Shown here piece by piece: positions 1-64,000 of a DNA stretch of 64,000 bases. The DNA comes from Bacteroidales bacterium (GTDB taxonomy: Bacteria > Bacteroidota > Bacteroidia > Bacteroidales > GCA-2711565): positions 3,505,495 to 3,569,494 of the forward strand of contig OY787449.1 in the NCBI GenBank assembly GCA_963678785.1. The letters are read 5' to 3'. Under the pieces are notes generated by a model. It was not told the DNA's origin. It saw only the letters and a program-made list of their open reading frames with translations, and did no database searches. A program made the translations under genes and the position numbers. Positions within the stretch are counted from its first letter, which is position 1. Every line of letters starts with the position of its first letter.

Positions 1-1462
1 CCGCAGCTTCACCCATTACAATTCTTGGGTAGGGTTGAATGTCGACTTTTAAACCATTATTTCGATCATAACGATCAAGTCGATTTGTCGCACCAGAGTA
101 AAAAATATTAAGTTTTGTAGGATGCTGAACTACATAACCATTTTCTCCACCACCTGCAGGATACAACATTTCACCTGGTTCTAATCTCATGTTTCTAAGG
201 AAACCTCCATCAGAGGGAACCACTGCCGTTGAGTTGTCTTGTTGACCTCCAGCCACATGATAAGGGAAATCGTTGGTTATACTCATTCTGTAGACCTGAG
301 CAGTTGGATACCTCATATTCGACCAGGTTTGTCCACCATTAACTGAAACAACACCACCACCATCATGGCCCACAATCATTCGTTGAGGATTTTGTGGGTC
401 AATCCAAATATCTTGGTGGTCGGCATGGTTATGAGGAAGGTATTTGAAAGATTTTCCACCATCTTCCGACTTGATTAATCTATAACTTAGAATGTAAACT
501 ACATCCCGATCTACCGGATCAGCTTGGATTCTGAGAAAATAGAAAGCACGCTGCCATAAATCTCTATGATTGTTAATTAAAGAGAATGTTTTACCTCCAT
601 CATCTGATCGGTACAATCCACCATTTTTAGCTTCAATATTTACATAAACTCTTTTAGAATCTGCTCCAGAAACAGTTACAGTGCTTTTCCCCCAAATACC
701 TTCAGGTAACCCAGAATTTCTTGTAATCTCTTTCCAGCTATCTCCACCATCAACTGATTTGTATAAACCTGAACCTTTTCCACCACTCCATAATTTCCAG
801 GGTTTTCGATAAACTTCCCAAAGTGTGGCATAAATAATATCCGGATTGTTGGGATCCAGAACTAAATCTACGGCTCCCGTTTTTTCATCTTTAAAAAGAA
901 TTTTTTTCCAGGATTTTCCACCATCGGTGGTCTTGAAAATACCGCGATCTTCATTTGATCCGAAGGTATGACCCAGTGCTGCAACATACACGCAATTGGG
1001 GTCATTGGGATGAATTCTAATTCTACTTATAACTTGTGTTTTTTCTAATCCAAGATGTTTCCAGCTCTTACCTCCGTCTAAAGAGCGATAAACGCCGTCA
1101 CCTTGCAATACATTCTGGCGTAACTGAGCTTCTCCCATTCCAATATAAACGATATCGGGATTGGTTTGATCAACAGCTACAGCACCAACTGATGAACTGT
1201 TAATTTTTCCATCAGTCATAGGATTCCAACTTGTTCCCCCGTCAATGGTTTTCCATAAACCACCACCCGTGGCACCAAAATAATACTCAAAAGGCCTGAT
1301 CGAACTGCCGGCAACAGCTATAGACCTGCCGCCTCTTTTATGACCAATATTTGTCCATTTAAGATTCTTAAGTAATCTGGAATCTACTTGATTGTTTTGA
1401 GTTTGTGCATAAAGGTTGTTGTTAATTGAAAAAAAAATGAGTGCGAAAATTACCACACTCAT
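1..1462 (-). CDS. Secreted BNR/sortilin(VPS10)-like repeat beta-propeller protein; N-terminal part only, because the gene runs off the left edge
   Basis: My own minus-strand translation from the ATG at 1462 gives MSVVIFALIFFSINNNLYAQ (signal peptide). It is followed by repeated x-D/N-G-G-x-[ST]-[WF] motifs (TIDGGTSW, SLDGGKSW, TTDGGKSW, SVDGGDSW, SDDGGKTF, SEDGGKSF, SVNGGQTW). There is an in-frame alternative ATG at 1513. The gene is absent from the ORF track because no stop lies inside the window. Confidence 0.7.
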   Translation of the reverse strand, partial: MSVVIFALIFFSINNNLYAQTQNNQVDSRLLKNLKWTNIGHKRGGRSIAVAGSSIRPFEYYFGATGGGLWKTIDGGTSWNPMTDGKINSSSVGAVAVDQTNPDIVYIGMGEAQLRQNVLQGDGVYRSLDGGKSWKHLGLEKTQVISRIRIHPNDPNCVYVAALGHTFGSNEDRGIFKTTDGGKSWKKILFKDEKTGAVDLVLDPNNPDIIYATLWEVYRKPWKLWSGGKGSGLYKSVDGGDSWKEITRNSGLPEGIWGKSTVTVSGADSKRVYVNIEAKNGGLYRSDDGGKTFSLINNHRDLWQRAFYFLRIQADPVDRDVVYILSYRLIKSEDGGKSFKYLPHNHADHQDIWIDPQNPQRMIVGHDGGGVVSVNGGQTWSNMRYPTAQVYRMSITNDFPYHVAGGQQDNSTAVVPSDGGFLRNMRLEPGEMLYPAGGGENGYVVQHPTKLNIFYSGATNRLDRYDRNNGLKVDIQPYPRIVMGEAA

Positions 1463-1569
1463 TTTTAGAATTAACTCAACTTTATTATTAACTGAAATTT
1501 CGGAATTTTCCATTTTTGGTATTCTTTTTATCTCTAATCAAAAATTATAGTATGAGATTAGATCTGTTT

Positions 1570-2886
1570 TTATTTAACTAATGATGCAGTAGCTTTTAGA
1601 AAAGCTTCTATTTCTTCAGGAGTGTTATAGTGCGAACCAGATAATCTAATTACACTTGAAACACCAAGTTGTTTTAACATGTCGGCAAAGAATGGATCAT
1701 GACCTGGGGCATGAAGCCTCAATTGATTTTCTTTGTATTTTTCGCATGCATCGGCAGATTCATAACCATCAATATTAAAACTAACAAGTAATGATTGTTT
1801 TGAGAGATCATCACCCATTCCATAAATAGTTACATGGTCCATCTGATCTAAACCTGGGGTGTTCTCGGTTCCTTTTAAAAGAAGAGATAAAAGACCAACC
1901 ACATGATGATTGATTTTTGTCATGGCAGTAATTACCAATTCTCTTCTGTCAGAAGAATCGTTGAATTTAGCACCTAACCAGCATAGATAGTCAACAACTG
2001 CAGACCAAGCTGCATAAGATTGATGCTCAACACCACCTAAATCCCAGCTGTTTTCTGGTTTAAAAATATATTTCCAATGAGGTAATTTTGCCATGCGATC
2101 AGATACGTGTGCATAACCACACCCTTTAATTCCAAAGTTTTTGTAAGGAGCCATCACATATGCATCAGCTCCAATAGCTTCTACATCAACCAATCCTGAG
2201 GGTGTATATTGAACACCATCAACCATAATGAATAAATCTGGTTTTATTTTTCTTGCTTCTTCTACAATTGTTTTAACATCATAAGCTTCACCGGTAACAT
2301 TTGAAAGGTGTGTAACCACCAAAAAACAAGTGTCTTTATCGATTTTGCTTAAAATATTTGAAATTTTAACGTTACCTGTTTCCATATCAGGTTTAGCAAT
2401 TCGTTCTTCTTTATTGTATTTTTCGGCAAATTGAGTAATGGCACTTCTTACCGATGCATGATCAAGACCAGTAGTAACAACATTGGTTCCCGGAACTGAA
2501 TATAAAACGGCATCAGTTATTCTGTAAATGACATGACTACTACTCCAGCCAGGTACAGTTTGACCTGATTTGGCACCAAAAAAGGTCATTAAATCTGCGA
2601 TTCCTTTTGCAGTAATTTCGTCAGAGTGATATGATCCTTCATTAAGCCTTCCTTGTTGGTCCGGAAGTGCAGTTTCCATGCCCATGGCTTCAACTACTCC
2701 TTTTGGTCGGCATGAGCCAGAGGCGGCATCAAAAAATATTCTTTTTCCTGTATATGGATCCCAATCAACATAAACAAATTTGCTTCTTATTTCATTTAAT
2801 AGTTCAGTCGGGAATAATCCTTCAGTATTATATTTTCTCATTTTAATTAGTGTTTTAATATTTTTATAGGTTATTGCAAGATTCAA
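1570..2886 (-). CDS. Class-V aminotransferase-fold PLP-dependent enzyme (cysteine desulfurase / epimerase-like)
   Basis: 438-aa ORF. The length and overall pattern (FDAASGS near the N-terminus, LSGSHYNTPEEIEAFL at the C-terminus) fit the class V fold. An alternative start is M16 at 2841. It is the last gene of a same-strand cluster. Confidence 0.6.
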   Translation of the reverse strand: MNLAITYKNIKTLIKMRKYNTEGLFPTELLNEIRSKFVYVDWDPYTGKRIFFDAASGSCRPKGVVEAMGMETALPDQQGRLNEGSYHSDEITAKGIADLMTFFGAKSGQTVPGWSSSHVIYRITDAVLYSVPGTNVVTTGLDHASVRSAITQFAEKYNKEERIAKPDMETGNVKISNILSKIDKDTCFLVVTHLSNVTGEAYDVKTIVEEARKIKPDLFIMVDGVQYTPSGLVDVEAIGADAYVMAPYKNFGIKGCGYAHVSDRMAKLPHWKYIFKPENSWDLGGVEHQSYAAWSAVVDYLCWLGAKFNDSSDRRELVITAMTKINHHVVGLLSLLLKGTENTPGLDQMDHVTIYGMGDDLSKQSLLVSFNIDGYESADACEKYKENQLRLHAPGHDPFFADMLKQLGVSSVIRLSGSHYNTPEEIEAFLKATASLVK

Positions 2887-2894
2887 TTTAACTT

Positions 2895-4424
2895 TTACTT
2901 TATTTTAGGTATAATCCATTTTGGAGAAGGGTTTTCCATATTTTCGTTTAACCCAGATCGATCTCCACTTCTTAGAAATTCTTTAAGACCATTTTTAAAA
3001 TCCGCCGATTGCTTCATGGTTACATTCATTGCACTATGTGGGCCTCTTTTTACAGATACAAATTTTATATCCTTAAAATATGGAGCCAATTCAAGCGCAT
3101 TTTCATATGGAGTACTTCTGTCCCATGTTCCTTGTATTAGTAGTGTAGGAATGTCTGATTCAAAATTCTGACGAAAATCATCTCCTAAATCACTATCCCA
3201 GCAGGGACAACCTTTGATGTATCCCCAACCAGTTTCAATAATTTGATTGGCAGGATCTGTTAAGTATTCTTCAAGTCTTTCCATGGTGATACCAGAACCA
3301 CAATCCAGCATAAAATAACTTGCCGTTTTAAAATTGCGGCTTCTGTTATTGTATGATTGAACAAATTTTTTGGCTGCTTCGGTAAAGTCTCCGTTATAAA
3401 GTGTAATAATATCAGCAGGCCAGGCGGCTAGATTGTTAGAATAACCTCTGGCTAATTTTTTAGCAGAGCTCTCATCAAACAATACTTTTTGAGGCTTATT
3501 GGTTTTAGGATCGATAACTTCAACCGTTACTGGATTTGCTTTTAAACGACTTTGAATGGTTTTAACTGCTTCAATAAGACCACCTTCAGGAATTAATCCT
3601 TTTAATCCGGGTGCCTCCTCAGCTTCTTTAGCCATTCTTTTAAAAACATTCCAGGCATGACCGGGATGGTCATAAGTATGATCGGGCCCTTCTACTCCAG
3701 TTAAAATGGCACGTGCAATTAAATCAGGATACATTCTCATCATTACCATGCCCCAATGCGATCCAAAACTTCCGCCCATAATTGAGATTTTATCATAACC
3801 GAAAGCTTTACGTACGTCATTAACATCCTGAGCTGCTTCTAAAACAGTAAATCCTTTAAGATCTACTCCCAGTTCTTCCCAAACTTTTCTTTCTTCTTTT
3901 AGCAGTTTTTGATATTTAACAGTTGCCAATTCGTCATTATATGCAACATCAGGAGGCATGGCTTCTGTGGTTCTATCAATAGTAGTTGTAGGCTTTGAAG
4001 GACCAATTCCTCTTTGACTCACAACTACAACATCGGATACATCAAGTAAGTATTTAATTCTATTTTCGAAGTAGCCTGCTGTTTGCTCAAACCTTTTTTC
4101 CAAACCCTGAAAACTAGGGCCACCATATAATACGAAAACAGGAGGTGTTTTTGGATCTGCCTTTTCAGTTGCCTTAAATCGATATACGTCTAATGAAATA
4201 ACATCGCTATCTTTTTTAGATCTGTTAAGAGGAACAAAAAAAGTAGCCCGTTCGGCATTATATAAACTACCATCTTCCAAAGAAATTCTTTCCGGAAAAA
4301 TAAACATACTACCAGCTTTTGGTGCAGGTGCTTTTACAGTATGGAATGACATTTTCTGAGAAAAAGCCAAACTACTCATAACGAGTAATATTACAATAAG
4401 AAATAATTGTTTTCTCTTATACAT
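2895..4424 (-). CDS. Secreted alpha/beta hydrolase, S33 (TAP/prolyl- or tripeptidyl-aminopeptidase-like), paralog A
   Basis: 509 aa. It has the signal peptide MYKRKQLFLIVILLVMSSLAFSQ and the nucleophile elbow GGSFGSHWG (G-x-S-x-G). It is colinear with, and clearly paralogous to, the next ORF. Confidence 0.65.
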   Translation of the reverse strand: MYKRKQLFLIVILLVMSSLAFSQKMSFHTVKAPAPKAGSMFIFPERISLEDGSLYNAERATFFVPLNRSKKDSDVISLDVYRFKATEKADPKTPPVFVLYGGPSFQGLEKRFEQTAGYFENRIKYLLDVSDVVVVSQRGIGPSKPTTTIDRTTEAMPPDVAYNDELATVKYQKLLKEERKVWEELGVDLKGFTVLEAAQDVNDVRKAFGYDKISIMGGSFGSHWGMVMMRMYPDLIARAILTGVEGPDHTYDHPGHAWNVFKRMAKEAEEAPGLKGLIPEGGLIEAVKTIQSRLKANPVTVEVIDPKTNKPQKVLFDESSAKKLARGYSNNLAAWPADIITLYNGDFTEAAKKFVQSYNNRSRNFKTASYFMLDCGSGITMERLEEYLTDPANQIIETGWGYIKGCPCWDSDLGDDFRQNFESDIPTLLIQGTWDRSTPYENALELAPYFKDIKFVSVKRGPHSAMNVTMKQSADFKNGLKEFLRSGDRSGLNENMENPSPKWIIPKIK

Positions 4425-4459
4425 AATTCTATAATATTTAGGTTAATTGATGCTTTTTT

Positions 4460-4495
4460 AACAACCTTCTGAGAATGAAACCTTAGAAGGTTGTT
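4460..4495. other. Intercistronic stem-loop between the two hydrolase paralogs
   Basis: There is a perfect 11-bp inverted repeat: AACAACCTTCT (4460-4470) and AGAAGGTTGTT (4485-4495), with a 14-nt loop. No U-run follows it on the minus (coding) strand, so it is not a canonical terminator. Confidence 0.5.
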
Positions 4496-4508
4496 GTGAA
4501 AGTGTAAG

Positions 4509-6032
4509 TTACAATTCGGGTACTACCCATTTAAGTTTTGGAAGTTCCATCTCATCATCTAATCCTGAGCTGTCTCCACTTTCAGCAAATTTTAGTATTC
4601 CTTGTTTAAATTCTTCTGAATAGTCGTATGCAGCACGAATTGCACCATGTGGGCCACGAATTAACTTGACGAATTTTGAATTTTTAAAGTAAGGAAGTAA
4701 TTCTGTTGCATTTTCATATGGTGTACTTCTATCCCATGTTCCCTGAACGATTAGGGTAGGAATATTTGTTTCGAAATTTGTTCGGAAATCATCTCCCAAA
4801 TCACTATCCCAACAAGGACATCCATTGATATAACCCCATCCTGTTTGAAGGAGCTTGGTAGCAGGATCTGCTAAATGTTCTTTAAGTCTTTCAGCAGTAA
4901 TTCCTGACCCGCAATCAAGCATATAGTAGCTTGCTGTTTTAAAACGACGTCCACTGTTTGTATATCTTCTAACAACTCGTTCAGCAGCCTTTGTAAAATC
5001 GCCATTATACATGGTAATAATGTCTGATGGCCAGGCTTCCAGTTTGTTTGAATAACCTCTTGAAAGCTGTTTTGCTGAATGGGCGTCAAATAAAACTTTT
5101 TGCATTTTATTTGTAACAGGATTTTTAATTTCTACTGTTACAGGGTTTTTTGTAAGTCTGTCTACAATGGTTTCAACGGCTTTGATAAGTCCGCCCTTAG
5201 GAATAAATCTCTTTAATTCTTTAGAATTCTCAGCCTCTTCTGCCATTCTCTTATATACATTCCAGGTATGACCAGGATGATCATAGGTGTGGTCAACGCC
5301 TTCCATGCCTCTTAATAGGGCACGTTCAATAATTTCGGGGTGCAGTCGCATTAAAGACATACCCCAGTGTGAACCGAAGCTGCCGCCCCATAGGGTAATT
5401 TTGTCGTATCCAAAAGCTTTTCTTACATCATTGATGTCTTCAGCTGCTTCCAAAACAGTGAAGCCTTTAAGATCTATCCCCAGATCTTCCCATACTTTTC
5501 TTTCTTTTGTAAGTATTTTTTGTAATTGTTCCACTGCTACTTTATCATTATAGGCAACATCTGGAGGTAATACTTCAGTTGTATTTTCAACAAGGGTTGT
5601 TGGTTTTGAAGGACCTATTCCACGTTGACTAACTACAACAACATCTGCAACATCAAGCATAAATTGCCACCTTTTCTCAAAAGTTCCCGGCACAGCTAAT
5701 TGGTCTTCTAATCCCTGGAAACTTGGACCTCCGTGAAGATAAAAAATAGGAGGTGTATTGGGGTTTGCCTTTTCAGTTGCTTTAAAACGATAAACGTCTA
5801 ATGAAATTACATCACTGTTCTCTTTCGATCGATTGAGGGGAACAAAGAATGTAGCTCTTTCGGCATTGAAAAATCCACCATCTTCTAATACAATTCTTTC
5901 AGGAAAGATAAACATGCTACCAGCTTCGGGTGCTGGTGCTTTGGTGGTGTGAAATGATGTTTTTTGTGCATTGGTTAAGGTGCTTATACAAAGTATTAGC
6001 ACCATGACCAACAAGTTTTTTTTCTGATACAT
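4509..6032 (-). CDS. Secreted alpha/beta hydrolase, S33 (TAP-like), paralog B
   Basis: 507 aa. It has the signal peptide MYQKKNLLVMVLILCISTLTNAQ and a GGSFGSHWG motif. Long identical blocks are shared with paralog A (AGSMFIFPERI, NAERATFFVPLNRSK, VVVVSQRGIGPSKPTT, GCPCWDSDLGDDFR, QGTWDRSTPYENA). Confidence 0.65.
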   Translation of the reverse strand: MYQKKNLLVMVLILCISTLTNAQKTSFHTTKAPAPEAGSMFIFPERIVLEDGGFFNAERATFFVPLNRSKENSDVISLDVYRFKATEKANPNTPPIFYLHGGPSFQGLEDQLAVPGTFEKRWQFMLDVADVVVVSQRGIGPSKPTTLVENTTEVLPPDVAYNDKVAVEQLQKILTKERKVWEDLGIDLKGFTVLEAAEDINDVRKAFGYDKITLWGGSFGSHWGMSLMRLHPEIIERALLRGMEGVDHTYDHPGHTWNVYKRMAEEAENSKELKRFIPKGGLIKAVETIVDRLTKNPVTVEIKNPVTNKMQKVLFDAHSAKQLSRGYSNKLEAWPSDIITMYNGDFTKAAERVVRRYTNSGRRFKTASYYMLDCGSGITAERLKEHLADPATKLLQTGWGYINGCPCWDSDLGDDFRTNFETNIPTLIVQGTWDRSTPYENATELLPYFKNSKFVKLIRGPHGAIRAAYDYSEEFKQGILKFAESGDSSGLDDEMELPKLKWVVPEL

Positions 6033-6052
6033 AATCCTGTTATTTAAAGTTT

Positions 6053-6721
6053 TTAAGTTTTTGCTTTCTTTATTTCATCAAGATAGCTGTATACCGTAAC
6101 TTTTGACATTTGCATCAATTCAGCAACGGTATCAATTGATCCCTTGATTAAGAAAACGCCTTTTTCTTCCATAAATTCAATGAGCGATACTTTGCCAGCA
6201 CGCTTAAGGCTTTTGATATCAACATTTCCAATAATTCGTTTAATTAAATCATTGGTTGTTTCAGTAACACTTTCATATCCTTCAGAAGGTTTTTCAACTT
6301 TCTTGGGAGCTGAAGTGGCAGTAAACTCATGGATAAATTTTTCTGTAATTTTTGCAATTGAGATGTCAAAATTTATACAAAGAGCCCCGATTACATAATT
6401 CTTTTCATCTCGAATTAGTACGGTTGAAGATTTAATGGCACGTCCATCTTTAGCTTTAGTCTGGTAATTTGATAAAAAATCATCCTTGAAGTCTTTGGAT
6501 GAAAGTACAATGCTTAAGAGATGATCAAAAGGTTGGCCAATTTTTCGACCGGTTACATGTCCATTTGCAACAAAAACCACAGATTCTTGTGGTATTGATA
6601 GATCATGAATGATCACTTCACAATTTTTTCCGAAACTTGAAGCAATCATCTTGGCAACTGAAACGTAAGGTTTTAAAGAAGGTTTGATTATTAAACTTGG
6701 CATATGCTTTTGTTTTCTCAA
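6053..6721 (-). CDS. YheO-like PAS-domain plus C-terminal HTH transcriptional regulator
   Basis: 222 aa. The N-terminal pattern (MIASSFGKNCEVIIHDLS...VVFVANGHVTGRKIGQP) is typical of the YheO-like PAS domain. The C-terminus is HTH-like (VAELMQMSKVTVYSYLDEIKK). An alternative start is M7 at 6703. Confidence 0.55.
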   Translation of the reverse strand: MRKQKHMPSLIIKPSLKPYVSVAKMIASSFGKNCEVIIHDLSIPQESVVFVANGHVTGRKIGQPFDHLLSIVLSSKDFKDDFLSNYQTKAKDGRAIKSSTVLIRDEKNYVIGALCINFDISIAKITEKFIHEFTATSAPKKVEKPSEGYESVTETTNDLIKRIIGNVDIKSLKRAGKVSLIEFMEEKGVFLIKGSIDTVAELMQMSKVTVYSYLDEIKKAKT

Positions 6722-6760
6722 TACAAATATATAAAAAATTATACAAAGATTAGTAAAATG

Positions 6761-6775
6761 TAGAATAAATTATAT
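6761..6775. repeat. 15-nt direct repeat TAGAATAAATTATAT, copy 1, in a divergent intergenic region
   Basis: An exact 15-mer also occurs at 6881-6895. Both copies lie between the YheO-like regulator (minus) and the 7TM-HD gene (plus). Confidence 0.6.
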
Positions 6776-6880
6776 TGTATTGATTGTTAATAAAAGAGAG
6801 AATTAATTTATAATTTGATTATGTATAGACAGAATAAAGATATTTTAAGGTGCTAAATTTATAGAAAATTTCGATAAATA

Positions 6881-6895
6881 TAGAATAAATTATAT
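6881..6895. repeat. 15-nt direct repeat TAGAATAAATTATAT, copy 2
   Basis: This is an exact copy of 6761-6775, 120 bp downstream. Confidence 0.6.
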
Positions 6896-7027
6896 GCAAA
6901 TTTATTTGTTTTTTTAACTGAAATCCTTTAGTGTTAATACAATAGGTAATCATAGGTAGAAAAATTCATTTTATAATCATTAAAACTTTAACTTTAGTCT
7001 GTATTAAATAGTAATTTAAATAGTAGA

Positions 7028-9130
7028 ATGAAAAGCCATTTGTTCAATTATAGGATGATGAGAAAAGCAATCATAATTCTTAAATCTCATCAGTCAAATA
7101 TTATTAAAGGATTGTTGTTTCTTTTGTCTATTGTTCTTTTGGTGATTATATTTCCAAAAGAAGGTAAATTCAAATATGAGTTTCAAAAAGGCCGACCATG
7201 GATGCATCGTGATTTAATTGCCACTTATGATTTTGCGATTCTGAAGCCCGAGGCAGAGATAGAAGTTGAGCAAAAAAGATTATTGGAAAATGTTAAGCCA
7301 TACTTTGTTTATGATGAGGATTTAACACTTGAAAAGCAAGATGAAATCTATGAATTATTTGAAACAAAATGGAATGAAAAGTATATAGACTCACCGATAA
7401 GCGAGTTAAAAAAGAATCGCAATTGGTTTACATGCAGTATGATTTATGATACCGTAATCACTGTTGGTGTCATCGAAAGTTTGAGCGAAATTGATAACCT
7501 AAATGTGAATAAAGGTTTAATCCTCATTAGAGGAAATCTTGCAGAAGAGATTGGTTTTAACGAGGTTTTTAGCATACAGTCAGCTTACGAATATTTGCGT
7601 ATTGCAACCTCTCGTGATTCAACCATGGATATATCTTTATTGATGAATACCCTTGAGTCTTCGTTAATCAGAAATATAAAATTTGACAAGATTAAAACTG
7701 AAGAAGCACAACAGCAGGCTTTAATTAACCTTTCAAGAACAAGGGGAATGGTTCAAACCGGAGAACGTATTATCTCAAAAGGTGAGTTGGTTTCGGCTGA
7801 GAAATTTCAGATTCTGGAATCAATGAAAAAGGAATACGAAGAGCAGTTGGGTTCTTCAGCAACTTATTATATGATTGTGTTGGGGCAAATCATACTCATT
7901 ACCATTTCAATGGTTGTTTTGCTGTTTTTCCTTTTGTATTTCAGAAACGAAATTTTTGAAAACAACATCCAAATCGCATTGATTTTGCTGGTCGTCATCA
8001 TGATGGTTTTTATTACAAGTCTTGTGATTGAGTATAATGTTGGCTATTTGTATTTAGTACCCATTTGTATCATCCCACTTATTATCCGATCATTTTTTGA
8101 TACCAGACCAGCGCTATATGTCCATATCATTACAATCATTATTATTGGGTTCTTGGTTCCCAATAGTTTCGAATTTGTTTTCCTACAGCTAATTGCAGGA
8201 ATTGTGGCTATTATAAGCATTGTAAAATTGCAGCGAAGGGCTCAGTTTTTTTTAAGTTCTTTTATGATATTTCTTACCTATTCAGCAGTTTATTTTGGTT
8301 TAAGTTTGATACAAGAAGGAAGTTTGATGGGAATGGATTGGAAGGTTTTTATGCTTTTTGCAGGAAGTGCTATTTTAACCCTGTTTTCTTATCCTTTAAT
8401 TTATTTATTTGAGAAAGTATTTGGTTTAATTACGGATGTAACTTTGATTGAATTATCAAATACGAATAATAATTTACTAAGAGAATTATCATCAAAAGCA
8501 CCTGGAACCTTTCAACACTCCATGCAGGTAGCAAATTTAGCAGAAGAGATTTTGTTTGAAATTGGAGGAAATACACTTTTGGCCAGGACCGGGGCTTTAT
8601 ATCATGATATTGGAAAAATGGATACTCCTGTTTATTTTGTAGAAAACCAACAAGCTGGGACTAATCCACATGATAAACTCGATCCGGATGATAGTGCCAA
8701 GATTATTGTGAAACACATTCGTAGAGGCGTTCAACTTGCAAAAAAATATAATTTACCAAAGCAGGTAATTGATTTTATAATCACTCACCAGGGAAACAGA
8801 AGGGTTGAGTATTTCTATCATATGAAGAAGAATATGGTGAATGAGGAAGAAATAAATCAAAGTTTTTACACTTATCCGGGGCCTATACCGATGAGTCGTG
8901 AAACTGCTGTTGTTATGATGGCTGATTCTGTTGAAGCTGCTTCGAGAAGCATCAAAGAACCCACAGAAGATTCTATTAATAAGCTTGTTGAAAATATTAT
9001 AGATAAGCAAATTGAAGCTGATCAATTCATCGATTCAAATATTACTTTTAGAGAGATCACAAAGATTAAAGAAATTCTTAAAAAGAAGCTTTTAAATATT
9101 TATCATGTAAGAATTGAGTATCCTGAATAA
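7028..9130 (+). CDS. 7TM-receptor HD/HDIG phosphohydrolase (PgpH-like, candidate cyclic-di-AMP phosphodiesterase)
   Basis: 700 aa. It has an N-terminal extracytoplasmic region, a block of about seven hydrophobic helices (aa ~280-470), and then an HD domain containing GALYHDIGKM (HDIG motif). The start may be M10/M11. Confidence 0.75.
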   Translation: MKSHLFNYRMMRKAIIILKSHQSNIIKGLLFLLSIVLLVIIFPKEGKFKYEFQKGRPWMHRDLIATYDFAILKPEAEIEVEQKRLLENVKPYFVYDEDLTLEKQDEIYELFETKWNEKYIDSPISELKKNRNWFTCSMIYDTVITVGVIESLSEIDNLNVNKGLILIRGNLAEEIGFNEVFSIQSAYEYLRIATSRDSTMDISLLMNTLESSLIRNIKFDKIKTEEAQQQALINLSRTRGMVQTGERIISKGELVSAEKFQILESMKKEYEEQLGSSATYYMIVLGQIILITISMVVLLFFLLYFRNEIFENNIQIALILLVVIMMVFITSLVIEYNVGYLYLVPICIIPLIIRSFFDTRPALYVHIITIIIIGFLVPNSFEFVFLQLIAGIVAIISIVKLQRRAQFFLSSFMIFLTYSAVYFGLSLIQEGSLMGMDWKVFMLFAGSAILTLFSYPLIYLFEKVFGLITDVTLIELSNTNNNLLRELSSKAPGTFQHSMQVANLAEEILFEIGGNTLLARTGALYHDIGKMDTPVYFVENQQAGTNPHDKLDPDDSAKIIVKHIRRGVQLAKKYNLPKQVIDFIITHQGNRRVEYFYHMKKNMVNEEEINQSFYTYPGPIPMSRETAVVMMADSVEAASRSIKEPTEDSINKLVENIIDKQIEADQFIDSNITFREITKIKEILKKKLLNIYHVRIEYPE

Positions 9131-9138
9131 ATTTGCTT

Positions 9139-9753
9139 TTATACAGATTGAAGATAATTTAAGGTGTTTGGGCCTTCATTAAATAATAAATCAAGAATGC
9201 TCAGGTTGGGGATAAAACCATGCTTCTCTTTAAATACCTGATAATATTCTGGATTTAAAAATTTAGACGATTTGTTTTTAGGATTTATATTATCTCTCAA
9301 GTCCAAAACATCCGTTGGTTTTTTATCATAAATATCTGTAGTTTTCAGAAGGATTTCAATGCCAATCTCATTCAATAAGTGATTTAATAAATGAGTATTA
9401 TAAGTCATTAAATTTGTAGTGTTAAAAAACATAGCTTCTTTTAGTTCAGTCTCGTAATACATGAAAAAAGCCGAGGCATTGTAAGCTGTTTTTATCGATT
9501 TCCAATGATGGTTTCTCCAGTCTGAATGTTCAGAAATTTCTATTTCTTTTGTTTTGGTATGATTTCCATTTACTTTACTAATAGGAATGGTTAAAGCCTG
9601 GATTCCGCTTGGTGAGTAAATGTGACAGCGATTTCGATAGGTTTGTTTAGGGTAGGTTTCATGAGCTTCAATTATGGCAGACGCAGCCTTAGCCAGGTAA
9701 GCAAAATATTCAATGGGAGGGAAGTATGCGCTTGCTATGAGTAAAGAGTTCAT
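9139..9753 (-). CDS. WbqC family protein
   Basis: 204 aa. The N-terminus MNSLLIASAYFPPIEYFAYL and the overall size match my memory of the WbqC-like family. Confidence 0.6.
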   Translation of the reverse strand: MNSLLIASAYFPPIEYFAYLAKAASAIIEAHETYPKQTYRNRCHIYSPSGIQALTIPISKVNGNHTKTKEIEISEHSDWRNHHWKSIKTAYNASAFFMYYETELKEAMFFNTTNLMTYNTHLLNHLLNEIGIEILLKTTDIYDKKPTDVLDLRDNINPKNKSSKFLNPEYYQVFKEKHGFIPNLSILDLLFNEGPNTLNYLQSV

Positions 9754-9779
9754 TTGTTGAAATTAATGAGTTGCAAAAA

Positions 9780-9810
9780 TAAAAAAAAGCCTTGACTATC
9801 GTCAAGGCTT
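9780..9810 (-). terminator. Rho-independent terminator downstream of the thioredoxin genes
   Basis: The stem is AGCCTTGAC (9788-9796) / GTCAAGGCT (9801-9809) with a 4-nt loop. A run of 8 A on the plus strand gives a U-run on the minus transcript. Confidence 0.8.
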
Positions 9811-9835
9811 TTTGAATCGTTTAGAATTTATCTGG

Positions 9836-10210
9836 TTATTTAGCAGCTTTGGCTGTTTCCTTTTTTAAAAGAACTTCATCAATTGCTTGGATCAATGAAT
9901 CTTTAGGTAATGCACCTTGGGCCATTTGAGGTTGTCCGTCTTTGGGGCAAAATAGCATAGAAGGTATACTTCTGATTCCAAATGCACCTGATAATTCTTG
10001 CTCTGCTTCTGTGTCAACTTTATAGATGTTGATTTTACCCTCATATTCTTTTGAAAGTTCTTCAAGAATTGGAGCTACCATTTTACATGGTCCACACCAG
10101 TCTGCATAAAAATCTATGATACAAGGCAAATCGCCTTCGAATTTCCAATCTTTGTTTTCTTCGTAATTAAATACTTTATCTAAAAAAGTCTGTTTTGTTA
10201 AATGTTCCAT
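9836..10210 (-). CDS. trxA: Thioredoxin
   Basis: 124 aa with the canonical WCGPC active site (FYADWCGPCKMVAP). Confidence 0.85.
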   Translation of the reverse strand: MEHLTKQTFLDKVFNYEENKDWKFEGDLPCIIDFYADWCGPCKMVAPILEELSKEYEGKINIYKVDTEAEQELSGAFGIRSIPSMLFCPKDGQPQMAQGALPKDSLIQAIDEVLLKKETAKAAK

Positions 10211-10240
10211 TTTATTGTGATTTTTTAATTATTTTAAAAT

Positions 10241-10759
10241 TTACTTCTGACTTGCTGCATTTCCGCTTTGAGGAGTCGGCAACAAAAATTCTTTAATAAC
10301 TTGTTCGTAATAGTCTTTTGACATGGCACCGGTTTGCTTCATAGGTTGTCCTTCAGCAGGTACAAATAAAATTGCTGGTATACCACTTATCTGGAAAACA
10401 GAAGCCAATTTACGCTCTGTTTGAGTATCTATTTTATAAATTTTCAGTTTACCTTTATAGTCACCTGCCAATTCTTCCATAATTGGAGCAACCATTTTAC
10501 ATGGCTTACACCAATCAGCATAAAAGTCGATAATGCATGGCTCGCTACCTTTATAAACCCATTCTTGTGGATTGGCTTCAAAATCCCATACTTTTTCTTT
10601 AAAACTATCAAAAGTTAAATGTTCAGGGAGAATTTTTCCAGTCTCACTGGCATTAACTTCTGTGGTTATTTTTTCATTTCCATCTTCTTTGTTGGCTGAT
10701 GCACATCCAAAGGTTAGAAGACCGGCTACTAATAATATGATAAAATTGAAATTCTTCAT
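10241..10759 (-). CDS. Thioredoxin-fold lipoprotein (CKPC active site)
   Basis: 172 aa. It has a signal peptide with lipobox LLTFGC and the active-site sequence FYADWCKPCKMVAP. It is paralogous to the downstream trx. Confidence 0.75.
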   Translation of the reverse strand: MKNFNFIILLVAGLLTFGCASANKEDGNEKITTEVNASETGKILPEHLTFDSFKEKVWDFEANPQEWVYKGSEPCIIDFYADWCKPCKMVAPIMEELAGDYKGKLKIYKIDTQTERKLASVFQISGIPAILFVPAEGQPMKQTGAMSKDYYEQVIKEFLLPTPQSGNAASQK

Positions 10760-10901
10760 TCTTTTGGTTTTTAAATTTATGCAAATATATACATAATTAA
10801 TTATTAAATCGCATTAGTATCACTATTTTTTTTAATTTTGTCTCAATAACTATTCCAAAAAATGCCATTAATTACTTTTTGAGATACGTAACAATCAGAT
10901 A

Positions 10902-11315
10902 ATGAATATTATAATAAACGAATTAGATATAAGTCAGTTTAATGACAAATTTACCGATAATGACAAATGTTTGAAATATTTGGCAGATTTAAAGTGGCAG
11001 AATGGATTTAAATGCAGAAAATGCGGACATACAAACTATTGTAGTGGGAAAACTAAATTTTCAAGAAGATGCACCCGATGCAAGTCACAAGAATCTGCAA
11101 CAGCACATACCATTTTTCATCGATGTAAGATTGATTTGGTTGATGCTTTTAATATTGCATTTAATGTTTGTAAAGAGCCTGAAATTTCGACTTACGAATT
11201 GGCAAAGAAATTAGATCGAAGGCAAATGACTTGCTGGAAATTTAAAAAGAAAATTATGGATTGTATTGAACAAAAAGGAGAATTGAAACTCTTTGATGTG
11301 AATGATGTTTCTTAA
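10902..11315 (+). CDS. Stand-alone IS1595-type transposase N-terminal zinc-ribbon domain protein (no DDE domain)
   Basis: 137 aa. The pattern CLKYLADLKWQNGFKCRKCGH...RRCTRCKSQESATAHTIFHRCKIDL matches the Zn_Tnp_IS1595 arrangement (two CxxC pairs followed by T-x-T-I-F). No catalytic domain follows it. Confidence 0.55.
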   Translation: MNIIINELDISQFNDKFTDNDKCLKYLADLKWQNGFKCRKCGHTNYCSGKTKFSRRCTRCKSQESATAHTIFHRCKIDLVDAFNIAFNVCKEPEISTYELAKKLDRRQMTCWKFKKKIMDCIEQKGELKLFDVNDVS

Positions 11316-11377
11316 AAAGATAACCCTAAGAGGGTTTAAAAGCCTCCTAGGGTTATTTGCAATAATAAAATTAAAAA

Positions 11378-11399
11378 AGCTCTCAGATTTCTGAGAGCT
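11378..11399. terminator. Bidirectional rho-independent terminator
   Basis: The stem is AGCTCTCAG (11378-11386) / CTGAGAGCT (11391-11399). It is flanked by an A-run on the left and a T-run on the right, and sits between convergent genes. Confidence 0.8.
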
Positions 11400-11410
11400 T
11401 TTTTTGTGTG

Positions 11411-11728
11411 TTATGCCTGGGCTGTTGGTCCGCCAAAATTAATGGGTGGCATTCCTTCGCCCTGAACCGGTTCTTTAATAGATCCGTGTATCGCTTCAAA
11501 TTTAGAAATATTATCTTGAAGAGCCCTAAGCAGTCTTTTGGCATGTTGAGGCGTTAAAATAACCCTCGATTTTACTTTTGCTTTTGGAATGCCGGGCATC
11601 ATATTAATGAAATCAACAATAAACTCAGCATTTGAATGCGTTATCATGGCTAAGTTGGAATAAATTCCTTCAGCAACTTCTTCGCTTAATTCAATATTTA
11701 TTTGCTTTTGTTTTGTTGGATCACTCAT
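11411..11728 (-). CDS. DUF3467 domain protein
   Basis: 105 aa lying directly downstream of rpoC, as is typical in Bacteroidota. The sequence IELSEEVAEGIYSNLAMITHSNAEFIVDFI is characteristic. Confidence 0.7.
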   Translation of the reverse strand: MSDPTKQKQINIELSEEVAEGIYSNLAMITHSNAEFIVDFINMMPGIPKAKVKSRVILTPQHAKRLLRALQDNISKFEAIHGSIKEPVQGEGMPPINFGGPTAQA

Positions 11729-11746
11729 GATCTGATCATTTTAAAA

Positions 11747-14700
11747 TTAAACTTCTTCTTCTATTTCTTCTTTAGCAGCTGTGAGTGCTTCATATTCTTC
11801 CTTTGATCCGGTAATGATTCTATCGTAATCACGAAGACCAGTTCCGGCAGGTATTTTATGACCCACAATTACATTCTCTTTCAGTCCAAGTAAATGATCT
11901 GATTTGGCCATAATTGAAGCTTGTGTCAGAACTTTAGTTGTTTCCTGGAATGAGGCAGCTGAGATGAAACTATTGGTTTGCAGAGATGCACGTGTGATAC
12001 CCTGAAGTATTTGACGACCTGTTGCAGGTTGAGCTTCTCTTGATTCAATCAATTGTTTATCCTTACGTTTCAGCATTGAGTTTTCGTCTCTTAACTTACG
12101 AGCACTTACAATTTGACCCGCTTTAAAGTGTTCAGAATCTCCTGCTTCTTCGATTACTTTTTTGCCAAAGATTTCATCATTTTCATCCATGAAAGCAATT
12201 TTATTGACTAGTTCGCCTTCAAGGAATTTTGTATCACCCGGATCTGCAACTTCAACTTTACGCATCATTTGACGTACAATTACCTCAAAGTGCTTATCGT
12301 TGATTTTTACTCCCTGTAATCTATAAACCTCCTGAACTTCGTTCACGATATACTCCTGAACTTTCATAGGTCCTTTAATGGCAAGGATGTCTGCAGGTGT
12401 CATTACACCCTCTGATAATGGAGTTCCAGCTTTAACATAATCATTTTCCTGAGCCAGGATTTGTTTACTGGTTGAGATTAGATATTTTTTCTCTTCACCC
12501 GTTTTAGAAGTAATGATAACTTCACGATTACCACGTTTTAGTTTCTTACCGAATGACACAACACCATCAATCTCAGAAACAACTGCTGGGTCAGAAGGGT
12601 TACGAGCTTCAAATAACTCAGTAACTCTTGGCAGACCTCCCGTGATATCACCAGATTTTCCAATAGCTCTCGGAATTTTCACAAGAATCTCACCTGCTTT
12701 TACTTTATCACCTTCGTTGATGATAATGTGAGCTCCAACAGGAATATCATAAGATCTAATCTCGACACCATCTGAATTTAATACAGAAATATTTGGGTTT
12801 TTAGATTTTGATCTGGATTCAATTACAACTTTATCTTTATATCCGGTTTGCTCATCAGATTCAACACGGAAAGTTAGGCCTTCAACAATATTGTTGAACA
12901 CAACTTTACCATTTACCTCAGATAAAATAACAGCATTGTAAGGATCCCATGAACTAATTAAAGTACCTTTTTTAATTTCTGTTCCGGATTTAACCATTAA
13001 GGATGATCCATAAGGAATGTTGCCAGAAGTTAACACAATTTGAGTCTTCTTGTCAACAATACGCATTTCTGCAGATCGACCTACAACGATATCATATTTT
13101 TCGCCTTCAGTGTTGGTGTACTCTACTGATCTCAATTCATCTATTTCAAGAATACCATCAAATTTGGCTTCGATTTTTGAAAGAATAGCAACGTTTGAAG
13201 CAGTACCCCCAACGTGGAATGTACGAAGTGTTAACTGTGTACCCGGCTCTCCAATTGATTGAGCTGCAATTACTCCAACCGACTCACCTCGTTGAACCAT
13301 ACGGCCTGATGCGAGGTTACGTCCGTAACATTTTGCACAAACACCATGTTTTGACTCACAAGTTAATACCGATCTGATTTCAACAGCTTCGATTGGAGAT
13401 TCTTCGATCTCTTTGGCAATCTCTTCAGTGAGTTCTTCACCTGCTTTGATAATCAGTTTATCGGTAATTGGGTGATAAATGTCATGAACAGATGTTCTGC
13501 CAAGAATTTTATCATATAATGATTCAACAACTTCTTCACTTTTCTTTAAAGCCGTTGCAGTTAATCCACGTAAAGTTCCACAATCTTCGTCGGCAATGAT
13601 TACATCCTGTGCAACATCAACCAAACGACGAGTAAGGTAACCGGCATCAGCAGTCTTAAGTGCAGTATCCGCCAAACCTTTACGTGCACCGTGAGTAGAA
13701 ATAAAGTATTCAAGTACAGATAAACCTTCTTTAAAGTTTGAAAGAATTGGATTTTCAATAATCTCTCCGCCTGTAGCCCCAGATTTTTGTGGCTTGGCCA
13801 TCAATCCCCTCATTCCTGATAACTGACGAATCTGTTCTTTCGAACCCCTCGCACCAGAATCAAGCATCATATATACTGAGTTGAAACCTTGTTGATCTGT
13901 AGAGATCTGTTCCATCAAAGTATGGGTAAGCTGAGAGTTTGTATGTGTCCAGATGTCAATGATTTGGTTGTAGCGTTCGTTGTTGGTAATGAAACCCATA
14001 TTATAGTTGTTAACAACCTCGTCAACCTCGGCATTGGCATCTTTAACCAATTTTACTTTTTGTTCAGGGATTAATACATCACCTAAATTGAAAGATAACC
14101 CACCTTCAAATGCCATTGTAAAACCAAGATGTTTAATATCATCAAGGAATTTAGTAGCAACTGCAGTTCCTGTTTTACGAACAATATCTCCAATGATATC
14201 ACGCAAAGCTTTCTTTGTAAGTAATTGGTTGATATATCCGTATTCTTCAGGAACAACCTGGTTGAATAGAACTCTACCAACAGTAGTTTCAATCAATTTA
14301 TTCACTTTAACACCATTCTCAATGTCGTTGGTTTTAACAGTGATAACTGCGTGTAAGTCAACTTTGCCTTCGTTATAAGCAATAATAACTTCCTGCGGAG
14401 AATAGAACCTAAAACCTTCACCTAAAATTGGGTACTCTGGTGTGTCCTTTCTTCCTTTGGTCATATAATACAGACCCAAAACCATATCCTGAGAAGGAAC
14501 AGTAATAGGAGCTCCGTTAGCAGGGTTAAGGATGTTGTGAGAAGCAAGCATTAAGATTTGGGTTTCCAGAACTGCTGCATTTCCAAGAGGAACGTGAACA
14601 GCCATTTGGTCACCATCGAAATCCGCATTAAATGCTGTACATGCCAATGGGTGTAATTGTATCGCTTTACCTTCAATCAGCTGAGGCTGGAATGCTTGAA

Positions 14701-16042
14701 TACCCAAACGGTGAAGGGTAGGAGCACGGTTCAGCATAATAGGATGACCTTTTAAAATGTTTTCAAGGATGTCCCAAACAACAGGATCTTTCCTGTCAAC
14801 AATTTTCTTCGCTGATTTCACGGTTTTAACAATTCCTCTTTCTAGCATTTTACGAATGATAAAAGGCTTGAATAATTCAGAAGCCATATCTTTCGGAATA
14901 CCACACTCATTAAGTTTCAGGTTAGGTCCAACCACAATTACTGAACGGCCTGAATAATCAACACGTTTACCCAATAAGTTCTGACGGAAACGTCCTTGTT
15001 TACCTTTTAAACTGTCGCTTAATGATTTTAGAGCTCTGTTTGATTCAGTTTTTACTGAATTTGCTTTACGTGAATTGTCAAATAATGAATCAACAGCTTC
15101 CTGTAACATACGTTTTTCATTACGCATAATTACATCAGGAGCTTTGATTTCAATTAATCTTTTTAATCGGTTATTACGAATAATAACACGACGATATAAG
15201 TCATTTAAATCAGAAGTTGCAAAACGACCACCATCAAGAGGAACCAATGGACGTAATTCTGGTGGAATCACCGGAACAACTTTAACAATCATCCATTCAG
15301 GTCTGTTCTCGATTCTGTTTCTTGCATCTCTAAATGCTTCATAAACCTGAAGACGTTTTAGAGCTTCTGCTTTTCTTTGTTGAGATGTTTCGGTATTTGC
15401 TTTATGACGAAGATCGAATGACATTTGATCTAAATCTAATCTTGCCAATAAATCATGGATGGCTTCGGCACCCATTTTAGCAATAAATTTATCCGGATCA
15501 GTATCATCTAGATATTGATTTTCTGCCGGAAGATTCTCCATAATGTCGAAGTATTCTTCTTCTGTAAGGAAATCAAGATATTTTACATCTTCGGCTGCTT
15601 TGATACCAGGATTGATGACAATATATCGTTCGTAATATATAATCATATCCAACTTTTTGGTTTGTAATCCAAGCAATGCACCAATTTTGTTAGGTAATGA
15701 TCGGAAAAACCAAATATGTGCTACAGGTACAACCAGTTGAATGTGTCCGATTCGTTCGCGTCTTACCTTTTTCTCGGTAACTTCAACTCCACAGCGGTCA
15801 CAAACAATACCTTTATAGCGAATTCTTTTATATTTACCACAATGACATTCCCAATCCTTCACAGGGCCAAAAATTCTTTCGCAGAACAGGCCGTCACGTT
15901 CAGGTTTATAGGTACGATAGTTAATGGTTTCCGGTTTCAGAACTTCACCACTTGATTTTTCAAGAATTGCTTCAGGTGAAGCAAGACTAATTGTCATTTT
16001 GGAGAAGGTCTTCGGTCCAGTATTTTCTTTTCGAAAAGCCAT
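11747..16042 (-). CDS. rpoC: DNA-directed RNA polymerase subunit beta'
   Basis: 1431 aa with the NADFDGDQM catalytic motif and a zinc-binding CHCGKY...CDRCGVEV. Confidence 0.98.
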
Positions 16043-16122
16043 ATGTTGATTTTAATTGAATTTGTAAAGAACAAAAAATGATGCGTAAGCGAATATGAAT
16101 ATAAACGCTTACGCTTAATGTT

Positions 16123-19100
16123 TTAATCAAAAGTTACGTTTAAGCCTAAGCCTTGTAGTTCGTGAACCAATACATTAAAGGATTCGGGCAAGCCAGGTGT
16201 TGGCATGTTTTCACCTTTAACAATGGTTTCGTAAGCTTTAGCTCTACCGATTACATCATCTGATTTAACCGTTAGAATTTCCTGAAGTACATTGGCCGCA
16301 CCAAATGCTTCAAGTGCCCAAACCTCCATCTCACCAAAACGCTGTCCACCAAACTGAGCTTTACCACCCAAAGGTTGCTGCGTAATTAATGAGTAAGGTC
16401 CAATTGAACGAGCGTGCATTTTATCATCAACCATATGGTGAAGTTTCAGCATATAGATGTAACCAACCGTTGCAGGCTGATCAAATCGTTTACCAGTTCC
16501 ACCATCATGCAGATAAACCCGACCATTTTCTGGTAAGTCATTATCTGTTAAATGTTTATTTATTTGGTCAATGCTTGCACCGTCGAAAATAGGCGTAGAA
16601 AATTTAACACCCATTTTTTTACCTGCCCAACCGAGTACAGTTTCATAAATCTGTCCAAGGTTCATACGAGAAGGTACACCCAATGGATTCAATACGATGT
16701 CTACAGGAGTTCCATCTTCGAGGAATGGCATATCTTCTTCACGTACAATTTTCGCAACGATACCCTTATTACCATGACGACCAGCCATTTTATCACCAAC
16801 TTTAAGTTTACGTTTTTTAGCTACATAAACTTTAGCCATTTGAATGATACCATTTGGAAGGTCATCTCCAACTGTTGCTACGAATTTTTTACGGTTGAAT
16901 ATACCGAGTAACTCTTTGTGTTTTATATTATAATTATTGATGAGTGCTTTAATTAACTCATTCTTGTCTTTATCAGTAGTCCATTTATTTGGATTGATAT
17001 TAGAATAGTCAACAGCAACCAATAATTTTTGAGTGAATTTTGATTTCTTAGGAATGATTTCCTCTTTGAAATTATTGTATACACCCTGAGAAGTTTTTCC
17101 ACTAACAAGAATACTTAATTTTTCAACAAGCTTGTCTTTCAACTCAGCTGCATCTCTTAAGTGCTCATCTTCTAAAGCCTGAATAATTTCTTTTTCACGA
17201 ACTTTAGATTTTCTGTCCTTAATTACTCTGGAGAATAACTTCTTGTTTACAACAACACCTTTCATTGATGGTGGTGCTTTAAGCGATGCATTTTTAACAT
17301 CACCAGCTTTATCACCAAAAATAGCACGTAAAAGTTTCTCTTCCGGAGTTGGATCACTTTCTCCTTTAGGAGTAATTTTTCCAATCAGAATGTCACCTTC
17401 GTTTACTTCAGCACCGATTCTAATCAATCCGTTTTCGTCAAGATCTTTTGTTGCTTCAGCACTTACGTTAGGAATATCGTTGGTCAATTCTTCGATTCCG
17501 CGTTTTGTATCTCTTACTTCCAGAGTAAACTCTTCAATATGAACAGATGTAAAGATGTCCTCTTTAACAACACGTTCAGAGATTACAATTGCATCCTCGA
17601 AATTATAACCTTTCCAAGGCATAAACGCTACCATTAGGTTTCTTCCTAAAGCCAATTCACCTTTTTGGGTTGCATAACCTTCGCAAAGAACCATTCCTTT
17701 ATGCACTTTATCACCTTTACGAACAATAGGTCGTAAGTTGATACTTGTATTTTGATTGGTACGGGTAAACTTGGTCAATGTATAAGTTTTTAAATCATCT
17801 TCAAAACTTACCAATCGATCTGTATCAGTTCGCTCGTATCTAATCTTAATGGTGTCAGCATCAACATACTCAACAGTTCCGTCTCCCTCGGCATTAATTA
17901 ATACCCTTGAGTCTCTAACCACTTGAGCTTCAATTCCTGTTCCAACAATCGGGCTTTCTGCATTCAATAATGGAACTGCTTGACGCATCATGTTTGATCC
18001 CATCAAAGCACGGTTTGCATCATCATGTTCCAGGAATGGAATCAATGAGGCCGCAATCGATGCAATTTGATTAGGGGCAATGTCAATAAGGTCAACTTTT
18101 TCTTTCTCAATAATTGGGTAATCAGCCAAAAATCGGGCTTTTACTTTGTCTCTCTGGAAAGTTTGACCATCTTCTTTAAGTATGGTACTCGCTTGTGCGA
18201 TTATCTTCTTTTCTTCCTCTTCGGCACTTAAATAAATGGGATCAACACCACTCTCAATTTTACCTTCAATTACATTCCGGTAGGGAGTTTCAATGAATCC
18301 AAGTTTATTAATTTTTGCAAATACACAAAGTGAAGAAATCAATCCAATGTTAGGACCCTCAGGAGTTTCGATTGTACATAATCGGCCGTAGTGTGTATAG
18401 TGAACATCACGAACCTCGAAACCTGCACGTTCACGTGATAAACCACCTGGACCTAATGCAGATACACGACGTTTGTGTGTAACTTCAGACAAAGGATTCG
18501 TTTGATCCATGAACTGCGATAACTGATTCGTTCCGAAAAACGAATTAATTACAGAGGATAATGTTTTTGCGTTAATCAGATCAGTTGGAGTGAAAACTTC
18601 GTTATCACGAACGTTCATTCTCTCACGGATGGTACGGGCCATACGGGCCAGTCCAACACCAAATTGAGAGTACAATTGTTCACCAACTGTTCTAACTCTA
18701 CGATTACTTAAGTGGTCGATGTCATCAACATCAGCTTTTGCATTGATCAGGTTGATCAAATACTTAATGATTGAAATGATATCTTCCTTGGTTAAAACTT
18801 TCGTTTCGGCAGGAGTATCAATATTCAATTTTTTATTGATTCGATAACGTCCAACATCACCTAAATCGTAACGCTTGTCAGAGAAGAATAACTTATCGAT
18901 GATACCTCTGGCAGTTTCTTCGTCAGGAGGTTCAGCGTTACGTAACTGTCGATAGATAAATTCAACAGCTTCTTTTTCTGAGTTTGCAGTATCTTTTTGT
19001 AGGGTGTTAAAAATAATGCTGTAATCAGAAGCATTCACATCGTCTTTATGGATCAGAATTGTTTTAATTCCTGCATCCACAATTAATTCAATGTGTTTGG

Positions 19101-19929
19101 TTTCTAATTCAGTTTCTCTATCAATAATGACTTCAGTTCTTTCAATAGAAACAACTTCACCAGTATCTTCATCCACAAAATCTTCAATCCATGATCTAAG
19201 AACTCGGGCTGCAAGTTTACGACCAACAACTCTTTTCAATCCGGCTTTACTAACTTTAACAGTTTCGGCCAAATTAAAAATTTCAAGAATGTCTTTGTCA
19301 CTCTCAAATCCAATTGCTCTTAATAATGTAGTAACCGGTAATTTCTTTTTACGGTCGATGTAAGCATACATCACATTATTAATATCAGTTGTAAATTCCA
19401 TCCACGATCCTTTAAAAGGAATGATTCGCGCTGAAAATAATTGTGATCCGTTTGCGTGATAATTGGTTCCGAAGAAAACACCGGGTGAACGGTGCAATTG
19501 AGAAACAACAACTCTTTCAGCTCCATTTACAACAAAAGTACCTTTGGGAGTCATATAAGGAATCATCCCAAGATATACATCTTGTATGATGGTCTCGAAA
19601 TCCTCATGATCGGGATCGGTACAATAAAGCTTAAGTTTTGCTTTGAGGGGTACACTATGTGTCAGGCCTCTCTCAATACATTCTTCAATTGAATACCTGG
19701 GAGGATCAACAAAATAATCCAGGAATTCAAGAACAAAATTATTTCTAGCATCTGTGATGGGGAAGTTTTCTGCGAAAACTTTATACAGACCCTCATTAAT
19801 ACGATTTTCAGGATTTGTTTCCAACTGGAAAAAATCCTGAAAAGATTTTAATTGAATATCCAGAAAATCAGGGTATTCGGTCTGAATTCGTGTAGATGCG
19901 AAGTTTACTCTTTCAGTTTTGATTGCCAA
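16123..19929 (-). CDS. rpoB: DNA-directed RNA polymerase subunit beta
   Basis: 1268 aa with conserved blocks such as [18 protein letters not shown] and GRHGNKG. Confidence 0.98.
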
Positions 19930-19943
19930 GGTTTTAAAGTTTT

Positions 19944-19962
19944 AGCCCGCCATGGGCGGGCT
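19944..19962 (-). promoter_or_regulatory. GC-rich hairpin in the rplL-rpoB spacer (attenuator-like)
   Basis: The stem is AGCCCGCC (19944-19951) / GGCGGGCT (19955-19962), 8 bp with a 3-nt loop, 15 nt upstream of the rpoB start. It is a strikingly GC-rich element in AT-rich DNA. Confidence 0.55.
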
Positions 19963-20067
19963 GGTTAGTAGTCCATTTTATTACCAAAATCCAGAAGCAG
20001 ACTCTTTATCAACTAATAAATTAGAAGATAGCCTCGTTCTCTCTACTTAGTAAATAATATTAACTAC

Positions 20068-20442
20068 TTACTTAACTTCTACCTCTGCGCCAGCTTCTTC
20101 TAATTGAGTTTTTAGAGCTTCAGCTTCGTCTTTAGTAACACCTTCTTTGATTGCTTTTGGTGCTGAATCAACTAATTCTTTTGATTCTTTAAGACCTAAA
20201 CTTGTAAGTTCTTTTACCAATTTAACTACTGCTAGTTTTGATTGTCCTGCTGCGGTAAGAATAACGTCAAATGCTGTTTGTTCTTCAGCTGCTTCTTCAC
20301 CACCTGCTGCTGGACCTGCTACTGCAACTGCTGCTGCTGCAGGTTCGATTCCATATTCTTCTTTAAGGATACCTGCTAATTCATTAACTTCTTTTACTGT
20401 TAAGTTAACCAATTGTTCTGCAAAAGCTTTTAAATCTGCCAT
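20068..20442 (-). CDS. rplL: 50S ribosomal protein L7/L12
   Basis: 124 aa with an Ala-rich hinge and a C-terminal [41 protein letters not shown]. Confidence 0.97.
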
Positions 20443-20498
20443 TTTATTTTTGTTTTAATTGTTTTAAAAATAATAATCTTTAATGTTTTTTTTACCTG

Positions 20499-21020
20499 TT
20501 ATTCAGGTTTTTCTGATAATGTTTTAATTACACCGGATAAAGTTTGACCACCTGAAGATAATGCTGAAATAACATTTTTTGCAGGAGATTGAAGTAATCC
20601 AATGATGTCACCAATGAGTTCATTTTTAGATTTAATACTAACTAAGAAATCAAGCTGCTCGTCGCCAGTATAGGTCATCTCTTCGATGTATGCACCTTTT
20701 AATACAGGACGATCACTTTTCTTTCTGAACTCTTTTATTAGTTTAGCCGGTGCATTACCTGCTTCGGCGAACATTAATGATGTAGATCCTTTAAGAACGT
20801 CATAAAGAGGTTCTAATTCTTTGTCGGCTTTTTCCATTGCTATTTTGAGCAATGTGTTCTTAACCATTCTCAGTTCAATATCTCGTTTGAAACACATACT
20901 CCTCAATAAGGTAGTATTTTCGGAGTCGAGATCTGAAATATCAGCTAAATAAATATAACTGCTGTTATTCAAATCTTGTGTTAAGGACTCGATAAATTGA
21001 TTTTTTTCTTCTCTTGTCAT
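20499..21020 (-). CDS. rplJ: 50S ribosomal protein L10
   Basis: 173 aa, located between rplA and rplL, with typical L10 sequence. Confidence 0.95.
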   Translation of the reverse strand: MTREEKNQFIESLTQDLNNSSYIYLADISDLDSENTTLLRSMCFKRDIELRMVKNTLLKIAMEKADKELEPLYDVLKGSTSLMFAEAGNAPAKLIKEFRKKSDRPVLKGAYIEEMTYTGDEQLDFLVSIKSKNELIGDIIGLLQSPAKNVISALSSGGQTLSGVIKTLSEKPE

Positions 21021-21047
21021 AACTAAAAAATTCTATTTACCAGACAA

Positions 21048-21743
21048 TTATATTGCTGTTGATTTTGGTTCGACTTGTACACCAGGACTCATTGTACTGG
21101 ATATATAGATACTTTTAACGTAAGTACCTTTTGCGGATGATGGTTTTAATTTGATGATGGTGTTGATGAATTCTTTAGAATTATCCAACAGTTGCTCATT
21201 GTTAAATGAAACCTTACCAATTGCAGCGTGAATAATACCAAATTTATCAACTTTAAAATCAATTTTACCAGCTTTTACCTCTTGTACAGCTTTTCCAACT
21301 TCCATAGTAACAGTACCTGTTTTAGGATTTGGCATCAAGCCACGAGGTCCAAGAATACGTCCTAAAGCACCAACCTTAGCCATTACGCTGGGCATGGTGA
21401 TTACAACGTCAACATCAGTCCATCCACCTTTAATTTTAGTAATATACTCGTCAAGACCGTAATAATCAGCGCCAGCAGCTTTAGCTTCTTCTTCCTTATC
21501 AGGAGTACAAAGCACCAAAACGCGAACTGATTTACCTGTACCGTGAGGCAAGGTAACAATTCCTCTAACCATTTGGTTTGCTTTTCTTGGATCAACTCCA
21601 AGTCGTACATCTACATCCACAGATGCATCGAATTTAGTATAGGTCATTTCCTTTACAATTTCGATAGCTTTATCCAGATTATAGATTTCTTCCGGGTTGT
21701 ATTTTGCTATTGCTTCTTTTCTATTTTTTCTAACTTTAGTCAT
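21048..21743 (-). CDS. rplA: 50S ribosomal protein L1
   Basis: 231 aa containing [11 protein letters not shown] and [15 protein letters not shown] motifs. Confidence 0.97.
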
Positions 21744-21793
21744 TTGCTAATTGCTTAAATAATTATTGACTAATAATCTAAATGCAACTGCAT

Positions 21794-22240
21794 CTAGTTT
21801 TTAGCAAAAGGCGCTTGTCCTTTTATTTTTACACCCATACTGCGTGCAGTACCTGCTACCATTTTCATTGCTGATTCAACTGTAAAAGCATTCATATCAA
21901 CCATTTTACCTTCCGCAATTGCTGATACCTGATCCCAGGTAATTGTAGCAACTTTGGTTCGGTTTGATTCAGGTGAACCTTTTTTAAGTTTTGCAGCTTC
22001 CAAAATCTGTACGGCTACAGGAGGTGTTTTGATAATAAAATCAAAGGACTTATCTTTATACACCGTAATAATCACAGGGATAATTTTACCAGCCTGCTCT
22101 TGAGTACGGGCATTAAATTGCTTGCAAAATTCCATGATATTCACCCCTTTAGCTCCTAATGCAGGACCTACTGGAGGAGAAGGATTTGCAGCACCACCTC
22201 TAATTTGTAGTTTAATTAATCCGCTAACTTCTTTTGCCAT
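21794..22240 (-). CDS. rplK: 50S ribosomal protein L11
   Basis: 148 aa containing [22 protein letters not shown]. Confidence 0.97.
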
Positions 22241-22288
22241 TTTGTTTTAAACTTATTGAGTTTATAATTTGGGCTAAATATTTGATAT

Positions 22289-22831
22289 TTATTCCTTTTC
22301 AACTTGCATGAAGCCAAGTTCCAGTGGCGTTTTTCTTCCGAAAATTTTCACCATCACTTTTAACTTCTTCTTCTCTTCATTGATTTCTTCAATGATTCCA
22401 CTAAAACTATTAAAAGGACCATCAATAACAGTTACCGACTCACCAACAATGTAAGGAATGTTAACTTCTTCACCTTGTTCTGCTAATTCATCAACCTTAC
22501 CGAGTATTCTGTTAACTTCGGATGGGCGAATTGGATCCGGTTCACCTTTCGTCCCAAGAAATCCCAATACATTTGGTATGTTTTTAACAATGTGAGGAAC
22601 TTCTCCAACTAAAACAGCTTCGATTAGAACGTAACCAGGAAAATAGTTTCTTTCTTTGCTGATCTTTTTTCCCTTTCTAACCTGATAAACTTTTTCGGTT
22701 GGAATCAGTACTTGCGATATGTATTCATTTAAGTTCAGTCGACTAATCTCACTCTCAAGGTACTCTTTTACCTTTTTCTCTTTTCCGCTAATCGCCCGAA
22801 CAACATACCATTTTTTAACTTGTTCGCTCAT
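22289..22831 (-). CDS. nusG: Transcription termination/antitermination factor NusG
   Basis: 180 aa. It has the N-terminal [14 protein letters not shown] and a KOW region, and sits between secE and rplK. Confidence 0.95.
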
Positions 22832-22888
22832 ACTAATTCTGGAGTTATTATTGAATTATTATCAAATAAAATATTAGACATACAATGA

Positions 22889-23086
22889 TTAGAAAAGACT
22901 ATAAAAGGTTTCTAATATTGTTTGAAATGAGATATCCATCAAATAAATAACAAACGCTATTATGAGGGAAGCAATGGACACAACAATTGCACTATTTTGC
23001 AATTCACTCCAAGTAGGCCAAGATACTTTATGAACTAATTCTTCATAACTATCTCTGATGTAATTAAATTTAAATAAATTTGCCAT
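22889..23086 (-). CDS. secE: Preprotein translocase subunit SecE
   Basis: 65 aa with a single C-terminal TM helix, in the conserved position upstream of nusG. Confidence 0.85.
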   Translation of the reverse strand: MANLFKFNYIRDSYEELVHKVSWPTWSELQNSAIVVSIASLIIAFVIYLMDISFQTILETFYSLF

Positions 23087-23101
23087 TATCTAATATTTTT
23101 G

Positions 23102-23174
23102 CACGGGTGGTAGGATTTGAACCCACAACCAATGGTTTTGGAGACCACTACTCTACCAATTGAGCTACACCCGT
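23102..23174 (-). tRNA. tRNA-Trp (anticodon CCA)
   Basis: Hand-folded cloverleaf: ACGGGTG TA GCTC AATTGGT AGAGT A GTGGT CTCCAAA ACCAT TGGTT GTGGG TTCAAAT CCTAC CACCCGT G. Confidence 0.9.
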
Positions 23175-23255
23175 TTATTTAAACATTTCTGTATATTGCA
23201 GACAAAGGTAATCCGCACAAGCGGAATACCTTCATCGGTCAATATATATTATTTG

Positions 23256-24443
23256 TTATTCTATAATTTCAGTAACCTGACCAGCACCTACAGTTCTACC
23301 ACCTTCACGGATAGCGAAACGAAGTCCTTTGTTCATCGCAATTTCAGCAATTAATTGAACTTCAATTGTAAGGTTGTCACCAGGCATAACCATTTCAACA
23401 CCTTCTGGAAGGAAAATCTCACCAGTAACGTCAGTGGTTCTGAAATAGAATTGTGGTCTGTATTTGTTGTGGAATGGAGTGTGACGTCCACCTTCTTCTT
23501 TTTTAAGGATATAAACCTCAGCTTTGAAGTGTTTGTGAGGAGTTACAGTACCAGTATGGGCAATAACCATACCTCTTGTAATCTCATCTTTATCAATACC
23601 TCTAAGCAATAAACCAGCGTTATCACCTGCTTCACCTCTGTCAAGAATTTTTCTGAACATCTCAACACCAGTTACAACTGATTTAAGTTTGTGAGCACCC
23701 ATACCAATAATATCAACAGGATCACTTGTGTTAATAACACCTGATTCAATTCTACCAGTAGCAACAGTACCACGACCAGTAATAGAGAATACATCTTCGA
23801 TAGGCATTAGGAATGGTTTGTCAACGTCTCTTGGAGGCAATGGAATCCAACTGTCACATGCATCCATTAATTCAATAACTTTAGCAACCCATTTTTCTTC
23901 ACCGTTCAATGCACCAAGTGCAGAACCTTGAATTACTGGAGTGTTATCACCATCAAATTTGTAGAAACTTAAAAGGTCTCTGATTTCCATGTCAACAAGC
24001 TCTAAAAGCTCTTCATCGTCAACCATGTCAACTTTATTCATGAAAACAACCAATTTAGGTACACCAACCTGACGAGCTAAAAGGATATGTTCACGTGTTT
24101 GAGGCATGGGTCCATCAGTTGCAGCAACAACAAGAATAGCACCGTCCATTTGTGCAGCACCAGTAACCATGTTCTTTACGTAATCCGCGTGACCTGGACA
24201 GTCAACGTGTGCGTAGTGACGGTTATCAGTTGCATACTCTACGTGTGCAGTATTAATAGTGATCCCTCTTTCTTTTTCTTCAGGAGCATTATCAATTGAA
24301 TCAAATGATGCAAATTCTGCCAATCCTTTAGATTGTAGATTTAGTGTAATCGCAGCAGTTAATGTAGTTTTACCGTGGTCAACGTGACCAATGGTTCCAA
24401 TGTTAACATGCGGTTTCGCGCGATCAAATTTTTCTTTGGCCAT
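23256..24443 (-). CDS. tuf: Elongation factor Tu
   Basis: The true start is [27 protein letters not shown] at 24443. The ORF-track extension to 24545 runs into tRNA-Thr and is not real. Confidence 0.97.
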
Positions 24444-24503
24444 AACAAAAATGTTTAAAATTATGTTTTTAAAAAATGATTTAATATTAAGTTTTCTAAT
24501 GAG

Positions 24504-24575
<72 letters not shown>

Positions 24576-24579
24576 AATG

Positions 24580-24652
24580 AGCGGGAGACGGGGCTCGAAC
24601 CCGCCACCTAAAGCTTGGAAGGCTTTCGCTCTACCAAATGAGCTACTCCCGC
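24580..24652 (-). tRNA. tRNA-Gly (anticodon TCC)
   Basis: Hand fold: GCGGGAG TA GCTC ATTTGGT AGAGC G AAAGC CTTCCAA GCTTT AGGTG GCGGG TTCGAGC CCCGT CTCCCGC T. Confidence 0.9.
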
Positions 24653-24705
24653 AAATTTTGAAAATCGTAGCCTGATTAATGCTATTCTTTATTAATAAAT
24701 TGTTG

Positions 24706-24787
24706 TGGGGAGAGGAGGATTCGAACCTCCGAAGGCTGCGCCAACAGATTTACAGTCTGCCCCATTTGACCGCTCTGGAATCTCCCC
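24706..24787 (-). tRNA. tRNA-Tyr (anticodon GTA), long variable arm
   Basis: The acceptor is GGGGAGA/TCTCCCC, the anticodon arm is GCAGA CTGTAAA TCTGT, and the T-loop is GGTTCGAATCC. Confidence 0.88.
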
Positions 24788-24812
24788 AACAATTAATTCA
24801 ATTTTTGAATTG

Positions 24813-24885
24813 AGCCGATAGACGGACTCGAACCGCCGACCGGCTGATTACAAATCAGCTGCTCTACCAACTGAGCTATATCGGC
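24813..24885 (-). tRNA. tRNA-Thr (anticodon TGT)
   Basis: Hand fold: GCCGATA TA GCTC AGTTGGT AGAGC A GCTGA TTTGTAA TCAGC CGGTC GGCGG TTCGAGT CCGTC TATCGGC T. Confidence 0.9.
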
Positions 24886-24988
24886 TTGTTATTTCCTAAT
24901 TGAAATTATTAAAATATTCGTTTTTAGGCTACTAAAAATACCCGTTTCAAATATCTCAATACTAGCTAATTAATCGGTGCTCATTAAA

Positions 24989-25020
24989 CAAAAAACAGAC
25001 CTCTGTTTCAAAAAGGTCTG
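24989..25020 (-). terminator. Rho-independent terminator after hpf
   Basis: The stem is CAGACCT (24996-25002) / AGGTCTG (25014-25020). An A-run at 24990-24995 gives a U-run on the minus transcript. Confidence 0.65.
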
Positions 25021-25087
25021 CAAAAATAAACACTTTAAAATTAATAAGCAAAGAATTATTAAGTTTTTTGTGTAAGTTTTTTAGTTT

Positions 25088-25384
25088 TTATTTCTTGAAT
25101 TTTTCTTTGTGCTTGTTTAACTGTTTTTTAAGGGCGTCTAATGCAACATCTGTTGCTTCCTCAAAACTTTTCCCTTGTTTTTTGGCATAAAGATCATTTC
25201 CTTTTACTACCAATCTGATTTCTATAATTTTATTGTCCTGACTCACATTATTTGCTAGTTTTAGAACCACCTCACTTCCTATTATATCATTGTGAAGGTT
25301 TGATAATTTTTTTAGTTTATCAGTGATAAACGAATCCAATTTCTTGTCTGTCTTAAAATGTACTGAATTGATGTTTACGTTCAT
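25088..25384 (-). CDS. hpf: Ribosome hibernation factor HPF/RaiA (short form)
   Basis: 98 aa, with MNVNINSVHFKTDKKLDSFI...EATDVALDALKKQLNKHKEK typical of the S30AE family. Confidence 0.85.
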   Translation of the reverse strand: MNVNINSVHFKTDKKLDSFITDKLKKLSNLHNDIIGSEVVLKLANNVSQDNKIIEIRLVVKGNDLYAKKQGKSFEEATDVALDALKKQLNKHKEKFKK

Positions 25385-25401
25385 AATTCATCTCCTTTTC
25401 T

Positions 25402-26277
25402 TTAAGCCTTTGGATGGGCTTGGTTATATACTGATTTTAATTTCTCGATCGTATTGTGCGTATAAACCTGCGTAGCAGATAAATTAGCATGACCAAGAAT
25501 TTCTTTGATAGCATTTAGGTCGGCTCCACTATTTAGCATGTGTGTGGCGAAGGTGTGTCTCAATATATGAGGGCTTTTTTTGTTAATTGTAGTTACCTTA
25601 CTAAGGTATGAATTCGCAAGCCGATAAACAAACTTCTCATAAAGTTTTTTGCCTTTGTTTGTTGTGAAAAAATATGTGGTTTCTGGGTGTTCATTTTTTA
25701 AGTAAGTAAGATATTTTTGCATTTTGATCGTTGTTTCCTTACTTAACGGGACATATCTCTCCTTATTTCTTTTGCCGAAGATTTTTATTGTTTTTGAAGT
25801 AAAATTAATGTCGGGTATTTTAATGTTAATTAATTCGTTTAATCTAATTCCAGTCAAATAAAAAATTTCAAGAATTAATTTATCTCTCATTGCAGCCATG
25901 CCTTCTCCGAAATCAAGCTCATCGAGTAGCATGTCCATAGAGTCGTTTTCTATAAACACAGGGAGTTTTTTAGAAGATTTGGGAGGTATAATTCTCTGCA
26001 TTGGATTTTGATCAATGAGACCCTCTTTAAGTAGGAATTTAAAATAGCTTTTTAATGTGGAAAGTTTTCTGTTTACAGATCGAGTGCTTACTTCATGCTC
26101 AATTAATGAAACTATCCAAGATCGTATAATATGGTGATCTATTTCAGATGCTTTGTGGATTTGGTATTGGTTTCTCACATACAAATAAAACTGAGATAAA
26201 TCAGTTTGGTAGGCTTTTATTGTATGTGTTGAGAATCGCTTCTCAAACTGTATATATTTTATAAATTTTTCTGTCAA
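25402..26277 (-). CDS. Tyrosine recombinase XerC/XerD-like
   Basis: 291 aa. It has an N-terminal SAM-like domain (FIKYIQFEKRFSTHTIKAYQTDL) and catalytic residues in HILRHTFATHML...LGHANLSATQVYTH. The rpsU-xer-hpf neighbourhood is common in Bacteroidota. Confidence 0.85.
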   Translation of the reverse strand: MTEKFIKYIQFEKRFSTHTIKAYQTDLSQFYLYVRNQYQIHKASEIDHHIIRSWIVSLIEHEVSTRSVNRKLSTLKSYFKFLLKEGLIDQNPMQRIIPPKSSKKLPVFIENDSMDMLLDELDFGEGMAAMRDKLILEIFYLTGIRLNELINIKIPDINFTSKTIKIFGKRNKERYVPLSKETTIKMQKYLTYLKNEHPETTYFFTTNKGKKLYEKFVYRLANSYLSKVTTINKKSPHILRHTFATHMLNSGADLNAIKEILGHANLSATQVYTHNTIEKLKSVYNQAHPKA

Positions 26278-26370
26278 TATTCAAAAAAAAGAAGAAACAC
26301 TTGTTTCAAAGTTACAAATTAAATTTGCTGAAACAAAGATTTCTTCTCTCTTTTATTCTTGTTTGAAGGC

Positions 26371-26565
26371 TTATCCTTCTTCGTTTTGCCTCAATTGCTG
26401 AATATAGATTGCTTTTAATTTTTGCTCTCTATTGATGATTGATGGCTTGGTGAATTTTTGTCGTTCACGTAACTCTTTAACAACACCGGTTTTTTCAAAC
26501 TTACGTTTGTATTTTTTTAAAACCCTGTCGATGTTTTCGCCTTCTTTTACAGGAATAATAATCAT
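26371..26565 (-). CDS. rpsU: 30S ribosomal protein S21
   Basis: 64 aa: MIIIPVKEGENIDRVLKKYKRKFEKTGVVKELRERQKFTKPS. Confidence 0.93.
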   Translation of the reverse strand: MIIIPVKEGENIDRVLKKYKRKFEKTGVVKELRERQKFTKPSIINREQKLKAIYIQQLRQNEEG

Positions 26566-26693
26566 TTTTTACCTCTTTCTTTTTAAAATTAATTTTAGGA
26601 GTGCAAAAATAGAGATTAGTTTTAATATAAACAAATACAATGTTATAATTGATGGTTGTATTTTGTTTTTTTATACATTTGCCTGAAATAATG

Positions 26694-26768
26694 GGGGCTT
26701 TAGCTCAGTTGGTTTAGAGCGCATGCTTGACAGGCATGAGGTCAGCAGTTCGAATCTGCTAAGCCCCA
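26694..26768 (+). tRNA. tRNA-Val (anticodon GAC)
   Basis: Hand fold: GGGGCTT TA GCTC AGTTGGTTT AGAGC G CATGC TTGACAG GCATG AGGTC AGCAG TTCGAAT CTGCT AAGCCCC A. No CCA is encoded (the next bases are CAT). Confidence 0.9.
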
Positions 26769-26810
26769 CATTACCTGTTTATTAATCTAGTTTTGTTGTG
26801 AAGTAATGGA

Positions 26811-26871
26811 TTAGAGCGTCCCGATCGTCAGGTCGGGAAGGTCAGCAGTTCGAATCTACTAAGCCCCACCA
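26811..26871 (+). pseudogene. tRNA 3'-portion duplicate (D-arm remnant, aberrant anticodon arm, T-arm, acceptor 3' strand, encoded CCA) lacking a 5' acceptor strand
   Basis: The segment AGGTCAGCAGTTCGAATCT[A]CTAAGCCCCAC matches tRNA-Val 26738-26769 at 31/32 positions. No GGGGCTT 5' strand and no GCTC D-stem lies upstream. The anticodon region is 20 nt (TCCCGA TCGTCAGG TCGGGA) instead of 17, and the fragment ends ...AAGCCCC-A-CCA. Confidence 0.7.
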
Positions 26872-27184
26872 TAGTAAAAATAGAACTATCTAGCTGTAAG
26901 ATATTTAAAACCATGTGTTTAATCCCTAAATGAATTTTAATTCCCTCTTTTCTTTTCTGTCTTAAATAAGTATTTGTAAACTCATGAATCTGAATTATTT
27001 TTTATGATATTAACCATCATTAATTTACCGTCAATAATTGAAAGAATAATACTACCAAAACAATTGAAACCATTTATTTATTTAATCGTATGATACATTT
27101 GATTAAAGGTGATGGTAAGAATGATAGAAAGAGGTCACCTTTTATGATTTATTGACATTAACTGGACTAAAGAATAAAGATATT

Positions 27185-28306
27185 TTGAAAATATTTCAAC
27201 CTAAATATACACTCGTAATATTACTAGCTCTTGCATCTTTTGAAGTTAGATCGCAAGATCCTAATTATTCGCAGTTTACGCACAACCCACTTTATTATAA
27301 TCCGGCCTATACAGGCATATCCAGAGGGGTTTCCATGCGATTTAATTATCGCAGACAATGGCCAAATCTACCAGGAGATTTTAAAACATATAATTTTAAT
27401 ATCGATGCTGCTGCTAGAACTGTTTCAGGTTCAGGTGGTTTAGGCTTAATGGTGGATAAGCATAGTGCCGGTTCAGGCTATTATGAAAGAACAAGGGTAG
27501 GTATTCCATTATCTGTTAGAGTTCCATTGTATTCTAATATGTTGGTTCAAATGGGTGTAATGACTTCTTTTGTTCAGAAGAGTTTGAACTGGGATAATTT
27601 AATTTTTGTGGATCAGCTGGATCCGCGATTTGGAAATATTGGCCCATCAGATTTTGTTGCTCCTTTAAAAAATAAAGTGACTTACCCTGATTTTGATATT
27701 GGAATGGCCTTTCGTTTTGTTGAGTCTACCTGGAGTGGTAAACAAGTAATCGCAACTGCCGGGGTAGCTGTCCATCATGTATTTGGACCTAACGAATCAT
27801 TTTTTGAATTCGAATCGCCATTATCCAGAAAATTGGTTGTGACCGGTGATTTTATTTTGCAAAACGACGATTATGAGCGTGTAATCACAAGTTATAATCG
27901 TGGATCAAAAGGGGGATTCAGGTTTAATCCTGGTTTTATCTTTCAAAAACAGGCTGAATTTAAATCTTTTGCATTGGGACTGAATGTTTATAAATCTAAT
28001 ATTTATGCAGGTTTCTGGTATCGAAATGAGACTTTCGATTTACTGAAATCTAATGCTCTAATCTTAATGTTGGGTGTAAATGCGAAGATCAACGAAGACA
28101 GCCGCCTAAAGATCTATTACAGCTATGATGTTTTATTAAATGAGAGTTTGTACCGCGCAGCGGGAGGAACTCACGAAATAACTCTTGTTTTTAACTTAGA
28201 TTCATTAGATGCTCTTGGCGGTGGAGGCGGAAGAGGTACTTTCGGTAGAAATATGATGGGCTCAAGATCAAACCGCTATAGTGAAATGGAGTGTTCACAG
28301 TTTTAA
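27185..28306 (+). CDS. PorP/SprF family type IX secretion system membrane protein
   Basis: QDPNYSQFTHNPLYYNPAYTG directly follows a signal peptide. The likely start is the TTG at 27185 (MKIFQPKYTLVILLALASFEVRSQ); the ORF track starts at 27152, also at a TTG. Confidence 0.8.
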   Translation: MKIFQPKYTLVILLALASFEVRSQDPNYSQFTHNPLYYNPAYTGISRGVSMRFNYRRQWPNLPGDFKTYNFNIDAAARTVSGSGGLGLMVDKHSAGSGYYERTRVGIPLSVRVPLYSNMLVQMGVMTSFVQKSLNWDNLIFVDQLDPRFGNIGPSDFVAPLKNKVTYPDFDIGMAFRFVESTWSGKQVIATAGVAVHHVFGPNESFFEFESPLSRKLVVTGDFILQNDDYERVITSYNRGSKGGFRFNPGFIFQKQAEFKSFALGLNVYKSNIYAGFWYRNETFDLLKSNALILMLGVNAKINEDSRLKIYYSYDVLLNESLYRAAGGTHEITLVFNLDSLDALGGGGGRGTFGRNMMGSRSNRYSEMECSQF

Positions 28307-28308
28307 AA

Positions 28309-28764
28309 TCACATCTCTTTAATTGCTGCTTTGAAATATCGGAAACTTGATAAAACAAGCCCGACTCCAATACCTGTATATATAATTGATAAATAAGTTT
28401 TGGGCATAGGAGAGAGGCGTAAAGTGAATCCAAGACCTATCATAAAAATAACCAGAAAATAGTTTTGCCATTTCATAAAAGAAAAAATACATGGATGATT
28501 GCTCATCATTGAAATCCGTATTAAATTTTTTTGCGCTATTTTGCTAAAACCAAAATAGTGAATTCCAAGAGAAAGTAAAACTCCAAACAAGATGATTGCA
28601 ATGTTGAATATTCGAAAATCAGAGCTTAACCATGCATAGACATAGGTGTTGAGGAATATTCCTACTCCAAACCACATAAATCCTGCTATCCATAATAAGA
28701 TGTATTTGGGAGCAGAGGGTTTGTATCTTTCTTTAAAAGGTCGTTTTTTTGTTCTTTCTCTCAT
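28309..28764 (-). CDS. Small polytopic membrane protein, function unknown (last gene of the TonB/MFS/HemN/PPO operon)
   Basis: 151 aa with a basic N-terminus and about four hydrophobic helices, starting 8 nt after the PPO stop codon. Confidence 0.5.
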   Translation of the reverse strand: MRERTKKRPFKERYKPSAPKYILLWIAGFMWFGVGIFLNTYVYAWLSSDFRIFNIAIILFGVLLSLGIHYFGFSKIAQKNLIRISMMSNHPCIFSFMKWQNYFLVIFMIGLGFTLRLSPMPKTYLSIIYTGIGVGLVLSSFRYFKAAIKEM

Positions 28765-28772
28765 ACACCATT

Positions 28773-30140
28773 CTAATCTTCATTTGAAAACATAGAGGCA
28801 AATTCTTTGCCTTGCTTTACCCTGTCGGCTATGCCAACTCCATTTCTGAGACTGCCTCCCAGTTTTAAACCCGGGTGTTCTTTTTCTATGATATCGATGG
28901 CCTCATATCGATCTTTTGTGTCGGCACCATATTGAGCAATTGCATGCTTATAATGAGTGGTTTTAAAAAGATCAGGATTAAAATCTGAGATTCCCATCAT
29001 TATTTTAAATTCTTTAGCCATCAAATCTTTAAGTTCGTCATCATTGAGTTCTGCCAGAGTTTCTTTTCTTGTTCCTCCAACAAAAATAGTCAATAATGCG
29101 CCTTCTTCGGGGGCTCTGTTTTTGAATAGGGTTGACATAAAAAGTACACCTAAAATATTGCGGTTTTCTTTAAATGGAACCAAACCACCAAAAGCATCTA
29201 GTTTAATTCCTTTCCATTGATTAAATCCAATGGTAACTTCAGTCACTTTTGCATATTTTAAATTAGTGATGGATTTAAGTTTTTCGCTATCAATAAAAGC
29301 AAGAATATCAGGGAGTTCTTTAGCATTAACCGTAGAAATTATATCTGTAAATCCAGTTTTAATTTCACCATTATATTGAATGCTGTAACCCTCTTCTGTT
29401 TTATTAACAACTAATTTCTGACAGTTTTTGATGACTTGTTTTTCCCCGATGTTTTTTAATAAGGCCTTTGGTAATTTTTCTAATCCCCCTTCCATCGAAA
29501 AAATTTCTCTGGTTGCTTTTTTATCTTGATCAGATTTGGGTTCCTTTCGTTTCTTTATAGCTCCTCCAATAAAACTTCCATATTTTTGCTCAAGATTATA
29601 AAGTTTTGGCAGAGCGTATTTGGGAACAATATAATCAGGATCGCCTGCATAAATACCCAGGATAAATGGATCGATAGCATAATTCAAAAAACTATTGCCC
29701 ATTCTTCGTTTTACCAAAGAAGATAATGTTTCATCAGGATTATCTCCTTTTTTTCGAAAGGGTTCCCCTAAAATTCTGAATTTATCATAAAATGTAAATA
29801 AAGGTGTAGAAACAGCAGAAAAAGGCCCTGAAGGTAATGCGTGCCATTTGTTTTTTTTCCAGATAAGACGCTTCGCTGACGCGTGATCCGCAACTTCATG
29901 TTTGCAATCTGATTTCAATTCTTCAAACAAATCTGCAATTTCGCCATTGGCAATGACACCACTATTGGGGCCAATTTCATATTGAAAATCTTTTGAATTT
30001 ACCGATTTAATAACCCCTCCAATATGGTCACTTTTCTCAAATATTTTAAAATCAATACCAGCTTTATTTAGATAATAAGCGGTAGTTAAGCCGGTAATAC
30101 CTGCACCAATAATTGCAATTTTTTTATTTTTTGTATTCAT
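28773..30140 (-). CDS. Protoporphyrinogen (or coproporphyrinogen) oxidase, HemY/PPOX-type FAD enzyme
   Basis: 455 aa with an N-terminal dinucleotide-binding KIAIIGAGITGLTTAYYL. The size and C-terminal pattern fit the HemY family. Confidence 0.75.
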   Translation of the reverse strand: MNTKNKKIAIIGAGITGLTTAYYLNKAGIDFKIFEKSDHIGGVIKSVNSKDFQYEIGPNSGVIANGEIADLFEELKSDCKHEVADHASAKRLIWKKNKWHALPSGPFSAVSTPLFTFYDKFRILGEPFRKKGDNPDETLSSLVKRRMGNSFLNYAIDPFILGIYAGDPDYIVPKYALPKLYNLEQKYGSFIGGAIKKRKEPKSDQDKKATREIFSMEGGLEKLPKALLKNIGEKQVIKNCQKLVVNKTEEGYSIQYNGEIKTGFTDIISTVNAKELPDILAFIDSEKLKSITNLKYAKVTEVTIGFNQWKGIKLDAFGGLVPFKENRNILGVLFMSTLFKNRAPEEGALLTIFVGGTRKETLAELNDDELKDLMAKEFKIMMGISDFNPDLFKTTHYKHAIAQYGADTKDRYEAIDIIEKEHPGLKLGGSLRNGVGIADRVKQGKEFASMFSNED

Positions 30141-30141
30141 G

Positions 30142-31515
30142 TTAAAGTGCTTTAGAAAAGTTTTTATTCGTGTTAATCATTTTTGGGTCAAATACAGAGG
30201 CAATGTTTCGGATAAAGAATTTTCCTGCATTATTGATGTGAATCTCATCTTCATCATATGAAATTAAGCCTTCTCTTTCAAAAATCACTAAATGCTGATT
30301 CAGCGTTTTATTGATGTTTTTTATTTCGCTCTTTTTAATGTTGAATCGTTCAGAAATATGATCCCAGGAAAGGTATAAATTGCACATGAGTTCGTTGATG
30401 ATTTCACGACTTATTTTCTCATCTTGAGAGAGGAAATAGACTTTCTCAATGGCAAATTTACCGTCATTAATACTGCGTGTATAATTTAGAATGTCTTTTG
30501 TGCTTTGCAAATATGAGCTTTCCAGTTGACTGATTCCGCTTACTCCAAGTGCGTAAACCTGTCCTGTTGTCTCGCGGGTGCAATAGCCTTGAAAGTTCCG
30601 ATGCAGGTTTTTTTTGTTCAATGCAATGTTTAGTTCGTCATCTGCTTTTGCAAAATGATCTAAGCCAATGGCTTGATATCCTCCTTTGGTGAGCAAATCA
30701 AAAGCAATTTCAAAAAGTTTAACTTTTTCATGTGCGTCAGGTAAGTTGTATTCTTCGAGTTTCTTTTGTGCTTTTTTAACCCATGGAACATGGGCGTATG
30801 AAAAGGTAACCAGTCTGTTGGGTGAAATATTAATTGCTTTTTGCATGGTTTCTGAAAATGACTGTACGCTTTGATGAGGCAAGCCATAGATGAAATCCAA
30901 GTTTACTGAAACACCTTTATTTTTGATGTAATTTGATAAATCCAGAATGGGAATCTTTGATTGATTTCTATTGATGGTTTTCATTACCTTTTCATCAAAA
31001 TCCTGAACACCCAAACTCAATCTGTTAAATCCAAGTTCGATCAATTGATCTATATATTCGTAAGTTAAGTGCCAGGGGTGACACTCCATGGCAATTTCGG
31101 CCTTTGGGATAAAATCAAAATGCTCGTACAGTGCTTTCATAATTGACTTCACATCTTCGATGGGAAGATAATTCGGTGTGCCACCTCCCCAATGAATTTG
31201 TGAGACTTTTCGATTAGAGTCGAGTTTTGATTTTAACAGAATAATTTCCTTTAGCAAGGTTTTGATATAAGTGTCAATCAAATTTCGATCTTTGCTAATA
31301 ACGGTATTACAACCACAGTAAAAACAAAGTTTATTGCAAAAAGGGATGTGAATATAGAGTGAGATATTTTGAGGGTTTTCATTGTTTGAAAGCAAGATTG
31401 CTTTTTCAACTTCCAGTTCTTCAAAATTATCATGAAAGAAATTTGCTGGAGGATAGCTGGTGTACCTGGGTGTAGGTACATTGTATTTTTTAAGTAATTC
31501 TTGTGGGATGTTCAT
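30142..31515 (-). CDS. hemN: Oxygen-independent coproporphyrinogen III oxidase (radical SAM)
   Basis: 457 aa. It has PRYTSYPPANFF at the N-terminus, the radical-SAM cluster motif CNKLCFYCGC, and GGGTPNYL. Confidence 0.88.
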   Translation of the reverse strand: MNIPQELLKKYNVPTPRYTSYPPANFFHDNFEELEVEKAILLSNNENPQNISLYIHIPFCNKLCFYCGCNTVISKDRNLIDTYIKTLLKEIILLKSKLDSNRKVSQIHWGGGTPNYLPIEDVKSIMKALYEHFDFIPKAEIAMECHPWHLTYEYIDQLIELGFNRLSLGVQDFDEKVMKTINRNQSKIPILDLSNYIKNKGVSVNLDFIYGLPHQSVQSFSETMQKAINISPNRLVTFSYAHVPWVKKAQKKLEEYNLPDAHEKVKLFEIAFDLLTKGGYQAIGLDHFAKADDELNIALNKKNLHRNFQGYCTRETTGQVYALGVSGISQLESSYLQSTKDILNYTRSINDGKFAIEKVYFLSQDEKISREIINELMCNLYLSWDHISERFNIKKSEIKNINKTLNQHLVIFEREGLISYDEDEIHINNAGKFFIRNIASVFDPKMINTNKNFSKAL

Positions 31516-31516
31516 T

Positions 31517-32737
31517 TTATTTATTCTTTAATAATTTTTCTTCGTAATATCTTTCATCAAAAAGAAATGAAATGGAAATGAGAACGATTAAGCTAACAAC
31601 AAACTCAAGTCGAAATAATCCTTGATATCCGATACTTTGTGCAATCTTACCACTACTTACAGCTATCAGCAAACTACTTAAGTGGGTAATTACAATTTGA
31701 ATGGTGAAATCAGTCCCTTCGCGGCCTGCCCTTACATTGTCCATTGAAATGGTGTAAATAATCACAGTCGACATTCCGTATGCTGACCAAATGAGGGCAA
31801 TTCCCAGAATGATTTGTGATTTTGATGGAGTAAAATAAGTCATCCAACAAAAGTAGGATGAGGCCAGAAATGCAATGGTTGAGAAGAGAAGAATACTCTT
31901 TCTTTTTCCAATTTTTTTGACGATAAAACCTGCCGCAAAAGAAAAAGCTGCTCCAAAAGCTGCTCCATGAATACCGGATAAAATTCCAATTTCTTTGATG
32001 TTAAATCCTAAATCTACCAACCAGGGCTTTATCATGGTAAGAATTCCAATAATTCCGGAATAAAAAATACTCAGCAGTATAATTCGTTTATAAGCCTTCT
32101 TTTGTTTAAAGAATAATCCTATGTCTTTGAGAACAACGGGCTTGGATGGTTTGGGTTTTTCAGCCTCACGACCATTAAATAGATAAAGCGGAACCAGAGC
32201 CAGGAGGACGAATCCGGCCAGGGCCATGAGTAAATATTGCCATCCCCAGTAATAATAAATGATTAAAAGCAATCCGCTACCTGTGAGTGTACCCAAAAAA
32301 CTTCCGGCAGATTGCATACTGTTTCCAATGCTTCGTTCTTCTTTTTTTAAGATGAGAATGGCGTATGCATCTGTGGCTATATCCTGAGTAGCTGAGGCGG
32401 TAAAAGCGATCAACATTAAAATAATGATAATTTCAAAGTTTAAATCTAATTTCAGAAATGCTATGCCAAAAATAACCATGGCGTAAAATATCTCTGATAG
32501 AAAAATCCAATTCTTGTATTTTCGAACATTTCCAGCGGTTCTGTCGACCAATGGAGCCCATAAAAATTTTAAAATCCAGGGGAGTTTGATTAATTGAATT
32601 AATCCTATGGATGTAAGTGAGTAGTTTTCGGTACGCATGATCACAGGCATCACCGTTGAGAAGAAACTCATCGGGATGGCCTGTGCCAAATATAGGTTGA
32701 GCAGTGTAAAGTATTTACTGCCTGAAGTTTTAAACAT
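31517..32737 (-). CDS. MFS transporter (AmpG/PAT-like)
   Basis: 406 aa with about 12 hydrophobic segments. The N-terminal LYLAQAIPMSFFSTVMPVIMR pattern resembles AmpG-type MFS proteins. Confidence 0.65.
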   Translation of the reverse strand: MFKTSGSKYFTLLNLYLAQAIPMSFFSTVMPVIMRTENYSLTSIGLIQLIKLPWILKFLWAPLVDRTAGNVRKYKNWIFLSEIFYAMVIFGIAFLKLDLNFEIIIILMLIAFTASATQDIATDAYAILILKKEERSIGNSMQSAGSFLGTLTGSGLLLIIYYYWGWQYLLMALAGFVLLALVPLYLFNGREAEKPKPSKPVVLKDIGLFFKQKKAYKRIILLSIFYSGIIGILTMIKPWLVDLGFNIKEIGILSGIHGAAFGAAFSFAAGFIVKKIGKRKSILLFSTIAFLASSYFCWMTYFTPSKSQIILGIALIWSAYGMSTVIIYTISMDNVRAGREGTDFTIQIVITHLSSLLIAVSSGKIAQSIGYQGLFRLEFVVSLIVLISISFLFDERYYEEKLLKNK

Positions 32738-32740
32738 CTG

Positions 32741-34846
32741 TTAAAATTTTAGTTTAGCGAAGAAACCGAATTGAGCTGGTTTTCCGAGTTGAACATAAGC
32801 TTTTCCGAAAGAGGAGAAATAAAAGGCATTGTAATCTGTTTCAAAAATATTTTTACCCCATAATCCAAAATCAACAGATGAGCTTATAAAAGTAATTTTA
32901 GCATTGGTAATTCCATAATTCTTCTGAAAAGCAATGTTTTCCTCATCCCAATACATTTTTCCCATGTGCTGATAACTAAAGTTAAAGTGTGCTTTATTGA
33001 TAAAAGAGTCTTTAAAATTGATGCTGTAATCAGTTCCAATTCCAAAAGTGTATTTAGGCACGTTTGGAATCAAATTATCACTTAAATCAATATCTTTAGT
33101 ATTGATGTATTCTGTAAATTTTGCTTCAGTAAATCCAAAACTTGTCCATATTTGCCAGTTGTTTGTAAAAATCATATTTGCCTCAAATTCAATTCCCTGG
33201 CTTATTGATGTTCCTGCATTTTTGGTCATCGAGCCCTGCCCGCTGGGAACCGGCTGGGCTACTTGTTGATTGTTGATATCAATGTGAAAGAGATTTAGAT
33301 TGGTGGTTAATCGTTTGTTGATCCAGCTTGATTTGAGCCCGAATTCGTAATTCCAGCTGGTTTCAGGACCATAAACCCTGTCATCATCAGATTCGAAGGT
33401 GAAATTGAAACCTCCCGCTTTAAACCCTTTGGTTGTTGTAAAAAATAAGGTTAAATTTTCTGTGGGAACATAAGCCAACGAAACTTTGGGCGTAAGCTGA
33501 TCAAATCTTAAATCACTTTTAAATCCAGGTTTGATTTCATCACTTCCATCTTTAGTAATAGTATAAGTATAGTCGAGATCTGCGGATTCAAGATCTAAGC
33601 GCAATCCACCTGTAAAATTAAATTTACCAAAAGGCATTGTGGATTGACCATAAAGTGCAAATCCGGATGTTGGTAAATCATAAGTTTTTAAATAAGAATA
33701 ATTATCATAAGGCCAGTTTCTCGCCCGTATAAAATCATCTCCATACGTAACATTTACTCCTTTATCAGTAAGTTGTTTGAAAAACATTGAGCCTAATAAC
33801 CAGGTTATTTTTGCCTTTGGCTTTGAGTGTATATTAAGTTCTTGATATAAGGTGTGATGGGTTCGGTCCTGGTCGATGAAATACAGATTTGCAGGTGAAA
33901 AATCCTGATCGATGAAAAAGATATCATCCATGTTTTGATAACCTGTTGCAGAATTTAATACAAACCAATTTCCGATATACTCAAGGTTTAAACCAATTGA
34001 TAGTTGATCTCTGTCGTACGAACTTTCTTTGTTGTAGCTTATATCATTGGCTGTTTGAGTTTCTGTATTGTAAACGGCATAAGCATATCCAAGTTGATTA
34101 TTCCTTTCGAAATCAACAGAAAGTGTGGCTTTAAAATCATTATTTGGCCTGTACGCGAGTTTAAATCTTGCAGCATAAGTATCAAATGCATCTGCCTTTT
34201 TATTGGTATACTGGTTGGTAAAGAAACCATCACCATGCGCATAAGCCGCATTAAAAACCGTATAAAATTTAGAACTTAATGGTTGATTGATGTGAAGCAA
34301 GGTTTTGGATTGGTTGTAATTACCGTAATCCGTTTTAATGTAGCCGCCAAAAAGTGCTTTGGGGTCCTGGGTATAAACCTTAATCAGACCGCCCATGGTA
34401 TTTCTTCCGTAAAGGGTTCCTTGTGGTCCTCTCAAAATCTCAATTTTATCAATATCCAGAAATTCAAAATTAAATGATCCTTTCTCAAAATAGGGGATAT
34501 TATCTACATAAAGACCTACCGAAGGTTGCACATCACGACGCAGACCCATTCCTCGGGAATATACCGGTGGTGACATTTTTGAACCATAATCTAAAACAAA
34601 GAAATTTGGAATTCTGGCACTTAAATCTGCCATGGTGTTAATATTTTCTTGCTCTATTTTTTTAGCAGCAATCATGGAAACTGCTATGGGGGTTTCCTGA
34701 ATTTTAGTGGTAACTTTTTCAGCCTGAACCGTGATTTCTTCAAGATCCACAATTCGAGGAACCCTTTTGTAAACGGTGTCAGCTAATGAAAAAGCAAAAA
34801 GCGGGAAACATAAAATTAGGATGATAATTATATATCTTGATTTCAT
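32741..34846 (-). CDS. TonB-dependent outer-membrane receptor
   Basis: 701 aa. It has a signal peptide, a plug-domain pattern (IEILRGPQGTLYGRNTMGG), and a C-terminal aromatic residue (…FAKLKF). Confidence 0.88.
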   Translation of the reverse strand: MKSRYIIIILILCFPLFAFSLADTVYKRVPRIVDLEEITVQAEKVTTKIQETPIAVSMIAAKKIEQENINTMADLSARIPNFFVLDYGSKMSPPVYSRGMGLRRDVQPSVGLYVDNIPYFEKGSFNFEFLDIDKIEILRGPQGTLYGRNTMGGLIKVYTQDPKALFGGYIKTDYGNYNQSKTLLHINQPLSSKFYTVFNAAYAHGDGFFTNQYTNKKADAFDTYAARFKLAYRPNNDFKATLSVDFERNNQLGYAYAVYNTETQTANDISYNKESSYDRDQLSIGLNLEYIGNWFVLNSATGYQNMDDIFFIDQDFSPANLYFIDQDRTHHTLYQELNIHSKPKAKITWLLGSMFFKQLTDKGVNVTYGDDFIRARNWPYDNYSYLKTYDLPTSGFALYGQSTMPFGKFNFTGGLRLDLESADLDYTYTITKDGSDEIKPGFKSDLRFDQLTPKVSLAYVPTENLTLFFTTTKGFKAGGFNFTFESDDDRVYGPETSWNYEFGLKSSWINKRLTTNLNLFHIDINNQQVAQPVPSGQGSMTKNAGTSISQGIEFEANMIFTNNWQIWTSFGFTEAKFTEYINTKDIDLSDNLIPNVPKYTFGIGTDYSINFKDSFINKAHFNFSYQHMGKMYWDEENIAFQKNYGITNAKITFISSSVDFGLWGKNIFETDYNAFYFSSFGKAYVQLGKPAQFGFFAKLKF

Positions 34847-34890
34847 TGAATGTTGTATTAGTATGTTAGATTAGTCAATATGTCTGGTTG

Positions 34891-34915
34891 TTATGCCAGT
34901 ATATATTTGGCATAA
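34891..34915. promoter_or_regulatory. Inverted repeat TTATGCCA-N9-TGGCATAA upstream of the TonB-receptor operon
   Basis: The arms are perfect 8-bp repeats at 34891-34898 and 34908-34915, 45-70 bp upstream of the receptor start codon (34846). Confidence 0.35.
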
Positions 34916-34990
34916 TAAATAGTTTGTATCGATTTTATCTGATACAGAAACTAAATAAACCAGGTTAAACAAGTTTTGTAATGAAATTAA

Positions 34991-35356
34991 TTAAACAGAT
35001 GGGGGAGGGCGCGAGAAACTGGCTTGTGCAAAATGAAATGAATAAGCGGGCTTAAAACTACGACATTCTAAAGGTGGCTTAATCAAATTTTCGCTAAGCT
35101 TTGGATTGAACTTCTTAAGCTCAGTATTTATGTAATTTTGATTGTAATATTCATGAATTGAAATAACACAATCCTGATTTGAATTGTCATCAGTAGTTAC
35201 TTCAATATTATATGAGATTTTATCATTATTTGAAACAGGCACATCAGTTGTTTGGCCAATATTAAAAAACAGAAATAGAAGATACAAACCGGAAGAAATT
35301 CCGGATGATATCAGGATGAAAGGCAATTGCATATTTATGAGTCCTTCAAAAAACAT
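34991..35356 (-). CDS. Hypothetical membrane-anchored protein
   Basis: 121 aa with one N-terminal hydrophobic helix. It begins 1 nt after the stop of the upstream small membrane protein gene (the start could be M9 at 35332). Confidence 0.4.
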   Translation of the reverse strand: MFFEGLINMQLPFILISSGISSGLYLLFLFFNIGQTTDVPVSNNDKISYNIEVTTDDNSNQDCVISIHEYYNQNYINTELKKFNPKLSENLIKPPLECRSFKPAYSFHFAQASFSRPPPSV

Positions 35357-35357
35357 C

Positions 35358-35669
35358 TTATCTCCTTTTGGGGTTTTTAGGGAACCAACCTTTTTTTACT
35401 CTGTTTTCTTGTTCGATAATTTCGTGTATGCCCCAAAGATAATTAAAACCGATGATTGCAACGATGGCCGAAACTATGATATTTATCAGTAAAAATGATG
35501 ATAAAACCGCGATTATGCCAATAATTAAAAATGCAATCCAAAGTTTTTTTGTAAAATAGTATTCTCCGGCAATGCATGAATAACGTGCAAAAATTATAAT
35601 GAGAAATGAAGCCAATCCGACTATAACCCCAATTAAATTAATGCTATGTCCAAATATTTCAATATTCAT
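35358..35669 (-). CDS. Small 3-TM membrane protein (DUF4491-like), paralog 1
   Basis: 103 aa ending in a basic tail (...WGIHEIIEQENRVKKGWFPKNPKRR). It is paralogous to 35719-36015. Confidence 0.55.
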   Translation of the reverse strand: MNIEIFGHSINLIGVIVGLASFLIIIFARYSCIAGEYYFTKKLWIAFLIIGIIAVLSSFLLINIIVSAIVAIIGFNYLWGIHEIIEQENRVKKGWFPKNPKRR

Positions 35670-35718
35670 TTAGAAATTGCTTATGTCGTTTAATTATCTA
35701 TTTATCATTAGTCAATAA

Positions 35719-36015
35719 TCATTTATAATTTCTATTTGGATTTCTTTTGGCACTACCTTTTAATACGCGTTCATGTTGTTTAAAAATTTCAACGGTACTC
35801 CAAATACAGGCAAAACCAAATACGCCAAATATGACTGAAAAAATATCACTAAAAAAGAAGGAAAGGATAATAAAAACAATTCCAGGGAATAATAACATCC
35901 ACCAACTTTTTTTTCCCAGATGATATTCCATTTTAATCACAATGGGATGAAATACTCCAATCGCTATGAAAGCAATTAGTCCAAATAAGGGTCCGATAAA
36001 ATTAATGTCATTCAT
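35719..36015 (-). CDS. Small 3-TM membrane protein (DUF4491-like), paralog 2
   Basis: 98 aa ending in a basic tail (...WSTVEIFKQHERVLKGSAKRNPNRNYK). Confidence 0.55.
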   Translation of the reverse strand: MNDINFIGPLFGLIAFIAIGVFHPIVIKMEYHLGKKSWWMLLFPGIVFIILSFFFSDIFSVIFGVFGFACIWSTVEIFKQHERVLKGSAKRNPNRNYK

Positions 36016-36121
36016 TTAGGTATCCATTTACTGAAATGCAAATTTAATCGAAATATTAGAATGAAATACCATTTAAGTAAATATCTTAAACTAATATTTA
36101 TCATATTATTTGAGAATCTAG

Positions 36122-36151
36122 CAAAAAAAAAGCTCCCGAATATCGGGAGCT
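36122..36151 (-). terminator. Rho-independent terminator after the beta-barrel gene
   Basis: The stem is AGCTCCCGA (36131-36139) / TCGGGAGCT (36143-36151). It is preceded on the plus strand by a 9-A run, which gives a U-run on the minus transcript. Confidence 0.85.
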
Positions 36152-36176
36152 TTTATATGTTACGTATATTCTATTT

Positions 36177-37004
36177 CTAGAACGCGATACCTAATTTTAA
36201 CATAGGACGAGATAAGAAAGAAAACGTACTTTGATCCGCTCTGGCTAAATCCATACCTTCTTTGACTGCCATTTGAGTCATTGAGTAGAAGTAGTTTAAT
36301 GCATTGATAGAAGCACCAATAAATAAACCATCTGCTACATAATACTCGAAGCCAACAGGTAAAGCAAATCCCCAAGAAACAATTTCTCCTCTTTGCATTC
36401 CTGTTATATCAACAACAGGATTAGTACCGAGGTCATAAGTAGACATAGGCACTTCATAACGATCTGAACCGTGCGCATAAAGGAAGCTGAAACCTACATA
36501 AGGTAAAAGCTGTTTGTTAGGTAAATCAAAATAGTGACTTACTCCAATTTCCATATTCCAATCAAAATCTGCTTCAAAAGCAACAGCTTCAATGGTAGGA
36601 ATAATCCAAGGAGATGCTGGTACGTCAGGATCTTGTTGGATACCCATAATTGAATTTTGTGTTGGGTTTGCTCTAAGAATACCTAATCCGGTTAGATTTA
36701 AACTCCAGTTGGGTTTAAACATCCAACGGAATTCAACACCAATCATGTTGGTAGAAGGGTTATCATTTTGGTCTATGCCATAAACGTATGGTACTACAGG
36801 TTGTACACTAGAACTGTACGATGAATAAGTCGAACCATCCAGGATTACATAATCTGTTGATGAGAAGCCCCGGCCAAAGTTCAAGCTGAACTTGAACTTA
36901 TGGCAGTTTGCTTCATTATTAAATTCTCCTGTTTGATTCTCCTGAGCACCTACTAATGTTACAACCCCTAATACTAAAATTAAGATTATAAATAATTTTT
37001 TCAT
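36177..37004 (-). CDS. Small outer-membrane beta-barrel protein
   Basis: The signal peptide is MKKLFIILILVLGVVTLVGAQ (ATG at 37004; the ORF track extends to 37025). The sequence has an alternating aromatic/hydrophobic pattern and a C-terminal ...LKLGIAF. Confidence 0.65.
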   Translation of the reverse strand: MKKLFIILILVLGVVTLVGAQENQTGEFNNEANCHKFKFSLNFGRGFSSTDYVILDGSTYSSYSSSVQPVVPYVYGIDQNDNPSTNMIGVEFRWMFKPNWSLNLTGLGILRANPTQNSIMGIQQDPDVPASPWIIPTIEAVAFEADFDWNMEIGVSHYFDLPNKQLLPYVGFSFLYAHGSDRYEVPMSTYDLGTNPVVDITGMQRGEIVSWGFALPVGFEYYVADGLFIGASINALNYFYSMTQMAVKEGMDLARADQSTFSFLSRPMLKLGIAF

Positions 37005-37036
37005 ATATAAAGGTTTTATAAACATTTAGTAGTTGC

Positions 37037-39070
37037 TTAATTTGCTAATGCTTCGTCAAGTAATGCTTTCCAAAGATCAACTTGAGCTTGTTGAGCAACC
37101 AATTCTGCTTCAAGTTCTGCTAAGTCAGCCATGAATTTGTCATAGTTAACAAGACCATTTGCATAAGTCCATTCAGCAACACCAACAGCAATTTCAGAAG
37201 CAGTTACAGTACCTTGAGCAGTTACAATCGCAGCTTCAAATACAGTTAAGAAATTGTCATTAACAACACCTAATGCAGTATATAAACCTTTAACTGTGAT
37301 CAAAGTCGCAAGTTCAGCATTTCTAAGAGTTACAACGCTGTCTAATAATCTCATTGGTTCGAATGCTAATGCTAATGCATCTGCAGCAGCAGTTTTAGCA
37401 GTGGCAGCAGCAGTTTTAGCAGCTAATTTAGCATCTACAGTTGCTTGTAATCCTGCTACGAAATCATCGTAGTATGCAGCTTTCCAAGTTTCATAATCTG
37501 GACGAACAGCTTCTTTATAAGCTTCAGCAAGAGTCACAGCATTTAATAAATCAGCCATGAAAGTTTGGTGATATAGATAATCAGATGTTAGATCTGGCAA
37601 TGCAGCAGTAAGAACTGCAACACGTGCTATTCTAGTAGTTTTAGCAGTGTTAAGACCAGTGATTGTTGAGTTTCTTGCAGTAAGTAATGCAGCAAAACCA
37701 GTTACAGCTGTATCAACTTTTGCGTTTTGAGTAGTTACAGATGTGTTATAAGCTAAGAATGCAGCAGCAGTATCAACAACAGCAGCAGGAATAGTAACAG
37801 TTGCTAAAGTACCTTTTTCCCAATACAGGATAGTACTGTCAGCTGAATTGATACCAATTGTTGCAGCTAAAGCAACATCACCAGCAGAGAAACGAAGTCT
37901 TTGTGCAGCTAATGAGTCAGTTAAAACTTGTAACTGTGCAGCTTTAGTATTATAAGAAGTAGAATCAGCTTCCCAGGCAGCAACAGAAGCTACATAAGCA
38001 GCCAATTTAGCTACAGTATCAGCATTGTACAAATTGATAGAATCTGTGTACATTCCAGCTGTGTCAGTATGAAGTGCGATAAGAGCGTCAATGTCAGTAG
38101 TTCCTAATGCAATAGTATCTAAAGCATTATAATAAAGGGTAGCTGAAGTTGCTGTGTCAGTAGCACCTGCAGTTAATCTTGTATTTGTGTTTGTTACACT
38201 GTCAAGAGCAGCTTTCCAGAAATCAGGAACTGGATGTGTTCCAATGGTGTCTGATAAGAATGTAGTTTCTGCATTAGCAAGTGCAGTTAAAGCAGTTGTG
38301 TAAGCAGTTGAAGCAGTTGTATAAGCAGCAGCGGCAGCAATATAAGCAGCATTTTCTACAGCAGTATCAGCTTCTAAAGCTTGCTTTTCAATAGCTAAAT
38401 TAGCTAATTCATGACGAAGCAAAGTAGAATCATTATACAAATCTGCAATTTTAGCAACAGTTGCGTCAGCATCACCTAAAAGCGCTTTAGCAGCAACTAA
38501 CTCATCTTGTAAAACAGCAAGTGCAGCTTGGTCAGCAGCTAAAGTAGCTTTAGCTGCAGTAAGTGCTGAATCTGTACCATTAACAAGGTCAAGATTTAAC
38601 ATTACTATTTGACGTTGCTTGTCATAAATAGCTTGTTGAGTAGCAGTTACAACAGCCATAGCAGCTGTGTATTTACCGAAATACAATGCTATTGCTGTTT
38701 CTTTAGCTGTTTGTACAGCTAGTAAATAAGCATCCTGTAAAGCATCGTCAGCACGTTGAGCAGCAGCAAGAGCAATCTTGTTAGTCTCAATTGTTTGTGC
38801 TAATGTTTCAAGAGCAAGTGCAGTAGCAGCATCAGTACCAGCAGCAGTTGCAAGATTCATTGCAGCAATAGCATTTTGTACAGCAGCTTGTGCTCTTGTG
38901 AGTTCTGCATCAGCATTCGCTTTGATAATTTCAGCTTGTGCTTTTGCATTTAAAAATGCGGCGTAAGCTGAACGTACCTCTTCGATACCTGGGCTTACTT
39001 CATTTTTCATACAGCTTGTTAAAAACAAAACTGAAGCGAAAAATGCGATCAGTGTAATTTTGATTTTCAT
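37037..39070 (-). CDS. Ala/Thr/Leu-rich, predicted all-alpha (coiled-coil-like) lipoprotein, function unknown
   Basis: 677 aa. It has a lipoprotein signal MKIKITLIAFFASVLFLTSC. I counted 26 Ala in the first 100 residues. The composition is low-complexity throughout but contains no exact repeat. Confidence 0.6.
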   Translation of the reverse strand: MKIKITLIAFFASVLFLTSCMKNEVSPGIEEVRSAYAAFLNAKAQAEIIKANADAELTRAQAAVQNAIAAMNLATAAGTDAATALALETLAQTIETNKIALAAAQRADDALQDAYLLAVQTAKETAIALYFGKYTAAMAVVTATQQAIYDKQRQIVMLNLDLVNGTDSALTAAKATLAADQAALAVLQDELVAAKALLGDADATVAKIADLYNDSTLLRHELANLAIEKQALEADTAVENAAYIAAAAAYTTASTAYTTALTALANAETTFLSDTIGTHPVPDFWKAALDSVTNTNTRLTAGATDTATSATLYYNALDTIALGTTDIDALIALHTDTAGMYTDSINLYNADTVAKLAAYVASVAAWEADSTSYNTKAAQLQVLTDSLAAQRLRFSAGDVALAATIGINSADSTILYWEKGTLATVTIPAAVVDTAAAFLAYNTSVTTQNAKVDTAVTGFAALLTARNSTITGLNTAKTTRIARVAVLTAALPDLTSDYLYHQTFMADLLNAVTLAEAYKEAVRPDYETWKAAYYDDFVAGLQATVDAKLAAKTAAATAKTAAADALALAFEPMRLLDSVVTLRNAELATLITVKGLYTALGVVNDNFLTVFEAAIVTAQGTVTASEIAVGVAEWTYANGLVNYDKFMADLAELEAELVAQQAQVDLWKALLDEALAN

Positions 39071-39122
39071 GAGTTTTTTTTTTGATTAAACAAATGATTA
39101 ATAAATAATATGAATTGATTAA

Positions 39123-39155
39123 GAAATTGCGCTTGAGATTCTCTCAATGAATTTC
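39123..39155. promoter_or_regulatory. Nested inverted repeat GAAATT-gcgc-TTGAGA-ttc-TCTCAA-tg-AATTTC
   Basis: Read directly from the sequence. It lies 53-85 bp upstream of the Ala-rich lipoprotein start (39070), in the divergent intergenic region shared with the Kelch/wHTH-like gene. Confidence 0.35.
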
Positions 39156-39539
39156 ACGATTTAATAACAAATATACCCTTTTCGTTTCTTTAATAAAAAC
39201 AAGTATGATTAGTAATAGGAGAAATATCAAATCCCCTATATTAAAATTGACTTAAATATACTGATAATCAAATATTAAAGTATAAATAATAATATGTGCA
39301 GAAATATGTAAAAATTGCGTATATTTGAGCAAAATTAAGGTTTTTCCAATACGGGAATATTTTATTCCCCTAAATATTTGGACTAAAATCAGAATGGTAA
39401 TATTTTTAATAGAAGGATTGTTATTGTTATGCTTCCAGAGGTTGTTATAAGAAGTTTTAAGAAGTTTTCTTGTAGAATGAATGTATCTATACGAAAAGAT
39501 GTTTTAGTTGATTTAAAGGCGTTTTTTATTAACAGTGTA

Positions 39540-40988
39540 ATGTTGAAAACTGCGCTGTTTTGTTTTGTGGTTTTTTCTCCTTATTTGGCCTATAATCAGG
39601 TAGAAGCGCCGCTTTTTATGGATCGACATGCTAAAACTTTGATAGAGGATACCTTTATATTAGGTTATATGGAGTCGAACCGTACCTTTTATATTCTTAC
39701 GCAAACCGAATATTGGGAATTGCAGATGGTGAGTGAACGGAATTGGGTTAAAAATTATTATCAACAAAATGATTTATTTAATGAATCTGAAATAAAAGAC
39801 CTTACCTGGATTACAACTGACAGTGCATCTTATTTGGTGACCGAAGGAGGTGGGTTTATTTATGAGTTTACCGGAAATTCAATTGTGAGATTGGAAAATT
39901 CATTCGATCAGCGATCAAATGAAGCCTCAACCTATTTTGTTCATCATAACTGTATCATGAATTTTGGGGGTTATGGTTTTTGGCAATACCCTTCTTTTGT
40001 TTCAAAATATGATTTGCATACCGAAAAGTTATCTTCTTTTATCCCAAGAGATGGTGTGTTAATACCACCATCACAAATCAGACCCTTATCATTGTACAAT
40101 GAAGAAAGTGCTTCCTTATATGTATGGGGAGGTGCTCAAGTGAGCTATACAAATTCTGTTTCAAGCCTTATTAATAATACCAACGAATTATGGAGTTTAA
40201 ACCTGAATGATAAACGATGGAATTTGATGGGACATGTAAATATGCCAATCGCTTTCGCGGATAATACAAACACCGATTCATTTATAACTTTTAAATCTGA
40301 TCAGGAGCTTTTTAGCATTTTAGGAGACCGGCTTTATGTGTTTAATATTTTCGATAATAAAATATCTACCTATAAAATAAGTGAGGATTTTGATTTAAAT
40401 GTCGATGCAAATATTCAACCTGCCTACAGTCATTCTCATAAGGTTTTAATGTTATCTTCCCTACCTTATCCAAACAGAAATGTGAGAAGGGTTCAATTTG
40501 TAAGTTTATCAAATTATAAATCAGAATTGGTTTCAGAAACCAAGCTTCAAAAAACACATCTCAAAACCATCATTAATTATAGCATTCTTGGTTTGAGTTT
40601 GCTCGGATTTATATTCCTTGTTTATTATTTATATAAAAATTATTATGTATACCGAAACAAACTGATCATTACGCGCTCAACAAAAGTGATTAAGTTTAAC
40701 ACCAAACATATTAAAGTGCTCGATCCTGAGGAATCTGATTTGGTATTCTGGATTGCACAAAGTGATGACTACGTTTCAACAAACTATATTATGGATCGCC
40801 CATCAGATGGGTCCCAGTCATACGAAAGTATGAAGAAAAGGAAATTACATACCATGAAATCCATAGAAGTTAAATTGGGTGCATTCTCTCAAGTGAAAAA
40901 ACCGGTTTTTATGGAAAAGAAATCTGTTGAAGACTTAAGACTTAAAGAATACAAACTCAATAATGAGTGGATTATTATCAAAGACTAA
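39540..40988 (+). CDS. Signal peptide / Kelch-like beta-propeller / single TM / C-terminal OmpR-PhoB-type winged-helix-like domain protein
   Basis: The likely start is M38 (MLKTALFCFVVFSPYLAYNQ); the ORF track starts at 39429. It has Kelch-like GG...W motifs (FGGYGFWQY, VWGGAQV...ELWSLNLNDKRW) and the TM segment TIINYSILGLSLLGFIFLVYYLY. By eye, the C-terminal ~110 aa align to the Trans_reg_C pattern (KHIKVLDPEESDLVFWIAQSDDYVSTNYIM...KKRKLHTMKSIEVKLG). Confidence 0.5.
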   Translation: MLKTALFCFVVFSPYLAYNQVEAPLFMDRHAKTLIEDTFILGYMESNRTFYILTQTEYWELQMVSERNWVKNYYQQNDLFNESEIKDLTWITTDSASYLVTEGGGFIYEFTGNSIVRLENSFDQRSNEASTYFVHHNCIMNFGGYGFWQYPSFVSKYDLHTEKLSSFIPRDGVLIPPSQIRPLSLYNEESASLYVWGGAQVSYTNSVSSLINNTNELWSLNLNDKRWNLMGHVNMPIAFADNTNTDSFITFKSDQELFSILGDRLYVFNIFDNKISTYKISEDFDLNVDANIQPAYSHSHKVLMLSSLPYPNRNVRRVQFVSLSNYKSELVSETKLQKTHLKTIINYSILGLSLLGFIFLVYYLYKNYYVYRNKLIITRSTKVIKFNTKHIKVLDPEESDLVFWIAQSDDYVSTNYIMDRPSDGSQSYESMKKRKLHTMKSIEVKLGAFSQVKKPVFMEKKSVEDLRLKEYKLNNEWIIIKD

Positions 40989-41002
40989 ATGCCTGGAGTA
41001 TT

Positions 41003-41170
41003 AAGATTCAAGATACAAGACTCAAGACACAAGATTCAAGACACAAGATTCAAGACACAAGATTCAAGATACAAGATTCAAGACACAAGATTCAAGATAC
41101 AAGATTCAAGACACAAGATTCAAGACACAAGATTCAAGATACAAGATTCAAGACACAAGATTCAAGATAT
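41003..41170. repeat. Tandem heptanucleotide array, 24 units of AAGAYWC (14-nt super-unit AAGATTCAAGAYAC x12)
   Basis: Read unit by unit from 41003: ATTC, ATAC, ACTC, ACAC, ATTC, ACAC, ATTC, ACAC, ATTC, ATAC, ATTC, ACAC, ATTC, ATAC, ATTC, ACAC, ATTC, ACAC, ATTC, ATAC, ATTC, ACAC, ATTC, ATAT, each preceded by AAG. A degenerate 25th unit, GAGATGT, follows. Confidence 0.95.
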
Positions 41171-41254
41171 GAGATGTTTGATTTTTGAGGATTTAAAGAG
41201 TTTGAACTTGAGATTTTATTTAAGTTTTTAGCTCTTTTATTCTAAGATCGAATA

Positions 41255-41761
41255 TCAATCTTGCCTATTTATTTTTCCTGTTTTAAAAGAATAAAACCTT
41301 TGTGTGAAATAGCTGTAAGTGACCACAAAAATGGTGGTGATTATTTTTGATGGAGTAGGGTAGATGCCAAAAACTTCGACAAATAATTTCAGAAACAGAT
41401 AATTAAGCAGGATAGCTCCGAATACAGTTACGGCATATCTGAATAATTGTATCCTCCCTTTGATTAATGATGAAGTAAATGTGATGTATTTAGCCAATAA
41501 AAACCCAGTAAAAAAAGTAATTGGAAACACAAAAATAAAAGCAGCAATGTGAGGACTCATAGCAACGACCCCAAGATCTACAATTTGTTTCTCTAAAATG
41601 AAATTATAGAATATAAAGTATAGGAAAATATCCAATGCTGTGTTTGCGCCTCCGGTAGCTGCATAGCGAAAGGTTTCGATGGGGATAAATTTGGAGAATG
41701 GAGGGTAAACCCAATTAATGATGTTGTTGATTAATTTTTGGATTGCAAGCAAAGGATTCAT
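41255..41761 (-). CDS. GtrA family membrane protein
   Basis: 168 aa with four TM segments. FRYAATGGANTALDIFLYFIFYNF is typical of the GtrA-like family. Confidence 0.75.
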   Translation of the reverse strand: MNPLLAIQKLINNIINWVYPPFSKFIPIETFRYAATGGANTALDIFLYFIFYNFILEKQIVDLGVVAMSPHIAAFIFVFPITFFTGFLLAKYITFTSSLIKGRIQLFRYAVTVFGAILLNYLFLKLFVEVFGIYPTPSKIITTIFVVTYSYFTQRFYSFKTGKINRQD

Positions 41762-41873
41762 TAAAGTTTATTTAGTTGGTCAAATTGATGTCGCGAATTT
41801 ACAATAAAAATTATTTTTTATTTGTTTATGTTTTTTGATTTTAACCTTAATATTGAAGGTTACTCCGAAAAAA

Positions 41874-41905
41874 GGGAAGGCTTCCCATATATGGGAAGCC
41901 TTCCC
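41874..41905 (-). terminator. Second of two tandem terminators after susD
   Basis: The stem is a perfect 14 bp, GGGAAGGCTTCCCA (41874-41887) / TGGGAAGCCTTCCC (41892-41905). A-run 41868-41873 gives a U-run on the minus transcript. Confidence 0.8.
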
Positions 41906-41916
41906 TTAAAATGAAA

Positions 41917-41954
41917 GAAAGAGGCTGTCTGATACTTTGCAGACAGCCTCTTTC
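41917..41954 (-). terminator. First terminator after susD
   Basis: The stem is a perfect 15 bp, GAAAGAGGCTGTCTG (41917-41931) / CAGACAGCCTCTTTC (41940-41954), with an 8-nt loop. A T-rich tract follows on the minus strand. Confidence 0.8.
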
Positions 41955-41987
41955 ATGTTTATTTAATCAATGTTCCTAATAAAAGGA

Positions 41988-43391
41988 TTAATAACCAGGA
42001 TTTTGAACCATGTTTTCATTCACATCCATTTCAAATTGACCAATGGCTAAAATGAATCGATCGCTTGGATAAGCAATATCACAAATGGTAGCAGTACAAT
42101 CTGTTCTGTGTACGCCCATTTTGTGTCTTGTTAAATCCCATAGTCTGCTTCCTTCGAAACAAAGTTCAAGTCTTCTTTCTAATAAGATCTCATCTAAAAG
42201 AGCTTGTCCTGTTGCTGTTACATCAGCTGCTGTTGGGTTTGCACGTTGTCGTACCATATCAACATCAGCTTGAGCAGCAGAAGCGTTGCCTAAATTGTAA
42301 TTTGCTTCAGCACGGATAAGATAAACATCAGCTAAACGAATAACCTGTGGATTGTTGTATCCTAAATTGTTTGCATATTTATTTACACGAGTTGTTCCGT
42401 AAATACCGCCACCAATAGTAAGGTCGGTTGCAAAAAGTGTACCTCTAACATCACCAGCAGGAAATAAATTAAGGATGTCTTCAGCTGGCAAATAGTCACC
42501 ATATCCGCTTCCTAAATACATACCTGCTAAAGCATCTGTACCTCGTTTGTCAGTTTCATTCATGTCTATTTCAAAAATAGCTTCTGAATGACCATCCTGA
42601 ATAAAAATATCGGCATAATTAGCATTACTTACTAAAGAATAGTTGCCGCTGTTTATTACATCATTAGCTGCAGAAAGTGCAGATGACCAATCCTCTTTAA
42701 ACATATATACTCTTGCCAATAAAGCTTTAACTGAGTTTCTGTTTAAAAAATGAGAATCATTATCATCATCAATAAGCCCAAGAGCAGTATTAAAATCTGC
42801 AATTACCTGATCGTAAACTTCCTTAACGGAACTACGAGCTGGTTTTTGGAATGGATCAACGGTTGTTACGATTGGAATACCCAGATGAGAAGCATCAGCA
42901 GTATAAGTATAATGTTGTCCATAAATACGAACTAGATCAAAATGAACTAAGGCTCTCAATGCATAAGCTTGACCTAAATAATTGTCAACATCAATATCAG
43001 TTTCAATAGAAAGCATTCTATTGGCTCTGTCAATTACCCGATAGGCATATTCAAAAATATTACCTGAAAGATTATTATTATCAGTTGCAGAACCAACATA
43101 TTCTGCCCAGTCGGAAGCACGGTTTGCACTGGCGTTTAATTTAACATCGTCACTCATGATGTCAGTTACAAGTGTGAAATATCTACCGTAGTAGTTAGAA
43201 CTTGATAAGCCATCATAGCAACCAACAACGGCAGCTTCAAAATCACCAACAGTGCTTAATGCTGCAGAAGTAGAAACTGCTTGCTGTGGTTGTAATTCTA
43301 GAAAATCTTTTGAACATGATACCGTGAAAAACACAACTAGTAACACTATCAGAGGAGATTTTCCTGATATTTTATTTATAAGTTTTTTCAT
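41988..43391 (-). CDS. susD: SusD/RagB family nutrient-binding outer-membrane lipoprotein
   Basis: 467 aa with lipobox FFTVSC. It has the typical SusD N-terminal pattern (SKDFLELQPQQAVS) and C-terminal ERRLELCFEGSRLWDLTR. Confidence 0.9.
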   Translation of the reverse strand: MKKLINKISGKSPLIVLLVVFFTVSCSKDFLELQPQQAVSTSAALSTVGDFEAAVVGCYDGLSSSNYYGRYFTLVTDIMSDDVKLNASANRASDWAEYVGSATDNNNLSGNIFEYAYRVIDRANRMLSIETDIDVDNYLGQAYALRALVHFDLVRIYGQHYTYTADASHLGIPIVTTVDPFQKPARSSVKEVYDQVIADFNTALGLIDDDNDSHFLNRNSVKALLARVYMFKEDWSSALSAANDVINSGNYSLVSNANYADIFIQDGHSEAIFEIDMNETDKRGTDALAGMYLGSGYGDYLPAEDILNLFPAGDVRGTLFATDLTIGGGIYGTTRVNKYANNLGYNNPQVIRLADVYLIRAEANYNLGNASAAQADVDMVRQRANPTAADVTATGQALLDEILLERRLELCFEGSRLWDLTRHKMGVHRTDCTATICDIAYPSDRFILAIGQFEMDVNENMVQNPGY

Positions 43392-43426
43392 AATTATATA
43401 TTTTAATTTTTTTACAAACTAGTTGA

Positions 43427-46400
43427 TTAAAATCCCACATTTACACCAAACGTAATGGTTTTTGATTTTGGTTGTAAACCATCAACTAAACCACTAACAC
43501 TAGCTTCTGGATCCAGATGTAAGTTCTCTTTGTCTCTAACCCAGGTAAGTAAGTTGTTACCTTTAACAAAAACTTTCAATGAAGAAATATCCAATTTGTC
43601 AATGATTGATTTACCGAAGGTATAAGATAAAGTAATATCTCTTAAACGAGCGTAAGTTGCATCGTATAAGTAACGAGTTTGATATTTTTGATTACTCTTA
43701 GTTGAGTTGCCCCATACCCACTGTGGGTAAGATGTCTCTTGTCCCGGAGTAGTCCATCTGTTTTCGAAGCCGTAAACATGTGTTCCCCTTGGAGTGTAAC
43801 GTCCGTCACCATCCAATACAAAACCAGCAACATCATATATATACTTATCAAGTACAAATACAACTTGTGCACTTAAATCAAAGTTTTTGTAATGGATGTT
43901 GGTATTGATACCACCAAAAGCACTTGGTGTGGCAGATTTACCAGTATACCATCTATCTGCTTCACTTACGTCTTCTGTTGTAGTAGTCATAGATTCGTCA
44001 GTATACCACATTGCATGTCCGGTTTGAGGATTTACACCAGCCCAGTGCCACATATAATATTCGTAATAATCACGACCTTCTTCAGCTCGATGTGATCCAT
44101 TAAGGATAGGTTCATCAAGACGAGTAACTTCGTTTTTCATCATGGTTAAGTTAAACCCGAAATCCCAGCTAAAGTCAGCTGTTTTTGCAATCTCTGCATT
44201 CATCTCAAGCTCAATACCAGAGTTTAACATATCACCTACATTTTGAGTATTTGCATCAAAACCTGTAGTTGTTGAAAGTGGACGATCTAATAAAAGATCA
44301 GAGTTTTTTCTGTTAAAATAAGTGAAAGTAGCACTGATTCTGTCAAACATATATAAATCAACACCAATATCTAAAGTGCTTTGGCCTTCCCATGTTAACA
44401 TTGGGTTACCAATATTAGAAGGTGCTGAACCAGCAACACCGGCATAGTCATAACCGAAACCGTATAATGCCATGGCATCAAAGTTTCCGATACTTGCATT
44501 ACCAGTGATACCGTAAGATACTCGAAGTTTTAAATCGTTTAGCCAGTTTATATCAGCCATAAAATCTTCTTCGATGACTCTCCATGATCCACCAATTGAC
44601 CAGAAGTTACCCCAACGACTGTCTTCACCAAAACGAGAAGATCCATCACGACGGAAACTAGCAGTAGCATAATATTTACCACCATAATTATAAGAGAATC
44701 TTGAGAACATAGAAGCAAAACTATATTGAGTTCCTGCACTCCAAGCTAATGTTGGATTTGCAGCACTTGCTAAAGTTCTTAAAGTAGGATTTGGAAACCC
44801 TTCACCTCTGGCTTGTACAGCTCTTCTGTCATATTTTTGAGCTTCATAACCTAATAATGCATCAAAGTTATGCTTGTCGCCAAATAGTTTGTTGTAATTT
44901 AAAGTTTGAGTTCCGATCCAGTTGGTACTGTTGATTGAAGCTTCATTACTTCGGCCACCAACACGACGACCATCACCATAACGTGCATTTTCGAATTCGA
45001 ATTCATGAATTCCAATCAAGTCAAAACTCCATGCTGATTTGAAGGTCAAATCTTCACGAATCTTATAACTGGCTGAAAGGTTATCAAGAATACGGGTTTG
45101 CTTTTGCCATCTTTCGTCTTCTAACAAACGTCCAACAGGGTTGGCACCACCCATAAAGAAACTTTTGTGATCAGCATAATATAAACCTTGCTCATCATAA
45201 ATAGGAACAACAGGGGCAACTAGATAGGCACCGTACATTGGGTTATCCCATGCAGTACCATCACTTGTACCATTTGATTCGGTTCTACCAACAGTAATAT
45301 TATTGGTAATGGTTAATTTGTCAGTAAGATCTGCTTTGATATTTAATCTGGAAGAAAAACGATTGAAGTCAGTTCCAATCAATACACCTTCCTGATCATA
45401 ATATCCAATAGAAGCAAAATAAGAAATACCTTTTGCTCCACCGCTTACATCAACATTATACTGTTGAGTAATACCGGTTCTCATGATATCTTCAAGCCAG
45501 TTGTGATCGGCTGGATCTGGAAAATAATTGTCAAATCTTGCTTGAGCTTGAGCTAAAGTTTCACCTTTATTCATATAACCTTCGAGGAATAAGGTTGTAT
45601 ATTGATCTGCATTAAGTGCCTCATGTCTGCCGTTATAAGCATTGTCAGAGAAACCAGTTTGAGCACTAAAATTAATTTTAGCTTTTCCTGATTTACCACC
45701 TTTAGTTGTAATAAGAATTACACCGTTTGCACCACGAGAACCATAAATAGCGGTTGCAGATGCATCTTTTAATACGGATAAACTCTCAATGTCATTGGGG
45801 TTGATGGTTGACATGATGTTTGAAGATCGTCCACCATTGTCAAATCCAGTTTCTGAATCGGCTCCTGTTTGAACAGGGATACCATCAATAACATATAATG
45901 GAGCACTTGAAGCATTAATTGATCCAATACCACGAATACGTATCTGAGTTGCAGCACCTGGCTGACCGTCATTGGCATTCATTTGAAGACCAACAACACC
46001 TCCTTGTAATGAACTTTCTAGAGAGGCAACCGGTACCATTTCAAATTTTTCGCTACCAACTACTTCAACGGCACCTGTCAGTGCTTCTTTGGTTGATGTA
46101 CCGTAACCAATAACTACAACTTCTTCAAGACCAACAAGGTCTAATTCTAAAGCTACATTTAAGGTTGATGCTTGACCAACAGCTAATTCCTGATGCTTAA
46201 ATCCAATAAATGAAAATTTAAGGACTGCACTTGCATTTGGAATTGTTAGTTGATACTTACCATCGATGTCGGTTGTTACACCAGTGGTTGTTCCGATAAC
46301 CATTACTGTTACACCTGGGAGGGTTGATCCATCCTCAGCACTTGTAACCGTACCAGTTACGACTCTTCCCTGAGCAAAAGAAATTTGCATTCCAAGGAAG

Positions 46401-46432
46401 AACAATAATAAAATTGTTAATGTTCGTTTCAT
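43427..46432 (-). CDS. susC: SusC/RagA family TonB-linked outer-membrane protein
   Basis: 1001 aa. It has an N-terminal carboxypeptidase-regulatory-like domain (GTVTSAEDGSTLPGVTVMVIGTTTGVTTDIDGKYQL), a plug (SLSVLKDASATAIYGSRGANGVILITTK), and ends in ...GVNVGF. Confidence 0.92.
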   Translation of the reverse strand: MKRTLTILLLFFLGMQISFAQGRVVTGTVTSAEDGSTLPGVTVMVIGTTTGVTTDIDGKYQLTIPNASAVLKFSFIGFKHQELAVGQASTLNVALELDLVGLEEVVVIGYGTSTKEALTGAVEVVGSEKFEMVPVASLESSLQGGVVGLQMNANDGQPGAATQIRIRGIGSINASSAPLYVIDGIPVQTGADSETGFDNGGRSSNIMSTINPNDIESLSVLKDASATAIYGSRGANGVILITTKGGKSGKAKINFSAQTGFSDNAYNGRHEALNADQYTTLFLEGYMNKGETLAQAQARFDNYFPDPADHNWLEDIMRTGITQQYNVDVSGGAKGISYFASIGYYDQEGVLIGTDFNRFSSRLNIKADLTDKLTITNNITVGRTESNGTSDGTAWDNPMYGAYLVAPVVPIYDEQGLYYADHKSFFMGGANPVGRLLEDERWQKQTRILDNLSASYKIREDLTFKSAWSFDLIGIHEFEFENARYGDGRRVGGRSNEASINSTNWIGTQTLNYNKLFGDKHNFDALLGYEAQKYDRRAVQARGEGFPNPTLRTLASAANPTLAWSAGTQYSFASMFSRFSYNYGGKYYATASFRRDGSSRFGEDSRWGNFWSIGGSWRVIEEDFMADINWLNDLKLRVSYGITGNASIGNFDAMALYGFGYDYAGVAGSAPSNIGNPMLTWEGQSTLDIGVDLYMFDRISATFTYFNRKNSDLLLDRPLSTTTGFDANTQNVGDMLNSGIELEMNAEIAKTADFSWDFGFNLTMMKNEVTRLDEPILNGSHRAEEGRDYYEYYMWHWAGVNPQTGHAMWYTDESMTTTTEDVSEADRWYTGKSATPSAFGGINTNIHYKNFDLSAQVVFVLDKYIYDVAGFVLDGDGRYTPRGTHVYGFENRWTTPGQETSYPQWVWGNSTKSNQKYQTRYLYDATYARLRDITLSYTFGKSIIDKLDISSLKVFVKGNNLLTWVRDKENLHLDPEASVSGLVDGLQPKSKTITFGVNVGF

Positions 46433-46868
46433 AGATAAAAATTTTGATTAGATAATTTTTGTTTTAGTTAACGTGTTTTATTTATGCGGGGTGTAGTTTT
46501 TGCCAATTGCATAAATAGTTATTTTATTCTCATAGGCATTTAACTTTTAGTTAATAATTATTGTTAATGTCTGATTGTTTTGTGAGGTGCAAATAGAAAT
46601 CTCAATTTAAGAAATTTTTTAAAAAAGTAAAAGGTTTTTTTAGAAAGAGAAGAAGTTGATAGCGTTTTTATGTATTCGATAAGAGATCATATTTTGTCGA
46701 TAAGGACCAATAATCATCATACGTAAGGATTTATTGAGATGTTTTGGGATGGGTTGATACTAGCTGTTTACGTAAGAAATTAAAATCATTGATTTGGTTT
46801 TCATTTCTTGGAGCCAATCATATCTATCTATGATATAAAAGGCTTACAAAAGGGTTCATTATTTTTTG

Positions 46869-46894
46869 AATTATGTTAAAAATTTAACATAATT
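46869..46894. promoter_or_regulatory. 26-nt near-perfect palindrome AATTATGTTAAAA|ATTTAACATAATT in the susC upstream region
   Basis: 12 of 13 positions pair, checked by hand. Confidence 0.35.
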
Positions 46895-47042
46895 GGTTCA
46901 AATTTCTAAGTTATTTTGTCTCAGAACTAACAATTTATTAGTATAAAAAAGTGGGTTTTCTTTAAAAAAGCTTAAAAAGCGTCGAATTTTTACTCAAAAA
47001 AGATAGATTTTTGTGATTAAGATTAAAAAATTGACGATAATT

Positions 47043-47068
47043 ATTTTTGATTTCATGATATCAAAAAT
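47043..47068. promoter_or_regulatory. 26-nt near-perfect palindrome ATTTTTGATTTCA|TGATATCAAAAAT in the susC upstream region
   Basis: 12 of 13 positions pair, checked by hand. Confidence 0.35.
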
Positions 47069-47231
47069 TAAAGCCTTAATGAATTTTTATACTAAAAATA
47101 TGTGAATATTGAATAATTTATTCGGTATTATCAATGTATTTAAAACTCAATGATGCTGAACCCAATACTTGTGATAAGTGAGTACATCTAATTATTGATT
47201 TAAATTCGCTGTAAATTGATGGTTAGGGGTA

Positions 47232-47257
47232 TAAAAAAAGCCCTCATTGAGGGCTTA
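47232..47257 (-). terminator. Rho-independent terminator after csp
   Basis: The stem is AAGCCCTCA (47238-47246) / TGAGGGCTT (47248-47256). An A-run on the plus strand upstream gives a U-run on the minus transcript. Confidence 0.85.
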
Positions 47258-47285
47258 TTTATACATGTTTAAGATTTTTTTTTGC

Positions 47286-47741
47286 TTATTTAACCAGTTT
47301 AACTTTCATGGCCGTAGGACCTTTATGTCCCATCTCCACCTCAAAATTAACTAAATTTCCTTCTTTTATTTCATCAACTACATTGTTAATATGCACAAAA
47401 ACACTTTCTTTGGTTTCCATATCTTTTATAAATCCATAACCTTTCGAATCGTTAAAAAATGAAACAATACCTTTACGTATGGGGTCAGCTTTATGAGACG
47501 AATCACGACTTGGTACTCCAATTTCAATGTCTTCTAGTTTAATTTCTTCTTTTTTCTTGTTCGGATCAGGGGCCTCACTCGTAATCATACCGTTTTCGTC
47601 AACATAGGCAATCATGTCATCTAAACTACCTTTTTTCTCATTCTCTTTTCTGGCAAGTCTTTTCTTTTCTTTCTCTTTACGCTTTTTTTCTTTTTTGTTT
47701 CGTACTTCCTTTTTGTTGAACGTATCTTGTGATCGACCCAT
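47286..47741 (-). CDS. Cold-shock domain protein with a Lys/Glu-rich N-terminal extension
   Basis: 151 aa. The C-terminal CSD contains GIVSFFNDSKGYGFI (RNP1-like) and VFVHIN. Confidence 0.85.
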   Translation of the reverse strand: MGRSQDTFNKKEVRNKKEKKRKEKEKKRLARKENEKKGSLDDMIAYVDENGMITSEAPDPNKKKEEIKLEDIEIGVPSRDSSHKADPIRKGIVSFFNDSKGYGFIKDMETKESVFVHINNVVDEIKEGNLVNFEVEMGHKGPTAMKVKLVK

Positions 47742-48004
47742 AAATGTGTTGTGCTTTTTTAATGATTAATATAACAAATGGTTTTGTTTTAGAATAAAGT
47801 AGAAGACCATTTGTTTTGTATGAATAACTTTGCAAAGTTAAAACTTTATTCCGAAAGTATTCTTTTTATCTACTTATATCTCAATTAATACCTATGTAAA
47901 CTTAAATCTTGTCTGTAAAATACCAATAGACGGGTATGATTCGTAAAAAAATTTGTAAGTAAATATAAATTAATGCAAGCATTGATTATATCCATCAATA
48001 AAAA

Positions 48005-48031
48005 AGCTTCAAGAATTTAATTCTTGAAGCT
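48005..48031. terminator. Bidirectional terminator after the M16 peptidase operon
   Basis: The stem is AGCTTCAAGAAT (48005-48016) / ATTCTTGAAGCT (48020-48031), flanked by an A-run on the left and a T-run on the right. Confidence 0.8.
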
Positions 48032-48061
48032 TTTTTTCTGGTTTAAAAAATTGATCTCTAT

Positions 48062-50119
48062 TTAGAGTTTGAATATTGAGTCATCAATGCCTTTATTGAT
48101 TTCAATTGAGCTTGTAATTACATCAAAAGATTGTGGACCAACAGTCTGGTTCATCATAAATGGAAATAAAACACCTTCGACCTCTCTGTAATCGGAATAG
48201 GTAGTAGCAATGCTCATTTGACCTTGTTGTGCTACAGATTTCAATTTTAGTCCTGTTTTTTGATCATAATAATCTGTTGATACTTTGCCGGCAGGAGTAG
48301 TAACCATTACCTTCCAGGCAGATTTACCATCTACTTTATCCGCACCTTTTAATTCAAGGGTTACACCCATTTCTTTTAAAAATAATTCGGCATGCATGGT
48401 CGATTGAATTTTCATATCTTCTAAATCAGAACCTGTCAGCTCCTGATTTCCCATCGGGCTTTTTACGGCTGCTTTTTCACCATCAAAAACTTGTTTCGAC
48501 ATCACATTTCCGCCCATTAAAGTTTCAACTGACATTTTGTTAGGTGCTTTATGTTTTACATTAATCTCGAAATTCATTCCTTGCATCGACATTCCTGATT
48601 TCATGGAAATATCTTTAATGGCCAAAAGTTTTTCTTTCCCTCCGATAGCTTCTACGTATTTTGCAATGACTTCTTCTGCGGTTAAATCCAATGGAGTTTC
48701 CATGGCTTTAACAGCATTTCCATAATAATCAAATTGTTCAACTTTACCGTCTTTTGCAAACCTTGCCATCGTTTTAACAAGTTCATCGGCATTGCCAACG
48801 GCTATTACATTTGCGTTTTCAGGTTTTAAATATTTAACTGCCATTTCCTGAATGTCAGCTATTGAAACCTTGCTTAATTTTTCAAGGTAAGTGGCATAAT
48901 AATCTTTGGGTAAATTATAACGTTCTATATTTAAAGCAAAACGTGCAATGGTAGAAGGGCTTTCAAGAGATCGGGCAAAAGAACCATTCATTTTACTTTT
49001 AATTTTTTCAAGTTCTTCAGATCCAACTGCTTCTTCAGTCATCCTTTTAATTTCATAAAGTAGCTCATACATGGCACTGTCGGTTGCTTCACCTTTTACT
49101 TCGGCAGATGCAGTAAACGAACCCACCAGCTTATCAGTGCTCAATGAAGAATATCCACCATAAGTGTATGCTTTGTCTTCTCTTAAGTTGGCATTGATGC
49201 GGGTAGAAGTTCCACCACCACCCAAAATGGTATTTAAAACACTACCTTTAATGGCATCTGCATTTCCTGGTTTATAATCCAAAGGATAACTAACCATGAT
49301 TAAAGATTGAACTGCTCCATCACGGTTTCCTACTACAACACGTGGACTTTTATTAATTTGAGGGAAATCATATTGATGGGTGGGAACATTTCCTTTTTCC
49401 CATTTTCCAAAATATTTACTTGCTTGTGCTTTTGCTTCTTTCAAATCGATATCACCTACTATGATTAAATAAGCAGCATTGGGTTTGAAAAAATTATTAT
49501 AATAATCTTTGCATAAATCAATGCTAATATTTTCGATGCTTTCTTCCGAAAGGATGTCTCCGTAAGGATGATCTTTACCATAAGTTATGGCTGCGTTAAT
49601 GTTGCTGGCAATGGCACTTGCTTGATTTTTACCGGCCTGAATGCCAGACATGTTTTGTTTTTTTAGCTTGTCTAATTCTTCGGTTGGAAATGAAGGGTTG
49701 AATAAAACATCAGCCATTAACTCTAAAAATTCAGTACTGTGTTTTGTTAAAACAGAGCCGCTTATTCCTGTTGAATAAGTATTTAATGAAGCTCCAATAA
49801 AATCAATGGCCTCATCAATTTCGGCTTTGGTTTTTGTTGTTGTTCCGGCCCTTAATAAATCGCCGGTCATTGAAACATAACCCGAATTTTTTCCTTCAAA
49901 TACAGGATCGATATCTAAACTTAACTGGTAAGTAATTTTAGGAATTTTATGATTTTCAACAACAATAACTTTTAGCCCATTATCCAAGGTGAATAATTCA
50001 TAATCTCCCAATTGGATTTTTGGGGCTGGTCCCGGCTGTGGTCGAATGCTTCTGTCGAGTTGTGCATTTACAGAAATAGCCAAGAATAAGATGAATGCGG
50101 TATAAAGTATTTTTTTCAT
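48062..50119 (-). CDS. M16 family peptidase, non-catalytic-type subunit with a C-terminal extension
   Basis: 685 aa with a signal peptide. It has insulinase-like domain order but no HxxEH motif, and is paired with the upstream catalytic M16 gene. Confidence 0.7.
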   Translation of the reverse strand: MKKILYTAFILFLAISVNAQLDRSIRPQPGPAPKIQLGDYELFTLDNGLKVIVVENHKIPKITYQLSLDIDPVFEGKNSGYVSMTGDLLRAGTTTKTKAEIDEAIDFIGASLNTYSTGISGSVLTKHSTEFLELMADVLFNPSFPTEELDKLKKQNMSGIQAGKNQASAIASNINAAITYGKDHPYGDILSEESIENISIDLCKDYYNNFFKPNAAYLIIVGDIDLKEAKAQASKYFGKWEKGNVPTHQYDFPQINKSPRVVVGNRDGAVQSLIMVSYPLDYKPGNADAIKGSVLNTILGGGGTSTRINANLREDKAYTYGGYSSLSTDKLVGSFTASAEVKGEATDSAMYELLYEIKRMTEEAVGSEELEKIKSKMNGSFARSLESPSTIARFALNIERYNLPKDYYATYLEKLSKVSIADIQEMAVKYLKPENANVIAVGNADELVKTMARFAKDGKVEQFDYYGNAVKAMETPLDLTAEEVIAKYVEAIGGKEKLLAIKDISMKSGMSMQGMNFEINVKHKAPNKMSVETLMGGNVMSKQVFDGEKAAVKSPMGNQELTGSDLEDMKIQSTMHAELFLKEMGVTLELKGADKVDGKSAWKVMVTTPAGKVSTDYYDQKTGLKLKSVAQQGQMSIATTYSDYREVEGVLFPFMMNQTVGPQSFDVITSSIEINKGIDDSIFKL

Positions 50120-50139
50120 GATTATTTTCTTTAAAAGGA

Positions 50140-51465
50140 TTAATTATTTGATGGGTTTGGCAAGTAGTATAAAACCACACGGTTGTCTTCTCTGAAGTAT
50201 TCATTGGCAACACGTTTAAGATCTTCTTGCGTTACTGCTAAATATTTATTCAGGTCTGAATTAATCCTGTTGGCATCTTTAAAATAGGTGTAATTACGCG
50301 CCAGCGTATTTGCCCTGTTTGCTATTGTTGCATTTTGTGAAATGATTTGATTTTCAATTTGATTTCTTAATTTCTGAAATTCTTTATCAGGAATGAGTTC
50401 ATTTTGAACTTTCATAATTTCTTTGTTCATTGCAGCTTCAACATCAGCACAATCAAGTCCCATATTTGGAATTGCCAAAGCAATTGAAAGTCCTGGATCT
50501 TCGAATGGGAGGGGAATGGCAGCAACCTGAATTGCCAATTGCTGCTCATCAACAAGTGCCTTATATAATCTAGAACTTTGTCCGGTAGCCAAAAGTTGAT
50601 TTAACATCTCAACAGCATAATAATCTTCAGTACCCATTGCAGGGATGTGATAAGCTTGAAAAATTGCAGGTAATTGAATGTTATCATAAATGGTATCTCT
50701 TACTTCAGCATATTTAATGTCTTCAACAACCGTTGGACGATAAATCTCTCCTTCTTTTTTAGGAATGTCTGCGAAATATTTCTTTACCAGTTTTTTAACT
50801 TCTTTATATTTAACATCACCGGCTAATACTAAAACTGCATTGTTTGGAACGTAAAATTCATCGTAAAACGCTTTAAATTCCTCATCTTTAGCTGCTCTGA
50901 TGTGGTCAGCGTCTCCAATTACGGTCCAGTTATAAGGATGTTTTGTAAATCCATGGCTTAGTAATTCCTGAAGTAAGGTGCCGTAAGGTTGATTTTCAAC
51001 TGTTTGTTTTTTCTCTTCAATTACAACCCCTTTTTGTGTTGCAATTCCTATGGAGTCAACACGAGCATGAAGCATGCGCTCAGATTCTAACCATAGTCCA
51101 AGTTCAAGTTGGTTGGATGGAAGGATTTCATAATAGTAAGTTCTGTCGTTGCTGGTATTGGCATTGAGGGTTCCTCCAGCACCTTCTACGATTTTATCAT
51201 ATTCAAATCGTTCAATGTTTTTTGTTCCTTCAAACATCAGATGCTCAAAAAAGTGAGCAAATCCGGTTCTGTCTGGTTGTTCGTTCTTTGAGCCTACATG
51301 GTACATCACTGATACCGCTACAATTGGCACAGAATGATCTTCATGCACAATTACATGTAAGCCATTGGGGAGATTAAACTCCTTAAACTCTATTTTAGCC
51401 GCCTGGGATGTATTTCCTAAACCAACTATAAAAAATACGATTGCTAAGATTGAAATTTTTTTCAT
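50140..51465 (-). CDS. M16 family zinc peptidase (insulinase/pitrilysin-like)
   Basis: 441 aa with a signal peptide and the inverted zinc motif HFFEHLMFEG (HxxEH). Confidence 0.85.
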   Translation of the reverse strand: MKKISILAIVFFIVGLGNTSQAAKIEFKEFNLPNGLHVIVHEDHSVPIVAVSVMYHVGSKNEQPDRTGFAHFFEHLMFEGTKNIERFEYDKIVEGAGGTLNANTSNDRTYYYEILPSNQLELGLWLESERMLHARVDSIGIATQKGVVIEEKKQTVENQPYGTLLQELLSHGFTKHPYNWTVIGDADHIRAAKDEEFKAFYDEFYVPNNAVLVLAGDVKYKEVKKLVKKYFADIPKKEGEIYRPTVVEDIKYAEVRDTIYDNIQLPAIFQAYHIPAMGTEDYYAVEMLNQLLATGQSSRLYKALVDEQQLAIQVAAIPLPFEDPGLSIALAIPNMGLDCADVEAAMNKEIMKVQNELIPDKEFQKLRNQIENQIISQNATIANRANTLARNYTYFKDANRINSDLNKYLAVTQEDLKRVANEYFREDNRVVLYYLPNPSNN

Positions 51466-51684
51466 TATTTTATTGTTAAAATTTTTAAGAATTTATATTT
51501 CAAGTAGTTCTCTTTTTTAAAAGGGGGAGAGATTACTAAACATGCTCGTATGCCTATTTTTATTACATACTATAGTTAAGCAAAGATAATTATATTTGGT
51601 CTAAATGCTAAAAATTTACACCTAATTCCATTAAATATTAAGAAAAGGATTTAGTCTGGTTTCAATCTGTTATATGAGTTTCTT

Positions 51685-53103
51685 TTATCTGGATTCTAAT
51701 TTTAACAGATCATCAATTTTACCAGCTTCGATATAACTCGCTCCATGATGAAAACCAAAATTACCTGCAATGATTACTACAATGTCGTCCACAGATAGCT
51801 TGTTTTCATTTATTAATTGCTGAAGTGCAGCTTGCAAAAAATCGTGAGAATTGGATTGACGTTCCATATACTGAGGGTAGGCTCCAAAAGTTAGAGCAAG
51901 TTCTCTCATGGTTTTTTTGTGATAACAAATGGCATAAATTGGTTTTTCGCCTCTATAGCCAGCCAAATTTCGTATGGTTCTTCCTGAAATGGTGTCGGCT
52001 ACTACCGCTGCTGCATCTAAATTGATAGAAGCCTCCACGCTCGCTTTTGTTAAAAATGCTGAAACATCACTGTGCAACACAGCAGGCTTGATGTTTAAGA
52101 ATTTGTCGTGGCTTTTCTCAACTTCAGCCGCAACCTTCGACATGGTTGCAATGGCCTCAACAGGATATTTCCCAAAAGCAGTTTCACCACTTAACATTAA
52201 AGCATCCGCTTGATTATAAACAGCGCCTGCAATATCGCTGACTTCCGCACGCGTAGGTCGTGGATTGTCAATCATTGAGTGCAACATTTGGGTTGCGATA
52301 ATGACCGGTTTTCTTCGGTTGATACAAGCCTCAATTAATTTTTTTTGTACTGCAGGTGTTTGTTCGTAAGGAATTTCAACACTCAAATCACCTCGAGCTA
52401 CCATAATTCCGTAAGCATGATCTAAAATTTCTTCGATGTTATTAACACCCTGTTGGTTTTCAATTTTTGCGATAATTTTAATTTTGCTTTCTGATTTGTC
52501 AAGAATTTTCTGAATCGCCAAAACATCCTCTTTATCACGAACAAAACTATGGGCAATAAATTCAATGTCCTGCTCGATTGCAAATTTTATAAAATCCCGA
52601 TCTTTATCATTAACCGATGGTAACTTAAAACTAGCCTGAGGAACATTTACACTCTTTCGGCTTTTTACCACTGAATTGGTTTGAAACCTGCATTTTAAAG
52701 AATCATTGTTTTTTTCAATAACCGTAAGAATGATGTAACCGTCATCAATTAAAATTTTACTTCCTTCTTTAACCTCATCCACAAAACCTGAATAGTTAAC
52801 ATAAAGGCATTCTGAATTACACTTTTTATTAGGATCTCCTTTGATGATTACTTCATCATTTGCTTTGAAGTTCAATCCTTTTCCACATTCTGTGGTTCGG
52901 ATTTCTGGTCCTTTTGTATCGATTAGTATGGCAATTTTTTCTGAAACTTCTCTCACCATATTTATGACCTTGAGTGCACCTTCAGTAGATTGATGTGCAG
53001 TATTTAAGCGAACAACATTTAATCCGTTTTCGTAAAGGTTTTTTAGAAAATCGGTGGTGCAATTTGCGTCTGAAATGGTGGCTACAATCTTGGTTTTTTT
53101 CAT
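51685..53103 (-). CDS. pyk: Pyruvate kinase
   Basis: The start is MKKTKIVATISD at 53103. Conserved motifs include NTAHQS, DTKGPEIRT, MVARGDLSVEIP and ATQMLHSM. Confidence 0.93.
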   Translation of the reverse strand: MKKTKIVATISDANCTTDFLKNLYENGLNVVRLNTAHQSTEGALKVINMVREVSEKIAILIDTKGPEIRTTECGKGLNFKANDEVIIKGDPNKKCNSECLYVNYSGFVDEVKEGSKILIDDGYIILTVIEKNNDSLKCRFQTNSVVKSRKSVNVPQASFKLPSVNDKDRDFIKFAIEQDIEFIAHSFVRDKEDVLAIQKILDKSESKIKIIAKIENQQGVNNIEEILDHAYGIMVARGDLSVEIPYEQTPAVQKKLIEACINRRKPVIIATQMLHSMIDNPRPTRAEVSDIAGAVYNQADALMLSGETAFGKYPVEAIATMSKVAAEVEKSHDKFLNIKPAVLHSDVSAFLTKASVEASINLDAAAVVADTISGRTIRNLAGYRGEKPIYAICYHKKTMRELALTFGAYPQYMERQSNSHDFLQAALQQLINENKLSVDDIVVIIAGNFGFHHGASYIEAGKIDDLLKLESR

Positions 53104-53259
53104 GCTGATTATTTTGTGCAAAGGTAAGTCAATTGCTCTTCAGAATAAATTAAGAAATTAATAATTATTAAGAATTGCTTAATTAATTTGTAATCAAAGA
53201 TTTGCTTTTTGATATGATTGTTGTATATTTACAACAATAAAATGTATAAGTTATATTAT

Positions 53260-53532
53260 ATGGTTAAAAAATTATATAATCGGATTTCAATATTAAGGTT
53301 AGAAAGAAATGTGTCAAGAAAGGACCTTGCTGCAGAAATCGGCGTAAATTTTCAAACCATAGGCTATTTGGAAAGGGAAGAATACAATCCAAGTTTGGAA
53401 TTGGCTTTTAGGTTGAGTACCTATTTTGAATTGCCCATTGAATTGATATTTTCGCAAAAACCCATGAAGCCATTAAGTCAAGAATTGTATCAATTGAAAA
53501 AAGAAAGGAGTAGCTCAGATGAATCAAAATGA
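53260..53532 (+). CDS. XRE-family HTH transcriptional regulator (YozG-like)
   Basis: The start is probably the ATG at 53260 (MVKKLYNRISILRLERNVSRKDLAAEIGVNFQTIGYLEREEYNPSLELAFRLS). Confidence 0.8.
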   Translation: MVKKLYNRISILRLERNVSRKDLAAEIGVNFQTIGYLEREEYNPSLELAFRLSTYFELPIELIFSQKPMKPLSQELYQLKKERSSSDESK

Positions 53533-53938
53533 TTTGAAGTATTTAAGAATTTGGATTGTTGTCAATTATATCAGTTTACTCTCATTGATTCCTATCTATT
53601 GGTATTTAAAAATTTCAGTTGAAAATGAAGGCAGATTTGTGATCCTGGTTTTGCCGGTAACTGTGCTTATGATCAGTTACTATTTTGCATTTGTAAGAAC
53701 AAAGCTGTGGAAATTCACCCATACTTCGATATCGGGATTGGATGAGCGAGAGGTGCAGGTTTTATACAAATCATTAAGAACGTCTTATACGATATTTGTA
53801 ATTTTTACAGTAGCTGTTTTATATTTCATGTCGGTTACAGGCTTAAATCAAATTAATGTAATGATTGCATCCGGACTTTTGTATTTTGCCCACATTCTTC
53901 CATCTTCTGTTTTGGGATGGAAAAAAATAATAATTTGA
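53519..53938 (+). CDS. Small 4-TM membrane protein, translationally coupled to the HTH regulator
   Basis: 139 aa, overlapping the upstream stop by 14 nt. Confidence 0.5.
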   Translation: MNQNDLKYLRIWIVVNYISLLSLIPIYWYLKISVENEGRFVILVLPVTVLMISYYFAFVRTKLWKFTHTSISGLDEREVQVLYKSLRTSYTIFVIFTVAVLYFMSVTGLNQINVMIASGLLYFAHILPSSVLGWKKIII

Positions 53939-53951
53939 TCATTCAATAAGT

Positions 53952-55004
53952 TTATCTCGACAATTCATCAAGGAAGACTTTAATTTTTGATGCAGCTTTT
54001 TCACCATGTCTTTTGTCAAAATCATCAAACATGATTTTATTGTACTTCTGTCGCTGATATGATTTTTCAAAAGGATTAGCTAAAGCATATTCAATGGTTT
54101 TCCGTAGTTCGCTATAATTGTCAATTTGATAAGTTACCTCTTTGATTAAGCGAACAATATTGGGGGTTAATCTTTTTGATTCTCTAACCGAAAAACTCAC
54201 CATAGGTTTGTCCAAACTGCAAAATTCAGCAATGATTGAACTGGTGTCACAAACCATTAAATCTGCTAATTTCAAATAAAGATAGTTTTTTGCATCTTCA
54301 ATAAAGTGGATGCCCGGAGTCTCTTTAATGATTTCTTTATACTTTTTTCCAGTGAAAGGATGCAATGTTACCATTACATTAAAATCATTGGTTAAATCAC
54401 TTAACTTATTGTACCAATGACCTAAAGCCGACATTCCGGAATTTTCCCAGGTGGCAGAAAAAAGAATGTTTGGCTTACCATTATTAAAACGTAAATTTTG
54501 TTTTAAGTTTTTTACTTTTTCTTCTGTGTCGTTAAACCAAAACGAATCCAACTTAGGATAACCGCCACTTTGTCCACAGGTAATTCCTCTTTCTTCAGCT
54601 TCTTTTACCTCATACTCTGAAGTGAAAAGAAAAAGATCAAATACATTGTATTTTTTTGAACTGATAAAATCTTTGAAGTGATAGGCTCCGTGGTTAAGAC
54701 CAAGTTTTAGTATCCGGCCACTGGGAAATTTATGAAATGCATGTCGAGCCATAATTACTGCATCCGGAAATACAGGCCACAGAATTGATTCTACTCCATA
54801 TTTTTTCAACTCATCTTGTACTTTTTTGTTCTTTGCTACGATATCAATTTTTGGCAAATAAGATCTAACATTTTCAAAGATGACATAGTCTAATGCACAA
54901 TCACAATAAAAAATAGTTTGCTTTTCTTTCCTGATTGCTCTTTTAATTTGCCAAACAGCACTGTAGGGAATGGTCAATAAGTAATAGGATAAAGGGAAAA
55001 GCAT
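53952..55004 (-). CDS. CDP-glycerol glycerophosphotransferase (TagF-like) family protein
   Basis: 350 aa. The pattern ILFSATWENS...VTLHPFTGK...LADLMVCDTSSIIAEFCSLDKPMVSF resembles the TagF catalytic core. Confidence 0.55.
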   Translation of the reverse strand: MLFPLSYYLLTIPYSAVWQIKRAIRKEKQTIFYCDCALDYVIFENVRSYLPKIDIVAKNKKVQDELKKYGVESILWPVFPDAVIMARHAFHKFPSGRILKLGLNHGAYHFKDFISSKKYNVFDLFLFTSEYEVKEAEERGITCGQSGGYPKLDSFWFNDTEEKVKNLKQNLRFNNGKPNILFSATWENSGMSALGHWYNKLSDLTNDFNVMVTLHPFTGKKYKEIIKETPGIHFIEDAKNYLYLKLADLMVCDTSSIIAEFCSLDKPMVSFSVRESKRLTPNIVRLIKEVTYQIDNYSELRKTIEYALANPFEKSYQRQKYNKIMFDDFDKRHGEKAASKIKVFLDELSR

Positions 55005-55973
55005 TTACTTTAATGTTTTAAAATGAATTTCAATTTTATTATAAACGTTTATGGGTAAGATTTCTTGCATACACTGATGATGATTTAAGGGGCATTTTTT
55101 CCCTCCATGTTTTGCACATGGTCTGCATTCGAGATCTATCTCTAATATTTGATCATTTTTTCGATAAGGATAACATCCAAACTTCTTCACGGTTGGTCCG
55201 AAAAAAGCAAAGACATCAGTTCTTACCGCATTGGCCATATGCAAGGGGGCGCTGTCGTTACAAATCAATAAATCCATTTCTTTAATTAATGCACAGGATT
55301 CGAGTATTGAAATTTTGCCCGCACAATTTATAATGTCAGGATGATCAACCTCTTCTATAAGTCTTTGGCATATTTTGAAATCATCGGCACCTCCGATTAA
55401 GAAAACAGAATAATTGGCGCATCTTTGAATGAGTTCTTTAAAATATTTTTCTGGCCATTTTTTTGTTTCCCAAACTGAACCCGGAGCTATGGCAATTTTA
55501 ATTTGTCGTTCATCTTTAACAATGGATTTCGCCTTTTGAATATCGTCATCATTACAATACACCCTTGTTTCATTGTCAAGTTTCTTATTAGTGAAATCTT
55601 TTAACAAAAGAAGTACGCGATCCCGAATATGAAGCTTGCGATCTACCTCAATCTTTTTAGTTAATAGCTTCTGTTTATTGTATCCAATTCTGTTTTTAAT
55701 CCCGGCCAAGTACATGATAAGGCTGGATGTAAATGAAGATTGGATAGAAAAAGCAGCATCATACTCGTTCTGTCGAAGCTTAAATATTAAGGGCAGAATA
55801 CTTTTGTACTTATTGAACTGCTTTCTTTTGTCAAACTTATAAATGAAATTAATATTGGGATTGTTTTTAAGTACTGAAGCAGTTTCCGGAATGGCAAGAA
55901 CATCTACCATTGCTTCTGGCCAAATTTGCTTTATGGCTTTAAAAATAGGAGTACTCATAATTACATCACCCAA
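55005..55973 (-). CDS. Glycosyltransferase family 9 (heptosyltransferase-like); N-terminus probably extends to about 56006
   Basis: 322 aa in the track, beginning at a TTG inside the conserved GT9 N-terminal motif (…AFLGDVIMSTP). The frame stays open upstream and reads I-K-K-I-L-V-I-Q-T-A-F before it. Confidence 0.75.
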   Translation of the reverse strand: MGDVIMSTPIFKAIKQIWPEAMVDVLAIPETASVLKNNPNINFIYKFDKRKQFNKYKSILPLIFKLRQNEYDAAFSIQSSFTSSLIMYLAGIKNRIGYNKQKLLTKKIEVDRKLHIRDRVLLLLKDFTNKKLDNETRVYCNDDDIQKAKSIVKDERQIKIAIAPGSVWETKKWPEKYFKELIQRCANYSVFLIGGADDFKICQRLIEEVDHPDIINCAGKISILESCALIKEMDLLICNDSAPLHMANAVRTDVFAFFGPTVKKFGCYPYRKNDQILEIDLECRPCAKHGGKKCPLNHHQCMQEILPINVYNKIEIHFKTLK

Positions 55974-56281
55974 AAAAGCAGTTTGGATGACCAGTATTTT
56001 TTTAATATCGTTATTCGTATTTCTGATGTGATTTAAATTTATAAACCTGTCGGTTTTTGATGCATAAATTTTAAGGCTAAATTAAATCAAAATTGCATTC
56101 GGCATATCATAAATTAATAAATCTTATACAAGCCTGAATGTTTCAATAAAATAATAAGCCGGGATTTGTTGCTGAAATCAAATGAATGAGCACGATAGAT
56201 GCAAAGAACAAACATCTGAAGAATTATGCAAGAAAAATCTTGGAGTCTTTAGTATTAAAAGATAAGAACTAAAATACTTCG

Positions 56282-56731
56282 TTAGTTAAATTTATTGGCA
56301 ATGATGGTATGCATGACCAGTTCGGAGCTGCTTTGAACTTTCCCACCACCCAGCTGCCAAACCATTTCGATATTATAGGCGTGACAAAATCCTTTTTCGG
56401 GCGTATTGTCTTCATTTCGTCCTCCTCCATTTCCAAAAGCGATACAACATTCGGGGTATAACCTTTGTACCCTTGATAAAAGATCGAGTGCAGTTCCGTC
56501 TGCATCACTAAATTGCATCACCTGATCAACATTTCGAAAGGCAGAAATGACCTCAGCTCTTTCGGCATAATTCATAAAGCATTTTTCTTTTTTACTAACT
56601 AGCCAGGCATCAGAGTTTAGTCCAACAATAACTTTATGCGCCATATTTTTGGCGGCTTTAAACATTCTGATATGTCCTTTGTGAACAGGATCAAATCCTC
56701 CTGATAGGATCATAATATCATATTTTTTCAT
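56282..56731 (-). CDS. Cytidylyl-/adenylyltransferase family protein (HxGH nucleotidyltransferase)
   Basis: 149 aa. The N-terminal ILSGGFDPVHKGHIRMF carries the H-x-G-H signature of the family that includes glycerol-3-phosphate cytidylyltransferase and heptose-1-P adenylyltransferase. Confidence 0.75.
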   Translation of the reverse strand: MKKYDIMILSGGFDPVHKGHIRMFKAAKNMAHKVIVGLNSDAWLVSKKEKCFMNYAERAEVISAFRNVDQVMQFSDADGTALDLLSRVQRLYPECCIAFGNGGGRNEDNTPEKGFCHAYNIEMVWQLGGGKVQSSSELVMHTIIANKFN

Positions 56732-57012
56732 AGGTGGTTGGCTTATGGGATTAAACGATATTTTAAAATATTATGATTTTTAACATAAGTAGTAAATGTA
56801 ATCGAAAAACTGGCAAGATAAAATGGACCGATTCAATTAGTTTTTAACCGAGTAACTAACAATTTTTGTTGTAATTATTATCTGATCTGAAATCTCATTT
56901 TGTTGTTTTATGAAATTTTTAAGATACTTTTTTGATTCTTCATTTTCGCTTCATGATTACTATTTAAACTTGCAGAAAACATATAAAAAATTACATAACT
57001 AAATAGATAGAC

Positions 57013-57855
57013 ATGAAAAATTTAAAGACATTATTTGCAATTACAATAATCGCGACCAGCTTTACAATGGTAAGTTGTTCAAAAGAAAATGACGCTATTA
57101 ATACCGATGAACTGAGTTCAAGTTCTGAGTCTTTTTTGAAAGCTTCGGATTTCGGTTATAATCTGAGTTCTCAGGATTCGTTGTGTATTAATGATTTCGC
57201 ATTAGAAGATTTAAATGAAGTGGAAACTGGGGCTTTATTGCAAATGAGAGAAGAAGAATTAATGGCACAGGATATTTATATTCAATTATACGAATTGTAC
57301 GAATATCGGGTGTTTGATCGTATTGCAAAAAGTGAAGGAGCTCATGCAGCAGCCGTAAAATCATTATTGGATCGTTACGAAATTGCTGATCCTGCATTAA
57401 ATCACCAAACAGGTGTATATAGCAGTTCAGCTATCCAGACCCTCTACGATCAATTAATGGGTGATGCAATGACTTCAGGTTTAGATGCATTATTGGTTGG
57501 TGCAACCATCGAAGATGTTGATATTTTTGATTTAAAATCTTTACTTACAAATGGTGTTGATAATGAGGATATTACTTTTGTTTTTGGAAATTTACTGAAA
57601 GGATCTGAAAATCATTTAAGAGCTTTTGTTAGAGCACTTACTTCTCAGGATGCAACTTATACTCCGCAATATATTAGTCAAGAATACTTTGATTTAATAA
57701 TGAGTACTTCTGGAAATGGAAAAAGACTCGGTAATGGAGGAGCAAATGGTAATGGACAAGGAAACGGACAAGGCAATGGCAACGGACAAGGACAGGGACA
57801 AGGACAGGGTCAAGGAAATGGTAATGGTCAGGGTAGTGGCAATGGTCAAGGTTAA
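57013..57855 (+). CDS. DUF2202 (ferritin-like) lipoprotein with a Gly/Asn/Gln repeat tail
   Basis: It has lipobox FTMVSC and a ferritin-like core (LLQMREEELMAQDIYIQLYELY...SEGAHAAAVKSLLDRY). The C-terminus is GNGGANGNGQGNGQGNGNGQGQGQGQGQGNGNGQGSGNGQG. Confidence 0.65.
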   Translation: MKNLKTLFAITIIATSFTMVSCSKENDAINTDELSSSSESFLKASDFGYNLSSQDSLCINDFALEDLNEVETGALLQMREEELMAQDIYIQLYELYEYRVFDRIAKSEGAHAAAVKSLLDRYEIADPALNHQTGVYSSSAIQTLYDQLMGDAMTSGLDALLVGATIEDVDIFDLKSLLTNGVDNEDITFVFGNLLKGSENHLRAFVRALTSQDATYTPQYISQEYFDLIMSTSGNGKRLGNGGANGNGQGNGQGNGNGQGQGQGQGQGNGNGQGSGNGQG

Positions 57856-57882
57856 TCATTAAAAAAAATGGATTAGATAATT

Positions 57883-57914
57883 AAGCCTGCTGATTTTTCA
57901 GTAGGCTTTTTTTG
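57883..57914 (+). terminator. Rho-independent terminator after the DUF2202 gene
   Basis: The stem is AAGCCTGCTG (57883-57892) / CAGTAGGCTT (57899-57908) with one G-U pair, followed by a T-run. Confidence 0.75.
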
Positions 57915-57989
57915 TTTAAAGATGGTTTAAGATTATGAATAATTATTTAAGTGCACGAATTTTTCAATAAGTAAAGACTGTTCTTTGGG

Positions 57990-60900
57990 TCAGGAAGCTT
58001 GAGTTTTTTCGGATTGGAATAAACTTTGGATCATTTGAATCAAAGCGTTCTTTTTAATGGGTTTGGTAATGAATTTATTACAACCGGCCGCCATTGCTTT
58101 TTGATAATCATTGGGGAATGAAAAGGCTGTTTGAGCGATGATCATTACATCCTTATTAAAAAGCCGGATTTGTTTTGTGGCCTCATAACCATTCATTTTT
58201 GGTAACTGAATGTCCATGAGAATGAGATTGATATCCGGGTTTTCTTTACAATAATCAATGGCTTCGAGACCTGTTCTTGCAATTAAAATATCGTTGCTCA
58301 GTGGCTTAATGATGGTTCTTAAATAATATTCTGAACTCGAGTCATCTTCAACAATTAAAATTTTTAGGGCACTTAATTTTGATTTTGTTTCTTGTTCCTG
58401 TTTTTGATCTGACAAAATACTTTTTTCTTCATCAGCTGTTGATGCAATGGGAATCCTAAAATAAAATTCTGAGCCGGAATTAATACAACTCTCAACCCAA
58501 ATTTTACCTCCAAGCAATTCAACATAAGCCTTACTAATTGATAATCCTAAGCCTGCTCCCTGATAAGCATTTCTGTTTTCAATATCTACCTGAATAAAGC
58601 GTTCAAAGATGGAGGTTCTGCTTTCTTCCGGAATTCCGATACCTGTGTCCTTTACAAAAAACAGAATTTCATTTTTAACTTTTTTATATCCAAAATTTAT
58701 TTGTCCTTTTTGTGTGAATTTTAGCGCATTTTTGATAAGATTACTCATCATGGCAAAAAGCTTTTCGTGATCTGTTTTAATGATAGCATTTTCAAAAGAA
58801 AGACCGTTTTCATAGATGAGCTCAAGTCCTTTATTCCTGACTTCCGGCACAAAGAAATTGTATAAATTTCCAATCAGTTCATTTAAATTGACGGGATGCA
58901 ATGAAATGCTTCCTTGTCCTGATTCTATTTTTGAAATGTTTATGATGTCATTGATGATGTTTAACATACGCTCCCCACTTTTCTCTATGATGTCGATGTA
59001 TCTCTGCTGTTCTTCGCCACTGAGCATGGGCTCTTTTAAAAGTTCCGCAAACCCAAGAATTCCATTCATTGGAGTCCGAATTTCATGACTCATATTTGCC
59101 AAAAAAGCAGATTTTAATCGGTCAGATTCCTGGGCTTTTTCCAAAGCCAGATCAATTTCTTCATCTGCTTTTTTACGATCAATAACAAGGCTGATTTGGG
59201 GAGCGATGTATTCTATTATTTTTAAATCTTCTAAACTTAGTTTCTTTTCACCTTCATAGCTCTGAATAACAATAACACCAATCACTTTGTTTTTGATAAA
59301 GAGTGGAACACCTATCCATGAATTGCATAAAGGGCCTATCAGGTTGAAGATTCCAAGTCCAATCTGTTCTTTAAGTTTCGATTTGTCAATAAACAAAGAT
59401 TTTTTAGTTTGAAAAACGTGACCTGTTAATGTTTTTTCAACCGGGAATGACACTATTTCTTCATCGATAGAATCACTGATAAATGGAGTTGTAAAGAGGT
59501 GTTTTTGTTCGTCGTAAAGTGCGATGTAGAAATTATTGGTGTCGATGATTCCTTTCAGTTCTTTAAGTATGAATTTTGAAAATTCCAGCAAGTTGTCTTT
59601 AACCAGAACGGCATTAGATATCTTAACTAAAAGATCTTTTAAAAATTGCAGTTTTTTAATTTCAGTGATATCCTCCTTGATGGCCATATACTTAATAATT
59701 TCTCCTTTCTGATTTTTTATTGGAGATATATGTACATTTTCCCAGTATGATTTACCATCTTTTCTTTTGTTATGAAATTCTCCATTCCATTCTTTTCCGG
59801 AAGTAATATGTGACCATAAATTTTTTTGAGTAGATTTTAAATTTTTATCGGCATTGAAAATTCGTGGTTTTTGCCCAACGATCTCAGAAATCGTGTAGCC
59901 TGAAGATTTTAAAAGCTCCTGATTTCCATATTCGATAATGCCCTGCGTATTGGTTATTAATGTTGAAACGGGGCTTTGCTCAACGGCATATGAGAGTGTA
60001 AGTATATCTTCTTCTGTTTTTTTTCGGTTGCTGATATCTCTTGCAATGATTAAAATTACATCCTGACCTTGCAGGTTGATAGGGTAGGTCGTTATTTCAG
60101 TTACAACTTTTGATCCATCAGCCTGGTTTATCGTAAATTCGTCAGGATCCGAAGCAAGGCCTTTATTGTTTTTCGCTAGTATTTTAAGGGATTTTGTAAG
60201 TTGAGAAGATGAAATTATCTTTTTGTTTATGATGTTTTTCCCAATCCATTCATTTTTGGGAGATCCCAATAATTTTTCTGCGGCAATGTTTCCATCACTA
60301 ATATTTCCTTTCTGATCGCAAATGAAGAAGGCATCGGGTGCATAGTCAAATAATATTTTAAGTCTTTCTTCAGAGTTTTTAAGCTTTAGTTCATCACTTT
60401 TCTTATTGGTGATGTCCCATAAATAAGAAAGGGTACCTTTAAATTTTTTATTGCCTTCATATATTTTTGAAATGTAAATTTTAATGTGGAGGACTGACCC
60501 ATCTTTTCTTAACCCTTTAAAATCGTAATGATTTGGTGAATGTATGTCCTCACCCCGAAGCTTATGAATTTTTGAAACCATTTCATAATCATCAGGATGT
60601 ACAAAAAAATTATGTGTTTTATTAGTAATCTCTTTTGATGTATAACCAAATAAATTTAGAAATTCTCGATTCGCATAAGTTATATTGCCTTGTGCATCAT
60701 CAATTATGATTCCTATCTTTCCTTTCTCAACAACTTCCTGAAATTTTTTTTCTGTATTGTTGTTGATTTCTTGTTTGGTGCTTCGTTCACTTAATTCTCG
60801 GGCAGTAGAATGGATGAAACGAACATTTTCCATAAAAAAGGTTTGATTATTAATTTCGGTATTTACCTCTAGCCCGTCTTTTCTGATTATTTTAGCTTCA

Positions 60901-61142
60901 TTCCGAAATCCTTCATCATTTATTACCTTTTCATAGTATAATTCATGAGCTGTTAAATCTTTGGGCTTATGAAGATCATATATTGTCATTTTGGTTAGTT
61001 CTTGCTTTGAGTACCCGGTAAGTATGCAAGCTGCTTTATTAACCATGATTAGGTTCGCCTTTTGGTCAGTAATAAATATAGCATCCCTGGAAGCCTCAAA
61101 AATGGTTTCTAGCCATAATTTTGTTTTTTGTAGTTTAATCAT
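57990..61142 (-). CDS. Hybrid sensor histidine kinase (multiple PAS, GAF, HisKA, HATPase_c, receiver)
   Basis: 1050 aa with several PAS-like modules. It has the H-box FLANMSHEIRTPMNGILGF, the G-boxes DTGIGIP / GAGLGLSISK, and a C-terminal receiver (ILIVEDD...LILMDIQLPKMNGYE). Confidence 0.9.
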   Translation of the reverse strand: MIKLQKTKLWLETIFEASRDAIFITDQKANLIMVNKAACILTGYSKQELTKMTIYDLHKPKDLTAHELYYEKVINDEGFRNEAKIIRKDGLEVNTEINNQTFFMENVRFIHSTARELSERSTKQEINNNTEKKFQEVVEKGKIGIIIDDAQGNITYANREFLNLFGYTSKEITNKTHNFFVHPDDYEMVSKIHKLRGEDIHSPNHYDFKGLRKDGSVLHIKIYISKIYEGNKKFKGTLSYLWDITNKKSDELKLKNSEERLKILFDYAPDAFFICDQKGNISDGNIAAEKLLGSPKNEWIGKNIINKKIISSSQLTKSLKILAKNNKGLASDPDEFTINQADGSKVVTEITTYPINLQGQDVILIIARDISNRKKTEEDILTLSYAVEQSPVSTLITNTQGIIEYGNQELLKSSGYTISEIVGQKPRIFNADKNLKSTQKNLWSHITSGKEWNGEFHNKRKDGKSYWENVHISPIKNQKGEIIKYMAIKEDITEIKKLQFLKDLLVKISNAVLVKDNLLEFSKFILKELKGIIDTNNFYIALYDEQKHLFTTPFISDSIDEEIVSFPVEKTLTGHVFQTKKSLFIDKSKLKEQIGLGIFNLIGPLCNSWIGVPLFIKNKVIGVIVIQSYEGEKKLSLEDLKIIEYIAPQISLVIDRKKADEEIDLALEKAQESDRLKSAFLANMSHEIRTPMNGILGFAELLKEPMLSGEEQQRYIDIIEKSGERMLNIINDIINISKIESGQGSISLHPVNLNELIGNLYNFFVPEVRNKGLELIYENGLSFENAIIKTDHEKLFAMMSNLIKNALKFTQKGQINFGYKKVKNEILFFVKDTGIGIPEESRTSIFERFIQVDIENRNAYQGAGLGLSISKAYVELLGGKIWVESCINSGSEFYFRIPIASTADEEKSILSDQKQEQETKSKLSALKILIVEDDSSSEYYLRTIIKPLSNDILIARTGLEAIDYCKENPDINLILMDIQLPKMNGYEATKQIRLFNKDVMIIAQTAFSFPNDYQKAMAAGCNKFITKPIKKNALIQMIQSLFQSEKTQAS

Positions 61143-61174
61143 ATTAAATCATTAAAAATTAAAATAATACAAAA

Positions 61175-61204
61175 CTCGATTAGATTCTGTAAAGTCTAAT
61201 CGAG
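61175..61204 (-). terminator. Terminator-like hairpin immediately upstream of the histidine kinase start
   Basis: The stem is a perfect 10 bp, CTCGATTAGA (61175-61184) / TCTAATCGAG (61195-61204). On the minus strand it is followed by TTTTGTATTATTTT. It lies 33-62 nt upstream of the ATG at 61142. Confidence 0.55.
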
Positions 61205-61779
61205 ATTATGGTTTCTAATAATAAATTGAAAATTCGAAATAAACCATTTTAAATGTAATACATAAAAATATGTTTAGAGTGTCGATGTGTTTCAAATTTA
61301 AAAAGTTCATTAGAATAAGAGAATAGGTATTTTACCTAAAATTCAAGTTTGTTTTGGAAGAATTATATAATCATACAAGCTTTAAACATAAAATAAGTTT
61401 TTGAGGACTGTTATCCTAATTTGTATCTGTAAAATGGTATTAAATGATCCCGATAATCAAAGCGATAGTGGGAAAAATTCGACTAATCTTTGTGGGTAAT
61501 CAATCCGATCCCGATTTCGCTTCGCTCATCGGGATAAATTCAACCTTCAAATTTCGCTTCATTTTATTCGCAAAATTTGGGTTTCATTTACTTTCCGATA
61601 CAAAATGTAACGTACTTTCCAATAGGTATATCAACCAATGAGTTACGAAAAAAATTGATTTCAAGGTACAAATAGGGTACAATGTCATACCTGAATTTCA
61701 CTATTGTAGTATTATTTGCCCAAATAATTAAGTTTTTTGAGTCCATATATAAGGCTTATTTAATAAAGGTTCCTGACGC

Positions 61780-61825
61780 TCTATGTTAAAGATTATTCTA
61801 CGGTCTATGTTAAAGAATATTCTTA
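61780..61825. repeat. Tandem duplication (period 24) of TCTATGTTAAAGAWTATTCT(T)A; the second copy contains the perfect palindrome AAGAATATTCTT
   Basis: Copy 1 is 61780-61800 and copy 2 is 61804-61825. The palindrome is at 61813-61824. Confidence 0.8.
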
Positions 61826-62008
61826 CACTTTAAAAAGGTTTTTTAACGGTCAATAAGACGGTTAAATGCTGATTATTGGATTAAGTCGAAATTGTACGCA
61901 CGTGTGCGCGAGGGCATAACTATTTTTTTGTCAACTGAATAACTCAAGAAAACTCAATAATAGCTGTGACATTTTATGAGTTTGGGTATATATTAATAAA
62001 TAAGTAAA

Positions 62009-62416
62009 ATGAGAAAACTTATTGTATTGCTTCTAATCACTCTGCTGGCTTCCTGTTCAAAGGATGATTATCTTGATCCAAGATTGATCGGTACGTGGAA
62101 TATTGATAAAATTTCTTTATATGGTGAATTAACAATAAATGAATGCAGGGCTAAAACACAAATAAGGATAGATGAAAGCGGAAATGCTGAATGGGATTCA
62201 CCAACTACTTATCAAGGTGAATGTAGTGTACACACTTATCATTATACTTTTAAATCTGAAGGTAATAAGATTGTTGTTAGGGATAATTCGGATTTGTCAG
62301 AAAAAACAGGCCGTTTTATTTCAGGTACACGAATTGAAATTACAAATGTTTTTAGTTTTACAGATGAAACCGTGCCGCCAATTATTACTATTTACGAATT
62401 TGTAAAAGAGCAATAA
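62009..62416 (+). CDS. Small lipoprotein (lipocalin-like)
   Basis: 135 aa with lipobox LLASC. The LIGTWNIDKI motif after the signal peptide is typical of Bacteroidota lipocalin-like lipoproteins. Confidence 0.55.
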   Translation: MRKLIVLLLITLLASCSKDDYLDPRLIGTWNIDKISLYGELTINECRAKTQIRIDESGNAEWDSPTTYQGECSVHTYHYTFKSEGNKIVVRDNSDLSEKTGRFISGTRIEITNVFSFTDETVPPIITIYEFVKEQ

Positions 62417-62592
62417 CGGCTCTGTTGATTTTGTCGGTAATTTCTGAGCATTCTGTGCGTGCGAAATTTCGATTCCCCATCAAATGTTCTTTTAATAGAA
62501 ATAATTAAGGCTTTATAACGGCCTATAAACAACTTAATTCTTGGTTTTCTTGAAGTTATTTTTGTCGATTAAAGGAAATTACAAACAACTAA

Positions 62593-62611
62593 TAAAGAAT
62601 ATTCTTACACT
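62593..62611. repeat. Third, dispersed copy of the TAAAGAATATTCTTACACT box
   Basis: This 19-nt sequence is identical to 61811-61829. The palindrome AAGAATATTCTT is at 62595-62606, about 50 nt upstream of the ATG at 62661. Confidence 0.8.
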
Positions 62612-62660
62612 ATAAAAAAGGATATTTTAAGAGTTTTTGAATAAACCAAAAACACATCAA

Positions 62661-62861
62661 ATGAAATTATACTATGAGGAATTAATAGATAGTTATCATT
62701 GTAATGAACTTACAGATAAAAAAAAAGAATTATTTATTTGCGCACTTATGTTCTTACCTCAACTAAGAAAGGAATATGTTTTTCAGATTAAGTTGATGTA
62801 TGCAATAATGGACATAGATTTTTTACAGATTAATAGGAATTATAAATCATTTGCATCCTAA
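62661..62861 (+). CDS. Hypothetical small protein
   Basis: 66 aa from the ATG at 62661 (MKLYYEELIDSYHCNELTDKKKELF...). The track ORF starts at a TTG at 62637. I recognised no motif. Confidence 0.3.
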   Translation: MKLYYEELIDSYHCNELTDKKKELFICALMFLPQLRKEYVFQIKLMYAIMDIDFLQINRNYKSFAS

Positions 62862-62949
62862 CACTATGCAAAAAAAATAATTTACTCATCTGTATGTGCG
62901 CATAACATAAAACCTTTGACTTTTTTATAATACACTTAAATTAAATGTT

Positions 62950-63153
62950 ATGTCAACAGAAATCAAATGCCCAAAATGTGGATCAACTCAATTAACAGCT
63001 AACAAGAAAGGTTTTAGCGGCAAAAAAGCAGTAATAGGTGGTTTACTTACTGGTGGTATTGGCTTATTTGCTGGAACACTTGGAAGTAAAAAGATAAGAA
63101 TTACTTGCTTGGCTTGTGGTCATGAATTTAAACCTGGAGAAGGTAAACGTTAG
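62950..63153 (+). CDS. Small zinc-ribbon protein with a central Gly-rich TM segment
   Basis: 67 aa. Two CxxC pairs (CPKCG...CLACG) flank GGLLTGGIGLFAGTLG. Confidence 0.45.
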   Translation: MSTEIKCPKCGSTQLTANKKGFSGKKAVIGGLLTGGIGLFAGTLGSKKIRITCLACGHEFKPGEGKR

Positions 63154-63285
63154 TTTTATTTCTGTAATTATTACAGAGAAATAATATACAAGTTATTTGT
63201 CCTGAAAAATGGGAGAGTGGTTTGGATGAAATTAAGTACTTATTTTTAAATAAATGGATGTTTCAGCTTGTTTTTCAAACTGTTC

Positions 63286-64000
63286 TTACATAATGAGCTT
63301 TAAGGTTTGTAATCGGTTGAGGTATGGTAAAAAAGTACTTTTGCCGTTATTTGCTTTAACAGTGGCAAGGTGGCTTTCAATAAATAAGGGTACATTTATT
63401 ATTGTAGTATATGGGTTCAGCTTTATTGGCTGGGTTGGCATATCAATAGCATTAAAATAGCTTTCGAGTTCGGTAATTTCTGAACATTCCGTGCGCGTAG
63501 GAACGGAATCTAAAATATTATCACAACAAACAGTATTATAATTTGATACAGCGTTTACCTCAGCCAATGGTTTAATGTTGATTTTATTATCTTTCTGTTC
63601 GGTATCAATAAAGGTTTTGAGGTCAAGCCTTTCTAAATAATCGGCAAGGTCAAGCCCCTGTTCCTTTTCTGCTTCGGTGGCTTTACGTTCCAATAGATCA
63701 GAAACCGTAAATATTGCAAGGTCTGAAAGTTCTTTGGCCTTGCTGTTCCATTTATCAAAACATCCAAGATCGGGAAATAGGGCAACGGTTCGCCCCTTTA
63801 ATATGCTGCATTTTTCAGCGTTCAAGTTAGCTAAACCGCCAACGGCTAACCAAATAAACTGGGGTAAATAAACGCTGGCAATTACAGCTGTTTTTTCGCT
63901 TTCAACCAACGCAACGGGTTTTGTTTTGTCAATTAGCAAATGTTCACCAAATAAACATTGTTTTAGTCTAAAATTAGGCTGTTTAAGCATGCTATGTGCC
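63286..64000 (-). CDS. Toprim-like/primase-associated protein of the kind carried on Bacteroidota integrated elements; C-terminal part only, because the gene runs off the right edge
   Basis: The frame is open to the window end. [27 protein letters not shown]...[13 protein letters not shown] has the Toprim-like E...D-x-D/G arrangement. The family assignment is from memory only. Confidence 0.4.

Follow-up and report, generated by a model that had tools for sequence, protein, structure and literature searches.

A tandem array of 24 heptanucleotides occupies the space between the stop codons of 2 convergent genes in the window, that is, the whole 64-kb stretch of DNA analyzed here. We judge that this tract is probably a slippage-generated heptanucleotide minisatellite (a "long SSR"), recently expanded in the 3′ untranslated gap that precedes a hairpin. 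The array displays the hallmarks of such tracts: uninterrupted copies far beyond chance, signs of recent expansion, and no conservation with the flanking genes. An initial annotation of the window had favored a different account: the adjacent membrane protein would bind the array through its C-terminal domain, with the repeats as target, sink, or insulator, much as ToxR binds its TTTTGAT repeats. When orthologous loci and related arrays are compared at the sequence level, this regulator–operator idea appears effectively refuted.

Organization of the array

The array runs from 41003 to 41170 on the + strand, as established by reading of the sequence, TRF, and motif count. Odd units are AAGATTC, with the exception of unit 3 (AAGACTC), and even units are AAGACAC or AAGATAC; together, they form a 14-nt super-unit (AAGATTC/AAGAYAC) that is repeated 12 times. 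The initial annotation had described this alternation and super-unit, and both the unit-by-unit reading and the TRF period agree with it. It had also stated that the array holds 24 units of the form AAGAYWC: the 24 contiguous heptamers are present, but the formula fits 23 of them, as unit 24 is AAGATAT. TRF assigns the array a period of 14, 11.8 copies, 94% matches, and a score of 295, by far the top tandem repeat of the window. A search of the 64-kb window for the 14-mer, with up to 2 mismatches, recovers 13 matches that all lie within the array and no second copy of it; shuffled sequences give an expectation of 0.88, and none of 100 shuffles reached 13. The units are contiguous and lack spacers, as the annotation had noted in setting CRISPR aside.

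A larger period is superimposed on the 14-nt one. The 70-nt block at 41031–41100 (+ strand), which consists of five 14-mers, is followed by a second copy at 41101–41170 (+ strand), and comparison of the 2 copies reveals a single difference, C at 41100 and T at 41170. The 70-nt higher-order period claimed earlier is thus present, and the one-base difference between the blocks points to a recent block duplication. Shifting the array against itself yields 38 mismatches in 161 positions at 7 nt, 11 in 154 at 14 nt, and 4 in 98 at 70 nt. Each 14-mer contains 3 C and 2 G (C above G). As + strand RNA, the array is essentially unstructured, with a centroid of 0 kcal/mol and z = +1.8.

A terminator-like hairpin downstream of the array

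The array is bounded by 2 genes that converge upon it. The + strand gene ends with a TAA at 40986–40988. The gene on the – strand (41255–41761) belongs to the GtrA family (Pfam PF04138, GtrA_DPMS_TM, E = 1.1e-11), which substantiates its earlier label of "gtrA-like," and its stop codon lies at 41255–41257, leaving 266 nt between the 2 stops. The array starts 14 nt past the TAA and ends 84 nt short of the GtrA stop. The 14-nt spacer between stop codon and array, ATGCCTGGAGTATT (40989–41002, + strand), aligns with TTATCCAGAATTTT of the closest relative described below (L046, 87% protein identity). The array is therefore where the initial annotation had placed it, 3′ of the TAA and between convergent stops; since it is downstream of both stop codons, the accompanying statement that it is neither a promoter-spacing tract nor an in-frame phase-variation tract holds as well. 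SusC/SusD genes are found close by in this window of a Bacteroidota genome. On the – strand, TATCTTGA was considered as a Bacteroidetes –7 promoter motif, whose consensus is TAnnTTTG; in a by-eye comparison, it does not fit, and the candidate was dropped.

The annotation had reported no convincing terminator hairpin for either gene. Folding contradicts this for the + strand. Here, a long, AU-rich, imperfect hairpin at 41173–41256, with a U-rich tail after it, could be the intrinsic terminator of the + strand gene, and its 3′ arm extends into the GtrA stop. The segment 41164–41270 folds on the + strand at –30.4 kcal/mol (z = –5.31; 0 of 200 shuffles as good), with a stem spanning approximately 41173–41256 and UAUUUAUUUUU directly after it. 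The same segment folds weakly on the – strand (–11 kcal/mol, z = –1.6). The hairpin has the form of an intrinsic terminator, a stable RNA hairpin with a U-tract located 3′ of a stop codon, on the + strand only. A simple terminator scan misses it because the stem is rich in AU and GU pairs and has few G–C pairs. An Rfam search of 38000–44000 at E ≤ 1 returned only sub-threshold, miRNA-like matches to the hairpin, and the equivalent segment of L046 has no significant fold (z = –0.8). We infer that + strand transcription ends at the hairpin. The unstructured array and the strong hairpin downstream of it give the following order on the + strand: stop codon, 14 nt, 168-nt unstructured array, terminator-like hairpin, gtrA stop.

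Turnover of repeats at orthologous sites

Orthologous loci were found through exact-protein look-ups, and a metagenome scan yielded at least 1 such locus among the matches listed; we compared the stretch between both stop codons. Against the window (100% protein identity, 266 nt between the stops, 24 units), L046 (87%) has 202 nt and only a 2-unit seed, ATTCAAGACACAAGATC, which sits at the array position after the flank that aligns with the window spacer. In 3 further loci, L052 (75%), L047 (73%), and L050 (66%), the gap is 13 nt, and the repeat is absent. Elsewhere, other repeats take its place. L048 (70%) carries approximately 27 copies of AAAGRTA, then 5 of GTCTAAY, and the short-read contig of L049 ends inside an array of this type. 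L053, L054, and L055 (74%) carry approximately 10 copies of a 16-mer, YTAGAGTTTGGAGTGC, then an inserted 23S_rRNA_IVP gene; in L053, that gene lies between inverted 16-mer arrays at the orthologous site. L056 (70%) has approximately 7 ATAAGTT-like units, then a canonical terminator.

In all 7 distinct orthologous loci with gtrA downstream, the AAGAYWC array is absent, vestigial, or replaced by unrelated units. The tail of GtrA past RFYSFKTG also differs between array-bearing and array-free loci. Several lineages have an array at this one stop codon, and few such arrays are present elsewhere in the genomes of this family; judging from these comparisons, the spot could be under selection to carry an array.

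The neighboring beta-propeller/TM protein

The gene upstream of the array (39540–40988, + strand; the ORF is also readable from 39429) encodes a signal/TM segment, a Kelch-like beta-propeller with weak Pfam matches to Beta-prop_ATRN-LZTR1 and Kelch, a TM helix, and a conserved C-terminal domain of 110 aa. Its 24 homologues all share this architecture. The C-terminal domain (40656–40985, + strand) has a mean column identity of 82% across orthologues. Sequence searches with the domain gave no Pfam match at E ≤ 10, and a PDB profile search returned noise only. One AlphaFold2 model reaches pLDDT 79 and pTM 0.69, and the other 4 of the 5 are poor (46–59). The best Foldseek matches of the first model are DNA-binding domains of the OmpR/PhoB type, namely 1kgs (E = 0.016), SaeR, BaeR, YycF, AdeR, and CadC, with E = 0.016–0.3 and TM 0.5–0.6. 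Seen in the predicted fold and in no sequence match, the assignment of the domain as OmpR/PhoB winged-helix-like is plausible but weakly supported. The "winged-helix-like" label of the initial annotation thus receives weak support as a predicted fold likeness to the OmpR/PhoB family and finds no counterpart in Pfam or PDB sequence searches. A 10-bp direct repeat, TAAGAAGTTT, is present in 2.5 copies upstream of the gene (39444–39468).

Related arrays in other genomes

A scan of 185,579 species genomes with AAGATTCAAGAYACAAGATTC recovers 45 loci in 35 genomes; by our own arithmetic, a random 21-mer of uniform composition would give about 2 matches. Hosts include Bacteroidota, Nitrospirae, Delta- and Betaproteobacteria, Verrucomicrobia, Lentisphaerae, Ignavibacteria, and 2 CPR lineages, and most matches extend into longer AAGANNN arrays. 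What the window and the fetched loci have in common is the repeat alone. Searching all 45 repeat loci by tblastn with the beta-propeller/TM protein and with GtrA gave no match in the fetched flanks (approximately 4 kb on each side). An all-against-all blastp of 375 flanking ORFs detected no recurrent gene family, only orthologous locus pairs and generic ATPase similarity. Ten small ORFs adjoining arrays fall into 10 unrelated Pfam families, none of them 23S_rRNA_IVP, and an Rfam search of 6 related loci produced no match. Literature searches with strings of the AAGATTC-type array matched only shRNA loop sequences.

The arrays almost always adjoin the 3′ ends of genes. By context, 9 are co-directional and sense, 11 are co-directional and antisense, 7 are convergent, and 1 is doubtfully divergent; this tally indicates that regions with promoters only are avoided and that neither strand is preferred overall. 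A first impression of sense orientation relative to the upstream gene was not upheld (9 sense vs 11 antisense). All 9 sense arrays are closer to the upstream stop than to the downstream start, beginning –4 to 77 nt from the stop (median 6 nt). A complementary partner array lies within 250 nt in 11 of 46 loci, and some of the resulting foldbacks are very stable: L029 folds at –53 kcal/mol (z = –11.6), and L017, L041, and L025 reach z = –9.3, –8.5, and –6.0, respectively. Nine loci belong to HGW-Bacteroidetes-17, where several adjoin a conserved element of approximately 95 nt and shared flanks, and 2 genomes have 2 AAGAYWC loci each. AT-rich arrays also stand within GC-rich proteobacterial genomes. 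Variation among units falls mostly at positions 5–6 (entropy of 1.1–1.6 bits vs 0.6–0.9 elsewhere), which is in part an effect of how the loci were ascertained.

Other heptamers behave in the same manner. In all fetched DNA, 116 of approximately 196 TRF arrays have a period of 7, 14, 21, 28, 35, or 42, with many different units; a single Chitinophagia locus of 8 kb contains 7 different heptamer arrays, and genomes with AAGAYWC arrays are also rich in other heptamer units. Viral contigs gave 0 matches to the real 21-mer and 3 to the reversed control, all of them heptamer foldbacks (GTTCNNN/NNNGAAC) in phage contigs. The AAGAYWC repeat is accordingly not phage-borne. The many other units and the foldbacks of the reversed control indicate that the conserved feature is the 7-nt period together with the 3′-end location, not the AAGAYWC unit.

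Probable growth of the array

Array length is labile at several of these loci. Beside a gene that is 94% identical, the count is 6 units at L013 and at least 15 at L042. The intergenic region of L004 measures 835 nt, with repeated hairpin-plus-heptamer modules, vs 187 nt in L023, and the flanking proteins are 98%–99% identical. Short arrays can also stay stable, as in L024 vs L027. Short-read contigs end in such arrays at L049, L042, L018, and L007.

Under the minisatellite reading, the array would have started as a 2-unit seed and expanded in place, growing by slipped-strand mispairing or unequal exchange, first by single heptamers, then by 14-mers, and last by the 70-nt block. The seed of L046, at the homologous position, favors such in-place expansion. 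The array may have persisted because the stretch from stop codon to terminator tolerates insertions. Transcription of the upstream gene would include it in the 3′ UTR as an unstructured, A-rich segment; the neighboring protein would contain no sequence-specific partner for it, and any effect of the array would be that of a length-variable spacer or 3′ UTR. The initial annotation had listed a VNTR as its second option, and this option suits the 70-nt block duplication, the contrast between the L046 seed and the expanded array, and the differences between L013 and L042 and between L004 and L023. Array copy number probably differs between strains of the source species.

Competing explanations

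OmpR-type domains bind direct repeats spaced approximately 10–11 bp apart, and ToxR binds TTTTGAT heptads upstream of ctxAB. The window resembles the latter case in its tandem 7-bp units and in its membrane-anchored protein with an OmpR-like winged helix, here a predicted one, and the array lies directly 3′ of the regulator-like gene. The resemblance goes little further. The ToxR heptads are promoter elements that act in transcription initiation, whereas the window array lies at two 3′ ends, between 2 stop codons and outside any promoter or 5′ region. Its 7-bp period departs from the OmpR-type spacing, for which the upstream 10-bp repeat is a more natural candidate site. Orthologues keep the gene without an AAGAYWC array: it is missing from L052, L047, and L050, reduced to 2 units in L046, and supplanted by unrelated units in L048, L053, and L056, all beside a domain that is nearly invariant. 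Conversely, the 45 loci in 35 genomes place AAGAYWC arrays beside unrelated genes, with no homologue of the beta-propeller/TM protein or of GtrA in the fetched flanks. The gene is retained without the repeat, and the units change beside a domain that barely does; the initial annotation had itself named a gene kept without the repeat, and a repeat scattered over unrelated loci, as decisive against its binding-site proposal, which we now regard as very improbable. Two further possibilities deserve even less weight. The array might be translated, as a frame of 80 codons, which would encode a KIQDTRF/KIQDSRH repeat peptide, starts with the ATG at 40989 that immediately follows the TAA, and all 3 + strand frames are open across the array (ORFs 40967–41188 and 40989–41231). 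These frames are open because no stop triplet occurs in the unit; L046, L048, L053, and L056 have neither the ATG nor the frame, and a 7-nt period does not preserve frame when copy number changes. The repeat peptide was therefore rejected, and its chance of being real is negligible. It is also scarcely credible that the array or its copy number is an assembly artefact. Short-read contigs do break in such arrays, but the identical protein appears on one contig of 4.10 Mb, the array extends over a mere 168 nt, and its internal variant pattern is unlike that of a collapsed or chimeric repeat.

Two explanations give the repeat a life beyond slippage. The array may be part of a dispersed, possibly mobile foldback element, similar to a MITE or REP, that inserts at gene 3′ ends, with the window copy one-armed or decayed. 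The partner arrays at 11 of 46 loci and the very strong hairpins at L029, L017, L041, and L025 fit this explanation, as do the 9 HGW-Bacteroidetes-17 loci with their shared element and flanks, the 2 genomes with 2 loci each, the AT-rich arrays inside GC-rich genomes, the 23S_rRNA_IVP gene flanked by inverted 16-mers in L053, and the replaced C-terminal tail of GtrA in array-carrying loci. A 14-mer dialect shared across phyla, together with the 9 HGW-Bacteroidetes-17 loci, is not predicted by pure independent slippage and hints at dispersal or selection. The window array, however, is a single copy in 64 kb and has no inverted partner (best match 10/14); terminal inverted repeats and target-site duplications could not be defined, no transposase or other recurrent gene is nearby, the repeat is all that the window has in common with any fetched locus, and the L046 seed favors expansion in place. 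We consider a mobile origin rather unlikely. Nor does it seem likely that a conserved host factor recognizes the array as a functional cis-element, be it a 3′ UTR or single-stranded DNA platform (cold-shock/OB-fold, approximately 7 nt per domain), a Rho loading site, or double-stranded heptads of the ribbon-helix-helix type. A CAAGA-like core is kept while positions 5–6 vary, the repeat recurs across phyla, sense arrays begin a few nt from stop codons, RNA of the array has unusually little structure and more C than G, and several lineages bear arrays at the orthologous site. There is also precedent, in that proteins do bind the heptad arrays of pSM19035, which run in both direct and inverted order (PMC9499535), and binding of S1, Csp, or CsrA was proposed by MacGregor for TAACTGA repeats (PMC4679880). 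Against this stand the indifference to orientation (9 sense vs 11 antisense), the unrelated units at the orthologous site and the 3 lineages with no array, the many other heptamers of AAGAYWC genomes, the reversed-control foldbacks in phage contigs where the real pattern has none, and the lack of an adjacent partition, RHH, or other candidate partner gene. A broader version, in which AAGAYWC-type arrays and their foldback forms are a coherent cross-phylum family of 3′-end elements and not independent slippage products, strikes us as doubtful. Such a family could be a non-autonomous foldback element spreading within and between genomes; it could also offer 7-nt sites to a conserved protein, either one that binds single strands (OB-fold/cold-shock type) or one that binds heptads, and so influence termination, convergent transcription, or the 3′ ends of mRNAs.

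Relation to known repeat systems

Heterocystous cyanobacteria reportedly contain short tandemly repeated repetitive (STRR) heptamers, such as CCCCAGT, an observation attributed to Mazel et al. 1990. The STRR sequences and the window array are alike in being tandem heptanucleotides dispersed in intergenic DNA, with no settled function; they differ in that STRRs are highly multicopy per genome and have other units, whereas the 64-kb window has one array copy.

The closest match is with the heptanucleotide long SSRs, which are described as outnumbering every other class in most prokaryotic genomes that are rich in SSRs and are put down to polymerase slippage (Mrazek 2007, as summarized in PMC4679880). 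As that summary presents them, these SSRs share with the window array the head-to-tail 7-nt units, a mostly intergenic location, a sporadic distribution across phyla, variable length, and an attribution to slippage (Mrazek et al. 2007, via PMC4679880). Set against the same summary, the window array is distinguished by its 14-nt and 70-nt higher order and by its site between a stop codon and a terminator-like hairpin, and an AAGAYWC unit family extending over many phyla is undescribed in what it relays of the survey. Direct repeats of the heptamer TAACTGA are likewise intergenic and patchy across phyla, in Beggiatoaceae, Cyanobacteria, and some Bacteroidetes (MacGregor 2015, PMC4679880). The Bacteroidetes examples include long arrays mixed with other heptamers, which close relatives lack in the corresponding intergenic region (PMC4679880). 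The TAACTGA sets of the Beggiatoaceae strain BOGUAY are mostly short, forward, and located just upstream of start codons, unlike AAGAYWC arrays, which occur at 3′ ends in either orientation.

The one well-studied case of such arrays as protein-binding sites is that of the omega (RHH ParB) heptads in the parS sites and operators of pSM19035, which are contiguous 7-bp units in direct and inverted order (PMC9499535, PMC2441792). Those heptads (WATCACW, 7–10 units) lie in promoters of a plasmid partition and copy-control regulon; the window array has a different unit, is chromosomal, lies at 3′ ends, and has no RHH or ParA genes. Other short non-coding repeats accumulate 3′ of genes, among them REP/BIME elements and the minisatellite-bearing MITE of Porphyromonas gingivalis (PMC4596501). 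The foldback relatives L029, L017, and L041 resemble intercistronic palindromes. Unlike these elements, the window copy is a one-armed direct array, and no defined ends, target-site duplications, or transposase were found.

Implications

At this locus, the comparison disposes of an attractive but mistaken regulatory account, in that the repeat does not serve its neighbor as operator, and a terminator-like hairpin does exist. On the best reading, the window array is a recently expanded example of the known bacterial heptanucleotide simple-sequence arrays. In many bacteria, no class of long SSR is more common than such arrays, which raises the old question of why 7 nt is preferred and what function, if any, the arrays serve. 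Three features make the question more testable: the clustering at 3′ ends, the roughly one quarter of arrays that are arms of very stable hairpins, and the contrast between turnover of units at one orthologous site and the spread of one dialect across loci. In practical terms, short-read assemblies are interrupted at such arrays, and the arrays might be used to tell strains apart. If arrays of this type do form a coherent cross-phylum family, the window array would be an unusually expanded member, and the recurrence of arrays at its stop codon would reflect targeting or selection.

The gtrA junction and the orthologous site

The array stands between the stop codons of a beta-propeller/TM/winged-helix-like gene (39540..40988, +) and the convergent gtrA gene, and the presence or absence of an array at this site is accompanied, in most loci, by a difference in the GtrA C-terminus. 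Past RFYSFKTG, the tail reads K[FL][IL]KK[QE][IM][PV][DS] in the three array-less loci (window 41255-41275 and orthologues), whereas in most array-bearing loci it is different and shorter (KINRQD, IMKR, SLKSK, KFKRVVSA). These differences indicate that junction rearrangements rewrote the last gtrA codons. At the same site in three orthologous loci (L053, L054, and L055), a 23S_rRNA_IVP (PF05635) gene is inserted between the beta-propeller/TM orthologue and gtrA; in L053, the gene occupies 4219-4578, within 4064-4640. It is bracketed by arrays of the 16-mer YTAGAGTTTGGAGTGC in inverted orientation, with about 10 copies on one side versus about 2 on the other, and the gene with its arrays has the appearance of a foldback cassette.

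Other repeats and features of the window

A more natural candidate site for an OmpR-like domain than the 3' array is a direct repeat at window 39444-39468 (TAAGAAGTTT, 2.5 copies, 10-bp period). It sits 75-95 nt upstream of the ATG at 39540, the likely true start of the beta-propeller/TM gene; the relative L046 (87% protein identity) carries a comparable TTTAAGAAG in two copies. Within the gene, 2.3 copies of AAGACTT (40930-40945), similar to the array unit and 58 nt ahead of the array, fall in codons of the invariant motif EDLRLKEY; the likeness is probably coincidental.

On the far side of gtrA, between its start region and a SusD-like gene, a GC-rich, perfect 15-bp palindrome flanked on each side by T-runs (GAAAGAGGCTGTCTG...CAGACAGCCTCTTTC; 41917-41954) resembles a canonical bidirectional terminator. 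On the minus strand at 37037-39070 lies a 677-aa alanine/threonine-rich lipoprotein-like ORF that contains repeats of 12 and 21 nt and lacks a Pfam match; it adjoins an OmpA-like porin gene and is kept there in all orthologous loci.

Heptamer arrays in other genomes

In HGW-Bacteroidetes-17, a conserved, roughly 95-nt element (...GATCTAAGCATTTCTCATGAAACTGGTTCAGTATGTCTGAAATTTAGCCTTTTGAGCTAATAAGACGTTAGA), with no match in Rfam, is dispersed immediately 3' of gene stop codons (L012 5069-5182 and 7130-7236; L026 5088-5197; L035 5526-5640; L044 7314-7397), usually followed by TAGA/TCTAAY heptamers and a reverse-complement AAGAYWC array. In two Crocinitomicaceae genomes, a convergent intergenic region measures 835 nt (L004 2775-3609) versus 187 nt (L023 1554-1740), despite flanking proteins that are 98-99% identical; the length gap stems from tandem duplication of modules, each of which combines AAGAYWC heptamers with a small hairpin (GGATTCCCAAATCC) and with ARTCT octamers in inverted orientation. 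Phage contigs matched by the reversed control pattern carry, in short intergenic regions, foldbacks with arms built from GTTCNNN / NNNGAAC heptamer arrays (L060 ~8110-8145, L061 6576-6647, L062 3184-3254); in L061, a T-run comes directly after the foldback (-26.9 kcal/mol, z = -4.0), which precedes a ribosome-binding site.

A Chitinophagia MAG (L037 400-6340) holds 7 different heptamer arrays within 8 kb, with units TATGAAC, GTCTGAA, ATTCACC, TAATTGA, AGCTAAT, CGGTCAA, and others; two of them fall within a long ORF, and another, located between convergent genes, is a foldback. These arrays suggest a genome-wide process that produces heptamer duplications.
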